The notes under the pieces are model-generated. The model was not told where the DNA came from. It ran no database searches and saw only the letters and a list, made by a program, of their open reading frames with translations. A program made the position numbers and the translations under genes. DNA of 60,043 bases from Candidatus Nomurabacteria bacterium (GTDB taxonomy: Bacteria; Patescibacteriota; Minisyncoccia; Phycocordibacterales; UBA9973), in the NCBI GenBank assembly GCA_943350445.1, contig CALRAE010000004.1, forward strand, positions 1-60,043, in the 5' to 3' direction. Position 1 is the stretch's first letter; each line of letters starts with the position of its first letter. Shown here one piece after another: positions 1-60,043 of the stretch.

Positions 1-130
1 GGTTCTGAAAAAAAGCTAGAGCCCCTACAACAATGAGAAGCACAAAAACAACCAAAAGAGTGACTCGAGCCCTTCTATGTGGATGATCGGAGAATATTTT
101 TTCAAAAGCGCTTGGAATTTGAATTGACAT
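1..130 (-). CDS. 5' part of a membrane-anchored protein running off the window (MSIQIPSAFEKIFSDHPHRRARVTLLVVFVLLIVVGALAFF...)
   Basis: Hand translation: ATG at 130, open frame, basic patch plus hydrophobic helix; TATAAT 7 nt upstream. Confidence 0.55.
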   Translation of the reverse strand, partial: MSIQIPSAFEKIFSDHPHRRARVTLLVVFVLLIVVGALAFFQN

Positions 131-354
131 TGCTACAATTATACCACTAGCCCTACTAAAAAGATAATGGCTACCTGTGGATAAGTTTCCAAATTAAAGA
201 TAATTAGATACTTTTAATGCTCCTTGCACGAAAATACGATTTATGATATATTTAGAGAGTAAAAGTCCTGTCGAAACAGGTCTTTTTTTTTAAAAAATTT
301 AATAGATAGCGTCGCGCTAAATTGACTTGCACGACGTGATTCGCAAAATCACAC

Positions 355-1518
355 ATGTTAGACTTAAAAACATTTAAATCAGCGCTAGAACAACTCGAAG
401 AGGAACGCAAGATTCCAAAAGAGAAGATATTGGATGCTATAGAACAAGCAATGGCGGCGGCCTACAAGAAAGATTACGGCAAGAAAGGCCAGATCATAAG
501 GGCTAAATTTGACTTGGAAACTGGTAAAACGGATTTTTACCAGATAAAGATAGTAGTAGATGAAACTATCGCCATCATGGATGTAGAGGATAAGAAAAAC
601 GAGAAAGACTACTTCACAAAAGATGAGGCTGATGAACGCGTGCACTTCAATGCAGAACACCACATGCTTCTCGAAGATGCTAAGAAAATAAAAAAAGGGG
701 TGGAATTAAATGACGAAGTCGTGTTCCCTCTTGAAGCTAAAGATGACTACGGACGCATCGCTGCCCAAACAGCTAAACAAGTCATTATCCAAAAGATTCG
801 TGAGGCTGAACGTACATCTATTATAGATGAATATGGCACCAAAGAAGGAGAAATCCTCGGAGGTATCGTACAGAAAGTAGAAAGAGGTAATGTCTATGTT
901 GATTTCAATCGTGCAACTGGAATATTGCCAGCTGAAGAGCAAATACCAGGAGAATTCTTCCAAAGAGGTCAAAGGATTCGTGCATACCTGTATTCCGTCG
1001 AAGACACACCAAGAGGTATCAACTTACGCCTTTCTCGAACCCACCCTAAATTTATCGAAAAGCTTTTTGCTATCGAGGCACCAGAAATCCAGAATGGAGT
1101 TGTCGAAATAAAATCAATCGCCAGAGAAGCCGGTGCTCGTTCTAAAATAGCGGTGCACTCAAATGATGAACACATCGACGCTGTGGGCTCATGTGTCGGA
1201 CAAAAAGGCACACGAGTAAACACTATTACCCAAGAATTGGGCGGTGAGAAAATAGACATCATTCCATGGTCTTCTGACCCTAAAATATTTGTCTCTAACT
1301 CTATATCTCCAGCAAAAGTCCTATCTATTGAAATCGATGAAAAAGATCATAAAGCTACACTCGAAGTCGCCAATGATCAACTTTCTCTCGCCATCGGCAA
1401 GGGTGGACAAAATGTACGCCTTGCAGCCAAACTCACTGGTTGGAGAATAGACATCAAGGGCGACAAGGTAGTTGAAGAAACTACAGAAACTCATAATGTT
1501 GAAAAAAAGGAAGAATAA
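355..1518 (+). CDS. nusA: Transcription termination/antitermination factor NusA
   Basis: GRIAAQTAKQVI, S1 domain, AREAGARSKIAV, KH motifs, AIGKGGQNVRLA. Confidence 0.98.
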   Translation: MLDLKTFKSALEQLEEERKIPKEKILDAIEQAMAAAYKKDYGKKGQIIRAKFDLETGKTDFYQIKIVVDETIAIMDVEDKKNEKDYFTKDEADERVHFNAEHHMLLEDAKKIKKGVELNDEVVFPLEAKDDYGRIAAQTAKQVIIQKIREAERTSIIDEYGTKEGEILGGIVQKVERGNVYVDFNRATGILPAEEQIPGEFFQRGQRIRAYLYSVEDTPRGINLRLSRTHPKFIEKLFAIEAPEIQNGVVEIKSIAREAGARSKIAVHSNDEHIDAVGSCVGQKGTRVNTITQELGGEKIDIIPWSSDPKIFVSNSISPAKVLSIEIDEKDHKATLEVANDQLSLAIGKGGQNVRLAAKLTGWRIDIKGDKVVEETTETHNVEKKEE

Positions 1519-1532
1519 GGTATACTTTCCCC

Positions 1533-2117
1533 ATGGCAAACATAAATCATAAACCTTCAAAATACATGCTCAACTTACTGCATGTTCTTCCGCCTTTCGT
1601 GGAGGACAAAAAAGATATAATAAATACAATTGTTGAAATAAATTCTGGTAGTATAAACAAATACGAGACCATTACTGAATCAGGACAGTTGAAGCTTGAC
1701 CGTGTGGGTTATTCTTCTCTCGCTTACCCTTTTGCTTATGGAGCAATTCCTAAAACATGGGATTATGACGGTGACCCACTCGATGTTGAGATAGTAAATG
1801 TCATCGAACCTCTTGTACTCGGCTGTCTGGTTGAAGCTCGTATAATCGGAGTAATGAAATTTGAAGATACGGGTGAAGTTGATGACAAAATCATTGCAGT
1901 TTTATCAGATGACAGAAGAAGCGACCACATAAAGTCAATCGATGACCTAGGGGAACAGTTCAAAAAAGAAACTAGTTATTTTTGGGAGCATGTTAAACAC
2001 CTCAAGAAGCCTGGTACTGGAATAAACAAGGGTTTCTTTGATAAAGCTGAAGCTATAAAGGTAATAAGAGAGTGCGAAAAGAGATATAACAACATCTATT
2101 TGAAAAATTTCGAATAG
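1533..2117 (+). CDS. ppa: Inorganic pyrophosphatase (family I)
   Basis: YPFAYGAIPKT, DGDPLD, DTGEVDDKIIAV motifs. Confidence 0.95.
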   Translation: MANINHKPSKYMLNLLHVLPPFVEDKKDIINTIVEINSGSINKYETITESGQLKLDRVGYSSLAYPFAYGAIPKTWDYDGDPLDVEIVNVIEPLVLGCLVEARIIGVMKFEDTGEVDDKIIAVLSDDRRSDHIKSIDDLGEQFKKETSYFWEHVKHLKKPGTGINKGFFDKAEAIKVIRECEKRYNNIYLKNFE

Positions 2118-2166
2118 TGCTATAATAGCAAGAGGTCAAAATTATAAATTTTAAATCATAAAAACT

Positions 2167-2895
2167 ATGAAAAAATATTTGAGTTTGTTTTTTGTTTTAG
2201 TAATAACGCTTTTTATAAGTAACCAAACAGTAAACGCATCTGAAATAGAGACGCAAGCTGAATTTAAGTATAAAAGAATAGAACTAAACGCGGAGATGAA
2301 AAATAAGAGAATAGAACTTAATGCAGAAATGAAAGAAAAAAAAGAAGAGATGAAAAAGGCAAATGAAACAATGCGAGAAGAAATGAAATCAAAGATGGAA
2401 GCCTTAAGAGAAAGTATAAAAATAGAAAAGGATGCAGCTAAAGCTAAAACAAAAGAAGCGAGAGTCACTGGACGAGAAAATGCCGTCAAAAGATTCGATG
2501 AAGCAGTTGAAAGAATTAATTCCTTGAAAGAAAAAGTTAATGCACAAATAGTAAAATTGGAGGCTAAGGGAGTGGTTATGATAGAGGCAAAAACTTTTAT
2601 TGTGACAGCTGAGACCAAACTCACCACTGCCGGCACTAAGATAGTAGAAGCAAATGCCCTACTGGCTGTATCCATAGATGAACTTTCTAAAGAAAACAAA
2701 GCAAAACTAGTGATCTTAACAAGAGAGATAAACACATTGGTTAAAGAAGCCCATAAAGCACTAAATGACGCTCTTAAATCACTAAAGGATGCAATAAAAG
2801 CAAAGAGAGAGGCAGACATTGCAGCGAGAGCAAGCACTACAACTTCTACAGGAACAAATACAACTTCAGTGAGCACAGAAGCCACAACCCAATAA
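2167..2895 (+). CDS. Secreted coiled-coil protein of unknown function
   Basis: Signal peptide (VNA/SE), long K/E/A-rich helices, duplicated KRIELNAEMK, Thr-rich tail. Confidence 0.8.
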   Translation: MKKYLSLFFVLVITLFISNQTVNASEIETQAEFKYKRIELNAEMKNKRIELNAEMKEKKEEMKKANETMREEMKSKMEALRESIKIEKDAAKAKTKEARVTGRENAVKRFDEAVERINSLKEKVNAQIVKLEAKGVVMIEAKTFIVTAETKLTTAGTKIVEANALLAVSIDELSKENKAKLVILTREINTLVKEAHKALNDALKSLKDAIKAKREADIAARASTTTSTGTNTTSVSTEATTQ

Positions 2896-2930
2896 CTTTA
2901 CAACATTATTAATCTAATATAATAAATTTT

Positions 2931-3161
2931 ATGGAACCAGAACAAAAATCAAACGGGGCATTCATCGGGCTAGTGATAATTATCATTGTACTTATCGCTG
3001 GAGGTATATATATATGGCAATCAAACAAGGCTGCCCTAGAAAAGACACAAAGTGAATCTACCGCCATTACCACCGCAGACTCTAGAGAGCTCGATGCGCT
3101 AGAACTAGATGCTAATGCTGTAGACACAAGCACGGGCGTAGATGTAAGTGGTGTAAATTAA
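2931..3161 (+). CDS. Small single-pass membrane protein
   Basis: N-terminal TM helix then acidic tail; followed by a terminator. Confidence 0.75.
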   Translation: MEPEQKSNGAFIGLVIIIIVLIAGGIYIWQSNKAALEKTQSESTAITTADSRELDALELDANAVDTSTGVDVSGVN

Positions 3162-3182
3162 GAACTAAAGTGTTGAGGAAAT

Positions 3183-3220
3183 AAAAAAGCCCCGTCACTC
3201 GCGAGTGACGGGGCTTTTTT
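3183..3220. terminator. Intrinsic terminator, bidirectional type
   Basis: aaaaaagccccgtcactc-gc-gagtgacggggctttttt. Confidence 0.9.
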
Positions 3221-3255
3221 GACAAAATACCCAAATAAATATAAACTAAAAATCT

Positions 3256-4329
3256 ATGAAAATTAAAGTTACTAAATTACCAAAAAGTGAGGTAGAGATC
3301 GAGGGAGAACTAGAAATCGATGCATTTGAAGGATATTTCAAGACAGCTCTAAAGAAACTTGGAGAAAGGGTCAATATTGATGGATTCAGAAAAGGAAAAA
3401 TTCCTGAGAATGTATTGCTTTCTAATATTCCTGAGATTAGTATTTTAGAAGAAATGGCTGAGCTTGCACTTGCAGAACACTATCCAAAAATTCTCGAAAC
3501 CGAAAAGATAGATGCCATTAGTCGCCCAGAAATATCTATTACAAAACTAGCTCGCAAAAATCCTCTCGGATTTAAAATAAAAACAGCGGTGTTGCCGAGT
3601 ATTAAGATTGCTGATTACAAAACTGCAGCTAAAAAAATAATTTCTAAAATTACCGAAGCTGAGAAAAATATTATTGTAACCGAAAAAGATATCGAAGATA
3701 CAATCATAGACATCAGGAAATCCCGTGCACCAAAGAAGCATGTAACTGAGCCACATGTCCACAAAGAAGGCGAAGAACACAAACACGATGAGGAAACTAC
3801 GGAGGTGGAGGCGTTGCCTCCGCTTGATGATGAATTTGTGAAAGCCCTCGGACCCTTCTCTGGAGTAGATGATTTTACTGCGAAACTTAAAGAAAACATC
3901 AAACTAGAAAAACAGAATCTACAAAAAGAAAAAACTAGACTGAAAATAATAGAAAAAATTATTGAAGAATCCGAGATGGATCTGCCGGAGATCCTAATAC
4001 AAGTTGAACTTGATAAAATTCTCTACAGAATGGAGTCCGACATCACTCAAATGGGTCTAAAGTTTGAGGATTATCTGAAGCACTTAAATAAAACTAAAGA
4101 AAATTTAAGGACGGAATTTAGAAATGATGCAGAAAAGAAAGCCAAATTAGCTCTTGTTTTAAATGAAATAGCCAAAATAGAAAAAATAGTGGCTGACGAA
4201 GAGCAAATCGTTAAAGAAGTTGAAGCGATAATGGAACACTACAAAGATGCAGACCCTGAAAGAGCACGGATGCATGCCGAAAATGTTCTAACCAACGAAC
4301 AAATATTTAGATTCTTGGAGAGCCAGTAG
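3256..4329 (+). CDS. tig: Trigger factor (FKBP domain reduced)
   Basis: GFRKGKIP ribosome-binding signature; C-terminal chaperone domain; near clpP. Confidence 0.95.
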   Translation: MKIKVTKLPKSEVEIEGELEIDAFEGYFKTALKKLGERVNIDGFRKGKIPENVLLSNIPEISILEEMAELALAEHYPKILETEKIDAISRPEISITKLARKNPLGFKIKTAVLPSIKIADYKTAAKKIISKITEAEKNIIVTEKDIEDTIIDIRKSRAPKKHVTEPHVHKEGEEHKHDEETTEVEALPPLDDEFVKALGPFSGVDDFTAKLKENIKLEKQNLQKEKTRLKIIEKIIEESEMDLPEILIQVELDKILYRMESDITQMGLKFEDYLKHLNKTKENLRTEFRNDAEKKAKLALVLNEIAKIEKIVADEEQIVKEVEAIMEHYKDADPERARMHAENVLTNEQIFRFLESQ

Positions 4330-4332
4330 AAA

Positions 4333-5316
4333 TTACTTATACGCCAATATTTTCGCCCGATTAGTTGAGGCGATTTTGACCATTTCATCTAGGTTGTAAT
4401 ATCGGCAGGCTTCTTGGAGGATGCGGAGTTCTATCCTCATATCTCCATTTACAAATGGCTCATAAAAGTCCGCGATGTTGTCTACTCCGAGCCCTACTAG
4501 CACTACAACTTCGAGCATCTCAGGAACATTAACAATAGAGTTGTGCACTGGAGCCTGATATTGATCAAGCTGTCTCATTGAGAGCGTAGGTGAAGGAAAG
4601 ACAGCCACTGCAATCCCAAGCTCCGCCATCTCTTTGTAGATTTTTATACGATATTATTTTGGTTGAGCAGAAACGGAGATAGTGTGAACAGCCACTGTCC
4701 TCCCCTCGTAGCCATGACGTTTAACCTCCGCAATTAATTTTTCTGTATCGCGCTCATTTGGATTATTTTATTGATCGATATGCACATGCACAGGCTTGTT
4801 TAATTTTTTAGCAATTTTAAAAAGATTATCTAAGTACTCGATATCATTGGGACGGTCTTTGGATGGAAGTCCGCCGGCGATATCCGCCTTGGCTGTTATC
4901 TCTTCATAAAGAGCAAGAGCCTCCGGATCCACCAATCCTCCAAGTGACTGAGTAACGATAAGTAATTTTATTTTATCTTTATATTCTTCTTTGACTGCCA
5001 AGGTAGCATCTATGGATTTGTGACCCACTGCGTCATATGCATCGACAAAAGTACAAGTCAGCTTACATTCCTGCTCAACAAGAAAATCCAGTGCTCGCCT
5101 TATACGAACCTTTATGTCTTCTACTGTGCTTTCTCTCTTCATGCTATCACTCATTCTCCACTTTTCTTCCATAGAGACCATAGACTTGGATAAGCCCTCA
5201 CGAGTAATAAAATAAGCCTTGTCGAAATGCGCATGACAATTCACGAATCCCCGACTTTGCTTAATCTCTGCTAACATTAGCTTTTTTAAATTCCAAGGAT
5301 TTATTTGATTAGACAT
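4333..5316 (-). pseudogene. Amidohydrolase (cytosine deaminase-like) pseudogene with two in-frame TAA stops (4768-4770, 4654-4656)
   Basis: NCHAHFDK metal motif, HVHID, LGVDNI; both ORF pieces and the spacer are in one frame. Confidence 0.8.
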
Positions 5317-6348
5317 ATTTTTGTTTTACTTCTTGGTAAGCTTCTCTAAAATTCTTGCCCGCTTTCACTAATTCTAGGGCCTCATCTGTGGCATATAGTT
5401 CAGGTGTGCAAGCAGCTTCCAAATTTTTTTTTACTTCGAGACTTTCCACCACGAGAGTGATGACTTCTACTGTATCTCGCGCAAGCTTTATGCCTTTTAT
5501 GTATGGCTCCTTGATTAATTGAAAATCTCGATTATATCCAACTGGCAAATTCCTGATGACATTTTCTATTTGATATTGGTACCCGCTAAAAATTCCGATG
5601 TTCCCCCGAATCAACTTTAAAATAGAGTAATTTTTCTTCTGAGGCATAATACTTGAGCTAGTTTTAAATGAGTCTGGAAGAGTAAAGAAATCAAATTCTT
5701 TGGTTGTAAATTTTCTATCTAAACCTAAAGTATTTTCTCCATAACCAGCTGCAGAACCGAGAGGATTCTGATCGATCACCTTTAAAACTGGATCTATAAG
5801 TACAAGACTACCCTCGAGAGCGTCATGATAAGACCCCAGCCACATACCGACCAAGCTCGGCATCGCTCTTTGCATGTGAGTATAACCAGGCATTTTTATC
5901 TTGCCGTATTTTTTTATCTGAACTTCCAAAGCAACGATCAAACCTTCTACTTGTTTTTTAATTTCCAAAAGTTTCTTTTACTGAAAAGACGAGGCATCGT
6001 TAAAGATTGGTCGTTACGAGAACGCCCTGTGTGGACTTTCTTGCCCACATCACCATATTTTTCCATGAGATATGATTCGATAGTAGTGTGTCCGTCCTCT
6101 TGAGATTTATCAATCCTGAATTTACCTGTTTTCCAGAGATTTAAGATCCCGTTGAGTCCTTTTAGTAAAATACTTAATTCTTTCGAATTAAGTATTTTTA
6201 TATTCTTCAACATTTTAGCATGGGCCATGGTGCCCTTAATATCATAAGGCAACAATCCTAAATCAAGTAAATAATCCACTCCAACAGTATAATTTTCAAC
6301 AGTTTTATTAGTCTGCACTCCCCCTTTTTTATCCCATAGTTTTTTCAT
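5309..6348 (-). pseudogene. argH: Argininosuccinate lyase pseudogene (frameshift near 5970, internal deletion, degenerate signature)
   Basis: HTGRSRNDQ, MPGYTHMQRA, PLGSAAGYG, SSIMPQKKN spread over two frames; ~345 codons vs ~450 expected. Confidence 0.88.
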
Positions 6349-6460
6349 ACTAGGTAGAATGGTCACATTTTCAAAACTACACGCAAGGTCTTTTTTAAAC
6401 AATTTTTGTGGATAAGTACGTAGGCTTGAAATACCTTTGAAAAAGGCTATAATGGAACTT

Positions 6461-7066
6461 ATGTTAATACCAACAGTTATCGAAAAATCACAATTTGGCG
6501 AAAGAGCTTATGACATATACTCACGGCTTTTACGAGAACGCATTGTATTTTTGGCTGGCCCTATCGATGACCACACAGCAAATATCGTAATCGCTCAGCT
6601 CCTTTTCCTAGAATCAGAAGACGCTAAAAAGGATATTTATCTATATATCAACTCCCCTGGCGGTTCAGTCACTTCCACTATGGCCATCGTAGACACGATT
6701 AACCATGTCCGTCCAGATGTTTCTACTTTCTGTGTCGGGCTCGCCGCTTCCGGCGGAGCGATTGTCCTTTCTGCTGGTAAGAAGGGCAAGAGATTTATCT
6801 TGCCAAATGCTGAAGTTATGATCCATCAACCACTCGGCGGAGTAGAAGGTCAAGCGACGGATATCGCCATCACAGCAAAACATATTTTGAAAACGAGAGA
6901 TAATCTAAACAAAATTCTGGCTAAACATACCGGAAAATCTCTAGCACAAATAGAAAAGGACGTAGAACGTGATTTCTTCATGGATGCAGAAGAGGCGAAA
7001 AAATACGGAATCATAGACGAAATAGTCACCAAATCAAAAGCTCCGGTCGCAAAACCTGCAAACTAG
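6461..7066 (+). CDS. clpP: ATP-dependent Clp protease proteolytic subunit
   Basis: [33 protein letters not shown]; start placed at MLIPTV. Confidence 0.97.
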
Positions 7067-7254
7067 ACATATCTCATTTCATTTGTTATACTAAATTTGT
7101 TGAAATTTAGTAATTTTTTAATTTAGTTTAGGAGAATATACCATATATTATGAAGTGTTTAAAGAGGAATTTACAATCTTTGTCAAAAATTTTCTTAAGA
7201 TAGAATAAGGGGCTTCAAATATAGTGGCGTATTCTTGTAAGCTGACAAAAGCTT

Positions 7255-8784
7255 ATGAGTACATTAATGATAATCTTAATTAGCGCAGGAGCGCTTGTTT
7301 TGGGCGTCGCAGTAGGATACTACTTGCGCGTAATAGTCGCGCTCGGCAAGAGACGATCAATCGAGATCGACATAAAGCAAATGATGGTCGGCGCGAAAGA
7401 GGAAGCGCAAAAGATTACTGATGAGGCAAAGAAAGCTTCAGAAAGTAAACTGAGTGAGCTTAAAGAAGAGGAAAAAAAGAAAAGTACAGAATGGAAAGAG
7501 AAGGAACTACGTCTTATCAAAAAAGATGAGTTTCTGGACTCTCGCCAAGTAGAGATAAACAAAGAGGTAGATAATATTAAAACAAAGGTAGAAGAAGTAA
7601 AGAAAATTCAAGAGAAAGTATTAAAAATAGAGGAGGAAAAGAGAACAGAGTTAGAAAGAGTAGCAAAATTGACCGAAGTAGAAGCAAAGGAAGAGCTTTT
7701 AAAAGATATCGAGAAGAAATATGAGGAAGATATCTTAACCAGAATCCAAAAACTAGAAAATAGTAATCATGAGAAACTAGATCGTAGAGCAAAAGACATA
7801 CTAGCTACGAGCATACAACGTCTCGCTTCAAGTACAGCTTCGGAATTGATGACAACTATCGTCTCTATTCCAAATAATGAAATAAAAGGCAAGATAATCG
7901 GGAAAGAAGGTAGAAATATACGAGCTTTTGAGCGAGCTTCCGGTGTAGAACTCATCGTGGACGATACTCCAGGATCTATCGTAATATCTTCATTTGATCC
8001 AATTCGAAGACAGGTGGCTAGACTCGCACTTGAAAACTTAATTTTGGATGGACGCATCCAGCCAGCCAAAATAGAAGAGTTGGTAGAAAAAGCGAAAGAA
8101 GAAATAAATAAAATAATTAAGGAAAAGGGCGATCAAGCAGTTTATGAGTGTGGAATATTAAACTTTGACCCGCGTATTATTGCCATTATTGGACGATTAT
8201 ATTTCCGTACAAGTTATGGGCAAAACGTACTCCAACATTCTATTGAAATGGCGCATATTGCTGGAATGCTCGCTGAAGAGCTCGGAGCAGACGTGGCAAT
8301 AGCGAAAGCTGGAGCTTTGGTGCACGACATCGGTAAAGCCCTAGATCACGAAGTACAAGGCACACATATCGAGATTGGTATGCGCATACTACAGAAATTC
8401 GGCGCTGATGAAAGAATAGTCACCGCAATGAAAAGTCACCACGAAGATTATCCTTATGAAACTATTGAATCTATCATTGTGCAAACAGCTGACTCCATCT
8501 CTGGTGGTCGCCCTGGAGCACGTCGTGACTCTGTAGAGAATTACCTCAAGAGATTACAAGAACTGGAAGCCCTAGTGAACACCTTCCCTGCTGTTGAGAA
8601 ATCATACGCTCTGCAAGCTGGACGTGAAATTCGAATATTCGTAACACCAGAAAAGATTTCTGATGCTGAAGCAAAAATAATGGCACGTGATATCGCTCTA
8701 AAAATAGAAAAGGAACTCAAATATCCAGGAGAAATTAAGGTTACAATGATTCGAGAGACAAGAATCATCGAATACGCTAGATAA
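7255..8784 (+). CDS. rny: Ribonuclease Y
   Basis: N-terminal TM, coiled coil, KH (IIGKEGRNIR), HD (HDIGKA). Confidence 0.97.
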   Translation: MSTLMIILISAGALVLGVAVGYYLRVIVALGKRRSIEIDIKQMMVGAKEEAQKITDEAKKASESKLSELKEEEKKKSTEWKEKELRLIKKDEFLDSRQVEINKEVDNIKTKVEEVKKIQEKVLKIEEEKRTELERVAKLTEVEAKEELLKDIEKKYEEDILTRIQKLENSNHEKLDRRAKDILATSIQRLASSTASELMTTIVSIPNNEIKGKIIGKEGRNIRAFERASGVELIVDDTPGSIVISSFDPIRRQVARLALENLILDGRIQPAKIEELVEKAKEEINKIIKEKGDQAVYECGILNFDPRIIAIIGRLYFRTSYGQNVLQHSIEMAHIAGMLAEELGADVAIAKAGALVHDIGKALDHEVQGTHIEIGMRILQKFGADERIVTAMKSHHEDYPYETIESIIVQTADSISGGRPGARRDSVENYLKRLQELEALVNTFPAVEKSYALQAGREIRIFVTPEKISDAEAKIMARDIALKIEKELKYPGEIKVTMIRETRIIEYAR

Positions 8785-8928
8785 AACTCGGCAATTTGTC
8801 CGCACTTGCCTTAAAAAACCCTTGGTATATAATGCAAGAAGACTACAGAGGTAGTATTTATAAGTAAACAGGTCGAAAAGAATTATAAATAACTAATTTA
8901 ATTTATCCCGCCATGGCGGGGAAAACAT

Positions 8929-9201
8929 ATGAATAAACAAGCATTAGCTGAATTGGTACACGGAAAGCTAGGTGGTACAAAGGTACAAGCTGAAGAAATT
9001 GTAGACGGTTTGTTTGGCGCTATCGTTGATACAATGAAAAAAGGAGGTGAAGTATCAATCGCTGGCTTCGGAATCTTTTCCGTAAAGCAAAGAGCTGCTC
9101 GAATGGCTCGCAATCCAAAGACTGGAGAACAAGTCAAAGTAGCTGCTAAGAAAGTTCCAAAATTCCGACCTGCAAAAGGTTTGAAGGACATGGTTGCTTA
9201 A
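8929..9201 (+). CDS. hup: DNA-binding protein HU
   Basis: MNKQAL, GFGIF, ARNPKTGE, PKFRPAK. Confidence 0.97.
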   Translation: MNKQALAELVHGKLGGTKVQAEEIVDGLFGAIVDTMKKGGEVSIAGFGIFSVKQRAARMARNPKTGEQVKVAAKKVPKFRPAKGLKDMVA

Positions 9202-9228
9202 ATATTCTTTTCGCGCGAAAAGAATGAA

Positions 9229-9260
9229 ATTAAAAAACACCCGTAAGGGTGTTTTTTAAT
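9229..9260. terminator. Bidirectional terminator between convergent hup and lexA
   Basis: attaaaaaacaccc-gtaa-gggtgttttttaat. Confidence 0.9.
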
Positions 9261-9268
9261 TATTATAT

Positions 9269-9835
9269 TTAATATTTTCTAATGACTGCCTTTAGAACTG
9301 CATTTATATTTAAGGAATGCTCTGGATATAGTGGCTGATATTTCTTATTTGCTGGTTCAAGCCAGACTTTATTTCCCTCTTTACGGAAGTACTTCATCGT
9401 AAATTCTCCATCTATCTCAGCGATGACTATTTGCATATCCTTAGCAGTATTCGCCCGCTCAACTAGAACCATATCCCCTTTCTCTATGTGCGCATCTATC
9501 ATAGAGTCTCCATCCACCTCGAGCATATAGGTCGAAGCTTTCTTTTGTATAAGCATATCATCGAGATTAACTCTCTCAAGCAATTCTTCTTCTACTGTGG
9601 CTGGCAAACCTGCAGTTATAAATCCAAGCATGGGAACTTCTCCAAAAGCTTGAGTGGGTACAAGTCTACCAAGGTGATCTTTCGCGACCATCCCAGCATC
9701 TATCAACTTCTCAACAACTCTGAATACTGCATTCTTGGATTTGAAACCGAAGAGCTTCGTCATTTCTGAATAAGACGGCATCCTCTTGTTTGCCGAATAG
9801 AAAGATTCGATTTTACTCTGGTGTTCGTTACGCAT
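9269..9835 (-). CDS. lexA: LexA repressor
   Basis: N-terminal HTH (PSYSEM..FGFKS), Ala-Gly cleavage site, GDSM serine, TMK lysine. Confidence 0.9.
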   Translation of the reverse strand: MRNEHQSKIESFYSANKRMPSYSEMTKLFGFKSKNAVFRVVEKLIDAGMVAKDHLGRLVPTQAFGEVPMLGFITAGLPATVEEELLERVNLDDMLIQKKASTYMLEVDGDSMIDAHIEKGDMVLVERANTAKDMQIVIAEIDGEFTMKYFRKEGNKVWLEPANKKYQPLYPEHSLNINAVLKAVIRKY

Positions 9836-10034
9836 AGATGCTCTTTCTAAAGAATAAGTGGATCATCTTTTGAGTAAAGCTCCTTCGAGAATGATAGCGG
9901 ACCTTTTTCAATAGAAGTTTGTGATCCCTCGCCTCTTTGAAATAAGTCTCCCCTTGGAGAATCTTCAGGTCAATTCTATTATTAATCTTTTGTATCTCCT
10001 TTTCTAACATTTTTAAATATTGTAATTGTGACAT
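9828..10034 (-). CDS. Small basic protein, first gene of the lexA operon
   Basis: 68 aa, overlaps the lexA start, downstream of the SOS-box promoter. Confidence 0.7.
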   Translation of the reverse strand: MSQLQYLKMLEKEIQKINNRIDLKILQGETYFKEARDHKLLLKKVRYHSRRSFTQKMIHLFFRKSIYA

Positions 10035-10081
10035 TTTATTTTTATTTGTTTACTAAATTGACCCGACTTGATCATGTATAT

Positions 10082-10110
10082 AGTATAAGTGAACGCTCGT
10101 TCACTGTCAA
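10082..10110 (-). promoter_or_regulatory. Sigma70 promoter TTGACA-N17-TATACT with LexA box GAAC-N4-GTTC (10091-10102) in the spacer
   Basis: Direct sequence; matches the Gram-positive-type SOS box and precedes lexA. Confidence 0.85.
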
Positions 10111-10148
10111 CAATAAACTGTGGATAACTAAAAACAGCCATAGAAAAC

Positions 10149-11729
10149 CTAGCTATTCACCTTTGGTCGATACTGTATCGCCTCGAGGATGTGGTTCGCC
10201 TCGACATCCGGAGAATTTTCGAGGTCAGCTATAGTGCGAGCAATTTTGATGACTCGATGGTAGGCACGGGCGGATAGGGCAAGACGTTCAGCGCTATCGT
10301 CTAGCACATCTCGCACGACTGTTTTGAGTTTTACCATCGTAGACAAATCTTTGGCATTCATTTCACTGTTAGTACTAATTTCTCTACCTAATTTTTTAAA
10401 TCTATTTTTCTGATTTTCCCGCGCGGTTATTACCCTCGCCTTAATCCTCTCACTCCTATCGCCGGTGCCCTCGCCCCCGAGCTTTTTATAATCAACATTG
10501 CCAACTGACACCCACAAATCAATGCGGTCCATGATCGGTCCAGATAATTTTCTTTTGTATCTATCCAAGTCAGACGGTTTACAAATGCAAGCCTTTGCTT
10601 TACTCCCAGCATTACCACAAGGACAAGGATTCATCGCTGCCACGAGAATAAAGTTCGATGGGAAGATGGCTGAGCCACGTGCACGAGAAATAGAGACGAT
10701 GTTGTCTTCGAGCGGTTGTCGCAGTGATTCTATTACACGTTTCTCAAACTCTGGAAACTCATCAAGAAAAAGAACTCCTCTGTGCGCAAGTGTCACTTCC
10801 CCCGGCTTTGGGAACGTTCCTCCTCCGATTAACGAAACATATGACGAAGTGTGATGCGGAGCACGAAATGGAGGAAAACAGATTAACTCACGGGTTAAAT
10901 TTCCCGCCACCGAGTGAATACCAGTTATTTCCAAAACTTCATCAGTATTCAAGTCCGGTAGTAATCCGGAAAAAACTCTCGCCAGCATCGTCTTGCCAGT
11001 TCCAGGCGGACCATACATGGCGATGTTGTGACCACCAGCGGCCGCTATCTCTAGCCCGCGTTTAGCGCCTTCTTGTCCACGAATATCAGAGAAGTCACCT
11101 ATCTTTGTTTCACGGGTGTAATTTATTTTTGTCTTTGGTTGAGCAATTATTTTCCTTCCCGACGCTCCGACTTTGTCGGAGGCCGGGATCCCGACTCGCT
11201 TAGACGTCGGGACATCAATATGCTCTATGACTTCTTTTAAACTACCAGCACCAAAAATCGTGATGCCTTCCACTAATGCCGCCTCAACTGCATTTTCTTT
11301 TGGCAAATAAATTTCTTTGAAGCCTTGCTTCTTGGCTTCCTGAACCAGTGGCAAAGAACCTCGAATACTTCGAAGTGTCCCATCGAGACCAAGTTCACCC
11401 AGAAAAATCTTCTTTTCTGAATTAAATTTAATATCCCCCGATGCTTTCAGGTATGCAATGGCAATAGCCAAGTCAAAAAACGGTCCTTCCTTTTTTAAAT
11501 CAGCCGGTGAAAGCGATACGATTATTTTTTGATTCTTTGCCTTTGGAGATTTGAAGCCAGAATTTTTTATGGCTCCGCTGACTCTGTCCTTGGATTCATC
11601 GACGGCTTTGTCCGGCAAGCCCACCACGTTAAAAGCATGAAGTGTGCCTTTTGTAATGTCCACCTCAATCGTCACAATAGTACCCACGAGTAGGTGCACT
11701 TGCGCTGAATATACTTTTGCAAAACTCAT
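10149..11729 (-). CDS. comM: YifB/ComM Mg-chelatase-like AAA+ ATPase
   Basis: VGLPDKAVDES, GPPGTGKT, PFRAPHH, LFLDEFPEF, AAMNPCPCG. Confidence 0.93.
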   Translation of the reverse strand: MSFAKVYSAQVHLLVGTIVTIEVDITKGTLHAFNVVGLPDKAVDESKDRVSGAIKNSGFKSPKAKNQKIIVSLSPADLKKEGPFFDLAIAIAYLKASGDIKFNSEKKIFLGELGLDGTLRSIRGSLPLVQEAKKQGFKEIYLPKENAVEAALVEGITIFGAGSLKEVIEHIDVPTSKRVGIPASDKVGASGRKIIAQPKTKINYTRETKIGDFSDIRGQEGAKRGLEIAAAGGHNIAMYGPPGTGKTMLARVFSGLLPDLNTDEVLEITGIHSVAGNLTRELICFPPFRAPHHTSSYVSLIGGGTFPKPGEVTLAHRGVLFLDEFPEFEKRVIESLRQPLEDNIVSISRARGSAIFPSNFILVAAMNPCPCGNAGSKAKACICKPSDLDRYKRKLSGPIMDRIDLWVSVGNVDYKKLGGEGTGDRSERIKARVITARENQKNRFKKLGREISTNSEMNAKDLSTMVKLKTVVRDVLDDSAERLALSARAYHRVIKIARTIADLENSPDVEANHILEAIQYRPKVNS

Positions 11730-11730
11730 A

Positions 11731-12087
11731 TTAACTTTCTAAATGTGTCTTACAAGTCAGAGCGGCAGGGTTGGCTTCTAGGCGGTCATTTTCGATATTT
11801 TTCTTACATACTTCACATTTCCCAAAAGATTCTTTATTCAAATTCTTCAGTGCTCTTAAAATATTATTTAACCGAGGCTCTAAAGTTTTCAGCATAGAAC
11901 TGCGGGCCTCAAAATCTTCAAATTTATCTGCTAGATCGTTTAGATCAGATTCTGGAAAATCAGACTTGGCTGGCATGGCTTCCCACTCACTTGTTTCTGG
12001 ATTAAGTTTACCCATATCACGAAGCTCTTCAATGAGTACATCCCGCTCTTTCTCTAATTGTTCTTTAATTTTTGCTTTGTTAGGCAT
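11731..12087 (-). CDS. TraR/DksA C4 zinc-finger protein
   Basis: GKCEVC...RLEANPAALTCKTH. Confidence 0.88.
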   Translation of the reverse strand: MPNKAKIKEQLEKERDVLIEELRDMGKLNPETSEWEAMPAKSDFPESDLNDLADKFEDFEARSSMLKTLEPRLNNILRALKNLNKESFGKCEVCKKNIENDRLEANPAALTCKTHLES

Positions 12088-12149
12088 ATTTCAATAATAA
12101 CACTTTAGGACTGGAGGGCAAGCCCAAACCCAAACTTTATGCTAAAATC

Positions 12150-13226
12150 ATGTTTACACACATGTTATACAAACACGACAATAATTACACAGTAGAAAGC
12201 GTGACTTCCGGACATCCAGACAAGGTCTGCGACCAAATTTCAGATGCTATTTTAGATGCGTATTTAGCTCTAGACCCAAAGAGTCGAGTTGCAGTTGAAA
12301 CCTTCGGCGGACACGGCAAGTTAGTCATCGGTGGTGAAGTCACCTCAAAAGGAGAAGTGGACTATGTAGAGATCGCTCGTGAAGTTTATAAAAATATTGG
12401 TTACGGAGATAAACTTGAAATATCTGCACATATCGTAACCCAATCCCCCGACATAGCTCTCGGAGTGGACACTGGAGGAGCTGGCGACCAGGGAGTAATG
12501 TACGGATTCGCAACAGACGAAACACCTGAATACTTACCAAAAGGTGTCGTCCTTGCTCACAAGCTTGCAAAAAAATTAGAAGAAGCGAGAAAGTCTGGAG
12601 AAATTGCTTGGTTGCGGCCTGATGGCAAAACACAAGTGACTTATGCTGATGGTAAATTATATACGGTCTTAGTCAGCACACAACACGCACCAGAAATTAA
12701 ATTAGAGGAAGTAAAAAAAGAAATTACAGAAAAAATTATATATCCCTTACTCTCAGAAACAGAAAAGAAAGATGTAAAAATAATCGTAAACCCGACAGGA
12801 AAATTCGTGGCTGGAGGCTTTGAAGCAGACACAGGCCTCACTGGCAGAAAAATAATGGTAGACACTTATGGTGGAATTATTCCACACGGTGGAGGATGTT
12901 TCTCTGGAAAAGATGCCACTAAAGTAGACCGTTCTGGGGCATATATGGCTCGTTTTGTAGCTAAAAATCTAGTGGCTTCCAGCTTTGGTAAGGAAGTGCT
13001 CGTGTCTGTGGCTTATGCCATCGGCATGGCTGAACCACTGATGATCGAAGCCATCAACGAAGACGGAAAAGACCTTTCTGAAATTGTTCGCAAGAATTTT
13101 GATTTCCGCCCTCTCGCCATTATTGAAAAACTTGGACTACGCAATCCGATCTTCCGCCAGACAGCCACCTACGGACACTTTGGTAAAGAGAATCTACCTT
13201 GGGAAAATATTGAGAAAATAAAGTAA
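12150..13226 (+). CDS. metK: S-adenosylmethionine synthetase
   Basis: ESVTSGHPDK, GAGDQG, GGGCFSGKD, YGHFG. Confidence 0.97.
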   Translation: MFTHMLYKHDNNYTVESVTSGHPDKVCDQISDAILDAYLALDPKSRVAVETFGGHGKLVIGGEVTSKGEVDYVEIAREVYKNIGYGDKLEISAHIVTQSPDIALGVDTGGAGDQGVMYGFATDETPEYLPKGVVLAHKLAKKLEEARKSGEIAWLRPDGKTQVTYADGKLYTVLVSTQHAPEIKLEEVKKEITEKIIYPLLSETEKKDVKIIVNPTGKFVAGGFEADTGLTGRKIMVDTYGGIIPHGGGCFSGKDATKVDRSGAYMARFVAKNLVASSFGKEVLVSVAYAIGMAEPLMIEAINEDGKDLSEIVRKNFDFRPLAIIEKLGLRNPIFRQTATYGHFGKENLPWENIEKIK

Positions 13227-13422
13227 ATTTCCTCTTATTTTAAGAAGCATCACTCGTGATCCAGATACATTAACAAAAATTCCAGATGATGCAGCTGGAC
13301 AAGAACGAATCCGCACTTTAAATAAACCAGATTTCCAAAGGCGCTTAGCAGAGCTAGCAATCAAACTGCGAAGAATAGAGAAGGTAAGGATGGCTCTCCT
13401 GGCAGAACTAAAACTATAATTT

Positions 13423-14310
13423 TTATTTTTTTATTTGACCCGAGAGAAGACGAAGTATTATCTCCCGTGCAGAATCTTCGGTATTGGTGATAATCACAGA
13501 GTCATTCTCAGCAAAGATATACATCATGACTATTTTTTTAGTTTGTTCGGTATCTTTTGTGTATAAAATACGGGCGTTTTTGTTCCCTATAATACCATCT
13601 TGGAATTCTGCAGTTAAAAGATATTTTGTATTAGAATTTATGTCCACCCCAAAGAATTCGTGCAAATTAAAGAACATTTTATTTTCCCAAGAACGCAAAG
13701 CATCAAAAATATCAGCAGTAGAACGCACCTTCAGTATTATAAAAAAATCCTTTCCATTGTTCTGCGCAGTCGACTTATTTTCGTTGTTCACAACACCTAG
13801 TAAGAAATTTTCTTTTACTAAAAGCGGGTTACTGTCTGTAATAAAGTTAGCCTTTATTAAATCAATAAACCTGCGAAGTCCAACAACTTTTTTATTTTCT
13901 GTCAGATAAGCACCCATCACTCCTCCGCTCTTTACAATTGTATTATTTACAGAATTCAAAACAGTCTTAAATATTGCATCTTTATTAAGTCCAGCAACTT
14001 CTAAAAATGTGCTTTGATCATTAAAAATAATAGGAGTAAATTGTTTCTGTAGTGCCACTGTATTATCCTCTTTATGAAAGAAGAATAGTAATAAAGTTCC
14101 GAAGCTTATCAAGATAAACAACAAACCAACTGTCATAAATATCCTGTTCTTTCTAGATTCAGGAGAGAGATTTCTCTTGTTTTCTTCATGCTCTTGCTCA
14201 CCATGAATTATTGTCTTTATCAGGCCCTCTCGATCATCTTGAATTACCTTCGCCATATCCTCAGCGTAGGTTTGGACAATTTTATTTTTTATTTCACTAT
14301 TTTTTTCCAT
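13423..14310 (-). CDS. Single-pass membrane protein of unknown function
   Basis: 295-aa ORF with one TM helix, overlapping the pnp stop. Confidence 0.8.
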   Translation of the reverse strand: MEKNSEIKNKIVQTYAEDMAKVIQDDREGLIKTIIHGEQEHEENKRNLSPESRKNRIFMTVGLLFILISFGTLLLFFFHKEDNTVALQKQFTPIIFNDQSTFLEVAGLNKDAIFKTVLNSVNNTIVKSGGVMGAYLTENKKVVGLRRFIDLIKANFITDSNPLLVKENFLLGVVNNENKSTAQNNGKDFFIILKVRSTADIFDALRSWENKMFFNLHEFFGVDINSNTKYLLTAEFQDGIIGNKNARILYTKDTEQTKKIVMMYIFAENDSVIITNTEDSAREIILRLLSGQIKK

Positions 14311-16444
14311 TAAAAAAATCTTTATCAGCTTCTTTGATTGAAAGAGCGATGCGGCCTCTTTCTCTATCTACAGATATGACTTTCACAGGGACAATCATAC
14401 CCTCCTTTATTATATCCGATACTCGTTCAACACGAAATGGGGCAAGCTCAGATATATGCACCATGCCATCAGTTGACGCATTTAGCCTTACAAATGCTCC
14501 GAAATCGGCTATTTTGACCACTTCACCCTTCAACATCTCTCCTGGCTGAAATTCATGAGTCATTTCTTCGATAATAGTCTTAGCCTTTTCTGCCGATCCA
14601 TCCTTGCCAGTCAGATATATGGTGCCATCATCCTCGATAGTTATTTCTGCACCACTTCTTTCTTTAATATCTTTAATTGTCTTACCTCCTCCACCGATGA
14701 CCATGCCGATCATGTCTGGTTTTATTTTGATGATAAGTATCTTTGGCGCATTCGCTGATATGTCTTTACGCGGAGCAGATATTTCTTTTTCAATAGTGTC
14801 TAAAATGATGAGACGAGCATTTTTTGCCTGCAACATCGCTTCACCAAGTATTTTTATCGGCACTCCTTCTACTTTTACATCGAGCTGTATCGCTGTGACA
14901 CCACTCCTTGTACCAGCAACTTTGAAATCCATATCACCGTGATGATCTTCGGGGCCCTGAATATCAGTTAGTATTTTGTATTTAAGATCTTGACTCTGCC
15001 CCTCGCCAGCTCGGGATTTCACTTCGCTCAACATCAGCCCCATCGCAATGCCTGCGACTGGCGCGACAATAGGCACACCACCATCCATGAGGGCGAGAGT
15101 CGAAGCACAAATAGAAGCTTGAGAAGTAGAACCATTTGATGCAAGTGATTCGGACACCACGCGTATGGTGTACGGAAAATCGGAAAGTTTTGGCAACACC
15201 ATCGCGAGAGCTTTTTCAGCTAGTGCGCCATGACCCACTTCTCGACGATTTGTAAATCCAGCTCTTCCTGTTTCACCAGAAGAATATGGTGGGAAATTGT
15301 AATGATGCATAAATCTTTTTTCCGCTTTCGTCTGCATTCCATCGATCATATGTCTGTCATCCGGACCCCCAAGTGTCAAAACAGAAAGGACGTGTGTACC
15401 ACCTCGATAAAATATTCCAGATCCATGTAAGACTTTTGAGACACCCCCAGCCTGGGCAAAAAGATCACGCACCTGATCCATCTTCCTCCCATCCGCTCGT
15501 TTGTTTTCTTCTATCGCTTTCTGATGCAGAATATCATTCTCTGTATCATCGAATAAATTATCTTCTAGTACAAAATCTTCTCTTTCTGGATATTTATCCG
15601 CCGCCATTTTGTTCCACACGGTGTGAAGCTCATCAATTTTTGTCTTACCTGCACCAGCAAAGATTGCGTCAGCCATTTTAGGTAAAATATTTTCGTTAAA
15701 TAATTTTACTGATTCTGGGTCTATAGTTTCTTTAGCAATAACTCTCTTGGCTTTGCCTATTTCTGCCACAATCTTTTTCTGGAAATTTTCTAGTTTAGTT
15801 ACCTCACCGCTTGCAACTTTTAAGGCCTCTTCCAACTCCCCTTCCAAAGTCTGGTGAGCTGAAGCTTCTATCATATTTATATTTCCATTTTTACCACAAA
15901 CAGTCAGGTCAAATTTATATTGAGAATCATCTTCACGAAGTTTTTGCGAAGGATTTATCTTTAGGGTCTCGTCATCATACTTGCCGATACGAACACAACC
16001 TATAGGACCATTCCAAGGAATATTTGAAACTGCGAGCGCGAGCGAAGCAGCATTCACTGCTAAAATTGTCGGATCATTATCATCTACAGAAATAACCGTC
16101 ACTATCACTTGGACGGCATGACGAATAGATTGATCAAAAAGCGGACGAAGAGTTCGGTCAATCACACGACTTGCAAGTATCGCATCCTCGCTTGGCTTGC
16201 CTTCCCTCTTCACAAATTTTGAACCAGAAATTTTACCAGAAGCGTAAAACTTTTCCATATAGTCTACTGTCAAATTAAAAAACCCAAGCCCTTTTTGTTT
16301 GTCGTGAGACATACAGACAGTCGCGAGGACTATTGTCTCACCATATTTCAACATCACTGACCCGTGAGCTTGTTCTGCTAAGTCAGTAAAAATAGCAGTT
16401 AAATTCTTTCCACCGATTTCTAAACTATATTCTTTTTTTTGCAT
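14297..16444 (-). CDS. pnp: Polyribonucleotide nucleotidyltransferase
   Basis: RREVGHGALA, SNGSTSQAS, GDMDFKVAGT, KH and S1 domains. Confidence 0.98.
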   Translation of the reverse strand: MQKKEYSLEIGGKNLTAIFTDLAEQAHGSVMLKYGETIVLATVCMSHDKQKGLGFFNLTVDYMEKFYASGKISGSKFVKREGKPSEDAILASRVIDRTLRPLFDQSIRHAVQVIVTVISVDDNDPTILAVNAASLALAVSNIPWNGPIGCVRIGKYDDETLKINPSQKLREDDSQYKFDLTVCGKNGNINMIEASAHQTLEGELEEALKVASGEVTKLENFQKKIVAEIGKAKRVIAKETIDPESVKLFNENILPKMADAIFAGAGKTKIDELHTVWNKMAADKYPEREDFVLEDNLFDDTENDILHQKAIEENKRADGRKMDQVRDLFAQAGGVSKVLHGSGIFYRGGTHVLSVLTLGGPDDRHMIDGMQTKAEKRFMHHYNFPPYSSGETGRAGFTNRREVGHGALAEKALAMVLPKLSDFPYTIRVVSESLASNGSTSQASICASTLALMDGGVPIVAPVAGIAMGLMLSEVKSRAGEGQSQDLKYKILTDIQGPEDHHGDMDFKVAGTRSGVTAIQLDVKVEGVPIKILGEAMLQAKNARLIILDTIEKEISAPRKDISANAPKILIIKIKPDMIGMVIGGGGKTIKDIKERSGAEITIEDDGTIYLTGKDGSAEKAKTIIEEMTHEFQPGEMLKGEVVKIADFGAFVRLNASTDGMVHISELAPFRVERVSDIIKEGMIVPVKVISVDRERGRIALSIKEADKDFFNGKK

Positions 16445-16595
16445 TTTGTTAGGCTCCCCTTCAGACTAAAGTATTGTTCCTGATTAACATCAGTTAGAAC
16501 AAAACTGCATGTCTGAAGATGAACGGATTAACTATTAATGTGCTTGTAATGCTAGCATTTTTAGAAGAAAAAGCAATGAAAAACCACGTTATTAA

Positions 16596-17105
16596 CTATT
16601 TCGCTCCCATCAAATACTTTCGAGGATTTTCACCGAGATCTAGGAAGTCGTCTACAACTTCGCGAAGCTTGCCTGAGGTTGATTTGCCAAATGAAACTAC
16701 TTCAACTTGGACACCGCTGGTTTGTAGATATTCCACGAGTGGCACGAAGTCTCCGTCCCCAGAAACTATTATCACTGTATCGAGGCGAGGCGACATCTTG
16801 ATAGCATCCACCGTGAGGCCCACATCCCAGTCCCCCTTTTTAGTTCCTGTATGAAAAATTTGTAAATCTTTTGTTTTAGTTTCGATGCCAAGCTTGGTCA
16901 ATGCCTCAAAGAAATTCTTTTCGTCACCCGCTTCAGTCGTAATGACGTATGCCACCGCGCGCACCAGAGCTCTGCCGGCTACTGCATCCTTTAAGACCGC
17001 ACCGAAATTCACCCGTGCCTGATATAAGTTGCGAGCACAATGGTATAAATTCTGAGTATCGATAAAAACCCCAACTCTTTGTTCTTTATGTTTTATTACT
17101 GTCAT
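16596..17105 (-). CDS. NYN-domain (LabA/DUF88) protein
   Basis: VFIDTQN, KGDWDV, VSGDGDFVP. Confidence 0.92.
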   Translation of the reverse strand: MTVIKHKEQRVGVFIDTQNLYHCARNLYQARVNFGAVLKDAVAGRALVRAVAYVITTEAGDEKNFFEALTKLGIETKTKDLQIFHTGTKKGDWDVGLTVDAIKMSPRLDTVIIVSGDGDFVPLVEYLQTSGVQVEVVSFGKSTSGKLREVVDDFLDLGENPRKYLMGAK

Positions 17106-17124
17106 ATGTATATTGTAGCATTTT

Positions 17125-17264
17125 TAAAATTTGTCGCAGGCAAAAACTCTTTCTTGGCATAACTTTTTATAAAGCAATCTATCTGGCGCTGGTGCGCCAG
17201 CGAACTGCTCGGCGCGCCCGCCTGCGCAAGGCTTTCTAAAAAGTACGCCTGCGACGAGTTTTTA
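17125..17264. repeat. Long hairpin element, family B
   Basis: Arms tgtcgcaggc/gcctgcgacg and actttttataaagc/gctttctaaaaagt; inner hairpin ctggcgc-tggt-gcgccag; core ctcggcgcgcccgcctgcg. Confidence 0.75.
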
Positions 17265-17525
17265 AACGAGTTCAATCTTCTTCATCAAAGCGTTGTAGCG
17301 AGCTTTGCTTGTTCTCTCTAAATATTTCAAATGAGTACGTCGATCAGCCACCATCTTGATGAGGCCTCGGCGAGAGTGATTATCCTTTTTATGCTTTTTT
17401 AAATGCTTCGCTAATTCATCGATTGCGGCAGAAATAACAGCCACCTGCACCTCTGGAGAGCCTGTATCCTTGTCGTGAATCTGATTTTTCTTAATAATTG
17501 TCTGCTTTTTCTTGGTTGCTAACAT
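17262..17525 (-). CDS. rpsO: 30S ribosomal protein S15
   Basis: DTGSPEVQVA, HKKDNHSRRGL. Confidence 0.97.
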   Translation of the reverse strand: MLATKKKQTIIKKNQIHDKDTGSPEVQVAVISAAIDELAKHLKKHKKDNHSRRGLIKMVADRRTHLKYLERTSKARYNALMKKIELV

Positions 17526-17644
17526 GTGCATATATTAGCATAAACCACGGAAAAATGCAAGAAGTTAGCCAAAATTTGTTGTTTAGAAAGCCTTGCGCAA
17601 GGGTTCTAAAACATTACTTTTAGTTTTTGTGTTATCATTTTAGT

Positions 17645-18448
17645 ATGAAAATAATGTCTTGGAATGTAAACGGAATACGCGCAGTGCACAAGAAGGGACT
17701 CTTTGTGCCTTTTATTGAGAAACACCAGCCAGACATCTTGTGCTTACAAGAGACCAAGGCACAGCAACATCAAAGCGAAGTTGATTTACCTGAGTATGAA
17801 GAATACTGGAATTCAGCAGAAAAAAAAGGTTACAGTGGCACAGCAATTTTTACAAAAAAATCTCTTGGAAAACCCCTTTCCGTCATGCTCGGTCTACCAG
17901 AAAAAATTGCAAAGAAATATAATCTAAAAGATGATGAATATGGCAATCCAAACACTGAAGGTCGCGTCATTGCCCTAGAATATGAAAAGTTTTATGTAGT
18001 TAGCGTCTACACTCCGAATACCAAAGACGACCTGTCTCGTATGCCACTACGTCATAAACAATGGGATCCAGCGTTTTTAGTATATATGAAGGAATTAGAA
18101 AAAAATAAACCTGTCATATTCTGTGGAGACTTGAATGTAGCCCACACAAAAGACGACCTCGCTCGCCCGAAAGAAAATGTCGGTAATAAAGGATTCACAG
18201 ATGAAGAACGTGAAGGGATACAAAATATCGTAGAAGCTGGATTTGTAGACACTTTCCGCCTATTCACCAAAGGCAACGGACACTATAGTTGGTGGAGTCA
18301 TTTTGCGAATGCCCGAGCAAGAAACATCGGCTGGAGAATTGATTATATTTTTGTCAGTTCAAAACTAGCCAAAAAAATAGAAAGCGCCAAAATCTTCCCC
18401 GAAGTCCTAGGCTCCGACCACTGCCCTGTGTCAGTAGAAATCTTCTAG
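17645..18448 (+). CDS. xth: Exodeoxyribonuclease III
   Basis: SWNVNGIRA, LQETK, GDLNVAH, GWRIDY, SDHCP. Confidence 0.96.
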   Translation: MKIMSWNVNGIRAVHKKGLFVPFIEKHQPDILCLQETKAQQHQSEVDLPEYEEYWNSAEKKGYSGTAIFTKKSLGKPLSVMLGLPEKIAKKYNLKDDEYGNPNTEGRVIALEYEKFYVVSVYTPNTKDDLSRMPLRHKQWDPAFLVYMKELEKNKPVIFCGDLNVAHTKDDLARPKENVGNKGFTDEEREGIQNIVEAGFVDTFRLFTKGNGHYSWWSHFANARARNIGWRIDYIFVSSKLAKKIESAKIFPEVLGSDHCPVSVEIF

Positions 18449-18474
18449 AAAAAGTTTCAAAGTATATAAAAAGG

Positions 18475-18519
18475 AAAACCGCTCTTGCGAACGGAATTCC
18501 GTGCTTGAGCGGTTTTTTT
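18475..18519. terminator. Terminator between convergent genes
   Basis: aaaaccgctc...gagcggtttttt. Confidence 0.7.
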
Positions 18520-19006
18520 ACTTTTGCGGATAGAAGACACGATGCCCATACCCGGCAGGCCAAACATCATCGTGGGAGAGCTTGCAGACGTGGTAGATGT
18601 CAGGCGGACCATCGTCACTCACGTCCACGAAAGCGACCAAGCCACCTTCCATCTCAAAGAAGTTGCCGTTCGGCCCGAGCTTGTCCTTGTGTTTCGTGGC
18701 GAAAACTAGAGCTTCTTCTTTGTTCTTCCAATACCGACGTTTTTCGCCGATATCTCCGAACATCTGTTGGAAGGTTGCATTCTTGGCCAACTCGTAAATG
18801 ACGATTGTGACATTGCCAAAGTTTATAACCTCTTTCGCGAACAGTCGCTTGAGGTAAACTTTTACCTCAGCAACTCCATCCACGATAGTCTGCAGAAGAT
18901 CCGCAACCTTTTCGGGATCGCGAACTCCGTCCATGACCATCTTGCAGATCATAGCCCAGAGCTTCCACAGCCGTTCGTAGACACCGACTTTCGTTTCATT
19001 ACTCAT
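18518..19006 (-). CDS. Hypothetical protein; appears more GC-rich than its neighbours
   Basis: ORF with its own promoter TTGACT-N17-TATAAT near 19111-19139; start placed at MSNETK. Confidence 0.7.
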   Translation of the reverse strand: MSNETKVGVYERLWKLWAMICKMVMDGVRDPEKVADLLQTIVDGVAEVKVYLKRLFAKEVINFGNVTIVIYELAKNATFQQMFGDIGEKRRYWKNKEEALVFATKHKDKLGPNGNFFEMEGGLVAFVDVSDDGPPDIYHVCKLSHDDVWPAGYGHRVFYPQK

Positions 19007-19247
19007 GATGTTTTGCCTTTGCTTTTGACGAACATTCACCCGTTACTCACAGGTATATTCCGAGTGCCTCGGATAGGTTGCAGGAACTCCTGCGTTGTTT
19101 ATTCATATATATTATATACCTTTTAGAGTAAAAAGTCAAGCAAAAATGGGTCATGTACACAAATTATAAGGGGGTTTTATTAAAAATAATAAATTCTCTT
19201 AAAAATTTTATTTCCAGAATTTTCAACCATGTGTTATTATTCTAACC

Positions 19248-19889
19248 ATGAATCATGCAAGATTAGACCAACTTTCAGACGGAATATTTGCAATAGTTAT
19301 GACCGTCCTCGTTTTTCAAATCGAGCTTCCACCAATATGGGGACCGATAGATAATGCTGGACTTTGGAATGAAATTGAAAAATTGTTGCCCTTACTTCTC
19401 TCCTATATCCTAAGCTTCGCCCTCCTCTTCACCTATTGGCGCGCGCATCATTTCTTTATTTCTGTATACGCGAAAAATGTAGATTCAAAATTGATAAATA
19501 TAAATGCAATCTTTCTCATGTTTATCAGCCTTGTTCCCTTTTCAGCAAGCATCCTCGGCCAATTCAGTGAAAACGAACTCTCTGTCATAATATTCGGCAC
19601 ACATATAATACTGATAGGCCTATGCCTGTATTGGATGCGCCGATATGTCATATATTCTGAACACATCCAAAATCCAGAAATAAGTAAGCATGAAATACGT
19701 GGTAGTACTGTGCGAACTATTGTCCCCGTCTTATTTGCGCTTATAGCCATACCGCTTTCTTTTGTTAGCGTAAAGCTTTCACTCACCCTATTCACATTAG
19801 CAGTGATCTTCAACCTTTCTTCCTACAGCACGAAACTTTTCGAGAAAATATTAGACGTATTTCGTCCTTCTACTTCTATTGAGAGCTAG
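19248..19889 (+). CDS. TMEM175-family (DUF1211) potassium channel
   Basis: RLDQLSDGIFAIVMT, YW..HH, six TM helices. Confidence 0.9.
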   Translation: MNHARLDQLSDGIFAIVMTVLVFQIELPPIWGPIDNAGLWNEIEKLLPLLLSYILSFALLFTYWRAHHFFISVYAKNVDSKLININAIFLMFISLVPFSASILGQFSENELSVIIFGTHIILIGLCLYWMRRYVIYSEHIQNPEISKHEIRGSTVRTIVPVLFALIAIPLSFVSVKLSLTLFTLAVIFNLSSYSTKLFEKILDVFRPSTSIES

Positions 19890-20002
19890 AATTTTTCAAC
19901 TCCTCATCTAGCCTCTTGGCCTCTACCCAAGCAAGCTCGTATATCTTTTTCATAGCGTCAGCTATTTCTGAGCTTGAAGGTTTCTTAAATAATTTTTACT
20001 TT

Positions 20003-20863
20003 TTATTTAAGTTTCTGAAATTCTTGAATGAATTGAAGTGGGCTAACGGAAGCATTGCCGACTTTGATGGCAAAATGCAGGTGCGCGCCTTGCACATCCG
20101 CTCCTTGGTCGCCCGAATAACCGACGATATCCCCTGCTTTCACATTAGATCCAGCTTGCACTAATACTTTTGAAAGATGTAAATATTTTGAAATAATACC
20201 GTCGCCATGGTCTATGACAACTGTCGGCCCCTCTAGATAGAGCGCCTTGCCTTCACCCCAAAGAACCTCACCATCAGAAATCGCATAGACTGGCGTACCG
20301 ACTTTTGCACGCAGATCTTCTCCATGATGTGTGGTCAAGTGATTGGTGTAGATTCTTGTGTAACCAAACGCACTGGTGGTTGTCATGATCGAGAGTGGGC
20401 TACGAAAGAGAGACTGCCAAATCTTGGGTTTTGCTTCTGCTGTGGCTTTTGTAAGAGCAGCCACAAGCGGGGCTTTATTTTCTAGTACTTCCGCCTGTTT
20501 TTCTTTTGGAAGAGTCTTAAACTTATAGGCTTTTTTCATCATAACTTTTGGTTGTGTACCGGTTTTTATTTTAATAACCATCTTCTCTAATTCTTTTTCC
20601 TCTTCTTTTATTAGAAGGTTGTAATTATCGCGCTTTTTATTCACATCAGCCGCGACAAGAGCGTATTTTTTACCGTTATAATTAAAAACGGGCATTTTTA
20701 CACCACCAAACAATACTGAAGTTGTGGTCGGAAAATTTATCGGATATAAAAGTACCTCTCCTTGTTTCATAGTGAGGATGGCAGCATCCACTTCACGGCT
20801 AAATCCAAAAATACACAGCAGAAAAATTATAAAGATAAAATTTCTTTTATTAGTATTACTCAT
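20003..20863 (-). CDS. Secreted M23 metallopeptidase
   Basis: Signal peptide, HHGED, YLHL, HLHF. Confidence 0.92.
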   Translation of the reverse strand: MSNTNKRNFIFIIFLLCIFGFSREVDAAILTMKQGEVLLYPINFPTTTSVLFGGVKMPVFNYNGKKYALVAADVNKKRDNYNLLIKEEEKELEKMVIKIKTGTQPKVMMKKAYKFKTLPKEKQAEVLENKAPLVAALTKATAEAKPKIWQSLFRSPLSIMTTTSAFGYTRIYTNHLTTHHGEDLRAKVGTPVYAISDGEVLWGEGKALYLEGPTVVIDHGDGIISKYLHLSKVLVQAGSNVKAGDIVGYSGDQGADVQGAHLHFAIKVGNASVSPLQFIQEFQKLK

Positions 20864-20886
20864 ACTGCTATCATATCACTTCCTTC

Positions 20887-22530
20887 TTACTTACGGACAC
20901 CGTGTTTAATATGCAATTTCGCCACTTCTTCTTCTTCGAGTTCTTCTTTTTTCTCTTTTCCTTTATCACCGAGCGCTTTGAGTTCAGCGTCAGAAAGTAA
21001 TTCAAAAGATTTCACTAATTCAGACAGGGCTTCTATTGTATTTTTCTCTGGATTCTCTAAGACAACTTCGAGGAGAGCGTTTAGCATCCATCCCATGCGT
21101 GGTCCAGGTTTGATGCCGAGATCTTTCATTAGAAAATTACCATCTATTTTAAGTTGCCCGACAGAGATCGGGTCTCTTAGGGCTTCTTCAATCATTGCGA
21201 AATATTTTCGCAGACGATACGGCGCTTCTTTCTTCTTCATCCCTACCCTATCACACTCACGAATGTTCATCAGGAGCCAAATATTTTCCACCCCGACTTT
21301 TGCAATGATTCTACGCACTGCGCTCAAAGTAATTAATTCCGTGTCAGAGAAAAACATATGATTGCGAACAAGCTTCTCCACCAGCTCAGTTTCTTTTTTA
21401 GGAAATTTGAGCCTCTCCATTATCTTTTTCGCCATTCGAGCGCCGACTACTTCATGACCATAAAAAGTATATTTTTTCTTGGAAGCAGGCACCTTCCCCG
21501 ACAAAAATTCGAGGAGTCGTGGGTCCCCTGTCCTATTGCCTCCGAGGGCGAAGGCGGGGGAATTTTTCGTCGGGGAAGGTTCTGCAAATCTCCTCGTTTT
21601 TGGTTTTCCAATATCATGAAAAAGGGCTGCGAGCCTTATCTCTAAAGGCCAATCTTTATCCGCTGCATGCTGTAGCGCATGGAGTAAATGATCCCACACG
21701 TCATAAATATGTTCACCGAGTTGTTCACAACCTATCCCCTCCTCAAGTTCTGGAATAATATTTTTAAGCAATCCAAATTTCTGCAACATCACGATTCCAG
21801 CTGCAGGATTTTTAGATATAATTATTTTTGTAAACTCATCACGAATTCTTTCTTCTGATATTTTTTTTATTAACTCAGAATTTTTCAAAATACTTTCCAT
21901 CGTTTCGTGAGAAATAGAAAAATCTAATTGGCAAGAAAAACGAACCGCACGAAGCATTCGAAGTGCATCTTCTGTAAAACGATCATCTGCATTCCCTACT
22001 GCTCTAATAGTCTTGTCCTTTATGTCCTTTAAACCGCCAAATATGTCCTTTATAGAGTTTTTCCCAGATAGGTTGAGCGCCATGGCATTTACCCTGAAAT
22101 CACGTCTCTGAAGGTCATCTTCGAGCTTTTCACTGAATTTAACCTCATCTGGATGCCTAAAGTCAGTGTATTTTGCTTCTATCCTGTATGGAGTAACCTC
22201 AACTATTAGATAGTTAGGTTCTAGTGTTTCTTGTGAAACATCACTTTTTAATGTTTCACGTGCAACATCCTCCTTTTTTGTTTCACGCGGAACGCACACC
22301 CCCACAGTCCCAAAGGTATTCTCGTATACAGTCTTTTCAAATAGCTTTATAATCTGGTCTGGTTTGGCATTCGTTGTCACATCCCAGTCCTTAGGAACCC
22401 TCTCCATTAGAAGATCTCGAACACAACCACCCACTAAATACGCCTCAAAACCCCCTTTTTCTAAGGTTTTGGTTACATGTGAAACTTCTTTAGGTATTTT
22501 TGATATTAAGTTTTGGTTTACAAGATCCAC
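20887..22530 (-). CDS. cca: CCA tRNA nucleotidyltransferase with HD domain
   Basis: YLVGGCVRD, DWDVTT, RRDFRVNA, EDALRMLRA, HDIGKP; start moved to GTG 22530 so it does not overlap the tRNA. Confidence 0.92.
   Translation of the reverse strand: MDLVNQNLISKIPKEVSHVTKTLEKGGFEAYLVGGCVRDLLMERVPKDWDVTTNAKPDQIIKLFEKTVYENTFGTVGVCVPRETKKEDVARETLKSDVSQETLEPNYLIVEVTPYRIEAKYTDFRHPDEVKFSEKLEDDLQRRDFRVNAMALNLSGKNSIKDIFGGLKDIKDKTIRAVGNADDRFTEDALRMLRAVRFSCQLDFSISHETMESILKNSELIKKISEERIRDEFTKIIISKNPAAGIVMLQKFGLLKNIIPELEEGIGCEQLGEHIYDVWDHLLHALQHAADKDWPLEIRLAALFHDIGKPKTRRFAEPSPTKNSPAFALGGNRTGDPRLLEFLSGKVPASKKKYTFYGHEVVGARMAKKIMERLKFPKKETELVEKLVRNHMFFSDTELITLSAVRRIIAKVGVENIWLLMNIRECDRVGMKKKEAPYRLRKYFAMIEEALRDPISVGQLKIDGNFLMKDLGIKPGPRMGWMLNALLEVVLENPEKNTIEALSELVKSFELLSDAELKALGDKGKEKKEELEEEEVAKLHIKHGVRK
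21491..21580. repeat. 90-nt in-frame hairpin element inside cca
   Basis: accttccccgacaaaaattc / gaatttttcgtcggggaaggt arms; encodes the PSPTKNSPAFALGGNRTGDPRLLEFLSGKV insert. Confidence 0.8.
22225..22294. promoter_or_regulatory. Three parS-like sites at 27-bp spacing inside cca
   Basis: tgtttcttgtgaaaca, tgtttcacgtgcaaca, tgtttcacgcggaacg vs consensus TGTTNCACGTGAAACA. Confidence 0.8.
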
Positions 22531-22540
22531 CTTAATTTTG

Positions 22541-22611
22541 TGCGGCCAGAGAGAATCGAACTCTCGTCTCATCCTTGGCAAGGACGTGTTCTACCACTAA
22601 ACCATGACCGC
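22541..22611 (-). tRNA. tRNA-Gly(GCC), CCA not encoded
   Basis: Cloverleaf GCGGTCA...TGGCCGCA; anticodon arm gtcct-tGCCa-aggat; GTTCGA T-loop. Confidence 0.95.
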
Positions 22612-22730
22612 AAAATTATTTTTAATCATTCAATTATATATTAAATTCAGCATATTGCAATTTTATATTCTGAGCTTATAAAATAACGTTATTTTACTAA
22701 AGATAAATATAATGTATAATTAAACATTAT

Positions 22731-22802
22731 GCACCCGTAGTGAAATGGATATCATACCCGCCTTCGAAGCGGTTGTTGGGGGTTCGAATCCCTCCGGGTG
22801 CA
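22731..22802 (+). tRNA. tRNA-Arg(TCG)
   Basis: GCACCCG...CGGGTGCA, anticodon loop ctTCGaa, GGTTCGAATCC. Confidence 0.95.
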
Positions 22803-22898
22803 CACGAAAGAGTAAATTTATTTACTCTTGTGAGGGTTTCGAAAGATTTTTTGTTATTTTACAAGATAAAATCAAAAAATACCTGGCCATGTAATGGC

Positions 22899-22918
22899 CG
22901 AATCCCTCCGGGTGCACA
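22899..22918 (+). repeat. 20-bp direct copy of the tRNA-Arg 3' end (att-like)
   Basis: cgaatccctccgggtgcaca identical to 22785-22804. Confidence 0.9.
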
Positions 22919-23117
22919 TCAGAAAGTTGTTCCAAAATTAATCATACCTGTCCTTTATTGAAACCTTATTAAATAATAGTTTTGTGTAAGAGTGTGGATA
23001 ACTATGTTGGTAATGTTTATAAAGGACATGTTTTATAATTGTCTTTTGGGGGGATTTTAACTAAAATATCTTGTGAGATAAGGATATTTTTATAAAAGAC
23101 ATCAAATATAGTACTTT

Positions 23118-23133
23118 TGTTTCACGTGAAACA
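23118..23133. promoter_or_regulatory. Perfect parS site; degenerate copies at 22471, 23144, 23250
   Basis: tgtttcacgtgaaaca is the canonical ParB-binding palindrome. Confidence 0.9.
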
Positions 23134-23185
23134 TATTTATTGCTGTTACTTGTGAAACGTTATAAAATATAGCTTTATAGTATAT

Positions 23186-23572
23186 ATGCCGAAAGTATTC
23201 ACCTCAGAAACTCAAAAAATAGGGGAAATAGGGGAGAATATAGCTGTAAAGTTTCTCATGAAACATGGTTTTGAGGTTTTAGACCGTAATTATACTAAAA
23301 AATGGGGTGAAATAGACATAGTGGCTCAAAAGGACACAAAAATTTACTTTATTGAGGTAAAAAGTATAAACGCCGAGATAGCAGGAGGGGAACATAGAGC
23401 CGAAGACAATATGCACCCGAGGAAATTGCAAAGACTAGCGCGAGTAATTCAGACATATCTTCTCTACAAGAAATGGTACGAGGGGGAATGGCAAGTTGAT
23501 TTATTGGTTATTTATTTAAATATGAAAAACAAAACTGCTCGAATAAAAGTAGTAAGTGATATTATTTTATGA
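23186..23572 (+). CDS. YraN-family (UPF0102) nuclease-like protein
   Basis: GEIGENIA, RNY...GEIDIVA, FIEVK. Confidence 0.92.
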   Translation: MPKVFTSETQKIGEIGENIAVKFLMKHGFEVLDRNYTKKWGEIDIVAQKDTKIYFIEVKSINAEIAGGEHRAEDNMHPRKLQRLARVIQTYLLYKKWYEGEWQVDLLVIYLNMKNKTARIKVVSDIIL

Positions 23573-23582
23573 TTCGAATCTG

Positions 23583-23653
23583 TGCGGGATAGGCGAATCG
23601 AACGCCTGCCAACAGTTTGGAAAACTGTAGTTCTACCACTAAACTAATCCCGC
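23583..23653 (-). tRNA. tRNA-Gly(TCC)
   Basis: GCGGGAT...ATCCCGCA; anticodon loop ttTCCaa. Confidence 0.95.
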
Positions 23654-23678
23654 TTATATAAAAACCTGTAAATAACGC

Positions 23679-23752
23679 TGGTCGGGCTGCTGGGAGTCGA
23701 ACCCAGCCTAAATGCTCCCAAAGCACTTGTACAACCGATATACTACAGCCCG
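23679..23752 (-). tRNA. tRNA-Pro(TGG), CCA encoded
   Basis: CGGGCTG...CAGCCCGACCA; loop ttTGGga. Confidence 0.93.
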
Positions 23753-23888
23753 TAGTTACGTTAACTGCGTTATTCTAACACAACAAATATAAATATTCTA
23801 GTAAAAACTAATTTTTAGTTTTTACACTCAAAAAAATTCATAGATTATCGAAATTTTAATATCTTGTGCTATTATTCAACCATAAACC

Positions 23889-24638
23889 ATGATAACCACA
23901 TACATATACACATTTGGAAGTATTCTGGTGGTCAGCCTTATTTCATTCATAGGAATTTTTACTCTTGCAATAAAAGAAGAAGTTCTTCGTAAATATATTT
24001 TTATATTCATCAGCATTGCTGTGGGCGCTCTTTTGGGCGATTCTTTTATACATTTAATTCCTGAAGCATTTGCAGATACGACTAACCAAGTTCTTACTAG
24101 TGTCCTAATAATTGCAGGAATACTTTTCTTTTTTATTCTAGAAAAATTTCTCCATTGGCACCACCACGGAGAAGACAAAGAGGACACACACATTCATCCA
24201 GTTGGAAAGTTGGTTTTGTTTTCTGATGGTGTCCACAATTTCATGGACGGCATGATCATAGCAGCGAGCTTCTTGGTGAGCATCCCTGTGGGACTAGCCA
24301 CGACTCTAGCTGTTATTTTACACGAAATACCTCAAGAAATAGGGGATTTTGCTGTGCTTTTACATTCTGGATATACAAAACAGAGGGCCCTCTGGCTTAA
24401 TTTTCTATCAGCCCTAACAGCGATTGCAGGTGCTATTGTGCTCTTTAGTCTAGGGGAGGTGGCAGAGGCATCAACATCTTGGTTTCTACCCATTGCAGCT
24501 GGTGGATTTATATATATTGCCCTTGCAGACTTGATACCTGAACTTCAAAAAACAAAAGAGGCTCGATATTCAATCATGCAGATACTCGCAGTCGTAGCTG
24601 GAGTCTTGGCGATGGTTGCTTTGACTTTTTTAGAGTAA
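23889..24638 (+). CDS. ZIP-family metal transporter
   Basis: HLIPEA, His-rich loop, DGVHNF, HEIPQEIGDF. Confidence 0.94.
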   Translation: MITTYIYTFGSILVVSLISFIGIFTLAIKEEVLRKYIFIFISIAVGALLGDSFIHLIPEAFADTTNQVLTSVLIIAGILFFFILEKFLHWHHHGEDKEDTHIHPVGKLVLFSDGVHNFMDGMIIAASFLVSIPVGLATTLAVILHEIPQEIGDFAVLLHSGYTKQRALWLNFLSALTAIAGAIVLFSLGEVAEASTSWFLPIAAGGFIYIALADLIPELQKTKEARYSIMQILAVVAGVLAMVALTFLE

Positions 24639-24736
24639 AAACATAAATAGCACAAAATTTTTTCTGTCCGAGGGATCCACCCTGTACTCAGGGAAGGGCG
24701 CAGGACAAAAAATTTTGTGCTATTTATGTTTTTACT
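24634..24736. repeat. Long hairpin element, family A (30-bp perfect arms)
   Basis: Arms 24634-24663 / 24707-24736; 37-nt core shared with 48006-48042. Confidence 0.9.
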
Positions 24737-24884
24737 TTTTAAAATTTTTAGTGGTCAGGAATAATTTTGTTTCCGTCAAAACAAAATTTTCACGACCCTG
24801 CCTCGCTTGTTTTCTTTACTAAGAAAACATAGCTGTGGCTCAAACTCAATTAGAAAAAACCCAAGCAGTTGGATTTTCTCTAAT

Positions 24885-26171
24885 TTAGTTTGCCCAACTC
24901 CAGTCAGTACCTGGATTTTTAGCGCTAAAAACTTCGAAGTGAATGTGCGGGCCAGTAGAACGTCCTGTATTACCGACATAGCCGATGATCTCACCACGAG
25001 CCACTGTTGATCCAGTCCTGGTGCCCAACCTAGACATATGCGCATAGAGGGTCTTCGTGCCATTTGGATGTTGTACGATTGCCATATTTCCATAACCTCC
25101 ACCACAACGTGTCTGCCCAACCCTACAACCAGTTTTAACTATAATAACTGTGCCGGATGCAGATGCGTATATAGGCGTACCCGTAGGCGCGCCTATATCT
25201 ATACCACGATGTCCAGGACCATGGAGACCTTGGGTTTTGTGTCCAGTAGGAACTGGGTTTATGAAAAATCCAGTAAGGTTTTGTATTGGATTAGCATCAT
25301 AATAATTCTTATCGCGAATCGGAGCGGAGCTCAAGTTTGAAGCTGGCTTGTCACCTCCTTCATCGGCCATGTCGCCACCAGGAACCATTATTTTGTCACC
25401 TATAGCTAGCTTACTATCAAATGCAATATCATTATAGAAAGCTATTTCACTCACATCTACCTTGTAAAGCTTGGCAATACTCTTTAATGTCTGCCCTTTG
25501 GCTACAGTATGCTCAAGTCCAGAAACAGGCAAAATAAAAAGCACGTCGCCTTCGACGAGCTTGTCACTTTTTTTCATATCATTCGCCCACAATATAGTAT
25601 TTGCAGAGACATCGAACATTTTGGCTATAGCAGAGATAGAATCACCCTTTCGAACCACATAGACACTAGTCTGCAGGGAAGATGGGTCCACCGCATCAGT
25701 GCCGTCTGAGACACCGAGGGGGCCTGTCGCCGGAAGCATGGCATTATCAGAGACGATATTAACATTTACACTAGTATTTATAGGCTCTTCTTTGCTTATA
25801 TCCTTTTTATTTTCCTTTTTCTCGATTACTTCTTGAAAAATAGAGGCTGAAGACACATTGGCCTGTAAAAGTGCCATAGTTTGGGAATTTTGAGGTAATT
25901 TATTATAAAGTTGAGTAGAATCTGTTGTGTTTGTTTGTGCATATGCCTCATCACCTAAAAAGGAAGATAGGAAGCCAGCGTTTGCTGGCAAGGGCTTTAT
26001 CATATAGGAAGCCGACAAGAAAAAGCCAAATAAAATGGAAAATACCAGAATAGAGCGGAATATGTTAAATAGTGATTTTATAAAACAATCTAAAGTATCG
26101 AAAGATTTCCTCTCTAACCCTTTTAAAATAAGGGTAGAATCGCAGGACGACCGAAATTGTACTGCAAACAA
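24885..26171 (-). CDS. LysM x2 plus M23 peptidoglycan endopeptidase (start uncertain)
   Basis: YVVRKGDSIS and HTVAKGQTL LysM repeats; HRGID, YAHM, STGPHIHFE. Confidence 0.92.
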   Translation of the reverse strand: MFAVQFRSSCDSTLILKGLERKSFDTLDCFIKSLFNIFRSILVFSILFGFFLSASYMIKPLPANAGFLSSFLGDEAYAQTNTTDSTQLYNKLPQNSQTMALLQANVSSASIFQEVIEKKENKKDISKEEPINTSVNVNIVSDNAMLPATGPLGVSDGTDAVDPSSLQTSVYVVRKGDSISAIAKMFDVSANTILWANDMKKSDKLVEGDVLFILPVSGLEHTVAKGQTLKSIAKLYKVDVSEIAFYNDIAFDSKLAIGDKIMVPGGDMADEGGDKPASNLSSAPIRDKNYYDANPIQNLTGFFINPVPTGHKTQGLHGPGHRGIDIGAPTGTPIYASASGTVIIVKTGCRVGQTRCGGGYGNMAIVQHPNGTKTLYAHMSRLGTRTGSTVARGEIIGYVGNTGRSTGPHIHFEVFSAKNPGTDWSWAN

Positions 26172-26395
26172 AGGTTCTCGCGACGGTTACTGTCTTCTCC
26201 ATCTTCCAGCCAGCTCATACCATACCTCTCTTCAGTGCTACCCCCATAGAATAGTTCAAAAAGGGTCAAAAGTCAATCTAGTTGGGGATAACGAGTGAAT
26301 AGCTAAAATTTGACAAGACTGTAAAAAAGGTGTATAATTGATAAATAGTCTTAAAAAAATTAGTGTTGAAAAATTAAAAACTATATAATATATTT

Positions 26396-27811
26396 ATGGA
26401 TACAGGACCACAAAATAATGAAGAGACAAATAGAATCGAAGCAGAACTAGAGGCAACGAAGTTGCAAGATGAACAAGCTAGAGCAGAAGGGAATCCACCA
26501 AGTAGTACGCCCACACCCCCTTTTTGGACAGAAACAAAGACAAAAATAGCGAAAATAACAGGCTTGACAGCGGCGACGGGTGTCGGTCTTTTCGGTGCTT
26601 ATAAAGGGACAGAAAAGGGAGCACAATTTGCAGGAGATAAGACTAGTGATTGGATGACCCCTAAAGCAAAAAATGTCCAACAAGTGCCCGCAAGACCAAA
26701 CATGAATCCTGGCTACACAAATAATGAACCAAATTTACCACTAATGGTAAATCCAGTTATAACACCCACAAATTCTACAGAATTTTCTAGAACCAATCTT
26801 CCTCCAGGCCTACCACCTTTAACACCACCATCCGTCAATACTAATAGTTTAGAAAGTGCTGTAACGGCTGCACTAGCTAGAGCAAATGCTGAATCAGCAA
26901 AGTTGAGGCAACAAGTAGAAGATGCAGCAGCCAAGCAAGCAGCACTAGAGAAAAAACATGCTGCGGCACTAGAAGAACAAGCAAAAATGTTTCGACGAGA
27001 AGTACAAATAGTACAGAATGTACAAACACCAATAGAAACAGTGGCACCAGAAAAAACCATAGAGCAAATGAAGGAGGAAAGGAGAGAAATGGAAGCACAA
27101 AAAAGAATGGCGGAAATAGAAGCAAGAAATACAGCAACAGAAGAAAATAATCGCAATGCCCCAGTAGGATACAAAATGGGATCTACAACAGAATTACCAC
27201 CACTTAGAGCTCCAGCAATGAATAAGGCTCCTACGCCAAAACCAACAGGGGTACAATTTAATACAAGGCCTGATGAAGGAGTAAAATTTAATGCCACCAT
27301 CACAGAAGCAAACAGAGAAGCAATAGTAAATGCAATACCGAGACCTCCAGTAGGAGTAAATGTCATAAGCAGAGGTATGGGTGGATACAATATAACCACT
27401 GCCCCAAATCCAGGCCCAGTAAATATTGCTACGGAAGCTCCAACCAACGTTAATGACGGAAACCCTTTCAAGTTATCACAAAAAGCACTTGAAGAAATCG
27501 AGGATATTTACGAAAGAAACTTGGTAAAAATTTTCCCTAAAAACACGCTAGGGAAGTGGATGAATATAAACAAAGAGAGCGCTTATGATTTTATGAGTAA
27601 ACCGAGAGAAAAAGTCCCGAAAGAATACGAACACATATTTACCACTGAAGAATATAAACGCCTCTGCACTTTCTTAGAGAAACTCAAGGTAACAACCGGT
27701 GAGCTTCCCAAGCTCGGTGCCTCTACTGGAAAGCCTGAAAGCATACAAGACTATATGAATAGAACGATGCAAAAAGCCGCATCACAAGGATTACTGTCTA
27801 AAATAAAATAG
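26396..27811 (+). CDS. Pro/Asn/Thr-rich hypothetical protein with coiled coil
   Basis: 471-aa ORF with promoter TTGACA-N17-TATAAT (26310-26338) and a terminator. Confidence 0.8.
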   Translation: MDTGPQNNEETNRIEAELEATKLQDEQARAEGNPPSSTPTPPFWTETKTKIAKITGLTAATGVGLFGAYKGTEKGAQFAGDKTSDWMTPKAKNVQQVPARPNMNPGYTNNEPNLPLMVNPVITPTNSTEFSRTNLPPGLPPLTPPSVNTNSLESAVTAALARANAESAKLRQQVEDAAAKQAALEKKHAAALEEQAKMFRREVQIVQNVQTPIETVAPEKTIEQMKEERREMEAQKRMAEIEARNTATEENNRNAPVGYKMGSTTELPPLRAPAMNKAPTPKPTGVQFNTRPDEGVKFNATITEANREAIVNAIPRPPVGVNVISRGMGGYNITTAPNPGPVNIATEAPTNVNDGNPFKLSQKALEEIEDIYERNLVKIFPKNTLGKWMNINKESAYDFMSKPREKVPKEYEHIFTTEEYKRLCTFLEKLKVTTGELPKLGASTGKPESIQDYMNRTMQKAASQGLLSKIK

Positions 27812-27847
27812 AAAAACAAAATATCCCGAAAGGGGTATTTTGTTTTT
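27812..27847. terminator. Intrinsic terminator
   Basis: aaaaacaaaatatccc-gaaa-ggggtattttgttttt. Confidence 0.85.
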
Positions 27848-27855
27848 ATGCTAAG

Positions 27856-29949
27856 ATGTTATCTGTGGAAGAACACTTAAAAGGATTAAATAGTGAACAA
27901 AAAATAGCAGCACTCCACAAGGATGGCCCGCTTCTTATTATTGCTGGCGCTGGCGCAGGGAAAACAAAAACTATCACGCACAGAATTGTAAATTTAATAA
28001 AAAATGGAGTCGCTCCAGAGAAAATTCTCGCCGTCACCTTTACCAACAAAGCAGCAAAAGAAATGCGAGAGAGAATCATCACAGAAATTGAGAAGAATGC
28101 AAAAGGACAAGAAAGGGTTCCTTTCGTTAGCACCTTCCACTCGCTCGGAGTTTACATTATTAAAGAAAACGCTCGACTGCTAGGGCTGACCAAGTATTTC
28201 ACTATTCTAGATGAAGGAGATGCCACAGGATTTATTAAAGACATATTAAAAGAGCTTGGAGTAGACCCAAAACAATACGATCCGAAGAAAATAAAAAGTG
28301 TAATCTCTCGCGAAAAAGGTAAATTTACCCATCTTACAGATTTTACAGAAAGGGAAGGAAACGGCTCGAACCCTTTTTCGAAAATAGTAGCACAGGTTTG
28401 GAATCTATATGAAAAACAAAAGATGAAAGAGAATTCACTCGATTTTGATGATCTACTTTTGAAAGCGACAAAACTCTTGAAAGACAACGTGGAAATCCGT
28501 AAAATGTATCAAGAAAAATGGGAGTACGTGCACATCGACGAGTATCAAGACACCAATGAGGTGCAGTATTTAATGTCGAAAATGCTAGCAGAAAAGAATA
28601 AAAATATCTGTGTGGTGGGAGATGCTGATCAAAATATTTATTCTTGGCGTGGAGCAAATCTGAAAAATATTTTAAATTTTGAAAAAGATTATCCGAATGC
28701 AAAAATAATTTTGCTCGAAGAGAATTACAGGTCGACCCAAAACATCCTAGAGGCTGCAAATGTGGTAATCAAAAAAAATAAATACCGCCCAGACAAAAAT
28801 TTATTTACAAAAAATGAAACCGGAGAGAAGATAGGATTGTACGAAGCACTCAACGAAGTAGATGAAGCAGACTTTGTAGCGACAAAGATTCTAGAAATAC
28901 GAGATGGAAGCTCCCCAGACTCTTTCTTTGCGGGGTCGCTGTCTCCGCGTGTTCGCGGAGCGCTGCCTCTCGGCTCGTCAGCCTGCGAGACACCCCTCAA
29001 AGAAAAGTCCGGAGAGCTTCCCAGCGACCCCGACAAGATAGAACCTGTTCTGCTGTCAGAAATATGCATCTTATATCGCGCGAACTTCCAATCACGAGCA
29101 CTCGAGGAAGCGATGCTCCGATACAACATCCCATACCAAGTCCTTGGTGTTAAATTCTTCGAAAGAAAAGAAATCAAAGATACTTTGGCATATTTGCGTG
29201 CAGCTTTAAACAGAGACAGCCTTTCCGATATAAAAAGAATTATAAATTTCCCAGCGCGAGGCATCGGCAAAGTCACGTTAGTAAAAATTTTTGCAAATGA
29301 AATAGAAAGCTTGCCACCCAAGGTAAGAATCAAAATAAATAGTTTCTATGAAACACTCGAAGAAATAAAGGAAAAAATTCATAGTACCAAAACAAGTGAT
29401 GTAATAAAATTCGTGGTGAAAAAGTCTGGAATTGAAGCAGAACTTTCTTCGGGGACTGAAGAAGATATAGAAAGACTTGAAAACATTAAAGAGTTAGCCA
29501 CTTTAGCACTTAAATATGATAATTTAGACGCCGGCCGTGGCATAGAAAAGCTTCTGGAAGATGCTTCACTAGCATCGGACCAGGACTCATTAATCGTGAA
29601 TGAGGAGAAATTAAAAGAAAAGAAAGAGATAAATGCAGTGAAACTTATGACTGTGCATGCTTCAAAAGGCCTCGAGTTTAAATACGTCTTTATCACTGGT
29701 CTAGAAGATGGCCTGTTCCCACATCAAAGACGAAGTGAGGACGTAAATATCGACACCGAAGAAGAGCGTAGACTATTTTATGTGGCGGTGACTCGTGCGC
29801 GAAGTAAATTATTTTTATCCTTCGCAGATTATCGGACTATTTTCGGCTCACGACAAATAAATGCTCCATCGGAATTTATTTCCGACATTCCAGCCGATTT
29901 ATTAGAGAAAGAAGGAGAGAAAGGAGGAATTAAAACTATTTACATCTAA
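27856..29949 (+). CDS. pcrA: UvrD/PcrA DNA helicase
   Basis: AGAGAGKT, TFTNKAA, DEYQDTN, VGDADQNIY, LMTVHASKGLEF, EERRLFYV. Confidence 0.96.
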   Translation: MLSVEEHLKGLNSEQKIAALHKDGPLLIIAGAGAGKTKTITHRIVNLIKNGVAPEKILAVTFTNKAAKEMRERIITEIEKNAKGQERVPFVSTFHSLGVYIIKENARLLGLTKYFTILDEGDATGFIKDILKELGVDPKQYDPKKIKSVISREKGKFTHLTDFTEREGNGSNPFSKIVAQVWNLYEKQKMKENSLDFDDLLLKATKLLKDNVEIRKMYQEKWEYVHIDEYQDTNEVQYLMSKMLAEKNKNICVVGDADQNIYSWRGANLKNILNFEKDYPNAKIILLEENYRSTQNILEAANVVIKKNKYRPDKNLFTKNETGEKIGLYEALNEVDEADFVATKILEIRDGSSPDSFFAGSLSPRVRGALPLGSSACETPLKEKSGELPSDPDKIEPVLLSEICILYRANFQSRALEEAMLRYNIPYQVLGVKFFERKEIKDTLAYLRAALNRDSLSDIKRIINFPARGIGKVTLVKIFANEIESLPPKVRIKINSFYETLEEIKEKIHSTKTSDVIKFVVKKSGIEAELSSGTEEDIERLENIKELATLALKYDNLDAGRGIEKLLEDASLASDQDSLIVNEEKLKEKKEINAVKLMTVHASKGLEFKYVFITGLEDGLFPHQRRSEDVNIDTEEERRLFYVAVTRARSKLFLSFADYRTIFGSRQINAPSEFISDIPADLLEKEGEKGGIKTIYI
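28906..29021. repeat. In-frame hairpin element (family B) inside pcrA
   Basis: ggaagctc..tctttg.gggg / cccc.caaaga..gagcttcc arms; 17 nt identical (inverted) to 46627-46643. Confidence 0.85.
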
Positions 29950-29966
29950 CATGTATAATTAGAAAT

Positions 29967-31517
29967 ATGAAAATATTTAACAAACAAATATTTTATGTGT
30001 TCAGTTCATTTCTGGCTGGATTTGCCATAATGACAATTGAGCTTATTTCTTCAAGAATAGTGGCCCCAATAATAGGATCTTCTGTTTTTACATGGACATC
30101 AGTAATAGGAATAACAATGCTGGGACTTGCTCTTGGTGGCTATATTGGCGGACAAATAGCAGACAAAAAAGAAGGCAGGGAAACACTTCCAATTATATTT
30201 CTAATTTCTTCAATACTTGTTTTCTTAATACCAATATTGGCAAAAAATACCGATTTTATTATAAATTCATCTACTTCCATATTAAAATTGAATTTATATT
30301 TATCCGTGTATCTTTTTCTATTACCGACATTCTCCATAGGACTCATTTACCCAATAATACTAAAACAATTTGTCAGCAATCTTTCATTAATTGGTAGTCG
30401 TTATGGCATACTATCGTTTGCTTGGTCAGGAGGGGGGATACTTGGTGTGTTTTTAACAGGATTTTTCTTTATATCAAATATTGGGAGCAGTGAAACACTT
30501 TGGCTTATGTCTATTGTACTGTTTTTAGTTGGAGGGATTTTTGCATTAGAAAACAAAATAAACAAAAAAACACTTTGGCTTTTTATATTAACAATAATTG
30601 TTACATCTATACTTTTTTATACAACTCAACAAAAAAAACAAAGCAAGAATATAATATTTCAAAAAGAAACAAACTATTACGATGCAAGGGTTATTGACGC
30701 ATATCTTCCACTATATGAAAATTCAAGAATTTTAATGCTAGATTTTGATTTTCACAGTATTGAATCAAAAAAAGTGGTGCAAAATTACCCAACTATATAT
30801 CCAGTTTTTGCTAATCTAAAAAGTAATATAGAGAGAATATTAGTAATAGGTGCTGGAGCATATACTCTGCCGAAATATTTTAAAAATTATTATAAAAATT
30901 CAGATATTTCAGTTGTAGAAATAGATCCTGAGATGATAAATATTGGTGAAACTTTTTTTGATCTAAAAAAATACGACATAAAAACAATTGCAGGGGATGC
31001 CAAAATAGTAATAAAGAAAAACAAAGAAAAATATGATGTAATTTTTGGTGATTCTTATAATTCATTTATTTCTGTTCCTTGGTATCTCTTAACTAAAGAA
31101 TGGAATGAGCAAGTAAAAGAAAAATTAACTGAAAACGGGGTATACGCTATAAATTTTATCGGATCTCTGAATGGAAACAAATCAGAATTTACAAAAAGTG
31201 TTTTAAATACTTTTAAAATTAGCTTCCCGAATTTTTACATCTTTGCATTCGGAGAAAATCTAGAACATGCTCAAAGTATTGTATTACTAGGAGTAAAAGG
31301 AGAGCTACCCATAAGTGAACAAGGGCTTCAACAGAAATTGTCAATTGGGGAAAACGATTTTTTGGCAAATAAAATAATTCCGGCTGCATTTTTTAAAAAT
31401 ATACCATCTATAATACTCACAGATAATTTTTCACCCATTGAAAAACTGATGGAGCCCATGATAAAAGATTATTTTCCAAAAAATCTAGCCCAGCTTAAAA
31501 AAGTATTATTACCATGA
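29967..31517 (+). CDS. Fused membrane domain / spermidine synthase-like SAM-binding protein
   Basis: ~7 TM helices then ILVIGAGAY, VVEIDPEM, YDVIFGD, ILTDNFSP. Confidence 0.88.
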   Translation: MKIFNKQIFYVFSSFLAGFAIMTIELISSRIVAPIIGSSVFTWTSVIGITMLGLALGGYIGGQIADKKEGRETLPIIFLISSILVFLIPILAKNTDFIINSSTSILKLNLYLSVYLFLLPTFSIGLIYPIILKQFVSNLSLIGSRYGILSFAWSGGGILGVFLTGFFFISNIGSSETLWLMSIVLFLVGGIFALENKINKKTLWLFILTIIVTSILFYTTQQKKQSKNIIFQKETNYYDARVIDAYLPLYENSRILMLDFDFHSIESKKVVQNYPTIYPVFANLKSNIERILVIGAGAYTLPKYFKNYYKNSDISVVEIDPEMINIGETFFDLKKYDIKTIAGDAKIVIKKNKEKYDVIFGDSYNSFISVPWYLLTKEWNEQVKEKLTENGVYAINFIGSLNGNKSEFTKSVLNTFKISFPNFYIFAFGENLEHAQSIVLLGVKGELPISEQGLQQKLSIGENDFLANKIIPAAFFKNIPSIILTDNFSPIEKLMEPMIKDYFPKNLAQLKKVLLP

Positions 31518-32383
31518 AAGCAAAAAAATCACTCGGGCAAAATTTCCTAAAATCAGAAGTCGCTCTGCGACAGATTGTGGAAGCGGGAGAAATAAAACCT
31601 GACGATATTATTTTAGAAATAGGGCCGGGAAAGGGGGCACTGACGGAGAAGCTTTTAGAGAAGGCAAAAATGGTGATAGCGGTAGAAAAAGACTATGAAC
31701 TTATTTTCTTTCTAAAAGAAAAATTCGCCGAACAAATAAAGTCGGGGGCACTTATTTTAATACAAGGAGATATTTTAGAATTTAGTGTTAACAAAACAGT
31801 TCTGGAACTTTTTTCAGGTCCTCGGTTCCCCGGGTCCCTCTCCCGGCCAGACCATGCAAAAAGCTCAGAACTGTTTTGTTATAAGCTAATCGCAAACATC
31901 CCATACAACATCACTGGTGCAATTTTGAAAAAGTTTTTAACAGAAGAAAACCAGCCAGAGAGGATGGTGCTAATGGTGCAACACGAAGTCGCGACTAGAA
32001 TTTTGGCTCGTAACGGCAAAGAAAGTATTTTATCTATCTCGGTTAAAGCATATGGCACCCCAAAAATGGTCGCAAAAGTTGATAAAAGATATTTCAGCCC
32101 AGCTCCCAAGGTGAATTCAGCAATCATTGCCATAAAAAATATTTCAAGAAAGAATTTTACAGAAAATATGGGGAGTCGCGCTTTAATGGACGGTGCGCGA
32201 CATGATTTCGCTAAATCAGAAGAAAGGTTTTGGGGAATAGTCAAAGCAGGCTTTGCCCATAAGAGAAAAAAGCTCTCTGGCAACCTAAAAGACATATGTC
32301 AAAGACCGTCTTTGACACCTTATGAAAACAAAAGAGCCGAGGATTTGTCCTTAAAAGATTGGATTATCTTAAGTAGGGGATAA
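31514..32383 (+). CDS. rsmA: 16S rRNA adenine dimethyltransferase RsmA/KsgA
   Basis: KKSLGQNFL, LEIGPGKGALT, ANIPYNIT, F.PAPKV.S. Confidence 0.96.
   Translation: MKAKKSLGQNFLKSEVALRQIVEAGEIKPDDIILEIGPGKGALTEKLLEKAKMVIAVEKDYELIFFLKEKFAEQIKSGALILIQGDILEFSVNKTVLELFSGPRFPGSLSRPDHAKSSELFCYKLIANIPYNITGAILKKFLTEENQPERMVLMVQHEVATRILARNGKESILSISVKAYGTPKMVAKVDKRYFSPAPKVNSAIIAIKNISRKNFTENMGSRALMDGARHDFAKSEERFWGIVKAGFAHKRKKLSGNLKDICQRPSLTPYENKRAEDLSLKDWIILSRG
31789..31881. repeat. 93-nt in-frame hairpin element inside rsmA
   Basis: 16-bp perfect arms taacaaaacagttctg/cagaactgttttgtta around a GC-rich core. Confidence 0.85.
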
Positions 32384-32424
32384 ACTGCTGGCAAATAAAC
32401 CTTTGTTAGTGGTACAATTAAAGG

Positions 32425-33366
32425 ATAATCAAATTAAATTGGTTCAAGTACAAAAGGATAATTTGGATCGCTTTTGCGGTAGTTTTTATTGTGCTACTTT
32501 TTCTTTACAAAACCAACTTTTTATCTAAAAATATTGAAACATACCAAAAAAATAGTAACGGGGAAGGATTAACTTATGAAAACAATACGGTGGCGGATTT
32601 AATAAATCAAGATACAGACGGTGATGGAATATTGGATTGGCAAGAGAGTTTATATGGGCTAGATCTAAACAAAAAAGAAACCACACCAGGAATACCAGAC
32701 AGCGAAGCCATAAACAAGCTGAAAATTACAGAATCAAATAGCACCAAAAAAACAAGTGAAAGCAGTCCAATTGTGGAGAATCTATCAAAGACTGACCAAT
32801 TCTCTAGAGAACTTTTTGCGACCATAGCGGCAGCCAGCCAAAATGGCACAGTAGATCAAGCCACGATAGACCAATTGGGAGCTTCTTTGGCTGAAAAAAT
32901 AAAGAACCCTGTCGTTAGAAAAGTTTATTCGATTTCCGACATGAAAATCGTAAATGATGACAGTCTGCAAGCTTTCATTAATTATAATAATGCTTTAAAC
33001 GAGATTTATGTGAAATATCCAACAGGGAATTATACAATAATCGAGGTATTGCAGAAATTTATGATTGATGAAAACAATGTTGATGCTAGTGTGCTAGTAA
33101 AACTTGATCCAATTATTAAACAAATCAATCAAGTGATAACAACGATGGTAAAGACAAGTGTGCCACAGTCCATCTCCTCTCTACATTTAAATATGATAAA
33201 TTCGCAAGAAAGATTGGTGGAAAATTTGATTGATATAAAACTTTATGATGATGACGCCATCGTAGCTTTGGGCGGTTTCAGCAAGTATGCAGAAAATGCT
33301 ACCAAATTGGACACAGACATCCATGCCCTTGGAAATACAGTTACCCAAAAATTTAAACAACAATAA
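32425..33366 (+). CDS. Membrane-anchored protein with a DTDGDG Ca-binding (thrombospondin-3-like) motif; first gene of the secretion cluster
   Basis: Frame is open back to ATA 32425, which restores a signal anchor; track ORF starts at 32491. Confidence 0.75.
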   Translation: MIKLNWFKYKRIIWIAFAVVFIVLLFLYKTNFLSKNIETYQKNSNGEGLTYENNTVADLINQDTDGDGILDWQESLYGLDLNKKETTPGIPDSEAINKLKITESNSTKKTSESSPIVENLSKTDQFSRELFATIAAASQNGTVDQATIDQLGASLAEKIKNPVVRKVYSISDMKIVNDDSLQAFINYNNALNEIYVKYPTGNYTIIEVLQKFMIDENNVDASVLVKLDPIIKQINQVITTMVKTSVPQSISSLHLNMINSQERLVENLIDIKLYDDDAIVALGGFSKYAENATKLDTDIHALGNTVTQKFKQQ

Positions 33367-33414
33367 GATTGAAACTTCACTGCCAAATGAATACAAGGTA
33401 TAATAGATAATAAA

Positions 33415-35967
33415 ATGATAGCTAAAAATAAAACAATAAAATCCATTTCTGCACTTTTGGTTATGTCCATACTGATGCCGTCTTTTATTGTATTTTTTAG
33501 TCCAAAAAAAGCAGAAGCTACACTCCCGGTTGTAGACTATGCATTAAATGCCGCACTAAATCCTCCAACATGGACAACCAAAGCTCTTACTGCCATAGGT
33601 GTACCCTCAACGCTAACAAACACCCTTACTAATAGTAAGAGTTTTATAATGACCCTTCTGCGTGAGGTCTTGAAAATAGCCGCCAAAAGAGTCTTGGCAA
33701 GAATGACCCAAGCCACCATAAACTGGATCAATTCTGATTTTCATGGATCACCACTTTTTTTAACAAATCCCAGCTCTTTCTTTAGGGATATAGCCAAATC
33801 GGAAATCAGAAATCTGGTAGATATGATCGGCTACGATTCTTTTAAATATCCTTTTGGTCAACAGATCGCATTGAATATAATAAACAGCTACAAAAGACAG
33901 CTCGCAGATAATGCGCAATATAGTTTGAGTAAAGTAATAAATGATCCAGACCTTTTGAAACGCTACAGAAATGACTTCAATTATGGAGGGTGGAATGGAT
34001 TCTTGGTAAATACACAATACCCACAAAATAATTATATCGGATTTGAATCGACGATAATGTCAAACCTCGCAAGGAAGCTGGAAGGGACAGTACAAGCGCC
34101 AGCGCAAAAAATGCAAGGCCTCCTTCAGCAAGGTATGGGCTTCCTGTCTCCACAAACATGTCCAACAAACCCTGCATACAATAATGGCATAAATGAGTTT
34201 GTGAGACCGAGCTTTACGCCACAAAAGTTTGACTTTAAAGAACCGACAATATCCAACCCAGTACCTCGTAATGAGGACGGGGGAGAGGAACCAAGTGAAG
34301 CATGGACAACTCAACAACAACAATACGAAGCAGAGAAACAAAGAGCATATGACGCATATCAAACATCATGGAACACACAAGTGAGTGCCGACTCAGCTAA
34401 ATGGACTGAGACAAATACTTGCCCGGGTGGCTTAAAATCCACCACCCCTGGTGCAGTAGCGGCAAACCAAGTATTTAGCGCGCTCAATGTTCCTTTTCTA
34501 TCGACAGCTCTCGATGGGGCACTAGGAAACAGCTTGGCTGCTATATTTGATGCTTTGATAAATCACTTTATAGATAAAGGCTTGAATGGGCTTGCAGAAA
34601 CCATAAGTCCATCACCTTCAAATGACAACTGGAGTTATGATGGAAATAGTTTAAGTGGCACAAACACAACTTCTGGAGGAGTAAGCACTTTACGAATTCC
34701 GCAAAATGTCTCAGCTACCGTCGGTCAAATAACCAACACCATGATATCTGGTGGCACAGGACCTTATACGATTGTAAGCAGTGCTAATCAAAACCAACCC
34801 CAACCAAATACATCAATAGCAACTGTCCAAATATCAAATTCTGGGTCTGCTGGTCCCAAGCTCACGGTTACTGGTATCACTCCGGGTCAAACTTTTGTTG
34901 TAATAAAAGATTCATCGAGCGTGGTACAAACGGCTAGAGTTGATATCACGATATATGCCGTCGGGGCTTTGGTAGTTATTCCGCACAACATTTCAACCAA
35001 CCTAACTATTCCAATCACTGCGACCATATCTGGTGGCCAAGAACCTTATGTAATACAAAGACCCCCAAATGAAGCAGTAGCCATAGTAGCTTTTGCAGGC
35101 TCGAATCTGATTGTAAACGGTGTTGGAAGAGGAAACACCTTTATTGTAATAGAAGATTCATCTACCCCAATTAAAAAAACCACCACTGTACAAATTGCAA
35201 TAACTGGACCTGATGATCTAAACATCCCAGAAAACATTACAGCAAATGTCGGTCAGGTGACGAGTGTGCCTATATTGGGTGGTCTAGGACCCTATCGTAT
35301 TACCGACCAACAAGATGTAAGAATAGCGACCGGCCAAGTTTTCAACGCTTTTCAAGATACCCCAGCTACTCTAAAAATCACGGGTATCAAAGAAGGTGTC
35401 ACAGTAATTATGATCCAAGATTCATCTTCTCCAGTAAAAATTATGAGTACAAGCATCACAGTCATTGATGCCAAAACTTTATTAGTTACTCCACCAAATG
35501 TTTCAGCTAATATTGACCAGACAACCAACATGACCATCTCTGGCGGTATGGCACCTTACGCTATAGAAACCATACCAGACAGCACGATAGCAACCGCCCA
35601 AATTTCAGGCCCAAACCTCACAGTCGCTGGTAAAGCAACAGGACAAACAACTATGATAATCAAAGATTCATCGACCCCTACACCCAAAACTATTACTGTT
35701 CTGATCACCATAGGAGCTTTAAGTGTCGTACAGAATGTCACAGTAAATGCCAATGAATCACGCAACATAACCATAACAGGTGGCACAAAACCTTATAGTA
35801 TAGAAACTCCACCAAACACGACGGTGGCAACTGTACAGATTTCCACGACACCCCAAAACTCAAATATAATCACAATCACCGGTAAGGCAAAAGGGCAAAC
35901 AGGAATAGTGGTGAAGGATTCTTCAACGCCACCAAAAAGCACTGGTATTCAGATTACGGTGAATTAG
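33415..35967 (+). CDS. Large exported protein: helical N-domain plus five Ig-like repeats
   Basis: Signal peptide (AEA/TLPVVD); five repeats of ISGG..PY...IATVQI...G.T...IKDSS. Confidence 0.85.
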   Translation: MIAKNKTIKSISALLVMSILMPSFIVFFSPKKAEATLPVVDYALNAALNPPTWTTKALTAIGVPSTLTNTLTNSKSFIMTLLREVLKIAAKRVLARMTQATINWINSDFHGSPLFLTNPSSFFRDIAKSEIRNLVDMIGYDSFKYPFGQQIALNIINSYKRQLADNAQYSLSKVINDPDLLKRYRNDFNYGGWNGFLVNTQYPQNNYIGFESTIMSNLARKLEGTVQAPAQKMQGLLQQGMGFLSPQTCPTNPAYNNGINEFVRPSFTPQKFDFKEPTISNPVPRNEDGGEEPSEAWTTQQQQYEAEKQRAYDAYQTSWNTQVSADSAKWTETNTCPGGLKSTTPGAVAANQVFSALNVPFLSTALDGALGNSLAAIFDALINHFIDKGLNGLAETISPSPSNDNWSYDGNSLSGTNTTSGGVSTLRIPQNVSATVGQITNTMISGGTGPYTIVSSANQNQPQPNTSIATVQISNSGSAGPKLTVTGITPGQTFVVIKDSSSVVQTARVDITIYAVGALVVIPHNISTNLTIPITATISGGQEPYVIQRPPNEAVAIVAFAGSNLIVNGVGRGNTFIVIEDSSTPIKKTTTVQIAITGPDDLNIPENITANVGQVTSVPILGGLGPYRITDQQDVRIATGQVFNAFQDTPATLKITGIKEGVTVIMIQDSSSPVKIMSTSITVIDAKTLLVTPPNVSANIDQTTNMTISGGMAPYAIETIPDSTIATAQISGPNLTVAGKATGQTTMIIKDSSTPTPKTITVLITIGALSVVQNVTVNANESRNITITGGTKPYSIETPPNTTVATVQISTTPQNSNIITITGKAKGQTGIVVKDSSTPPKSTGIQITVN

Positions 35968-36000
35968 AGAGTAGTTTTAAAGTTCATAAAGTGAATTAAA

Positions 36001-36384
36001 ATGAAAGATTTTATTAACTGGCATAAAATAAAAAATAATATAGAGGGAAAAAGGCAGAGACTTAATTTTCAGATTCGCGACATATTATTTTGTTCAATTG
36101 GAGAGAATGTTGGTTTTGAACAAGACGGAAGAGGTCAAGAATTTTTACGACCAGTTGTTATCATTAAAAAATTCAATAAGGAAGTATTTTGGGGAGTGCC
36201 GCTTACTCATACAGAAAAAAAGGGGAAATATTATTTTAGTTTTAATTTAAATAATGAAGTAAGCGTCGCGATTCTCTCGCAGTTGAAGTTATTTGATGCA
36301 AAAAGAATAAAATACAAAATAGGCATGATAAACGAGAAAGATTTTGATATCCTCAAAGAAAAAATCAGGCAATTGCTTGCCTGA
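36001..36384 (+). CDS. PemK/MazF-like toxin (orphan)
   Basis: GENVGFEQDG...RPVVIIKK...GVPLT...ILSQLKLFDAKRI pattern. Confidence 0.82.
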   Translation: MKDFINWHKIKNNIEGKRQRLNFQIRDILFCSIGENVGFEQDGRGQEFLRPVVIIKKFNKEVFWGVPLTHTEKKGKYYFSFNLNNEVSVAILSQLKLFDAKRIKYKIGMINEKDFDILKEKIRQLLA

Positions 36385-36436
36385 TTTTTTCTTTGTTTAC
36401 CTCCACTTTCGTGGAGGAGGGCCGAAGCCATTTGTA
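36355..36436 (-). ncRNA. Candidate ~80-nt convergent structured RNA (putative antitoxin)
   Basis: Upstream promoter; hairpins with UUCG, GAAA and GCAA loops on the minus strand; U-tract end. Confidence 0.6.
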
Positions 36437-36441
36437 AGTAA

Positions 36442-36469
36442 AGTATAGCAAACCGGAAATAAATGTCAA
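36442..36469 (-). promoter_or_regulatory. Sigma70 promoter TTGACA-N16-TATACT with extended -10 TG
   Basis: Direct sequence. Confidence 0.75.
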
Positions 36470-36539
36470 ATAGGATAAAATAGTGCTAAAATATAAACGG
36501 GTTTCAAAGTAAAAAGTTCATAAAGTTTTTTTAGTAAAA

Positions 36540-38921
36540 ATGAGCAAAACAATTACCAAACTAATCCCATACTTCCTAGTACTCATCATCATGGTCGGGC
36601 TCTTTGCTCCGATGGTGCAAGTGTATGCGCAAGAGGCAGGAGCCCCAGTAAACCCACCAGCAGGAGGAGCACCAGCGGCGGGTGGAACGCCACCAGCTGT
36701 TCAGCCGCCAGCAACGAATGCTCCACCTGCTGCGGGGACACCAGCAACACCCAAACAAACATTAACATTAACAACAACTGGAGGCTCTGCACTAGCGGAC
36801 AACAATGGAAGTTGTTTAAATCTCGTTACAGGAAACGTGGAAGATTGTCTAGTAAAAATAACTTATTATTTATTTTACGTTCTTCCATCTTTATTGCTTA
36901 CTTTAGTAGCAAAATTATTTAACATACTTTTATCTCTTACATTAAGTAGCCCATTGTATAATGCTTCTTTTGTTGCTGAATCGTGGACAGTTGTTCGAGA
37001 CCTTTCAAATATTTTCTTTATACTTATCTTGCTCTATGTAGCTATTCAAACAATCTTGGGGCTAGGTCACGAAACTAAAAAAATAATAGTTCAGGTGATA
37101 GTCATGGCATTATTGATAAACTTTTCGATGTTCTTCGCTAAAGTAGTTATCGACAGTTCTAATATTCTGGCGTTAGTTTTTTACAATAAAATTGACTCGA
37201 AAACAAATGATTACATACCATCCACTAATGTTAACAAAATAGGAGTGCAAGAAAAAGATTTTACGGGGGCAATGGTGTCCGCTTTTGACCCCACTAGATT
37301 AATGACTGCAGAATTCTTTAAGAAAGCCAAGGAAAAAACCCAGTCAGTGGGTGTAGGCACATTAGGCACTGCTGGTTATGTAGCAGGAGGGGCATATATA
37401 GGAAGTGCCTTTTTCCCAATAGTGGGAACAGCAATAGGGGCTGGTGTTGGATATGGAGTATCCAAAGTAGTGGGTTTATTTATAACTACCGACAAAGTTC
37501 CACCAGGATTGATGATTGGAATTATTATTAGTGCTGGATTAGTGATGTTTTTTGCCGCATATTGCTTTTTCGTAGCTGGCATGAGTTTTTTGAGCAGATT
37601 GATTGAGCTTTGGATATTGATTATCTTTTCTCCTTTTGCTTTTATGTCTTTTACATTACCAAAATTAAGTGGGATTCCTAGTATAGGTTGGGATGAATGG
37701 TTAAAACGTTTACTGAAACTTTCATTCATGGCACCAGTATTTATGTTCTTCTTGTATTTAATATTTAAATTAATAAATACAAACCTATTTCAGACTTTCA
37801 TGGACAGAACCTATGACAATCAAGGAACACTTGAAGCAATGGTACTCATAATATTGCCATCATTAGTAATATTGATTCTTCTTAACAGGGCGACAAAATT
37901 TGCCAAGGATGCGTCAGGAGAGTTGGGAGGAATGGTAATAGGTGCAGGAAAAATGGCTGCAGGACTCGCTGTCGGTGGGGCAGCTCTGGGTGGGGCAGCT
38001 CTGTTGAGGGGTAGTGTTGGAGCCTTCATGAAAGGAGCATCAACTGGGGATACAGCAGCTAATAGAATAGCAGCAAATAGTAATATACTTAATAATCCTA
38101 CTGCAAGCAAAATAGCTAAAATGAAAGCCGGAATAGACCTAGGTGCAGGAAAAATGGCGCAGTTGGGAATAGGAAGATTTACTTCTGAAAATATACAGAA
38201 CTGGGTAGGTAGTAAAATAAATGACGATCAAACACACGTAGAAGGCGCAGCTCACGCAAGACACACATTAGATGAAACTGCAAACACACTTTACCAAGGA
38301 AGGAGTTATGAGAAACTTTCTGGGCCTGAAAGAATTAAGGTTCAAAATAGAATTGATCAAGATATTTTAACAAGAAACAAAATTCCAATACAAGTTCCAG
38401 TAAGAGGTGCAAATAATCAACCAGTGATGCAAAATGGTCAACCAGTACTGCAAGCTTATGACTATGGAAATAAACAAAAATTCTCAGAATTAAGTGACGA
38501 CGCTAAAACAGCTTTAACTGCTAGTTTAACTACTATGACACCAACACAAAGAGCTGCAATATCTCATGGCTCTATACAAACAATCACAGAGTCAAAAATC
38601 AAGCAGGGTGTGGTTAGTACTCTAATGCAAGCTTCGAGAACTGGAAGCTATGACGTCAGAAATATCGCCAAACTCATAGCAAGTGAACAAAGCACTGGTT
38701 TTAATAAGCTTACTATTGGCTTAATGGCTGCTGTAGCCATGGGCATGCGTGGTGGACTTAAAACAGCGGAAATAAATCACGGTGAAGGACAAGGAAGCTT
38801 CTTTAAAGACTTGGGGAACACTCTTACAGATGCGCTGAAGAGTGCTAAAATAAGTGTTGATCTTTCTCATGTTGGTGAAGAAAAGAAAGAAGATGGAAAG
38901 GGTGGCGGAGGACATCATTAG
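36540..38921 (+). CDS. VirB6/TrbL-like polytopic membrane protein
   Basis: W.VVRDLSN, ALLINFS, R..ELW.L.IFSP.AF, multiple TMs, Gly/Ala-rich tail. Confidence 0.75.
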   Translation: MSKTITKLIPYFLVLIIMVGLFAPMVQVYAQEAGAPVNPPAGGAPAAGGTPPAVQPPATNAPPAAGTPATPKQTLTLTTTGGSALADNNGSCLNLVTGNVEDCLVKITYYLFYVLPSLLLTLVAKLFNILLSLTLSSPLYNASFVAESWTVVRDLSNIFFILILLYVAIQTILGLGHETKKIIVQVIVMALLINFSMFFAKVVIDSSNILALVFYNKIDSKTNDYIPSTNVNKIGVQEKDFTGAMVSAFDPTRLMTAEFFKKAKEKTQSVGVGTLGTAGYVAGGAYIGSAFFPIVGTAIGAGVGYGVSKVVGLFITTDKVPPGLMIGIIISAGLVMFFAAYCFFVAGMSFLSRLIELWILIIFSPFAFMSFTLPKLSGIPSIGWDEWLKRLLKLSFMAPVFMFFLYLIFKLINTNLFQTFMDRTYDNQGTLEAMVLIILPSLVILILLNRATKFAKDASGELGGMVIGAGKMAAGLAVGGAALGGAALLRGSVGAFMKGASTGDTAANRIAANSNILNNPTASKIAKMKAGIDLGAGKMAQLGIGRFTSENIQNWVGSKINDDQTHVEGAAHARHTLDETANTLYQGRSYEKLSGPERIKVQNRIDQDILTRNKIPIQVPVRGANNQPVMQNGQPVLQAYDYGNKQKFSELSDDAKTALTASLTTMTPTQRAAISHGSIQTITESKIKQGVVSTLMQASRTGSYDVRNIAKLIASEQSTGFNKLTIGLMAAVAMGMRGGLKTAEINHGEGQGSFFKDLGNTLTDALKSAKISVDLSHVGEEKKEDGKGGGGHH

Positions 38922-38945
38922 GAATAGTGAGAAGTTAAACACAAA

Positions 38946-40025
38946 ATGGATAAAATAGAATTACAACAAAAAATAGCTTTATATTATTCAAAACTTCCAC
39001 CGAGTGTGCAGGTGTTGTTTTCTAGTATGAAATGGCTCGAAACTCTCAGGATAATCAGCCGAAAATATGGTCTAAATGACAAGCAGACAGAGACCTTGGG
39101 CACAGAGACGACCTTGGTGTTGCTTGGTATCATCCACCCTGTGGAATATGAAGAAGTTTTAACCAAAGAATTAGGATTGTCGACAGACTCCACAGACAGA
39201 ATGCTAGTGGAAATAGAAGAATCAATCTTGAAAACTATCCGCCCGCAACTCTCTCAGGCTTTTGAGGCTAATAAGAGTGCAGAATCAGGGGAGGCGCCCT
39301 ATGTGGGCTCAGATTTAGACCCACGTTTCGATAAACTGCCAACAGAAATCAAAAATATAATTAAAGAATCAAATTATCAGGAGACACTCTACAATGCTGG
39401 CAAGGAATACAATCTAAATGTGGCACAGATGGGCATCCTAGAAACAGCCGTCACTGATCTAACAGTTGGCTCTATCAAGCCCGATGCTTTTGAAAATTTT
39501 CTAAAAGCCAATCTAGGGATAGCGCCAGAAACAGTGAGAAAATTGGTAAATGAGCTCAACGATCAAATATTTAAAAAAATACGAGAGGCTTTAGTCAGAA
39601 ACACTGAAAGGAAAGAGGTGCTCGAAAGAGATCGAGACACAACTAAACAAGAAGAGGCTTTAATTTTTGAAAATAAAAGGGATACAGCCATACTAAATGA
39701 GCACGGCATCGAGATTGTGCCCGAAAAATTAGAGATCACAGGAAGACAGCAACCAGTAATAAACAAAGAAGAAATACTTAAAAAAGTGGAAGAAATTAAA
39801 ATTGTCCCAATACAGAAAGCTTTTGTTCAAACCAACACACCAAAAACAGAAACCTCAACAGTGAGTGAAAAAAGGGTTGACATGATATTGTCCCAAAAAT
39901 TGGCTGGTTCTATAAAGATCGGGGCAGCAGAAACGAGCCATTCATTACCAAACTTACAGTCTTCATCTTCAAGTGGAAAGAGTTTGGGTGGTAAAGCAGA
40001 CCCGTACCGAGAAATACCGGAGTAA
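38946..40025 (+). CDS. Conserved hypothetical protein of the secretion cluster
   Basis: Two ~100-aa internal repeats; C-terminal DPYREIPE. Confidence 0.75.
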   Translation: MDKIELQQKIALYYSKLPPSVQVLFSSMKWLETLRIISRKYGLNDKQTETLGTETTLVLLGIIHPVEYEEVLTKELGLSTDSTDRMLVEIEESILKTIRPQLSQAFEANKSAESGEAPYVGSDLDPRFDKLPTEIKNIIKESNYQETLYNAGKEYNLNVAQMGILETAVTDLTVGSIKPDAFENFLKANLGIAPETVRKLVNELNDQIFKKIREALVRNTERKEVLERDRDTTKQEEALIFENKRDTAILNEHGIEIVPEKLEITGRQQPVINKEEILKKVEEIKIVPIQKAFVQTNTPKTETSTVSEKRVDMILSQKLAGSIKIGAAETSHSLPNLQSSSSSGKSLGGKADPYREIPE

Positions 40026-40086
40026 ATGTTCTATAATGAAGTAGCTGGTTGATAATTCGTAATTATTAATTTGTAATTCATAATCC

Positions 40087-40512
40087 ATGCAGTTTAAGGT
40101 TCCACAATTTTTAGAAATAGAAGACAAGATATTCGGCCCATTCACTTTCAAAGAGTTCGTCTATTTGGCGGGTGGAGCTGGCTTGTGTTTTATAATTTAT
40201 AAACTACTTGGACTCACCTTGGGCGCCATACCCATTTTGGCTGTAGCGGGACTGTCTATCGCACTTGCACGATACAGACCCAACAATAAACCTTTCATTG
40301 AAATGATCGAGGCAGGATTTGGTTATCTTATTCAAAGTAAGCTGTATATTTGGAAAAGACGCAAGAATAAGGTTAATACAAAAGAGCAAGAAAGAGAGAA
40401 TGCGGAAAGGATAATAAATAGAGACACAGTAAGACTAGGAGGAAATAAGTTGAGAGATTTGGCTTGGAGTTTAGATGTACTTGATTTAAATAAACAGGGA
40501 AGAAATAAATAA
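40087..40512 (+). CDS. PrgI-family (VirB3-like) protein
   Basis: QFKVPQFLEIEDKIFGPFTFKEF plus two TMs. Confidence 0.88.
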   Translation: MQFKVPQFLEIEDKIFGPFTFKEFVYLAGGAGLCFIIYKLLGLTLGAIPILAVAGLSIALARYRPNNKPFIEMIEAGFGYLIQSKLYIWKRRKNKVNTKEQERENAERIINRDTVRLGGNKLRDLAWSLDVLDLNKQGRNK

Positions 40513-40513
40513 T

Positions 40514-41152
40514 ATGGCATTAAACGCAAAAGCAACTCAAGAGTTTGTCCCGATCAAGGAAGTACGCGATGGAATAATCGTGCTAAAAGACGGCAGTCTA
40601 AGGGCTATTGTGCTTGCTAATTCAGTAAACTTATCACTGAAGTCAAGCGACGAACAAAAAGCAACGATACTGCAATTCCAAAGCTTTCTTAATACATTAG
40701 ATTTCACTATACAGATATCAGTACAAAGTAGAAGGCTAGACATCCGACCATATCTTTTACTTTTAGAAAGCAGAATGAAGATACAAAACGAACCATTACT
40801 CAAGTTACAAACCAAAGAGTACATCGAATTCATTCGGAATTTCACCGAATCAGTCAGCATAATGACAAAAAGTTTTTTTGTGGTGGTGCCGTATACTCAC
40901 ACTGTCTTTAAATCAAATTCGAGCCTATTCAAAAGATTTTTTTCAAGAAGAAATAAAGAAGAGGCAGAAATAGCAAAACAGGAAGATTTCGAAGAAAAGA
41001 GGTCCCAGCTCGAAGAGAGGGTGAGCGTGATCCAACAAGGACTGAGCCGTTGTGGCATAAAATCAGCCCAGCTCGGCACGGAAGAAGTCGTAGAAGTATT
41101 TTATAAAGTCTTCAATCCAGGAGAAGTAGAAGGCAAGATTAAATTAGAATAA
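40514..41152 (+). CDS. VirB4-associated protein (TraC/VirB4 N-terminal-like)
   Basis: TQEFVPIKEVRDG, NLSLKS.DEQ, FLNTLDF; lies between prgI and virB4. Confidence 0.75.
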   Translation: MALNAKATQEFVPIKEVRDGIIVLKDGSLRAIVLANSVNLSLKSSDEQKATILQFQSFLNTLDFTIQISVQSRRLDIRPYLLLLESRMKIQNEPLLKLQTKEYIEFIRNFTESVSIMTKSFFVVVPYTHTVFKSNSSLFKRFFSRRNKEEAEIAKQEDFEEKRSQLEERVSVIQQGLSRCGIKSAQLGTEEVVEVFYKVFNPGEVEGKIKLE

Positions 41153-41155
41153 GTA

Positions 41156-41193
41156 AGCTAGGCAAGACCTAACATGTTAGGTCTTGCCTAGCT
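41156..41193. repeat. Perfect 38-bp palindrome
   Basis: agctaggcaagacctaacatgttaggtcttgcctagct. Confidence 0.9.
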
Positions 41194-41205
41194 CGCAACA
41201 AAATT

Positions 41206-43068
41206 ATGGGATTTTTTGATAAATTATTTAAAAAGAAAAATACGGGACTTAATGGAAGTGCATATTCTTCTCTGGAAACACGCGCCTCTATTTTAGCCGT
41301 TCAACCAGAACAAATATATGAATCAGCCAGCCTAGAACTCCAGGATGTCATATCTCCATCTGCCCTCAAGATCGAACCAAAATCCTTAAACCTAGGGGAT
41401 AAAATAGCTCGTACCTTTTTCATAATATCTTACCCGCGATACTTAAGCGATAATTGGTTGTCTCCAATAATTAACTTAGATAAAGTTTTTGATATTTCAA
41501 TTTTTGTGCATCCGATAGATACTTCCGTAATACTCCGACAATTTCAAAAAAAGGTAGCAGAAATACAGAGCCAGATAAATGCACGCGAAGGGAAGGGAAT
41601 GGTGCGTGATCCAATACTCGACACTTCATACCAAGATTTGGAAGGTCTGCGTGATAATCTAAGTCAATCACAGGAAAAAATGTTTGACGTTGGTATTTAC
41701 ATTACTATCTATGCAGATAATGATTTAGAGCTCTTCAAAATAGAGAGCGAGATCAAGTCAATGCTCGAATCAAAACTCATATATATAAAGCCAGCGCTTT
41801 TCCAACAAGAAGATGGATTTAAGAGTGTTATACCTATTAATACCGACCTACTAAATATCCACCAGAAGTTGAATTCTGAGCCTCTTTCGAGTGTTTTCCC
41901 ATTTATTTCTTTTGACCTAACTTCAGACAAGGGAATACTCTATGGTATCAACAGACATAATTCTAGTTTGGTTATCTTTGATCGATTTTCTCTTGAGAAC
42001 TACAACTCTGTAACTTTTGCAAAGTCTGGTTCGGGTAAATCCTACGCCATAAAACTAGAAATCTTGAGATCTTTGATGTTTGATATCGATGTCATCGTCA
42101 TAGATCCAGAAAAAGAATATGAATTCTTGGCAGAAGCTATCGGTGGAAGATATTTCAACATTTCTCTTTCTTCATACCACCACATGAACCCTTTTGACCT
42201 GCCGATACCGCGTGAAGATGAAACAGCAGAAGACGTCTTGCGATCAAACATTATCAACCTTGTGGGACTTTTCCGATTGATGTTGGGTGGGCTCACACCA
42301 GAAGAGGATTCGATGGTGGACCGAGCAATTTCAGAGACTTATGCGATAAAAGACATTACCCCAGAATCAGATTTCTCAAATATTGAACCTCCACTTCTTT
42401 CTGATTTTGAAATGGTGCTGACAGGTATGGACGGCAGTGATTCTGTAGTGCAACGTTTGGCTAAATATACTCGCGGCTCTTGGTCAACATTTTTAAATCG
42501 ACCAAGTAACGTGGATATAAACAAAAAATTTGTTGTTTTTTCTGTTCGTGATATGGAAGACGAACTAAAACCAGTGGCAATGTACATTATTATGCATTTC
42601 ATCTGGAATGCGATACGCAAGAACCTCAAAAAGCGCCTGCTAATTGTCGATGAAGCTTGGTGGATGATGAAATCAGAAGATACTGCGTCTTTCCTATATT
42701 CTATTGCCAAAAGAGGCAGAAAATACTATCTGGGACTTGCCACCATCACCCAAGATGCGGCAGACTTTATGAAATCCCCATATGGTGTACCTATAGTTAC
42801 AAACTCTTCTATTCAGCTACTCCTAAAACAATCACCTACAACTATTGATGTTTTACAAAAAACCTTTAACCTAACTGATGAGGAGAAATATTTACTTTTA
42901 GAGTCAGGAGTAGGGGAAGGGATATTTTTCGCCGGTTTGAAACATGTCGCCATCAAAATCATTGCATCTTATACTGAAGATCAGATCATCACCTCGGATC
43001 CTTCACAAATACTATCAAACAGAAAAGCAAAGGAAGAGCAGGAGGCGGCACAGACAGAGAAAAAGTAG
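41206..43068 (+). CDS. VirB4-like ATPase
   Basis: Walker A AKSGSGKS, IDPEKEY, Walker B IVDEAW, KRGRKY, TQD. Confidence 0.9.
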   Translation: MGFFDKLFKKKNTGLNGSAYSSLETRASILAVQPEQIYESASLELQDVISPSALKIEPKSLNLGDKIARTFFIISYPRYLSDNWLSPIINLDKVFDISIFVHPIDTSVILRQFQKKVAEIQSQINAREGKGMVRDPILDTSYQDLEGLRDNLSQSQEKMFDVGIYITIYADNDLELFKIESEIKSMLESKLIYIKPALFQQEDGFKSVIPINTDLLNIHQKLNSEPLSSVFPFISFDLTSDKGILYGINRHNSSLVIFDRFSLENYNSVTFAKSGSGKSYAIKLEILRSLMFDIDVIVIDPEKEYEFLAEAIGGRYFNISLSSYHHMNPFDLPIPREDETAEDVLRSNIINLVGLFRLMLGGLTPEEDSMVDRAISETYAIKDITPESDFSNIEPPLLSDFEMVLTGMDGSDSVVQRLAKYTRGSWSTFLNRPSNVDINKKFVVFSVRDMEDELKPVAMYIIMHFIWNAIRKNLKKRLLIVDEAWWMMKSEDTASFLYSIAKRGRKYYLGLATITQDAADFMKSPYGVPIVTNSSIQLLLKQSPTTIDVLQKTFNLTDEEKYLLLESGVGEGIFFAGLKHVAIKIIASYTEDQIITSDPSQILSNRKAKEEQEAAQTEKK

Positions 43069-43157
43069 AATTTAAGGACGGTTCTTAAGAGAGTTTCCCA
43101 AAGAACCGTCCTTGTTGAGAGCTTTAGAAAGTAATGTAATTAGAGTATAATTAAATT

Positions 43158-44144
43158 ATGCGATTAAAATTCTTAACATTATATTTAATCACCATATTTG
43201 CAGTATTTGGATTAATTCCTATACAAAAGGCAGACGCTACTCCTACTGATAGCATCTTGGTTAGCATGGTGCCTCCGAATCCAAATCCTAACGCAAATGT
43301 AACCATAACCCTAAAAAGCTATGCGTATAATTTAGACAGCGCCCAAATATCTTGGTCAATAGCTGGCAAAGTTATCATTTCAGAAATTGGGAAAAAATCA
43401 TTTTCCACCACCGCGCCTGCGGCTGGAGGGGAGATAAATGTGGTAGCCACGTTATACTTACCAGACGGACCCATCGAGAAAAATATATTAATACAGCCTT
43501 CTGTAATGATATTACTATGGCAAGCCATGGACTCTTATGTCCCGCCTTTCTATAAGGGCAAGGCTCTACCGACAGCTGATAGTGAAGTGAGGGTGACTGC
43601 TATGCCAGAAATAAGAACCGGCTCTCTGTTAAGTGATCCAAAAAATATGATCTACTCTTGGAAAAAAGATTATACGAACAATGTAGATGGCTCTGGTTAC
43701 GGAAAAAATTCTTTTAGTTATGTTGGTGATTATTTAGACGATTCAAACAATGTATCCGTCATCGCTTCAACTATAGACCAAAAGTTTTCCTCCGAGGAAA
43801 ACATATACATAGGCATATCAACGCCAAAAATATTGTTTTATAAAAACGACAACAAGCTAGGGACAATTTGGGAACAAACACTTCTAAATGAGCACAAAAT
43901 AGAGGGGAGTGAGGTAGTGCAAGTAGTGCCTTATTTTATTTCACCAAAACAACTGCTGAATCCACTTTTAGTGTGGGACTGGTTCATCAATGATGAAAGA
44001 GTAAATTTGGCAAGCTTTAGGAAAAACCTAATGCCACTGCAAGCACAGAGTGGAGTCTCTGGAAGATCGAAGCTCAAGCTTGAAATTACAAATAAGTATA
44101 AAATTTTCCAGACGGCTAATAATGAGATAGAAATAAGTTTTTAA
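43158..44144 (+). CDS. Exported beta-rich (Ig-like) protein
   Basis: Signal peptide; P.NPNP, W.A.DSYVPPFYKGKALP. Confidence 0.8.
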   Translation: MRLKFLTLYLITIFAVFGLIPIQKADATPTDSILVSMVPPNPNPNANVTITLKSYAYNLDSAQISWSIAGKVIISEIGKKSFSTTAPAAGGEINVVATLYLPDGPIEKNILIQPSVMILLWQAMDSYVPPFYKGKALPTADSEVRVTAMPEIRTGSLLSDPKNMIYSWKKDYTNNVDGSGYGKNSFSYVGDYLDDSNNVSVIASTIDQKFSSEENIYIGISTPKILFYKNDNKLGTIWEQTLLNEHKIEGSEVVQVVPYFISPKQLLNPLLVWDWFINDERVNLASFRKNLMPLQAQSGVSGRSKLKLEITNKYKIFQTANNEIEISF

Positions 44145-44147
44145 AAT

Positions 44148-45233
44148 ATGAAATACGTAAAATACATTCTTATACTTGTTGCATTAATCGGATTTTTTGT
44201 GCCGATGATAAAAGTGGATGCCCAAGCTGCTCCACAGGGAACTTGTACTTACAATTATATTGTAAGGGGGACAGTTAGAAACACACCAACAGAAATAGAA
44301 ACTGAAGCGGCTTGTAGGGCAAGACCATCGCCAATATCTTGGACAACTTGTATGTACACAGCAAACAACCGTAGTAACAGTAGACTCGAAGCTCCAAGTG
44401 ACACTGAAACGCGATGTAAAACACGATTAGGCGGAACATGGACATCAATATCATTAAATGGAACGACCCCGAGTACAGGAGGGGGGGCTGGCGGAGTAAC
44501 GGCTCCTGTAAATTCTACATACCAATTTTTGGCTCCACTGCCTTGCGAGCCAAGTAAAGATGCAGGATGTGACCCAACTACAAAGACTCTCAAGACCTTT
44601 GATGCCACTAGCGGCTTGGTTGCATATCTAAACTTAATGATAAAGATATTCATCGGCTTGTGTGCAGTTTTAGCCGTAGTGATGATAGTGGTAGGAGGTA
44701 TGGAGTATATGACGAGTGAGCTCGCCCACACCAAAGAATCCGGCAAGGAGAGGATTGAACATGCACTACTGGGCCTCATCATAGCCCTAGGTGCCTATGC
44801 GCTTCTTTTTACGATAAATCCCGATCTGCTCAAATCAGATATAAAACCAACATCGACAAATGTCACCCTACCCGCATCACAAGGAGATCTTATTGTTAAT
44901 AATAAACAACCAGAAACAATAGGAAGTTGTTCTTATAAAATTGAAAATATAAATTTTACCATAAACGATAGCAAAGAACTGTGTGATAGATTAAAGGGGA
45001 CATGGACAGCAAATACATCTGGTGGAAATAGTCAGCCGCCAGAAACAAATAGCCGGCCTGCTACTGGAGCTACAACACAAGGAAGTTGGTACTTCAAACC
45101 TCAAAGTCCTAGTGGAATGAATATAATTGCTGGACCTTTTACGACTCAAGAAGAATGTATACAAAGAGAAACGACAGACGGTTATCCGATAATAAAACCG
45201 TGCACTCAGTCTAATGGAACACCAAACTGGTAA
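44148..45233 (+). CDS. TrbC/VirB2-like pilin-domain protein with Cys-rich flanks
   Basis: AVLAVVMIVVGGMEYMTS...GKERI..ALLGLIIAL..Y.LL.TINPDL. Confidence 0.82.
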   Translation: MKYVKYILILVALIGFFVPMIKVDAQAAPQGTCTYNYIVRGTVRNTPTEIETEAACRARPSPISWTTCMYTANNRSNSRLEAPSDTETRCKTRLGGTWTSISLNGTTPSTGGGAGGVTAPVNSTYQFLAPLPCEPSKDAGCDPTTKTLKTFDATSGLVAYLNLMIKIFIGLCAVLAVVMIVVGGMEYMTSELAHTKESGKERIEHALLGLIIALGAYALLFTINPDLLKSDIKPTSTNVTLPASQGDLIVNNKQPETIGSCSYKIENINFTINDSKELCDRLKGTWTANTSGGNSQPPETNSRPATGATTQGSWYFKPQSPSGMNIIAGPFTTQEECIQRETTDGYPIIKPCTQSNGTPNW

Positions 45234-45237
45234 TTTT

Positions 45238-46590
45238 ATGTCAAAAAGAAATTTTATACTTTTAATAATAATTCTGGTCATCGTAATAATTGCTGTTTTA
45301 GGATTTCTGTATCTACGAAAAGACACAACCACCCCGACAGATCCTGGCATAGGGACAAACTTTTTCTCACAATTTAATCCTTTTGGAACAAAGCCCACAC
45401 CTCCAGTCACCAAGCCTCCAGTAGATGTCTCTGGATACCAGCCACCGACTGCACCAGAACAAACCAAACTAATGAAGGTTTCTAGTATGCCTGTAGCTGG
45501 ATTCACTGTATTCACTAAAGAAAGGCTCAAGGACGTACCCGTAGCCCCCCTCCTTGTGGAGGAGGGGGTTCCGGGTGGTGAAACTCCTACCACACCGACA
45601 GCAAAAAAATCGACAAAAGTTACCCCGACTGCACCACTCACTGAATTCGTCTTGGCTTTGAGGTATGTGGCAAGATCTAACGGTAACATCTACCAAACAT
45701 TTGTAGATAAAATCCAAGAAAGAAAATTCTCTAAAACTGTAATCCCAAAAGTGTATGATGCTTATTTTGGCAACCGCGGGAATTCTGTAGTTATGCGATA
45801 TTTAAAATCTAATGATGAGACGATAGAAACCTTCGTTGGAGCTTTACCAAAAGAATTACTAGGAGGGGACACAACCATAAACAACGAAGTTAAAGGCTCC
45901 TTTTTGCCAAATAATGTAAAAGATGCCAGCGTATCGCCTGATGGTTCAAAAATTTTCTACTTGTTTGAGGATGAAAATGGTGTTGTGGGAACAATTTTAA
46001 ATTTTACAGACAACAAGAAAACTCAAATTTTTGATTCTCCTTTTACTGAATGGTTGTCAGTTTGGCCAAATAGTAGCCTGATAAATCTTACAACCAAACC
46101 TTCTGCGAATATCCCTGGATATGTTTATACGATGAATTCGAGCGGAAGCAATTTAAGTAAAATCTTGGGCGACATCAACGGACTCACGACTTTAGGTGGC
46201 CCAAATAGTAAATCGATCCTCTACGGCGATGATAAACTGTCTTTGAATATTTACAATATTGACAAAAGAAGCTCAGAGAAACTAGGATTAAAAACACTTC
46301 CAGAAAAATGTGTCTGGAATAAAACAGGGGACTTTATATATTGTGCTGTACCGATAACGGTTGAAGGAAATTTATATCCAGACGCTTGGTATCAAGGGGT
46401 AACAACTTTTGATGATCAATTTTGGAAAATAGATGTAAAAACTGGCAACACTACAACAATCTTGGACCCAGTAGATGAAAAAGGTGGGACAGCCATAGAT
46501 GGAACCAAACTCACCCTAGATGAAAACGAAAATTACCTATTTTTCGTAAACAAAAAAGATTCTTTTCTTTGGAAGCTGGATCTTAAGTAA
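45238..46590 (+). CDS. Membrane-anchored beta-propeller-like protein
   Basis: Signal anchor from MSKRNF, Pro/Thr linker, SPDGSKIFY TolB/WD40-like blades. Confidence 0.8.
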   Translation: MSKRNFILLIIILVIVIIAVLGFLYLRKDTTTPTDPGIGTNFFSQFNPFGTKPTPPVTKPPVDVSGYQPPTAPEQTKLMKVSSMPVAGFTVFTKERLKDVPVAPLLVEEGVPGGETPTTPTAKKSTKVTPTAPLTEFVLALRYVARSNGNIYQTFVDKIQERKFSKTVIPKVYDAYFGNRGNSVVMRYLKSNDETIETFVGALPKELLGGDTTINNEVKGSFLPNNVKDASVSPDGSKIFYLFEDENGVVGTILNFTDNKKTQIFDSPFTEWLSVWPNSSLINLTTKPSANIPGYVYTMNSSGSNLSKILGDINGLTTLGGPNSKSILYGDDKLSLNIYNIDKRSSEKLGLKTLPEKCVWNKTGDFIYCAVPITVEGNLYPDAWYQGVTTFDDQFWKIDVKTGNTTTILDPVDEKGGTAIDGTKLTLDENENYLFFVNKKDSFLWKLDLK

Positions 46591-46706
46591 AAAAAATTAA
46601 GAAATAAACTTTTGAAGGGGTTTCGTAGGCTGACGAGCCGAGAACTTCAGAATTTTTCAAGCTTCGAAAAATTCGTACCGGAAAAAGTTTGATTTCTTAA
46701 TTTTTT
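46591..46706. repeat. Long hairpin element, family B, filling the gap between two convergent stop codons
   Basis: Arms aaaaaattaagaaataaactttt / aaaagtttgatttcttaatttttt; core cgtaggctgacgagccgag. Confidence 0.85.
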
Positions 46707-47187
46707 AAATAGAGCCCGTATATTTTATCACCACTCGGCGAGAAAGGCCCATACCTGTTGACTCAGTTTTAAGATCTGTCGCACCAGAGAGGAATTCGTG
46801 TACAATACGACGTTCAAAAGCTGACATCGGATCAACTTCAATGCTTGATTTGAAATATCGTGCCCTTTCTCCCATCATGTGAGCCACGGCTCGGACGTTT
46901 TCTACACGCTTTTTTTGAAAACCATTAATATCAATTAAAATATTGGAGGAATTAGATTCTGGATCTTTTACTTTATCTGTTATATCAACCTCAATCATTC
47001 TACGAACAAGATGATTTAGGGCGTACAAAGCTTCACCATCATGACCTATAAAAAAGTGCGGTTCATTGACCTCGACTGAGAACCAGGTGCTGTCTGCACC
47101 ATCAGGAGTAATGACAATATCTTTTACCACAACCCCAGTTTTCTCAACCAACTCTTTTATTAAATTTTGTATCTTTGACTTATCCAT
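46705..47187 (-). CDS. jag: Jag/KhpB-like KH-R3H RNA-binding protein
   Basis: IGHDGEALYAL, PMSAFERRIVH; follows yidC. Confidence 0.88.
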   Translation of the reverse strand: MDKSKIQNLIKELVEKTGVVVKDIVITPDGADSTWFSVEVNEPHFFIGHDGEALYALNHLVRRMIEVDITDKVKDPESNSSNILIDINGFQKKRVENVRAVAHMMGERARYFKSSIEVDPMSAFERRIVHEFLSGATDLKTESTGMGLSRRVVIKYTGSI

Positions 47188-47189
47188 AT

Positions 47190-47939
47190 CTACTTTTTAC
47201 TAATTAAAACCTCAACTTCCTTATCTAAAACCTTCTTTTCGGTCCTATTAACATAAATCTGCTGGCCTACAGAGAAAATATTACTCGTTATCCAATATAA
47301 TGCAACTGCACCAGAAATACTGTAAGCAATCCAAGTAATGAGAATTGGGAAAACATACTTCATCTGCATCTGCATGCTTTTAGTGAAACTCTCTTGAAAA
47401 GATCCACCAGGAGTAGCAGAAACTGTAGGTTTTGGCATAAAATGTGCTTGAAGATATTGCGACACACCCGCCAAGAGCGCCAAAAGTAAACTTTTAGCAC
47501 CTAAATCTATAAAGCCCAGGAAAATCATGTTTGTTTCTGTTGGTATGTGAATAAAGGAATAGAGTAGGCTTCCATCGAAAGCAATACCTTTGAAAAATAC
47601 ATAGTAAAGAGCAAAAATAATAGGGATCTGGATTAAAACTAAAAGGCAACCGGAAAAAGGATTGGTTTTGTGTTTTTTGTAAAGTTCAAAGGTTAACCTC
47701 GCTTGTTCTTCTTTACTAGCTCCACTTTTCTTAATTTTATCAATTTCTGGAGCAAGCATCGTCATTGCTGCCTGATTTTTGATAGATTTCTGAGAAAAAG
47801 GGAAGAGGAGAAGTTTAACTAAAATAGTAAGTATTATTACTGATAGACCAATGTCGCCACCCGGTATAACTGAAACTAAAAAAGCCAATGCGTTTATTAG
47901 AGGTTTATATAAAAAGACATTCCAAATATCATGAATCAT
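47190..47939 (-). CDS. yidC: Membrane protein insertase YidC
   Basis: NPFSGCL..LIQIPI, LYWITSN. Confidence 0.95.
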   Translation of the reverse strand: MIHDIWNVFLYKPLINALAFLVSVIPGGDIGLSVIILTILVKLLLFPFSQKSIKNQAAMTMLAPEIDKIKKSGASKEEQARLTFELYKKHKTNPFSGCLLVLIQIPIIFALYYVFFKGIAFDGSLLYSFIHIPTETNMIFLGFIDLGAKSLLLALLAGVSQYLQAHFMPKPTVSATPGGSFQESFTKSMQMQMKYVFPILITWIAYSISGAVALYWITSNIFSVGQQIYVNRTEKKVLDKEVEVLISKK

Positions 47940-47973
47940 AGTCCAATTCTATATGAAAATGCGAGAAAATGCG

Positions 47974-48073
47974 AGAAAATGTACAATTGCACAAATTTTA
48001 CACTTCCGAGGGTCCCACTCGGTAATCCGAGAAGGGCGCAGGAATGTAAAATTTGTGCAATTGTACATTTTCT
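47974..48073. repeat. Long hairpin element, family A (29-bp perfect arms)
   Basis: Arms 47974-48002 / 48045-48073; core 48006-48042. Confidence 0.9.
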
Positions 48074-48288
48074 TAAAGAAGTGGGTCAATATGATTTTTT
48101 TGCCATGGGTGGCAATGCAAAATTCTGCGAAAACCTAAATAAGAACCTTTGAGTAACCCATATTTTTCTATGGCTTGTTTGGTATATTCAGAACAAGTAG
48201 GATAAAACACGCAAGTAGGTTTCAGAATTGGACTAATTCTTTTCTGATAAAAATTAATTAATTTTACTGAAAATATTTTTAATTTCAT
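48073..48288 (-). CDS. yidD: Membrane protein insertion efficiency factor YidD
   Basis: [25 protein letters not shown]. Confidence 0.93.
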
Positions 48289-48577
48289 TAGAAAGTATTA
48301 AAATGTCATCTTGATATTTTTTAAAAACCAAAACACCTGTAATTCCAAGAGGGGATAGCTGAATATTTTTCTCTAAAACCTTATATCCAAGCCTTCTGAG
48401 TAAATTCCTTTTGACTGCAAGTTTGACCACACTTTTAGATGCTAAACAGGAAATTTTCACTTCTTTGGTATTGTTCTTTATATAACGAAAAGATAGATTT
48501 GGAGAATTTAAAATTCTACCTTCTTTAAAGATTTGTTCTACTTCTTTAGTAAGTGCTCTATTCTTTTTAGGCAACAT
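48254..48577 (-). CDS. rnpA: RNase P protein
   Basis: [16 protein letters not shown]; synteny. Confidence 0.9.
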
Positions 48578-48610
48578 AACAAGACCCTTATAAGAGAGGG
48601 TTAAGAACAA

Positions 48611-48745
48611 TTAGACGCTAAGCTTCTTTCGGCCTTTTTGGCGTCTCCTTTTTAAGACTTGTTTACCAGTCTTAATTCTAGATCGAACCAAAAATCCATG
48701 GCTTCGAGCTCTTTTCCTTTTTTTAGGTTTATATGTAAATGACAT
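48611..48745 (-). CDS. rpmH: 50S ribosomal protein L34 (absent from the ORF track)
   Basis: [44 protein letters not shown]. Confidence 0.96.
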
Positions 48746-48779
48746 GTGATACAGTCTATAATATTATCGAGAATAAATC

Positions 48780-48905
48780 AAATTCACCTCAACCTTCGCC
48801 CTCTCCTGACAGGAGAGGGGCGGGGAGAGGTTATTTATCCACAGCTTATCAACATAGTTAATAAGTTTCCACAAGTTTTATTTAAAAGCTAAATAGTATA
48901 ATATG
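48780..48905. other. oriC part 1: DnaA boxes upstream of dnaA
   Basis: ttatccaca 48835-48843, ttatcaaca 48846-48854, tttccaca near 48866. Confidence 0.75.
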
Positions 48906-48910
48906 GAGCA

Positions 48911-50266
48911 ATGAATCTGAAACAACTTTGGAAAAACTGTCTAGTAGAAATAGAGGCAGGTATGTCAAAAGCAAATTTCAGCACTTGGTTTAAAAATACA
49001 GCTATTATAAAGGAGGATACGGGCATTATTTATATTGGGGTACCAAATGAATTTGTACGTGATTGGCTCATAAATAAATACCACAAACTCATTACTAAAA
49101 CTATTGCGAGCGCATATGAGAATATGCGTGCAGTAGAATATACTATTTCTAAAGTGGAAAATATGGGGGATGTGGATAAAGAAGAAGCACCAATAACTAG
49201 TGAAGCTCGCGTAAACAAAGAATTACCCCTTAAGGATCTATATATAAGCCCGGAGGACAACTTAAACCCAAAGTACCACTTTAACTCTTTTATCGTCGGA
49301 GGATTCAACGAGCTAGCTTATGCGGCTTCCCAGGCGATAATAGACAATCCGGGAACTAAATACAACCCATTTTTTATTTACGGGGGTACTGGACTTGGTA
49401 AAACTCACCTAATCCAAGCAGTGGGAAACTCAATAAAAGATAAATACCCAAACAAAAAGGCCCATTATATGACTTTGGAGAAGTTTGCAACCGATTTTAT
49501 AAGCTCACTGCAAAGCAATAAGGCAAATTCTTTTAAAGAAAAGTATCGAAAGTATGATCTACTGATCATAGATGACATACAATTCATTGGAAAAATGGAG
49601 AAAATTCAAGAAGAGCTTTTCCACACATTTAACACATTCCACGAAAACAACAAACAGATTATTTTTTCCTCTGATAAGCACCCAAATTACATACCAGAGC
49701 TAGCGGATCGCTTAAAATCTCGTTTTGCAGCTGGAATGATTGTGGATATATCCCAACCTGAATATGAATCTCGTCTTGCAATTTTAAAGGTAAAATTACA
49801 AGAACAAAATATTGATTTTGATAAGGAAATCGTAGAATACATAGCTTCTGCTGTTGATGGTAACATCCGCGAGCTTGAAGGAAGTTTAAACACACTAGTT
49901 TGCCAATATCGCTTGAAAAATAAGCCTTTAACTTTAGCAGAGGTTAAAAACTTACTAAAAAACAATATGCGACCAAAGAAAAATATGGCCATAAAAGATA
50001 TTGTTAAAATAGTAAGTGAACATTACAAGCTCGAAGAGGCATCCGTTTATGAAAAAACCAGAAAGAAAGAAATTGTGAAAGCAAGACAAGTAGTAATGTA
50101 TCTACTTCGAGAAGATTTCAATGTCTCTTACCCCTTAATTGGACAAAAGCTTGGTGGAAAAGATCATACAACAGTAATCCACTCTTGTTTAAAGATTAAA
50201 AACGATCTGAAAAACGACCCACAACTTTTACAAGAATTAGAGCAAATAAGAATTATGTTTAAGTAG
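48911..50266 (+). CDS. dnaA: Replication initiator DnaA
   Basis: YNPFFIYGGTGLGKTHL, DDIQF, QEELFHTFN, DHTTVIH. Confidence 0.98.
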   Translation: MNLKQLWKNCLVEIEAGMSKANFSTWFKNTAIIKEDTGIIYIGVPNEFVRDWLINKYHKLITKTIASAYENMRAVEYTISKVENMGDVDKEEAPITSEARVNKELPLKDLYISPEDNLNPKYHFNSFIVGGFNELAYAASQAIIDNPGTKYNPFFIYGGTGLGKTHLIQAVGNSIKDKYPNKKAHYMTLEKFATDFISSLQSNKANSFKEKYRKYDLLIIDDIQFIGKMEKIQEELFHTFNTFHENNKQIIFSSDKHPNYIPELADRLKSRFAAGMIVDISQPEYESRLAILKVKLQEQNIDFDKEIVEYIASAVDGNIRELEGSLNTLVCQYRLKNKPLTLAEVKNLLKNNMRPKKNMAIKDIVKIVSEHYKLEEASVYEKTRKKEIVKARQVVMYLLREDFNVSYPLIGQKLGGKDHTTVIHSCLKIKNDLKNDPQLLQELEQIRIMFK

Positions 50267-50396
50267 TTAGAAGTTATTAGACTTAAATTAAATTAGAAAC
50301 AACATAAATAACTTTATAAATTAATAATATCCTGAGTTATACACTTATCAACACACTTAATAATATTAATAAATTAAATATAAACAATATAAACAC
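50267..50396. other. oriC part 2: AT-rich dnaA-dnaN spacer with DnaA-box-like sites
   Basis: ttatacact and ttatcaaca near 50337-50353; very AT-rich. Confidence 0.6.
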
Positions 50397-51494
50397 ATGA
50401 AACTAGAATGCAAAATAGAAGAAATTAAAAATAGAATTTCTCAAGTGGAGAAAATAACTGGTAAAAATCTAACACTACCCGTTTTAAACTCTATACTTCT
50501 GATTGCTTCTGGTAAGTCATTAAAACTCAGAGCCACCAACCTAAGTCTGGGTATAGAAGTAGAAATTCCAACCAAAGTAGAAAAAGAGGGTATTGTGGCT
50601 ATTTCTGGAGCTATTTTGAATGGAATTTTCTCTAATGTTTTTCAAAATGAAAATGTCCTTTTGGAAAGCATGGATGGTAATTTATTTATTCAAACAAAGA
50701 AAAGTAAAATAAAACTAAAAGGTCAACCACACGATGATTTTCCAACGATCCCAAGGGTTGTGGGTGTAAGTTTTGACATAGATTCTAAAAAATTAATAGA
50801 TGGTATAAAGTCTGTTTGTTATAGTTCTTCAGTTTCTGATATAAAGCCCGAGATTTCAAGTGTTTTTATTTATACCGATGAAGACAGTCTAGTTTTTGTT
50901 TCCACGGATTCATTTAGATTGGCTGAGAAAAAAATAAAAGTGAAAGGATTTCCGGAAATTTCTGGCATACTTATTCCTTTTAAAAATATTGCTGAGATAC
51001 TTCGGGTATTCGGGGAATCCCCATCTTTAATAACAGTATGTTTTAATAAAAACCAAATCTCTTTTTCAGCAGAAAATATATATTTAACTTCACGCATTAT
51101 AGATGGAATCTTTCCGGATTATCGTCAAATTATTCCTAAAAATTCTACCACCAACGCAGTATTACTTAAACAAGACTTATTAAACTCTCTTAAGCTTTCA
51201 AATATTTTCTCAGATAAATTTAATCAAGTAAATCTTAAAATATCACCAAAGGAAAAGGTTTTCGAACTTTCTTCTGCTCACAATGATATTGGGGAAAATA
51301 AAACATATGTAGATGCTGCAATGACTGGAGAATCCATTGAGCTTGGCTTTAACTACAAGTATTTTCTAGATTGCTTTCAATCAATAACCACAGATAGTAT
51401 ATCCATAAGACTCTCTGGTTCACTAAGTCCACTTGTTATATCACCAGTTTCTGACACTTCCTTTATTTATCTTATAATGCCGATGAATAGATAA
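50397..51494 (+). CDS. dnaN: DNA polymerase III beta clamp
   Basis: ATNL, STDSFRLA, G.FPDY, LIMPM. Confidence 0.97.
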   Translation: MKLECKIEEIKNRISQVEKITGKNLTLPVLNSILLIASGKSLKLRATNLSLGIEVEIPTKVEKEGIVAISGAILNGIFSNVFQNENVLLESMDGNLFIQTKKSKIKLKGQPHDDFPTIPRVVGVSFDIDSKKLIDGIKSVCYSSSVSDIKPEISSVFIYTDEDSLVFVSTDSFRLAEKKIKVKGFPEISGILIPFKNIAEILRVFGESPSLITVCFNKNQISFSAENIYLTSRIIDGIFPDYRQIIPKNSTTNAVLLKQDLLNSLKLSNIFSDKFNQVNLKISPKEKVFELSSAHNDIGENKTYVDAAMTGESIELGFNYKYFLDCFQSITTDSISIRLSGSLSPLVISPVSDTSFIYLIMPMNR

Positions 51495-51496
51495 AG

Positions 51497-54013
51497 CTAT
51501 TGTTGTACTATAAATGTCATACTAGTTTCATTTCTATTATAAACACTATCGTAAGCCACTATTTTCAATTCGTTTTCTCTTTTTAAGTTGTCTAGATCTT
51601 TAGGAATAAATGAAAATGAAAATGGATACTGAGATGTCCCAAGATAAGTTTCATTTATAAACACGTCTACTTTAAGAAGGGGATAAGGTCCTGAGCTTGT
51701 AATTTTTAGAGTTATTTTTTGATTCGATGAATAAATATTTTTTATATTTGGTTCGATAATTGATACAACAGGTTTTAGAGCTACTATATGTATATCATCT
51801 AACATGGTCGGTCTATTATTTTCTGTGATTATTACATATTTTGCACTATTTTGTGCCCACCATGCTTGTATGGGTGTCTCCCAGTGTTCAAACTGTGAAT
51901 CACTTGATGGATTTGTTGGTGTTGGTCCAGTTGGATTTTTCTTGTCCACCCAATAAAGAATCGAATGCACATTAGTTATTACTTTCTCCATAGTTGTTTC
52001 CTTTGGTGTATTTTCAGTTGCTAATTTACCAGAAATTTTATCTATAAAGAAATTATCATTCCCTTGCCAGATTCCACGAAGTACCGGCTTTATTATTTTT
52101 GGATCAATTTCAAGGTTTGGTTTTTCAAATTTATCATCTGGTAGGGTTTTCAGTGCTTCATTTATAAATTTATTCCATATTGGTCCTGCCACAGCAGCTC
52201 CACCCTTTTTCATAGGTGTATTTTCATTATTACCAGCCCACACACCTACTGCAATCGAAGGATTATAACCCACAGTCCAAGCATCTCTGTTGCTGTTTGT
52301 GGTTCCAGTTTTTACAGCGACATCTTTTCCAGGTATATAAAGCACTGAATGAAATCCAAAAGTTGGTTGACGAGCTTTTTCATCCGAAAGAATATCAGTT
52401 ACAGTAAGTGCTGTGTTTTTTGATAATACTTCTTGGGGGTGTGGGCTAAATTCTTCTAAAATTTTACCATTTCCGTCTTCCACCTTTAATATTCCAGTAT
52501 GAGGATTCCTGACTCCACTATTCCCAAAAACCCCATAAGCTGAAGTTATATCAAGTAACGATACTTCGCCACCCCCTATAACTAGAGTTAGTCCATAGAG
52601 TCCAGTTTCACCCAGAGTGGTTATGCCCATGTCTTGAGCTGTTTTGAGTGATTCTGGCAGTCCCGCTAAATAAAAAAGTTTTATTGCTGGTATGTTGATT
52701 GATTGTGCTAATGCATCCCGCAGAGCTATTGGACCACGGAATTTGCCATCGTAATTATCGGGCATGTAACAATTCTTCGGGTCTCGTCCAGGCAGTGCTT
52801 TGCTATAAGCGTCACAGGTGCTCTGAAATTCTGTAGGTAGATCAAAGAGTACTGTGTCAGGTGTAAACCCCTTGTTGAAGGCTGTAGCGTAAATAAATGG
52901 CTTGAAAGAGGAACCTGGTTGTCTCGATGCAGTTGCTATGTTGAAGTTTCCATCTATTTCTTTATCAAAATAATTTCGAGAACCCACCATTGTTAATATT
53001 TGTCCTGTTTTTGGGTCTATCGCTACCAAGCTGGCGTTTTTTCCATTCCAATCTTTCTCGTTTTGCAAAGCGCCGTCTTTTACGATTTGCTCACCCTTTT
53101 GTTGCAGATTGTAATCAAGCGTTGTGGTTACTTTTAGTCCACCTTTTTCTACCATTTCTTTACCGTACTTTTGCTCTAAGTAATCTTTAATAAAGAAAAC
53201 AAAATGAGGTGCTCTTATTCCACCCATGGCCTGTGGAACAAAAGTTACCATTTCCCTTTTTGCGTTATCGTAATCTTCTTTTGAAATAAATTTGAGTTCC
53301 AACATTCTGGAAAGTACCAAATTTTTTCTAGCCTCCAACTTGTCCTTATTTTTTCCGTACGGAGACAGGGTGGTTGGTGATTGAGGAATTGAAGCCAGAC
53401 AGGCCGCCTCTGCGAGTGTCAAATCAAGCGGTTCTTTCCCGAAATAAGTATTACTTGCTTCTTTTATCCCATATATAGTTCCCCCATAGGGCGCTTCATT
53501 TAGATAATATTCTAAAATTTTTTCTTTCGGGATAGAATTATCAATTTTAATTGACAACACCCATTCTTTTATTTTTCTGGTGTAAGATTTTTCTGAAGTT
53601 AGGAGGGTATTTTTTACTAGTTGTTGGGTTATAGTAGAACCGCCTTGCGTACGTCCTGTGCTGAAAAAATTAGATAGCACTGCACGAATAATTGCGGTGA
53701 ATTTTATTCCGCCATGGTTGTAAAATTCTGAGTCTTCAATCGCCACTGTGGCATTTTTTATATTTATACCCATCAAATCTCCAGAGATGTCTGTTCTTTT
53801 TGTATCCTGGTGTATGTCGTAAAGCAAAACTTTACCTGTTTTGTCATATATTTTAGTTGAGTTACTAACTATTCTACCTTCAAATGAATGAAAGTCTGGA
53901 ATCTTTAAAGATGAAAGCCAAATAATAACTATTCCCACAATTAAAGCCATACTGCCAGCAGTAAATAATATTATATTTTTCCAAAATCTACGATTTTGGT
54001 GTAATTTTTTCAT
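51497..54013 (-). CDS. Class A penicillin-binding protein (PBP1A type)
   Basis: EDSEFY.H.G, GGSTITQQL, RQPGSSFKP, KTGTT; start placed at MKKLHQ. Confidence 0.95.
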   Translation of the reverse strand: MKKLHQNRRFWKNIILFTAGSMALIVGIVIIWLSSLKIPDFHSFEGRIVSNSTKIYDKTGKVLLYDIHQDTKRTDISGDLMGINIKNATVAIEDSEFYNHGGIKFTAIIRAVLSNFFSTGRTQGGSTITQQLVKNTLLTSEKSYTRKIKEWVLSIKIDNSIPKEKILEYYLNEAPYGGTIYGIKEASNTYFGKEPLDLTLAEAACLASIPQSPTTLSPYGKNKDKLEARKNLVLSRMLELKFISKEDYDNAKREMVTFVPQAMGGIRAPHFVFFIKDYLEQKYGKEMVEKGGLKVTTTLDYNLQQKGEQIVKDGALQNEKDWNGKNASLVAIDPKTGQILTMVGSRNYFDKEIDGNFNIATASRQPGSSFKPFIYATAFNKGFTPDTVLFDLPTEFQSTCDAYSKALPGRDPKNCYMPDNYDGKFRGPIALRDALAQSINIPAIKLFYLAGLPESLKTAQDMGITTLGETGLYGLTLVIGGGEVSLLDITSAYGVFGNSGVRNPHTGILKVEDGNGKILEEFSPHPQEVLSKNTALTVTDILSDEKARQPTFGFHSVLYIPGKDVAVKTGTTNSNRDAWTVGYNPSIAVGVWAGNNENTPMKKGGAAVAGPIWNKFINEALKTLPDDKFEKPNLEIDPKIIKPVLRGIWQGNDNFFIDKISGKLATENTPKETTMEKVITNVHSILYWVDKKNPTGPTPTNPSSDSQFEHWETPIQAWWAQNSAKYVIITENNRPTMLDDIHIVALKPVVSIIEPNIKNIYSSNQKITLKITSSGPYPLLKVDVFINETYLGTSQYPFSFSFIPKDLDNLKRENELKIVAYDSVYNRNETSMTFIVQQ

Positions 54014-54051
54014 TCTTTCAATTATAGCAGTAAATATGTTAGAATCCGAGT

Positions 54052-55272
54052 ATGAAATTGGTGAAACAAGAAGACCTCCGCAGTGGCGGGGCAAGTAAAA
54101 TTGAAGAGTTGCTTACTAGAGGAGTTGATAAAATATATCCTTCTAAAGAAGCGCTAGAAAAAGAGTTGTTTTCTGGTAAGAAATTAAAATTATATCAAGG
54201 TTTTGATCCTACGGGTATCAAATTACACCTTGGCCATATGGTGGGTTTTCGTAAGCATAGACAATGGCAAGACCTTGGCCATGAAGTTATTTTTCTCATT
54301 GGTGATGGGACTGGTCAAGCAGGAGATCCAACTGGGAAAAAGCAAACACGAGAGAAATTCTTTACTCAAGAAGAATTGCGTGCTAATTCCAAAGATTATC
54401 TTTCTCAGGCTTCTAAAATAGTTCGTTTCGATGGTCTAAATCCTATTAAAATACTTTACAATAGTGATTGGTTAAATAAATTAACCTTGGTGGATATTTT
54501 AAATATAGCTCAAAATTTTTCTGTCCAGCAACTCATCGAGCGAGATATGTTTCAAGAGCGTTTAAAAGCAGGGGAGTCTATAAATTTGCGTGAATTCCTA
54601 TACCCACTTCTTCAGGGCTATGATTCTGTTGCTATGGATGTCGACCTAGAGTTGGGTGGTTCTGATCAGACCTTTAATATGCTCACTGGACGTACTCTAA
54701 TGAAGAGCATGAAAAATAAAGAAAAGTTTGTGATGACTACACCCCTTCTTTCTGATTCTAAGGGTGTGAAGATAGGAAAAAGTGAAGGTAATGTAATTGG
54801 GCTGACTGATGCTCCAAATGATCTATTTGGTAAGATAATGTCGTTGGGGGATGATGCTATTATTCCGATGTTTACATTACTTACGGATGTTCCAATAGAG
54901 GAAATAAATAAATTTGACCTTAAAAAAGATGCGATGAGTTTAAAGAAACAAGTGGCTTCAATTATAATAACTCAGCTACATGATGAAGCTTCAGCCAAGT
55001 CAGCTGCAGACAGTTTTGCTAGTACTTTTCAAAAGAAAGAAATTCCCAATAAAATGCAGGAAGTAAAAGCTAAAGCAGGGGAGTTTCTGAGTGAGGTATT
55101 AGTCAAAAACAAAATTTTATCTTCAAAGAGTGAGTGGAGAAGGTTGGTTGCGGGGAATGCTATCCATGATCTGTCTATAAATAAAACTATCACTGATGTA
55201 GATTTAAAAATTTCCCAAGATCTGACTCTCAAAATAGGTAAGAAAAAGTTTATAAAAGTAATACTAAATTAA
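54052..55272 (+). CDS. tyrS: Tyrosine--tRNA ligase
   Basis: GFDPTG..LHLGH, YPLLQGYD, GGSDQ, KIGKS, S4 domain. Confidence 0.97.
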   Translation: MKLVKQEDLRSGGASKIEELLTRGVDKIYPSKEALEKELFSGKKLKLYQGFDPTGIKLHLGHMVGFRKHRQWQDLGHEVIFLIGDGTGQAGDPTGKKQTREKFFTQEELRANSKDYLSQASKIVRFDGLNPIKILYNSDWLNKLTLVDILNIAQNFSVQQLIERDMFQERLKAGESINLREFLYPLLQGYDSVAMDVDLELGGSDQTFNMLTGRTLMKSMKNKEKFVMTTPLLSDSKGVKIGKSEGNVIGLTDAPNDLFGKIMSLGDDAIIPMFTLLTDVPIEEINKFDLKKDAMSLKKQVASIIITQLHDEASAKSAADSFASTFQKKEIPNKMQEVKAKAGEFLSEVLVKNKILSSKSEWRRLVAGNAIHDLSINKTITDVDLKISQDLTLKIGKKKFIKVILN

Positions 55273-55298
55273 AACACCCCGTTCGGGGTGTTTTAATT
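55267..55298. terminator. Bidirectional terminator
   Basis: aattaaaacacccc-gttc-ggggtgttttaatt. Confidence 0.9.
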
Positions 55299-55436
55299 TT
55301 AGTGGAATCTATTTTCTGGATCGTCATCATCATCTCCCACAGGGAGGTCTGGCATATCTTCTGGGTCTACCGGTTCATCATCATCAGCTCCCATTTTAAA
55401 ATTGGCTCCTATTTCTTCATTTTCGTCATTACTCAT
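55299..55436 (-). CDS. 45-aa highly acidic microprotein (absent from the ORF track)
   Basis: MSNDENEEIGANFKMGADDDEPVDPEDMPDLPVGDDDDDPENRFH, ending at the terminator. Confidence 0.7.
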   Translation of the reverse strand: MSNDENEEIGANFKMGADDDEPVDPEDMPDLPVGDDDDDPENRFH

Positions 55437-55523
55437 ATATATTTTGAATTATTATTAATTTCTTACTTTGTACCAAAATATAAAAAGCTTCGCAATAGCA
55501 AAAAGACTTCTAGTGTGGATAAC

Positions 55524-55644
55524 TATCAAAAAAGATAGAAAATACTTTTTAAAACCATTGCGACCAGCTATCGAGCCGAGTATAGCAAAATGCGAGCACG
55601 CATTTATGTGCGGTTTTTAAAAATACTTTCTATCTTTTTTGATA
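55524..55644. repeat. Long hairpin element, family B, overlapping the ruvC stop
   Basis: Arms tatcaaaaaagatagaaa.. / ..tttctatcttttttgata; core cgagccgag plus inner hairpin aaatgcg-agca-cgcattt. Confidence 0.8.
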
Positions 55645-56109
55645 CGCAAAGGCAGTAAGTGCTATAGCAACAGCATCTAATTCATCGTCTGACTTTTTAG
55701 AATTATCTATTTCCACCAATATTTTTACCATTTTGATCATTTGCTCTTTGTTGGCTCTGCCATAGCCAGTTGTTGCTATCTTGATCTGTGGTGGAGAAGC
55801 TTCAAAAACTTTCAGTCCAGCTTGCGCAGCTTCATAGATGACCACACCCCTAGCTTCAGCCACATGCATGACTGTTTTTTGGTTGGTTGTTAAAAACAAA
55901 GTTTCGATTGCCAGAACTTCTGGTTTGTATTTTTTTATTATTTTTTGCACCTCTTCACCAATTAGATTTAATCGTTCAGAAAATTCTAACTTTGCAGAAG
56001 TTTTAAAACATTTGGAAAAAATAACTTTCTCACGTTTGTCATTTTTATTTTTCTCTAATATAGCCACCCCTAGTCTTTCAAACCCGGGATCGATTCCTAA
56101 AATGCGCAT
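55630..56109 (-). CDS. ruvC: Holliday junction resolvase RuvC
   Basis: ILGIDPG, AIETLF, EARGV, GYGRA.K, DELDAVAIA. Confidence 0.96.
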   Translation of the reverse strand: MRILGIDPGFERLGVAILEKNKNDKREKVIFSKCFKTSAKLEFSERLNLIGEEVQKIIKKYKPEVLAIETLFLTTNQKTVMHVAEARGVVIYEAAQAGLKVFEASPPQIKIATTGYGRANKEQMIKMVKILVEIDNSKKSDDELDAVAIALTAFAYQKR

Positions 56110-56235
56110 AAGTGTAAAGTTATAAAGTTCATAAAGTTATAAAGTAAATTATACCTTGAATCACTCTATTTTTACTACTTTAGAAACTTTCCACTTTTTA
56201 CTTTATAACTAACCTAGTTATCCACAGAGTTTTTA

Positions 56236-56264
56236 TTGACCTTGTGCTTATATAGGAATACGAT
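56236..56264 (+). promoter_or_regulatory. Sigma70 promoter TTGACC-N17-TACGAT with a DnaA box at 56218-56226
   Basis: Direct sequence; no credible CDS downstream. Confidence 0.65.
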
Positions 56265-56267
56265 TGA

Positions 56268-56446
56268 AAGAGTTGCTCTAGTTTGCAATCTTGGCTGCAA
56301 CTTGGGTGACCGCTACAGTGCCACTACAAAGGTGGGGTAGTAAACCACCAAGCTTAGCTTGGTAAAAAGGAGGTTAATAAAAGTCGAACGAGTACTCAAT
56401 TCATGGTTGGTAGGGGATGCATCGGCATCGCATCTCCTACCAGCCA
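56268..56446 (+). ncRNA. 6S-like RNA candidate
   Basis: End pairing gagttgctc/gagtactc, central unpaired region, long apical stem, then a 17-bp hairpin. Confidence 0.5.
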
Positions 56447-56576
56447 GATTTTCAGAATCGCCCCGTGCCCCGGCCCTGGGACCCCGCTTGGGGGTCCCAG
56501 GGCTCCATCAAGTCGCTGACGACTTATTCTTTATAGAAAAGTTCCAGCGACTTTTCTTTTGGCATTTTTTTAAAAT

Positions 56577-57599
56577 TTAGAGTAATTTTTCTTTTTTTTC
56601 TTTAAAATCAAAATCTAGATGGTCGTAAGCTTTTTTTGTCGCCACGCGTCCACGAGCTGTACGTTCGAGGAGTCCAAGCTGGAGCAAGTATGGCTCAATG
56701 ACTTCTTCTACTGTGGCTTCTTCTTCAGACATCGCCGCCGCCATCGTCTTGAGTCCGACTGGTCCGCCATTAAATTTTTCAATAAGTATTTCCAAGAATT
56801 TTCTATCAGAAGCATTGAGTCCGATGTCATCTACCGCCAGCATGTTTAGGGCCTCTTTTACTATTTTATGGTCTAGGCTTTTTTTGTTGTCTTTCTTGCT
56901 CACCTGAGCAAAATCACGAGCTCTTTTTAGAAAGTAGTTTGCAGTGCGGGGAGTAAACCGGCTTCTCTTGGCAATCTCTGCGAGCGCATCAGGCTCCAAA
57001 GTTATGTCTAAAAGTTTCCCTGATCTCTCGATGATTTTTGCTATCTCTTCATTGGAATAAAATTCCAAACGGAAGACTCCACCAGAAAACCGAGAACGAA
57101 GGGGAGAGGAGACAAGAGCTACGCGAGTCGTCGCTGCTATCAGTGTAAAAGGTGGCAAGTCGAGCTGAATGGTTCTAGCTGAGGGTCCCTTGCCGATGAT
57201 TATATCCAGAACCCCAGACTCCATAGCTGGGTACAGTATTTCTTCCACCATTTTGTTGAGTCTGTGTATTTCATCTATAAAAAGTATGTCTCCAGGGGCA
57301 AGGTTGGTCAAAATAGAAGCCAAATCACCGACTTTTTCAATAGCAGGGCCAGAAGTTATCTTCATCTGCCTGCCTGTTTCTTTGGCTATGAGGTGCGCCA
57401 GGGTTGTTTTGCCTAATCCAGGTGGGCCATAAAATAGGATGTGTTCAGGGATGTGTCCACGCTCTTCCGCTGCCCGTAATAATATTTTAACATTGTCTTT
57501 TATGTGTTTTTGTCCGATGTATTCATCCCAGCGGGTAGGGCGCAGTGTTTGGTCTAGGACGACATCTTCAGTTTTTTCCTTGGTTTTTGAGCTTGACAT
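56577..57599 (-). CDS. ruvB: Holliday junction helicase RuvB
   Basis: LRP..WDEYIGQ, GPPGLGKTT, FIDEIHRL, GGPVGL. Confidence 0.97.
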   Translation of the reverse strand: MSSSKTKEKTEDVVLDQTLRPTRWDEYIGQKHIKDNVKILLRAAEERGHIPEHILFYGPPGLGKTTLAHLIAKETGRQMKITSGPAIEKVGDLASILTNLAPGDILFIDEIHRLNKMVEEILYPAMESGVLDIIIGKGPSARTIQLDLPPFTLIAATTRVALVSSPLRSRFSGGVFRLEFYSNEEIAKIIERSGKLLDITLEPDALAEIAKRSRFTPRTANYFLKRARDFAQVSKKDNKKSLDHKIVKEALNMLAVDDIGLNASDRKFLEILIEKFNGGPVGLKTMAAAMSEEEATVEEVIEPYLLQLGLLERTARGRVATKKAYDHLDFDFKEKKEKLL

Positions 57600-58038
57600 T
57601 GGTATTACAATATGCTATACTATCCAAATAGTAGGTTTATTAACAGACTATGCACATGGCTATACACATTATAGCATTTGCTTTGTTTTCTTTATAGTAA
57701 AATAGTTTTAGAGGTTCTTTGCAAGAAGGCATTAATCTCTAAGCAATCAGCCACCGGTTATACGGATTTGCATAGGACGTTCTGGCGCTTTAATTAGTTG
57801 CTGGGTCTATCCTCTAATAATTTGTTACTCTTGGAGCCTAGCTTCAAAAGGATTGTTTAGAGATTAGTGCTTTTTTCTTTTAGTTTTCACAAGAGTCGTT
57901 CTTGCGAATTACTTTATAAGTCAAATACTAGCGAGAACTGTTCTAGCTAGTCTAATTTTTGTTTTTTAATCTCTGCTAACTTGATTACAGAATTAAAATC
58001 AGTCTTAGAAACAAGACCAGACTCGGAAATAAATTTCT

Positions 58039-58545
58039 TTAGTTGCTCTTCTCCTTACTCATACCCTTAGCGAATGAATCGGGGGCGGAGGTGGTCTTGG
58101 TGCCTTTGGGTAAAGTTACAGCGTTTACTTTTGGTTTAGTTTGTGGTATAATGGGGGATATGATATTTTTAGTAACAGTTGTAGCAGTAGTCTTAATAGG
58201 GATAGCTTGGGATTCTTTTACTGGAAGACGTTGAAATGGTTTTTCATCTGGCAATCTTTGTGCTGGTAATTTAGGAGGAATATAATTACTTTCTTTAGGA
58301 TTTGGATATGATTTTCCTACTGGTAATTTAGGAGGAGTATAACTAGCTGTTTTACTTAATAATTCATTTACTTTCTTTAATACTTCAGGGTTATCAGTTA
58401 AATCACTAACCATTCTCATTTTTAAAGCACTACCAAGTTGATTATTTGTTATTATATCTGCAATTTGAGCACCAACTTCTTGACCAACTAGCCCTGTAAA
58501 AAATCCTCCAGTAGAACCTACTACTCCACCAATGACTCTACCGCC
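58039..58545 (-). pseudogene. Start-less 3' fragment of an unrelated gene with a duplicated Y(T/I)PPKLP motif
   Basis: Open frame joined out of frame to the upstream gene; A/T-ending codons. Confidence 0.4.
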
Positions 58546-58796
58546 CAGCCAATGTTTGAAGACCAAGCATAACCTGCTAGGGTGCCATCAGCATTTTTAT
58601 TCACACCATAATTAGATGTTGCTGGTTGGATGCCAGGGGTACTCGGGTCTTGATCATCAGTAGAATTGAAACTAATCCAACCGATATTCTCTGACCAAGC
58701 CCAACCGGACATGTTGTGTGCACTCCCTGCCAAAGCCACAAAAGACGAAAGGAGGAATGCGAGTGTAAAAAATATTTTTAAAAAAGATTTTTTCAT
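58521..58796 (-). pseudogene. Truncated secreted protein with GWAWS.NIGWISF repeats
   Basis: Signal peptide; second repeat breaks at NIGW and stops 7 codons later. Confidence 0.6.
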
Positions 58797-58930
58797 CCCG
58801 TATTTAGAAGCAGATCGCGACTAGCTCGCGCGTCTGATATTTTATCTTGTTAATTTTTTTAATGCCTGATTTCATATCTTTATATTTAACTTTTTTCGCA
58901 AGAACGGTTCTTGCGAAACTCCTTTAGCCC

Positions 58931-60043
58931 TTATAGCCCTACAAATTTGAAACCGGTTTGATTGCTCAAATTTCCTTTTGTTGTACAAGACGCCATTGCG
59001 GCAGAATAAGAGTCAGAAGTATGATCGGTACTTATATAAGCGCCGGTAGTTGGGTGAAAAGAAATCGTCTGATGCCCTCCGCCGACATCAGCAAAAGTAG
59101 CATATGCAAGTCGTCCCGGAGATCCCCACGATACAGTGCTTACCCCTAAAGCATAGAGGACGATCTTACTCTCTCCCGCCTGACAAAGAATCGCATCTGG
59201 AATATTTGCTCCGAGCATGCCTGAGCCGGTAGCCCCAGCCCCCCAGCCCACCCTACCTGTACCACCAGTACTACACCCAACCACCCTACTGATCACAAAA
59301 CCTCCGCCGCCGCCATTCCCCCCAGAAGTATTCCCGGTATTACCATTAGATATACCACCATCACCACCCTTACCCACGTTAGATGTTGTATTAGGAGCCA
59401 ATGGACCTGGAGCAGAAGCTTGATAATAACCCGCTGCCGGTCCGTCATTTCCAGGAAGTGTTTCTGAGCCTGTACCCACAACCCCTCCTGTGCCTCCGTA
59501 TGGAGCTGGCCCACCAGGACCACCACCCCCGCCTTTTGCAACAACCCTCATTGAACCATTAAGAGTAAATATAGTATCGGAACCATTACCACCAGCAGCA
59601 CCTCCTTGATGCCAACCACCACCAACGGCCCCACCTGCACCACCTGCACCAACAGTTACAGAATATGAAGTTCCTGGAGACACTGTAAATACTGAGGAGC
59701 TATAACCCCCTGAACCGCCGCCGCCGCCAGAATTTGTGTTATCCACCATACCTCCTCCTCCACCACCCCCTCCACCCCATGCCTCAACTTTTACAGAAGT
59801 AACTCCGGAAGGAGCTGTCCAAGAAGTGCCGTTTGTAATAGTAGATATAACTGTATAGGTCGGGGTACACGAAGGTACTACCCACCCCACCCTTCCCGTA
59901 TTCTCACCAATAGCAGTAAGGACAGACCCAGCAGGTATACCAGTAACAGTCCCATCAGACTTTGTCACTGTCAGATCTGGAGTAATCAATCTCATTAGAG
60001 TAAGTATGCCTGACTTTATTTGAGGATATGATGCAACACCTAC
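58931..60043 (-). CDS. 3' part of a large glycine-rich-domain protein starting beyond the window
   Basis: WTAPSGVTSVKVEAWGGGGGGG, YSVTVGAGG motifs; frame open to the window edge. Confidence 0.8.
   Translation of the reverse strand, partial: VGVASYPQIKSGILTLMRLITPDLTVTKSDGTVTGIPAGSVLTAIGENTGRVGWVVPSCTPTYTVISTITNGTSWTAPSGVTSVKVEAWGGGGGGGGGMVDNTNSGGGGGSGGYSSSVFTVSPGTSYSVTVGAGGAGGAVGGGWHQGGAAGGNGSDTIFTLNGSMRVVAKGGGGGPGGPAPYGGTGGVVGTGSETLPGNDGPAAGYYQASAPGPLAPNTTSNVGKGGDGGISNGNTGNTSGGNGGGGGFVISRVVGCSTGGTGRVGWGAGATGSGMLGANIPDAILCQAGESKIVLYALGVSTVSWGSPGRLAYATFADVGGGHQTISFHPTTGAYISTDHTSDSYSAAMASCTTKGNLSNQTGFKFVGL

Follow-up and report, generated by a model that had tools for sequence, protein, structure and literature searches.

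The best reading of the locus described here is an RNA-antitoxin module, in which an otherwise orphan MazF has a dedicated RNA partner, a partnership that is well supported by comparison with related loci. The locus lies in the window, by which we mean the whole stretch of 60,043 nucleotides analysed, from a Candidatus Nomurabacteria contig. MazF serves as the textbook example of a type II toxin, and where its gene stands alone, as an 'orphan', it is commonly written off as a gap in the annotation. We lean, with confidence just short of even, towards a compact, mobile two-gene TA-like module of about 520 bp, in which an RNA of about 78 nt would replace MazE, most likely by binding the toxin protein directly. 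More broadly, we propose that an entire MazF subfamily has a small structured RNA in place of a protein antitoxin; the motif of this RNA is strongly supported by covariation and lies outside Rfam families. The features of the locus are as follows.

36001–36384, plus strand: MazF/PemK-family endoribonuclease gene (127 aa; Pfam PF02452 match)
36354–36395, both strands: P3, a 19-bp hairpin with a GCAA loop on the minus strand and U-tracts on both strands (arms 36354–36372 and 36377–36395, 100% complementary)
36358–36435, minus strand: predicted small RNA of about 78 nt, delimited by promoter and terminator; its 3' end is approximate, within the U-tract, and predicted to fall at 36355–36362, the predicted start being 36435 ± 1
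36400–36417, minus strand: P2 hairpin CCUCCAC-GAAA-GUGGAGG, 7 bp (arms 36400–36406 and 36411–36417)
36420–36429, minus strand: P1 hairpin GGC-UUCG-GCC (arms 36420–36422 and 36427–36429)
36430–36435, minus strand: predicted start (A at 36435, inferred) and single-stranded 5' tail ACAAAU
36442–36450, minus strand: extended -10 box TGcTATACT (among 47 distinct related elements, 41 match at 4 or more of 6 positions and 29 have a TGn extension)
36464–36469, minus strand: TTGACA, the -35 box of the small-RNA promoter (43 of the 47 elements match at 4 or more of 6 positions)

An earlier note on this DNA had called the protein PemK/MazF-like, and Pfam agrees: PF02452 (PemK_toxin) matches the open reading frame at 36001–36384 with 38 bits (cut-off 23.1; E 2.1e-9), and a genome-wide search made it the sole PemK gene of the window's genome. 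Among PDB profiles it matches B. subtilis MazF (4mdx, E 2.3e-4), the Arg of its LRPV and the Thr of its PLT lining up in the profile alignment with VRPV and AIT of that protein. R50 and T69 of the toxin are invariant across 34 sequences, and an Arg (in the b1-b2 loop) and a Thr of this type are, we take it from the 4MDX work, the catalytic residues. With both retained, an intact MazF-family endoribonuclease is predicted. An AF2 model (pLDDT 83.2) submitted to Foldseek gave S. aureus, B. subtilis and E. coli MazF as best matches (probability 1.00, TM 0.65–0.81). The toxin nevertheless differs from type II MazF in carrying an additional N-terminal helix and a b1-b2 loop that is five residues longer and invariant (GENVGFEQDGRG..LRP). 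No PADLOC model matches it at E <= 0.1, and NCBIfam gives just a weak MazF equivalog match (19.5 bits against a cut-off of 120).

The search for a protein antitoxin gave consistently negative results. Only 33 nt separate the end of the upstream ORF (35967; an 850-aa gene) from the toxin ATG (36001), which bears out the earlier statement that no antitoxin ORF fits upstream. Within 900 nt there is no conserved protein neighbour, no ORF family occurring in more than 11 of 71 loci; the largest cluster, the one with 11 loci, is made up of ORFs of 40 aa or more that run across the toxin gene on the minus strand, and we read these as its antisense shadows. For MazE, the window's genome holds no match above cut-off, PF04014 giving only a sub-threshold match inside a 907-aa open frame. 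The toxin resembles that of type II MazEF in fold and catalytic residues, whereas it has neither an adjacent MazE nor any other conserved protein gene beside it.

Past the toxin stop codon, on the minus strand, lies a predicted small-RNA gene. Its promoter, TTGACA-N16-TATACT with a TG extension, is present where the earlier note had placed it (36469–36442), agrees with the consensus at 11 of 12 positions and outranks the other three promoter-like sites in 35500–37000; loose promoter matches near the toxin number 4, against 3.5 in shuffled sequence. The three minus-strand hairpins were also correctly described, with UUCG, GAAA and GCAA as canonical tetraloops on that strand alone. For the last stem, the GCAA loop, the U-tract and the overlap with the toxin end (31 nt) hold, but its length is 19 bp and not the 18 first given. 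The toxin stop codon (36382–36384) falls inside this stem, P3, which covers the final 31 nt of the coding sequence and has the sequence of a bidirectional terminator, predicted to be common to the toxin gene and the RNA gene. The predicted fold energy is -43.6 kcal/mol for the minus-strand RNA (z = -8.0; equalled by 0 of 200 shuffles) and nearly as good for the plus strand (-41.5 kcal/mol, z = -7.8), so that energy cannot choose the strand. We set it as minus because of the promoter and because the three loops are canonical there alone.

Covariance model R1 scores the window RNA at 42.4 bits (E 8.6e-12). Searched against Rfam, the element comes near the gathering score of no family, the best being mir-627 (26.3 bits against 86) and RAGATH-19 (21.4 against 85.6). 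Neither a tandem array nor direct repeats were found beside the toxin gene, in agreement with the non-repetitive RNA partner proposed earlier. Two further readings of the RNA were dropped: a leaderless ORF starting from the AUG inside ACAAAUGG, because many elements have AAAC there, which removes the AUG; and an anti-Shine-Dalgarno or mimic of the 16S 3' end (CCUCC), because other subfamilies have CGA or UCG as the linker.

The pairing of toxin and RNA extends well beyond the window. The earlier note had named the DNA downstream of homologues as the place to check its proposal, and behind essentially every homologue the promoter, 5' tail and hairpins are conserved, with compensatory changes. 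In all 70 homologue loci fetched (41 + 29), the element lies on the opposite strand directly past the toxin stop codon; 48 of these elements were found by covariance model R1 (E <= 0.001) and 22 were read by eye from the sequence. A promoter-plus-hairpin scan of 30 further paralogue copies finds the element in 26 and reading by eye adds 2, the scan having halted at an internal stop codon in the remaining 2. Paralogues within one genome, such as the five copies in G192:C5, each have their own RNA. The 14-mer AAAYGGCTTCGGCC occurs at 44 places in 401 genomes, 25 of which adjoin a toxin match in convergent orientation; the other 19 are 17 featureless in-gene matches and 2 toxin-deletion remnants. 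It is because of this conservation in about 100 related loci, and not on the ground of a single sequence, that we place the module beyond chance.

Across 47 elements the architecture of the RNA gene is tightly constrained. Promoter spacers of 16, 17 and 18 nt occur in 27, 18 and 2 elements, respectively, and between the -10 box and the start A there are most often 6 nt (39 elements), otherwise 7 nt (7 elements) or 5 nt (1 element). The 5' tail is conserved as ACAAA[U/C], with AUAUU or GAAAUU in distant subfamilies. Two loci, L059 and L026, carry tandem duplications of the P1-P2 unit, and an A-rich tail (AAAAAU, ACAAUU) also stands before the second unit in two such duplications. In distant relatives the P1 position is occupied by UCC/GGA, UGCC/GGCA, CGAC/GUCG or GGAC/GUCC, and the P1 sequence is conserved across proteins that are only 40–60% identical. 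Both the 5' tail and the P1 sequence are conserved outside the overlap with the toxin mRNA. The type of 5' tail follows the b1-b2 loop variant of the toxin, EQDG occurring with ACAAAU-GGC and E[IV]SG with (A/G)UAUU; this link could just mirror common descent of linked genes.

Covariation analysis supported the predicted helices. In P1 and P2 the covariance alignment has 99.7% of its cells paired, with compensatory changes at 9 of 10 pairs; the fitting of this alignment to the model itself promotes pairing. None of 500 shuffles equals these values, and in slid controls 43–62% is paired. A MAFFT-only alignment misaligned P2, and the covariance-model alignment was used instead. Compensatory changes in P1 run from G-C to C-G and U-A, while P2 shows them in all 7 of its pairs, with 28 distinct 5' arms among the 47 elements. 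RNAalifold returned P3 and P1 as consensus helices, with compensatory changes in 14 of 16 predicted pairs. Read on the RNA strand, 35 of the 47 P2 loops are of the GNRA or UNCG type; read on the opposite strand, 2 of 47 are.

Homologues of the toxin occur in CPR/Patescibacteria lineages and in Sulfurimonas-like MAGs; among cultured organisms they are found on a Nitratiruptor plasmid and, in more divergent form, on C. jejuni pVir and prophage CJIE4, so that plasmids and a prophage are among their locations. Of 401 genomes sampled from one CPR class, 72 have the toxin, in a patchy pattern and with at least 141 copies in all; a single genome gives as many as 7 matches. In the window's own genus, 3 of 6 genomes have the gene. 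Internal stop codons interrupt 13 of the 141 toxin places. The RNA is kept beside broken toxin genes at L025, L043, L050, L051 and L073, weakly at L026 (E 0.36), and after two toxin deletions; the RNA thus survives the decay of the toxin. A separate scan of viral contigs with the 16-mer ACAAAYGGCTTCGGCC yielded 18 stretches, all of them chance matches, none with a toxin match, promoter or hairpins.

As to how the RNA acts, we prefer direct binding, as in type III systems, over antisense action, as in type I. In the mechanism we propose, the RNA gene would be expressed from its own sigma-70 promoter, set at a fixed distance from the conserved 5' tail, and the RNA would neutralise the toxin protein by binding it directly in the type III manner. 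The single-stranded ACAAAU tail would lie in the groove that MazF uses for its substrate, imitating a substrate or product that cannot be cleaved, and the rigid tetraloop hairpins P1 and P2 would provide affinity as well as specificity for the cognate toxin. In this model the brief overlap with the 3' end of the toxin mRNA would be a by-product of the common terminator, or a second level of control. The nearest solved MazF relatives of the toxin cut U^ACAU. In the title of one paper, S. aureus MazF is tied to UACAU.

Direct binding is favoured because the conserved tail and P1 lie outside the overlap, because there is no excess complementarity to the 5' end of the toxin mRNA and because the loops are closed. 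UUCG and GNRA loops are closed structures and poor kissing partners. The tandem P1-P2 units, which look like the repeats of ToxI, and the tail types that track b1-b2 loop variants favour it as well. Complementarity between the first 48 nt of the RNA and the first 45 nt of the toxin mRNA came to -10.2 kcal/mol over 37 pairs, against -10.5 kcal/mol for shuffled sequence, and par-like pairing of the RNA's 5' part with that end was rejected on these values.

A less probable account keeps the same module and makes the RNA a cis-antisense, type I-like regulator: it would pair with the 3' end or 3' UTR of the toxin mRNA, leading to decay or blocked expression, and P1 and P2 would just stabilise it. 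The window RNA is indeed complementary to the toxin gene across P3 (36354–36395) and hence cis-encoded as in type I, and the orientation is conserved in every locus. Within the window, however, that overlap is the terminator hairpin alone, about 35 nt that are self-paired in both RNAs. In those subfamilies that use P2 as terminator, none is obvious on the plus strand, and the toxin 3' UTR may span the whole RNA gene; antisense action is possible there because a toxin mRNA that reads through would be fully complementary to the RNA. Yet an antisense RNA is complementary by construction and would need no conserved 5' tail, no conserved P1 sequence and no compensation in P1 and P2, and its loops here are stable tetraloops, not U-turn kissing loops. 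The missing complementarity to the toxin mRNA 5' end also speaks against antisense action, which would leave the tandem P1-P2 duplication unexplained.

The gene layout is where antisense action draws most on precedent. In the published excerpts consulted, the Gram-positive type I pairs par RNAI/RNAII-Fst, txpA/RatA and bsrG/SR4 are described as convergent genes with overlapping 3' ends that may use one bidirectional terminator in common, and the window module is alike in convergence, 3' overlap and common terminator. An excerpt on SymE indicates that enzyme-sized type I toxins exist. The toxins of the Gram-positive systems are, however, small hydrophobic peptides, whereas the window toxin is a 127-aa soluble nuclease fold; the 5' repeats of par have no counterpart in the window RNA, and in the latter it is the non-overlapping part that is most conserved. 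The layout also bears against direct binding: a strictly conserved convergent and overlapping layout is a hallmark of Gram-positive type I systems and is found in no known type III system.

Type III systems (ToxIN, AbiQ/antiQ, CptIN, TenpIN) offer the other comparison. With these the module shares the wider MazF/CcdB-like endoribonuclease fold and a structured RNA, whose antitoxin role is here proposed, as well as an A-rich motif at the edge of the RNA unit and an occasional tandem arrangement (L059 and L026); direct inhibition of protein by RNA is the mechanism we propose for the window module too. The window toxin, however, belongs to Pfam PemK/MazF and not to ToxN, AbiQ, CptN or TenpN, consistent with the absence of a PADLOC match. 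Its RNA is a single unit and not an array, and is encoded downstream and convergently with its own promoter, whereas type III RNAs lie upstream in the same transcript, before a terminator.

It is improbable, in our view, that the RNA is a dedicated partner of some other kind, either part of a ribonucleoprotein (an RNA-specified nuclease or phage-defence sensor) or a transcript that the toxin processes into a regulator. Linkage and co-variation show partnership and not the direction of the effect, and the in-frame fusions of the PemK domain to sugar-nucleotide enzymes in Sulfurimonas-like MAGs, known from the fetched loci alone, would be odd for a free toxin. Set against this are the retained catalytic Arg and Thr, the frequent toxin pseudogenes and deletions with the RNA kept, which fit TA decay, and the patchy, multicopy spread on plasmids and a prophage that is typical of TA modules.

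That the hairpins are instead terminators or the 3' UTR of a plus-strand toxin mRNA, or an unrelated small RNA present by chance, with a protein antitoxin elsewhere, is very improbable: the nearly equal plus-strand fold and the near-shuffled count of loose promoter matches (4 against 3.5) would allow it, but 39 of 47 elements keep the -35 and -10 boxes at a fixed distance, the tetraloops are strongly biased to one strand (35 of 47 against 2 of 47), no conserved protein neighbour and no MazE above cut-off in the window's genome were found, and on the plus strand P3 with its U-tract precedes P2 and P1, which would therefore stay untranscribed.

Returning to direct binding, we tentatively propose, at rather less than an even chance, a widespread and unnamed TA class in which MazF would be neutralised by a single-copy, independently transcribed, convergent RNA that binds it directly, with ACAAAU in the active-site groove and variation in P1 and the tail insulating paralogues from one another. 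Binding of the RNA to the protein, if real, would place the MazF fold proper beside the ToxN-type toxins as an RNA-inhibited nuclease and would blur the boundary between type I and type III. Such binding would also provide a tractable minimal RNA inhibitor, about 45 nt long, of a sequence-specific RNase, with natural sets of paralogues in which to study specificity. Should the class as a whole be real, a type III mechanism would operate in a type I gene layout, this would be the main MazF configuration of CPR bacteria, and the 'orphan MazF' genes of C. jejuni pVir and CJIE4 would need re-reading. Because cultured relatives exist (the Nitratiruptor plasmid, C. jejuni pVir and CJIE4), the prediction is testable in existing strains and in published dRNA-seq data.

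A possible precedent comes from C. jejuni. Shen et al. are said to have described cjrA/cjpT of pVir in 2016 as an RNA antitoxin/protein toxin pair classed as type I, a classification that would suit antisense action. Excerpts of other published accounts say of CjrA only that it is an antisense RNA serving as antitoxin in a pVir type I system. In the full-text literature searched, whose coverage the 2016 cjrA/cjpT study lies outside, no MazF/PemK toxin paired with a convergent RNA is described for CPR bacteria, and neither is the CPR-wide distribution, the conserved fold or the covariation.

On pVir itself there is one PemK-family homologue of the window toxin (37% identical over residues 4-102, annotated PemK/MazF), located at 30634–31038 of NC_008770, with no annotated gene within 233 nt upstream. 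Downstream, the opposite strand carries TTGATT-N17-TGATATAAT and then hairpins that end at the toxin stop codon. The likeness of pVir to the window module lies in this PemK homologue with its convergent downstream promoter and hairpins. Of the earlier proposal that an orphan toxin with a downstream, convergent RNA partner would be a different architecture, the dedicated partner is well supported, while the architecture itself may have this precedent. The pVir and CJIE4 RNAs differ from that of the window in their apparently greater length, some 35 nt more at the 5' side, and in being without the ACAAAU-GGCUUCGGCC signature. If cjpT is the pVir PemK gene, the window module would be a distant relative of an experimentally validated RNA antitoxin/toxin pair.

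The 127-aa toxin was matched to Pfam PemK_toxin (E 2.1e-9, 38 bits; cut-off 23.1), and PADLOC models returned no match to the protein. Using a profile built from 34 relatives, the best solved relative was B. subtilis MazF (4mdx, 1ne8), to whose VRPV and AIT motifs the invariant Arg of LRPV and Thr of PLT in the toxin family are aligned; these two residues are reportedly catalytic in structural work on B. subtilis MazF with RNA. An AlphaFold2 model (pLDDT 83.2) displays the MazF barrel with an additional N-terminal helix (residues 3-17), and its top Foldseek matches are the MazF proteins of S. aureus, B. subtilis and E. coli. The b1-b2 loop, GENVGFEQDGRG, is low-confidence in this model, yet sequence-invariant. 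The toxin gene and the convergent element that faces it consist of the following features, where P1 to P3 are the hairpins of the predicted RNA:

36001-36384, plus strand: toxin ORF, 127 aa, starting 33 nt past the stop codon of an 850-aa gene
36469-36442, minus strand: promoter TTGACA-N16-TATACT with TG extension (promoter scan, 11/12 positions matched)
36435-36430, minus strand: tail ACAAAU, beginning 6 nt past the -10 box
36429-36420, minus strand: P1, GGC-UUCG-GCC
36417-36400, minus strand: P2, CCUCCAC-GAAA-GUGGAGG
36395-36354, minus strand: P3, a perfect 19-bp hairpin with a GCAA loop, containing the toxin stop codon (36382-36384)

Re-reading of the sequence, promoter scanning and folding bore out the earlier note's description of the promoter, the three hairpins and the toxin overlap, save that P3 has 19 pairs instead of 18. 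An Rfam search over the element gave no credible match. P3 carries U-runs on either strand, and a plus-strand scan likewise flags it as a terminator; because the plus strand folds nearly as well as the minus (z = -7.8 vs -8.0 against shuffles), energy alone cannot assign the strand.

Scanning species-representative genomes, we identified 41 loci with toxin relatives at 37-75% identity, from sources including Nomura-, Yonath-, Adler-, Vogel-, Komeili-, Staskawicz-, Taylor-, Zambryski-, Falkow-, Sung- and Peribacteria, as well as records labelled Saccharibacteria and Campylobacterales/Sulfurimonas MAGs. Within 160 nt past each stop codon, almost all share a layout of a long hairpin across the stop codon, a variable GC-rich hairpin and then, on the toxin strand, GAGG-GCCGAAGCC-ATTTGTA, ~6 nt, a reverse-complement -10 box, ~17 nt and TGTCAA; a simple anchor regex matched 31 of the 41. 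In the window's class the toxin gene is accessory, being found at 141 places in 72 of 401 genomes (3 of 6 in the window's genus, window included), and 29 further loci were obtained. With a covariance model of tail, P1 and P2, trained on 13 sequences, 73 sources were searched and 50 hits at E ≤ 0.001 obtained, namely in the window, at 48 of the 70 homologue loci and in a single remnant. In each of the remaining 22 loci, all from divergent subfamilies, inspection by eye rather than a scored test shows P2 and a P1 that differs in sequence (UCC/GGA, UGCC/GGCA, CGAC/GUCG, CGGC/GCCG or GGAC/GUCC), together with an A/U-rich tail and a promoter-like site in convergent orientation. For 30 more copies from multicopy genomes (28-45% identical), scanning jointly for promoter and fold located the element behind 26; among the other four it is visible by eye in two, and in two the scan halted at an internal stop codon.

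The model-fitted alignment comprises 50 rows (45 distinct), with 99.7% paired cells and 9 of 10 pairs changed on both sides, an alignment so fitted leaning toward the structure of its model. None of 500 shuffles reached any observed pairing measure, and sliding the partner columns lowers pairing to 43-62%. Independently, RNAalifold gave P1 and P3 again from an alignment made with MAFFT alone, 14 of 16 pairs being compensated. Both comparisons proposed in the earlier note, alignment of the DNA downstream of homologous PemK genes and a covariation check, thus return a positive result: the same convergent layout by model or by eye, and compensatory changes in either alignment.

Among 47 distinct elements there are 28 different P2 5' arms, and the P2 loop is GNRA or UNCG in 35 when read on the toxin-antisense strand vs 2 on the toxin strand. 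At least 4/6 positions match in the -10 box of 41 elements and the -35 box of 43 (both in 39), a TGn extension is present in 29, and the -10 box lies 6 nt from the A of ACAAAU in 39, 7 nt in 7 and 5 nt in 1. On these sequence grounds, tetraloop strand bias and a promoter fixed in place, the minus strand is the functional one, with ACAAAU as the most likely 5' end of the RNA. An AUG inside ACAAAUGG was rejected as a conserved start codon, many elements having AAAC at that place.

Across the 401 genomes, the 14-mer AAAYGGCTTCGGCC was located 44 times, in 39 genomes; coordinate comparison puts 25 of these places immediately beyond a toxin match, in the opposite orientation. Of the remaining 19, 17 are without promoter or hairpins, and most appear inside other genes. 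Matches to a 16-mer in viral contigs (18) were all featureless chance matches. At the other two of the 19 places, L080 (G199:C8) and L087 (G225:C14), complete RNA elements stand beside what is left of a deleted toxin gene, its last 17-20 codons; at these orphan RNA genes another gene abuts, and the L087 promoter matches 12/12. Internal stops affect 13 of the 141 toxin places, and the covariance model shows the RNA retained by toxin genes with premature stops or frameshifts at L025, L043, L050, L051 and L073, with a weak match (E 0.36) behind the broken gene of L026.

Regions upstream of the toxin are unrelated from locus to locus. When the 666 ORFs of 40 aa or longer lying within 900 nt of the toxin were clustered, no family turned up in more than 11 of 71 loci; the largest cluster (11 loci) comprises minus-strand ORFs overlapping the conserved toxin gene, and the next real neighbour family occupies 5 syntenic loci. 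In the window's genome (99.6% complete, 617 kb), where the toxin is the sole PemK gene, no MazE family matched above cut-off. With the 33-nt upstream gap, these results agree with the view of the toxin as an orphan lacking an upstream antitoxin ORF. That the module is a candidate RNA-antitoxin system stands as regards a dedicated, conserved RNA partner and the absence of a protein one; the RNA is probably the antitoxin, given in addition the module's toxin-antitoxin-like population behaviour and the persistence of the RNA beyond toxin decay.

Direct inhibition of the toxin protein by the RNA is possible, and we tentatively favour it over antisense control, because the tail and P1, where conservation of the RNA is highest, lie outside the toxin-mRNA overlap, the tail-P1-P2 unit recurs within tandem duplications at L059 and L026, the tetraloops are closed, the first 48 nt of the RNA were not found to have excess complementarity to the start of the toxin mRNA, and tail variants track b1-b2 loop variants of the protein among homologues. 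ToxN-type relatives of this fold are likewise inhibited by direct RNA binding. Antisense control, through a shared terminator or a read-through 3' UTR, is the less likely rival; in its favour are the convergent layout, which is strictly kept and is shared with par and txpA/RatA, and the type I class to which the RNA antitoxin/toxin pair of C. jejuni plasmid pVir reportedly belongs. Were the RNA to bind the protein, one starting at the A of ACAAAU could, speculatively, mimic the 3' cleavage product; (U)ACAAAU resembles UACAU, the site of the nearest solved MazFs.

Relatives also occur on mobile DNA of cultured Campylobacterota, both plasmids and prophage: two Nitratiruptor plasmids (44% identical; AUAAAU, P1 and P2 downstream of a TGTATAAT box), C. 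jejuni pVir (37%), Helicobacter plasmids and C. jejuni prophage CJIE4 (36%). For CJIE4, a published account reports that the MazF protein (CJE1470) was present in 5/5 isolates examined and that the prophage lacks a MazE gene. The one PemK-family gene of pVir is, like the window's, followed by hairpins and a convergent promoter. Published papers mention CjrA as an antisense RNA that serves as the antitoxin in a type I system of pVir, and the PemK-family gene there is rather likely to be cjpT, a name without a match in our full-text literature search. The earlier proposal of a different architecture fits a downstream, convergent, single RNA, but the similar pVir layout means that it may have a precedent. 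In the same full-text search, no account emerged of CPR bacteria in which a MazF/PemK toxin is paired with a convergent RNA. We read the module as a putative RNA-antitoxin system in which a canonical MazF is joined to one convergent RNA of conserved structure, and which is widespread in CPR bacteria.

Multicopy genomes reach seven matches (G325) and five copies within 6.5 kb (G192:C5), and every paralogue is accompanied by a separate RNA that differs in tail and P1. At L100 (G192:C5:1-7200), L101 and L110-L112, as many as five diverged toxin-RNA modules form arrays in mixed orientation; there P2 itself acts as terminator, and the RNA has hardly any overlap with the CDS. L059 (G076:C6) and L026 have two tail-P1-P2 units in tandem behind a single toxin gene, those of L059 differing in sequence. 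On a C. jejuni megaplasmid (L097, NZ_CP068568) and ~30 similar Campylobacter plasmid records, the toxin homologue was matched in two pieces, is annotated only as a 53-aa 'hypothetical protein' and has probably decayed; downstream, a GC hairpin persists together with a conserved UUGGCUCAUUU stretch.

In Sulfurimonas/Campylobacterales MAGs, the PemK domain shares one uninterrupted frame with an upstream sugar-nucleotide enzyme: a CTP_transf_3 cytidylyltransferase in three homologous loci and RmlD in the fourth, with two independent in-frame junctions (L019:1905-2984, L037, L038:2287-3387, L033:1915-3459). These loci keep the convergent RNA, partly antisense to a short C-terminal extension. A -10-like box ends 6-10 nt upstream of the toxin ATG in many loci (L009, L012, L016, L018, L021, L022, L025, L028, L030, L031, L032, L040, L042) and 14 nt upstream in L008; Shine-Dalgarno sequences are absent from toxin genes with this box close to the ATG, which suggests leaderless or near-leaderless mRNAs there. 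The window's toxin gene may be transcribed from the upstream gene.

Two large genes flank the module, 33415-35967 (850 aa; signal/TM-like N-terminus, repeated ~90-aa units, one match to the pilus N-terminal-region family PF13629) and 36540-38921 (793 aa; multi-pass membrane, no Pfam match), and together look like a cell-surface or secretion cluster. Four tRNA genes (Gly-GCC, Arg-TCG, Gly-TCC, Pro-TGG) lie at 22540-23752 of the window.
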